9,828 bases of DNA from a virus (Monodnaviria > Loebvirae > Hofneiviricota > Faserviricetes > Tubulavirales > Inoviridae). Position 1 is the first letter of the stretch; each line of letters opens with the position of its first letter. A program made the position numbers and the translations under genes. The stretch lies in IMG/VR virus record IMGVR_UViG_2529292910_000001. One strand, 5' to 3'. Under the pieces are notes generated by a model. The model saw only the letters and a program-made list of their open reading frames with translations, did not search any database and was not told the DNA's origin. This document shows positions 1-9,828 of this stretch, in pieces.

Positions 1-21
1 TTGTTTATTGTGGATCAATGG

Positions 22-65
22 TTGCTGACAACACTAAAAGTTAATAATTTCAAATTGATAGGAAG
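22..65 (+). promoter_or_regulatory. Putative promoter and ribosome-binding site for the 74..619 gene
   Basis: AGGAAG at 60..65 lies 8 nt before the ATG at 74. Upstream are AT-rich -10-like hexamers (TAATAAT around 42..48) and a TTGCTGACA -35-like stretch at 22..30. Hexamer spacing is ambiguous, so only the RBS is reasonably supported. Confidence 0.25.
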
Positions 66-73
66 AAAAGAAA

Positions 74-619
74 ATGAACAAGCAAACAACAACATCTCTT
101 TCTTTTCCTGGTGGTAGAAAAGAAAGCATTGCTGAGCGTCTGAAAAGGCTGATTGGCTCCCGCAGCGTCAGAGCTGCAGCAAGAGATTGGGGGCTTTCAT
201 TTTCAACACTAAACAATTATCTGTCTCGTGGCACTGAGCCATCCTTAAGTGTCGCCCTTCAGATTGCGTCTATCGAAGGAGTAAGTGTTGAGTGGCTATG
301 TGGATTCAGTGATGCATCACAAGTGAATCGGTGTGAGATCAAGGAAAATCAAGATGAAAGCAAGAAGATAATTATGACGATTATCAGCGCACTTGATGAA
401 AAAGACTTAGAGCAGCTATCGAAAAATTTGGTTCTGAATGGAGCCAAGTACTTAGCTCGGTTGTTAGAGCCTGAAAATCAAGATCTAATCCGCTTAGAAG
501 GAAGGAAAAGAATAGCTGCATTACAGCTTGAAGGTATGTCTGACGAACGCGTCAGAGAGATTTTGGAAGAAACTGAGAGAAGTCGCAAATCTAACGCGGT
601 AGAACCAAAAGCGGGTTAA
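74..619 (+). CDS. HTH DNA-binding protein with phage cI-repressor-like N-terminal domain and acidic, probably helical C-terminal region (181 aa)
   Basis: ORF with good RBS. The N-terminal segment (ERLKRLIGSRSVRAAARDWGLSFSTLNNYLSRGTEPSLSVALQIASIEGVSVEWLCG) fits the lambda cI/Xre-type helix-turn-helix pattern. The C-terminal half is rich in E/K/R/L. A stem-loop plus T-run overlaps the stop codon. Confidence 0.55.
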   Translation: MNKQTTTSLSFPGGRKESIAERLKRLIGSRSVRAAARDWGLSFSTLNNYLSRGTEPSLSVALQIASIEGVSVEWLCGFSDASQVNRCEIKENQDESKKIIMTIISALDEKDLEQLSKNLVLNGAKYLARLLEPENQDLIRLEGRKRIAALQLEGMSDERVREILEETERSRKSNAVEPKAG

Positions 620-643
620 TAGCATTAGCCCGCATTTTGCACT
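611..643 (+). terminator. Putative rho-independent terminator for the 74..619 gene
   Basis: GCGGGTTAAT (611..620) pairs with ATTAGCCCGC (624..633) as a ~10-bp stem (one G-U pair) with a 3-nt loop, followed by ATTTTGC. The stop codon TAA (617..619) is inside the stem. Confidence 0.5.
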
Positions 644-694
644 ATATCGAGTATTTCGCATTGTTTGGAACGCCTTAAAAGACTAAAACCACAG

Positions 695-850
695 TATCAA
701 ATGAGTTGCCGATTTTATAATAAATGACTAATTATTGCACAATCGGTATCAAATAGACCTTATCCGCACATCTAGCCATCACCTGTTTTATTTCAGTATC
801 TTACAGGTGATTTCACCTCCTTTCACTAAAACCCTTGTCGGTATCAAATG
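695..850. repeat. Three dispersed direct copies of GTATCAAAT(G/A) plus a 7-bp inverted repeat CACCTGT/ACAGGTG
   Basis: GTATCAAATG at 695..704, GGTATCAAATA at 745..755, GGTATCAAATG at 840..850. CACCTGT at 780..786 and ACAGGTG at 803..809 form a perfect inverted repeat 16 nt apart. Read directly from the sequence; function unknown. Confidence 0.4.
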
Positions 851-860
851 ATTCACCTGG

Positions 861-1211
861 TTATACTATACCCAAACCGGAGGCCGTATTGCTTCCTTCA
901 TCCAGTTTCAACAAAGTATTATTTTCTGCATCCTCAATACCGTTAAATGCAACCCGAACCCCCGTTGTCCCTTTGCTGCATTCACTTAACGTAATCTGAA
1001 AAGGGACGGCTGGACTTGTGCTACCGGTCGTTGGAAATTGTCTGGCACTGTTTTTTTGGAGATCTACGGTAAAATTAAGCGAATCCGATGAGACTGTGCA
1101 GCCATAATCGAGGACGCGCCCGCTAATTTTAATAACGCTATCTGCGGATAAAGCAGAATAGGTGGTTAACCCCAGACATAAACCGAGGAAAATAATGTTA
1201 TTGTATTTCAT
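861..1211 (-). pseudogene. Fimbrial subunit-like protein, probably C-terminally truncated (116 aa)
   Basis: N-terminal signal peptide (MKYNNIIFLGLCLGLTTYSALSA) and a pilin-like body with Cys residues. It starts 13 nt after the usher stop with RBS AAGGAA. At 116 aa it is about 60 aa shorter than typical chaperone-usher subunits and lacks the usual C-terminal beta-strand motif; the downstream sequence in any frame is unrelated. Confidence 0.5.
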
Positions 1212-1224
1212 AATCTATTGTTCC

Positions 1225-2460
1225 TTAGCGACAGATTGCTGTCTGCTGGTTCAGTAAGGTACCAGGAGAAACTTCAGGAAGCTTGTACTCGACAATACAG
1301 TTTGAGTTTTTATCTTTGCTCCATGAAACCTGTAATTGCCCTGACTGTGGAAGTCCAGTCAGATAAACCTGACCATTTTCCGCGACAATGCTGCCATTTT
1401 TATTCTCTCCGTGTGTGACAATTGCACCGAATGGAACGCTCTTATTACCGTACTTCAACGTCATTAATACTTTCCCGCCGATTTGTGCATTAAATGTTGC
1501 TCTGGCAATAGCACCGTGAGTTGGGATGACAGTGACCACGGTTTCATCCAGTTCAACATTATCTGCAAGGGAATTCGCGTTAAGAGCAACACGGTTTTCT
1601 CTATATTCTGTCGCAAATGGTAATATGGCATAGCCACGCCAGTCGGTATGAATTCCGGTCTGGTTCTCTATTTTGACATTATCAGCACCAGGAGCCTTAA
1701 CCAGAACCATTGTGTCGCCCAGCGGCTGTCCAAAGGTGATGCCATCAGCATGAGCAATAATCCCACCACTCATTCCGTAATAAATCTGGCTGCTGTCACC
1801 ACTCCGACTGTAACCGACATTAGTATTACCATAAGCTCCACGATAATTAAGAGAACTGTAACCACTGGTGCCAGACGATGTATTACCTCCGTGGGTGTTA
1901 CCGACCTGAACGCTATAATTCAGGTTATTATCCGGCAGCAGAGTGCCATAAACCCCCGATAGATTGGTCATGCCGCCTTTCAAATCGTTTGACATACTGT
2001 AACTGGCGTTTGAATTACGAAATGCCGACTGACTGTCTGTACGCATCCAATGACTGAAGGGAACATTAAGCGTAAAAGCGAGTAAATGATCCCGATCGTT
2101 TTGCCATATATTATTGGAATAGCTGTAATTCAGCGAAGTCGTAATATCACCAAACGGCACATTTAATCCAAATGATATTTGCTGGTCGCTGCGTGACGTG
2201 TTCCAGTAACTTTGGCGACTGGCACTGAAAAATGTCGTACCGTAATTTCCAAGCTGCTGAGAGATGCTTATTTGTTCCTGACCACGCTTACTGTAGAACA
2301 GATTAAAATAATCAATAAATTGTGTCTGCTCATTGGTGTCTCCGGTAGGAGGCTTGACGGTGTAACCACTCATTCGACTGTAGGCACTGTCGGATAAGTT
2401 ATAAAAACCTTGCGTAGAATAGCGATATCCTGCGACCTGGATATTGGTTCCACAACAAGT
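1225..2460 (-). pseudogene. ydeT: Fimbrial outer-membrane usher, C-terminal fragment (N-terminal ~half missing)
   Basis: The 382-aa ORF (1225..2373) has usher C-terminal-domain character. The frame stays open upstream to a stop at 2461..2463 with no start codon and usher-like sequence (NIQVAGYRYSTQGFYNLSDSAYSR), so the N-terminal half is deleted. The symbol is assigned from context only: in E. coli K-12 an usher fragment of about this size sits beside an AraC-like fragment next to dif, as I recall it. Not sequence-verified. Confidence 0.7.
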
Positions 2461-2705
2461 TTATTGCTGCACTTGTTGAAGAGAGTATTTGCAAAAACAT
2501 TTTATGTCGCTAAATAACATGACGATTTCATTATGCATGTTATTTATAAACCGTGACTAAACAGAATATTATTGCGAACAAGGGAAGTGTCAGGAAAGGT
2601 CAAGAGCTACCAATGGTTAATATGGCTATAAATCATTAGCTATGGTTAATGTTTGCTTGCTGAAACTAACACCGAATTGCTCTAAACAGATAAGTGCAGG
2701 GTTTA

Positions 2706-2966
2706 TTAAAGCTGTCCGACAGACTTTCTTAACCTGGTAATATCTCTCTTGGGTGACTCTCCAAACATCCGCGAATATTCCCGACTGAAATGGGATAGCT
2801 TTCGTAACCGACAGCATAGGCTGCTGTGGTGACATCGTAATGTTCATTCAGCATCTGTCGCCTGACTTCATTGAGACGTAGCCATTTCTGATACCGGAGT
2901 GGACTCATTCCCGCTTGATCCGTCCTTAAATAAGTAACAGCACCCTCTGGTGTTTTCGTATGCAGT
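2706..2966 (-). pseudogene. yneL: AraC-family transcriptional regulator, C-terminal HTH fragment carrying a frameshift
   Basis: Minus-strand translation gives MSPLRYQKWLRLNEVRRQMLNEHYDVTTAAYAVGYESYP, then after a -1 shift in a CCC run HFSREYSRMFGESPKRDITRLRKSVGQL. Joined, this is the classic AraC second HTH signature (GYES.SHFSR.F...FG.SP). There is no N-terminal sensor domain; a stop lies immediately upstream at 2969..2971. Symbol is by K-12 context, unverified. Confidence 0.55.
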
Positions 2967-3121
2967 GTCTATGCGACAGACACTGCGCTCTTAGCATGGG
3001 GCAGGGAATAACCAGGCTATTTCTCCATGCACAGGCCAATTATGAAAGAGGAGAGGCTTAAGTTCTTGAACCCTGAACGAATAACGACTACCAGAAAAGC
3101 ACTTCGCATCACTCAGACATG

Positions 3122-3149
3122 ATTTAACATAATATACCTTATACGCACT
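3122..3149. other. dif: dif-like XerC/XerD site-specific recombination site; probable prophage attachment junction
   Basis: The minus strand reads AGTGCGTATAAGGTATATTATGTTAAAT, against the E. coli dif sequence as I recall it, GGTGCGCATAATGTATATTATGTTAAAT. The XerD arm is identical, the central hexamer has 1 mismatch and the XerC arm has 2. It lies between the chromosomal pseudogenes and the first phage gene. Confidence 0.7.
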
Positions 3150-3239
3150 GCGGTAAGATACGGTGAAAAACAGCCTGAAAGCCACACCGAATATCCTCAC
3201 CAGAACGCTGTCAGTCATCAATTTCATCAACATGCCACA

Positions 3240-6146
<2,907 letters not shown>

Positions 6147-6157
6147 TTATTATTACA

Positions 6158-7879
<1,722 letters not shown>

Positions 7880-7974
7880 TTATCAGCGGCTAAATCCAAG
7901 TACTGCAGCGAAACCGCACACAATTCCAAAGATAAAAATCACAACATCGAAGAAAGACTGAATCATAAGAAATC

Positions 7975-8013
7975 ACCGGAAAAGATGGGGGTAATATTTA
8001 CCCCCAAAAAAGA
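7975..8013 (-). terminator. Putative rho-independent terminator downstream of the major coat gene
   Basis: On the minus strand, directly after the gVIII stop: TCTTTTTT GGGGG TAAATATTA CCCCC ATCTTTTCC. A 5-bp G/C stem with 9-nt loop, flanked by T-runs. Ff phages have a strong terminator at the same place. Confidence 0.45.
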
Positions 8014-8241
8014 TTAACTGGCTTTTTTAATGGATTTAAGAACCATACTTACGCCAGCATAACAGATATATACACCCACAGCAGCAGCGCCAACAGCAAG
8101 AATAATTCCAATTACAGACGTGAAATTAATAGCAGTCTGAAGAGAGGAAAAATCAATAGCCGTAGTAGTCGGCGTTGTAGTCGGACCCGCCGCAAGAGCA
8201 GAGCCAGAAGCTAAAACAAGTGGTGCCACAAAAAAAGACAT
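8014..8241 (-). CDS. Major coat protein pVIII-like (precursor ~75 aa)
   Basis: Signal peptide ending ALA, a short mature N-terminus, one transmembrane helix (VIGIILAVGAAAVGVYICYAGV) and a basic C-terminus (KSIKKAS). This is the classic inovirus major coat architecture. ATG at 8239..8241 with an in-frame GTG at 8242..8244. Confidence 0.8.
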   Translation of the reverse strand: MSFFVAPLVLASGSALAAGPTTTPTTTAIDFSSLQTAINFTSVIGIILAVGAAAVGVYICYAGVSMVLKSIKKAS

Positions 8242-8308
8242 CACCGATTTTTTTACAGATAAAACCTTCTCTTTAACAGAAGATAAAAACCTTTAAAAAT
8301 CATAATTA

Positions 8309-8870
<562 letters not shown>

Positions 8871-8882
8871 CCTCCCCCTCTT

Positions 8883-9170
8883 TTAACCAATATCCTCACA
8901 ACGGGAAATAAGACCATTGCAAAGCGAAATATAACGCGTCAAAACTGTCATTTCATAAGAGTCAAGACGAGCATAAGAGTCATTCAATAATTCAACACTA
9001 TGACGAAGACATGACCTGAAAAGATAAAGCCCCCTAAAATTATCTCCTGACTCAAAATCAATAACAGCCTGCTTATAAAGCTCAATAATAAGGTCTAGTT
9101 TCAGTCGAACAGAACCCGATTTACTGTGTTCTTCAAATGAAGAAATTGGTCGAATTGGACGAAAAGTCAT
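8883..9170 (-). CDS. Hypothetical protein (~95 aa) immediately downstream of gV
   Basis: ATG at 9168..9170 preceded by AAAGGTGG; an in-frame GTG at 9177..9179 is the track start. Composition looks helical/soluble. No motif recognised. Confidence 0.5.
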   Translation of the reverse strand: MTFRPIRPISSFEEHSKSGSVRLKLDLIIELYKQAVIDFESGDNFRGLYLFRSCLRHSVELLNDSYARLDSYEMTVLTRYISLCNGLISRCEDIG

Positions 9171-9185
9171 AAACACCACCTTTAA

Positions 9186-9533
9186 CTATTTAGAACCTGG
9201 AACCGTCAAAGGAAAAAGAACAAGTTTAAAAGCAAATTCGATACTGCCAAAGTTACCTACAGTATAAGACGATGGATGAATAAGATATTTACCCGCAGCA
9301 TAAGGTGGTTGTCCCTCATCAAGAGAAACCTTACATTCAATCACCTGACGACCAAGTCTGACAACGCCAACCTGAGAATACATAATCCCCTTAACAGGAG
9401 AGCCAAGAGAATCAACAACTACCAGCCCTGTTTTCTTATCTTTCTTGTCATATTCAAAAGAATCAACACGAACATCATCTTCCTCAAATTCAATAATAAC
9501 AAGATAACGCTCATCAACATTAATCATAGACAT
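9186..9533 (-). CDS. ssDNA-binding protein, gene V protein-like (115 aa)
   Basis: The C-terminal ~60 aa (KVSLDEGQPPYAAGKYLIHPSSYTVGNFGSIEF) align with the M13 gVp core as I recall it (KITLDEGQPAYAPGLYTVHLSSFKVGQFGSLMI). Strong SD AGGAG 8 nt before the ATG. Has an extra acidic N-terminal ~25 aa relative to Ff gVp. Confidence 0.8.
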   Translation of the reverse strand: MSMINVDERYLVIIEFEEDDVRVDSFEYDKKDKKTGLVVVDSLGSPVKGIMYSQVGVVRLGRQVIECKVSLDEGQPPYAAGKYLIHPSSYTVGNFGSIEFAFKLVLFPLTVPGSK

Positions 9534-9549
9534 TTAAATTTCTCCTGAT

Positions 9550-9828
9550 TTAACCTACTGCATAAAGTGGAGTTACACGCTGGCGATACCAGTCAGGCAT
9601 AACTGTTTCCTGCATTGATATTTCACGCATATTATGAATAACAACACCGGGGGTTTTACTGGCATCGTATTCCATAGCAATATCAATGCCGATTTTACGA
9701 AGGCGGGCACGGTGTCGTCTGATTTGACCACCATTAAAATCAAATCGCTTGCCACACATCCACGAATAAGCAATAAAAGCCGTAGCATTTGCTGCTTTAA
9801 CATTATCAACAATGCCATTAGTTATTAA
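9550..9828 (-). CDS. Probable replication initiation protein (pII-like), C-terminal portion only; gene continues past the window edge
   Basis: The frame ending at the TAA at 9550..9552 is open all the way to position 9828 (…ITNGIVDNVKAANATAFIAYSWMCGKRF…LYAVG), so the ATG at 9759 is internal. The assignment rests on position upstream of gV; no rolling-circle motif is visible in this fragment. Confidence 0.45.
   Translation of the reverse strand, partial: LITNGIVDNVKAANATAFIAYSWMCGKRFDFNGGQIRRHRARLRKIGIDIAMEYDASKTPGVVIHNMREISMQETVMPDWYRQRVTPLYAVG

Follow-up and report, generated by a model that had tools for sequence, protein, structure and literature searches.

A hybrid dif-like site as the probable chromosome-side junction of a defective inovirus prophage in Escherichia coli

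Filamentous phages that integrate at the dif site of E. coli have been known since CUS-1, and the UPphi phages have since added to their number (PMC7307601, PMC2731167, PMC4266046). The classes of IMEX and the strand-exchange rules that they follow have also been described (PMC4246890). According to these rules, phages of the CTX and VGJ types exchange the XerC strand only, and the phage XerC arm is thereby joined to the whole host central region (PMC4246890). The attP(+) of CTXphi is a forked hairpin formed from an inverted pair of dif-like sequences (PMC4246890), and the same has been suggested for YpfPhi, which carries an inverted pair of XerC/D sites (PMC4266046).

Here, we have analysed a stretch of 9,828 nt, called the window throughout, in which inovirus genes adjoin the E. 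coli terminus locus at a dif-like sequence of mixed origin. This site is very probably the 3′-end, chromosome-side junction of a now-defective inovirus prophage, an IMEX, that was inserted at dif via XerC/XerD.

The hybrid site and its flanks

The window is the reverse complement of positions 9706-19533 of the 20.3-kb source locus (L003; contig AIFZ01000020.1, assembly GCA_000249675.2). AIFZ is an accession of the E. coli DECA collection, and the sister assembly AIFY shows the same arrangement. The features of the window that are needed below are the following:

861-1211, minus strand: truncated ydeS, 116 aa left (Pfam Fimbrial)
866-3121, no strand assigned: chromosomal flank on the XerD side, with ydeS, ydeT and the yneL-like region; 99.9% identity to E. 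coli chromosomes
1225-2373, minus strand: truncated usher ydeT (Pfam Usher/PapC_C)
within 866-3121, no strand assigned: yneL-like HTH pseudogene region (gene annotation)
3122-3132, minus strand: XerD-binding arm TTATGTTAAAT; chromosomal, 11 of 11 against dif and contiguous with the chromosomal flank
3133-3138, minus strand: central hexamer GGTATA; G12 (window position 3138) is phage-type, GTATA is common to phage and dif
3139-3149, minus strand: XerC-binding arm AGTGCGTATAA; phage, identical to half-site C of related phages and satellites
3150-3424, minus strand: phage intergenic region downstream of the secretin gene, including a conserved non-coding block at about 3208-3424
3425-4705, minus strand: secretin (pIV-like), 426 aa (Pfam Secretin 1.2e-25, Secretin_N)
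4708-5832, minus strand: Zot/pI-like assembly ATPase, 374 aa (Pfam Zot 1.2e-24)
5850-6137, minus strand: DUF2523 small membrane protein in the pVI position, 95 aa (Pfam DUF2523 1.7e-07)
6158-7852, minus strand: candidate pIII-like adsorption protein, 564 aa, from its position in the inovirus gene order; no Pfam match
8014-9179, minus strand: small phage ORFs of 76, 148 and 98 aa, coat or unknown function (ORF list and L003 gene calls); no Pfam match
9186-9533, minus strand: ssDNA-binding protein (pV-like), 115 aa (Pfam Phage_DNA_bind 2.2e-12)
9550-9828, minus strand: 3′ part of the replication gene (pII/X C-terminal domain; Pfam G2P_X_C on L003 9448-9984), running off the window

The hybrid site (junction J1; window 3122-3149, minus strand) reads AGTGCGTATAA GGTATA TTATGTTAAAT, the whole 28-mer being AGTGCGTATAAGGTATATTATGTTAAAT. 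The dif sequence of E. coli K12 is printed in PMC2731167 as GGTGCGCATAA TGTATA TTATGTTAAAT (that is, GGTGCGCATAATGTATATTATGTTAAAT), and the same sequence sits between yneL and hipA in a prophage-free K-12-like chromosome, which confirms the dif sequence used in the original prediction. Alignment with this reference revealed three mismatches (25 of 28 positions identical), two of them in the XerC arm at positions 1 and 7 and the third at position 12, the first central base, while the XerD arm was identical to dif at 11 of 11 positions; the perfect XerD half-site and the three differences within the XerC half and the central hexamer were therefore as predicted. Identity to the dif of BL21 was 26 of 28. 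The layout (XerC arm, 6 bp, XerD arm; 11-6-11) and the terminus locus are also those of K-12 and BL21. A scan of the whole window for matches to dif with at most 3 mismatches returned the hybrid site alone, none of 200 dinucleotide shuffles of the window contained such a match, and no second dif-like site was present in the window at up to 8 mismatches. In the complete 20.3-kb locus, scanned with a threshold of at most 9 mismatches or one arm within 1 mismatch, three weak matches were found beyond the hybrid site, with 9-12 mismatches overall and 4-7 mismatches in their XerD arms.

On the XerD side, window positions 866-3148 were 99.9% identical to thousands of E. coli chromosomes, where they correspond to the ydeS-ydeT-yneL side of the dif locus. 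Chromosomal homology stopped exactly at the outermost base of the XerC arm. Chromosomes free of prophage have the gene order ydeT, yneL pseudogene, dif, hipA, hipB, autotransporter, lsrK. The XerD-side flank of the window is identical to that of the prophage-free K-12-like and BL21 chromosomes, in which dif occupies the same position as the junction and is followed by hipA. At its left end (positions 1-865; L003 18915-20348, continuing to the left) the window also contains the end of a Mu-like transposable prophage inserted in the fimbrial gene ydeS. This end carries a repressor-like HTH ORF (74-619, plus strand), and Stx phage records contain inserts, labelled ‘Mu-like phage’, to which it is about 80% identical; the genes for a Ner-like HTH protein and a MuA-type transposase follow just past the left edge of the window.

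To the right of the hybrid site, the phage genes form an inovirus gene set, all of it on the minus strand. The Zot protein showed at most 37% amino acid identity to any deposited phage, and megablast of the whole window against deposited phages gave a Mu-like match at the left end only and none for the inovirus. A search for an integrase gene among the retained prophage genes of the window, in the satellites and in L015, a relative of 7.9 kb, was negative, and Pfam detected no XafT-like (DUF3653) activator of XerD among the ORFs of the window, the satellite or L015. The nearest relatives of the morphogenesis module, from secretin to pIII, were located at L009 9184-17209 and L032 6993-15036 with 86-88% nucleotide identity. 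Both occupy the interval from sanA to yeiS, with a phospholipase D gene and an IS110-family transposase as neighbours, and the copy that was scanned, L009, contained no dif-like site. From this sanA/yeiS setting without a dif-like site in L009 it follows that one and the same structural module is found together with another system of integration. The 564-aa pIII-like ORF contains an 18-nt tandem repeat (6552-6772, about 12 copies, 81% matches), which on the coding strand specifies a Gly/Thr-rich linker and whose copy number probably varies, since relatives align there at several offsets.

Between the junction and the secretin gene, the block at 3208-3424 was conserved at 76-92% in otherwise dissimilar dif-integrating E. 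coli inoviruses and satellites. It showed no significant ssDNA fold (z -1.08) and no intact conserved ORF; to call it an origin or a packaging signal would be a guess. We also considered as genes, and rejected, the ORFs beside the site (3163-3384 on the plus strand, 3240-3428 and 2991-3233 on the minus strand). A Pfam scan of ORFs 3163-3384 (plus) and 2991-3233 (minus) gave no match, and the region beside the site is judged not to be coding because the two ORFs analysed lacked a third-position excess and 1-nt indels occur among the relatives.

Origin of each base and route of insertion

To assign each base of the site to phage or host, we aligned the window with chromosomal dif (K-12-like and BL21) and with the phage contig L015, all in the phage (+) sense:

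Window: ...cgtatcttaccgc AGTGCGTATAA GGTATA TTATGTTAAAT catgtctgag...
K-12-like: ...ggtttatatt GGTGCGCATAA TGTATA TTATGTTAAAT catgtctgag...
BL21: ...ggtttatatt AGTGCGCATAA TGTATA TTATGTTAAAT catgtctgag...
Phage contig L015: ...cgcatctcattgc AGTGCGTATAA GGTATA TGCCGTTATGT tgaatcggg...

In this three-way comparison the XerC arm of the hybrid site, G12 and the flank next to them are those of the phage, and the XerD arm and its flank are those of the chromosome. The original prediction of a prophage junction at dif is thus upheld. The IMG/VR contigs L014-L016 carry AGTGCGTATAA GGTATATGCCGTTATGTTGAAT (half-site C, GGTATAT GCCG...), then the same flank as the window. Two bases of the hybrid site, T7 and G12, are diagnostic of the phage; the phage origin of G12 is read from relatives that are about 72% identical in their genes and nearly identical in the site-C region. 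Since G12 is phage-type and positions 13-18 (GTATAT) are common to both parents, the crossover is placed between positions 12 and 19. This interval leaves out the XerC cleavage point (between 11 and 12) and takes in the XerD cleavage point (between 17 and 18). The original prediction had ascribed the junction to XerC-mediated exchange between dif and attP. The combination of a phage XerC arm with a host XerD arm agrees with that proposal, but such an exchange would leave T12, whereas the base found is a phage-derived G12 and the crossover falls in 12-19. The phage central base kept in the junction therefore means that exchange was not limited to the XerC strand. Textbook CTX/VGJ models assume exchange of the XerC strand only; the hybrid junction departs from them, as do, independently, two other strains described below.

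We then considered whether the site could be a naturally diverged chromosomal dif allele that merely adjoins a prophage integrated by another route. Position 1 G>A does occur as a natural dif allele: the dif of prophage-free BL21(DE3) (L031 2531-2558) is AGTGCGCATAATGTATATTATGTTAAAT, that is, it has the AGTGCGCATAA XerC arm, and REL606, ATCC 8739 and strain C have the same sequence. Because of this, A at position 1 is not by itself diagnostic of phage origin. The other two differences, however, are identical to the phage half-site; T7 was absent from dif in all prophage-free complete genomes examined, G12 was found at dif in no prophage-free genome among 5,426 complete E. coli genomes, and no complete E. 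coli genome had G12 at dif outside phage junctions. In addition, the phage flank starts exactly at the XerC arm and no integrase was found among the retained prophage genes. With these facts against it, a natural allele is an extremely remote prospect. The B-type dif AGTGCGCATAATGTATATTATGTTAAAT of prophage-free strains equals, letter for letter, the junction left by hairpin-1 phages (see below), and its A1 may be either a natural polymorphism or a scar of earlier phage traffic.

The exact hybrid site with the flank of the window occurred in none of the 5,426 complete E. coli genomes, the nearest matches being two strains with GATATA junctions, and a search of metagenome contigs for the exact 28-mer was negative. 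When species-representative genomes (596 Gb) were scanned with an 18-mer, 13 matches appeared in unrelated taxa; they were discarded, since a degenerate 18-mer should match about that often by chance in a collection of this size.

In relatives that share the half-site and flank with the window, the attP hairpins, which have been deleted from the prophage of the window, are present and fold strongly. Two inverted dif-like pairs about 90 nt apart lie between tandem copies in L012 (strain cM8a) and L013 (strain 700481) and are also found in L014-L016 (coordinates: L012 23406-23680, L013 19722-20017, L015 around 3150-3345). Each pair forms, in the packaged (+) strand, a long CTX-like forked hairpin made of an XerC-arm stem, a bulge of 5-6 nt on one strand, an XerD-arm stem, a GC clamp and a small loop. 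The 296-nt hairpin region has a minimum free energy of -88.1 kcal/mol (z -13.8) and gave no match to the phage collection. Hairpin 1 has the central bases TG beside the XerC arm, matching dif, and hairpin 2 has GA or GG there, which do not match the TG of dif; from this difference two target specificities in one element would follow. Site C is the top-strand half of hairpin 2, AGTGCGTATAA G(A/G)TATATGCCG TTATGTTGAAT. Read in the relatives as an 11-6-11 duplex it is AGTGCGTATAA G(G/A)TATA TGCCGTTATGT, with mismatches at 5 of the 11 XerD-arm positions. The window site agrees with site C in its XerC arm, in G12 and in the flank on the phage side.

A 3.66-kb satellite-like element forms tandem arrays of up to 4 copies at dif (L012 20000-34500 in cM8a, L013 16450-23400 in 700481 and L011 31700-42275 in JNE112863). 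Each copy encodes a pII/X replication protein, an ssDNA-binding protein, a 201-aa double-HTH protein and small ORFs, and has no morphogenesis genes. These dif satellites of E. coli recall the RS1/TLC satellites of Vibrio.

Junctions in other E. coli lysogens were compared with that of the window. In strain Sx181-0-1 (L010), the ydeT-side junction is AGTGCGCATAA followed by TGTATA TTATGTTAAAT and the hipA-side junction is GGTGCGCATAA followed by TGTGTT ACACGTTATGT, the pure product of an XerC exchange. Strain S21EC has the same ydeT-side junction, as does strain 300709, where a full attP lies between tandem copies. A separate feature of L010 is a set of three imperfect direct repeats of about 290 bp (19564-20385) between the dif junction and the conserved intergenic block; these repeats are absent from the window. 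In cM8a and 700481, the junction is AGTGCGTATAA GATATA TTATGTTAAAT and the internal site C is AGTGCGTATAA GATATA TGCCG..., so that the central region of the phage has been kept in full, including two bases specific to the phage; this is an independent parallel to the window. Their hipA-side junction is of the hairpin-1 type (GGTGCGCATAA TGTGAT/TGTGAC ACGCG...), as are all the hipA-side junctions recovered in complete genomes. In JNE112863, canonical dif is followed after about 55 nt by an intact hairpin 2.

These data bear on how the window junction arose. A single XerC exchange between dif and attP would have produced AGTGCGTATAA TGTATA TTATGTTAAAT, to be changed later by a chance T12>G mutation. 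In its favour, phages of the CTX and VGJ types as a rule exchange the XerC strand alone (PMC4246890), and this accounts for the junctions of L008, L010 and L002. Yet the phage half-site of the relatives has precisely this G at position 12, the GA kept in cM8a and 700481 would require two coincident mutations, and hairpin 2 offers GA or GG against the TG of dif where the rule for XerC exchange needs a match (PMC4246890). As the two parallel strains make a chance T12>G unlikely, we regard a single XerC exchange as highly improbable.

A crossover interval that contains the XerD cleavage point and not the XerC one would be accommodated by a one-step, TLC/GGI-like reaction in which the double-stranded replicative form recombines with dif through site C, with XerD exchange first. 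The duplex site C, with 5 of 11 mismatches in its XerD arm, also resembles attP-TLC (PMC4246890). Such a reaction predicts, however, a site-C-type junction beside hipA, GGTGCGCATAA plus G(A/G)TATATGCCG..., of which there were none among the 5,426 complete E. coli genomes, and the ORFs of the window, the satellite and L015 include no DUF3653/XafT-like protein. The end that would be informative, on the hipA side, has been deleted in the source genome. We consider this one-step route rather unlikely.

The central bases of hairpin 2 could instead reflect a serial replacement, in which an earlier element turned dif into a G12-type site and the present phage then integrated in CTX style through hairpin 2, leaving the junction unchanged. 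The paired G-A/G-G bases of hairpin 2 do fit a G-type target and not TG, and in the tandem arrays of cM8a and 700481 a complete hairpin 2 is restored between one copy and the next. Against serial replacement, a first event like that of the preferred history (below) is still required to make the G-type site, the window holds no direct trace of an earlier element, and the hipA-side junction that would decide has been deleted. This possibility is a minor one.

We therefore tentatively favour a history in two steps, which is the most economical reading and the most likely of those weighed here, if still short of an even chance. In the first step, integration in CTX style through hairpin 1 by XerC would have given AGTGCGCATAA TGTATA TTATGTTAAAT, with site C about 150 bp further in. 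In the second, another Xer event would have recombined the regenerated, functional dif with site C, deleting the spacer and leaving the present site; this could have been an XerD-first exchange, or a complete XerD plus XerC reaction with segregation of the heteroduplex. The arrangement in JNE112863, taken as the ‘before’ state, and the hipA-side junctions of the hairpin-1 type only were counted in favour of this two-step history. The XafT-like (DUF3653) XerD activator that was not found in the proteins tested was counted against it. With about 150 bp between the two sites, their recombination may depend on an exchange between sister chromosomes. The two steps are pieced together, because the states come from different strains and not from a process observed.

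The deleted end and the present dif site

An IS1 element lies at L003 8686-9453, about 250 bp past window position 9828. It has the interior of hipA on one side and the interior of the phage pII gene on the other and shows no target duplication, an arrangement that reveals an IS1-adjacent deletion. Lost with it are 1,091 bp of hipA, the hipA-side junction, the hairpins or attP with the regulatory region, and the 5′ part of pII. hipB has been left without hipA. No credible dif-like site that could represent the second prophage junction, which is present in intact relatives, was found in the 20.3-kb source contig. Because of this IS1-associated deletion, the prophage is unable to replicate or to excise by Xer and is fixed in place; and since the deletion took the other junction, the hybrid is the only credible dif-like sequence in the 20.3 kb. 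Note that the hipA-side junctions of this phage family offer no usable XerD arm as duplex DNA.

By its position, its intact XerD arm and elimination, all read from sequence, the hybrid site probably serves now as the dimer-resolution site of the chromosome. XerD, activated by FtsK, would bind the intact arm, and XerC would bind the variant arm. The altered central base should not hinder strand exchange, because the two sister copies are identical. As for the variant arm, the plasmid site cer has T at the position matching C7. E. coli strains deficient in dif are viable, and survival of the strain is for that reason no proof of dif function. C7 is conserved in the chromosomal dif sites quoted in PMC2731167, and C7>T is not among them. 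Insertion of YpfPhi is reported to reconstitute a dif at the 3′ end of the prophage (PMC4266046), which is consistent with the hybrid as a working dif. How far dimer resolution tolerates changes in the XerC arm and the central region is put to a natural test by the hybrid site.

A broader possibility concerns a group of E. coli inoviruses and their satellites with two tandem CTX-like attP hairpins, of which the first (TG) would match canonical dif and the second (GA or GG) only a dif already modified by phage. Once such an element has integrated, another Xer event would convert the host dif to the phage type in its XerC arm and central region. We hold this generalization to be doubtful. If it were true, dif would be ‘reprogrammed’ in a lineage-specific capture of the site that alters which later phages can integrate at the sole dimer-resolution site, and the window would be a fossil of dif rewriting, in which a phage-type dif has been fixed by the IS1 deletion.

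Comparison with known IMEX

The element shares features with the IMEX of the CTXphi type, including YpfPhi of Yersinia pestis and CUS-1 of E. coli O18:K1:H7. As in these, an inovirus is found at dif, here with no integrase among its retained genes, and at the 3′ (secretin) end insertion restores a dif-like site whose XerD arm comes from the host. Forked (+)-strand hairpins with a bulged central region are also present in the relatives of the window, which likewise form tandem arrays. It differs from them in that the window junction is phage-type at position 12 and is not the product of an XerC-only exchange with canonical dif; an XerC step followed by a second event is compatible with the junction as it stands. 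Moreover, the relatives have two tandem hairpins instead of one, and the window Zot is only 26% identical to that of CTXphi.

TLCphi and the gonococcal genetic island (PMC4246890, PMC5357621) combine a good XerC arm, a central region that matches dif on its XerD side and an XerD arm that is degenerate, like site C, and in both cases, as here, the XerD cleavage point lies within the crossover interval. In contrast to these IMEX, no XafT/DUF3653 protein was found, the reciprocal junction is absent from complete E. coli genomes, and the half-site is at the same time part of a CTX-like hairpin. With the VGJphi type the element has in common a presumably Xer-dependent insertion at dif and a junction of phage XerC arm and host XerD arm; sites of the VGJ type, however, match dif and cross over on the XerC side (PMC4246890), whereas the window differs at the central base on that side.

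Compared with the chromosomal dif of E. coli, the site has the same locus (ydeT/yneL side), the same 11-6-11 layout and an identical XerD arm, but T7 and G12 are phage-derived and the neighbour on the hipA side has been replaced by phage DNA. UPphi phages (PMC7307601) likewise use E. coli dif for integration; tandem copies are frequent and are separated by a repeat of only part of dif, and the same was seen in L008. UPphi and the other dif inoviruses have another gene content than the window, and those of L008, L010 and L002, compared here as such and not as UPphi, keep the TGTATA of the host.

Taken together, the element is of a known kind, an IMEX, and nothing in it overturns current understanding. 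Its unusual points are the crossover on the XerD side and the loss of every dif-like site but the hybrid from the surrounding 20 kb. Specialist interest is limited to this XerD-side crossover and to the double-hairpin attP of the relatives, and the locus adds one more natural case of a filamentous phage hijacking XerCD at E. coli dif.
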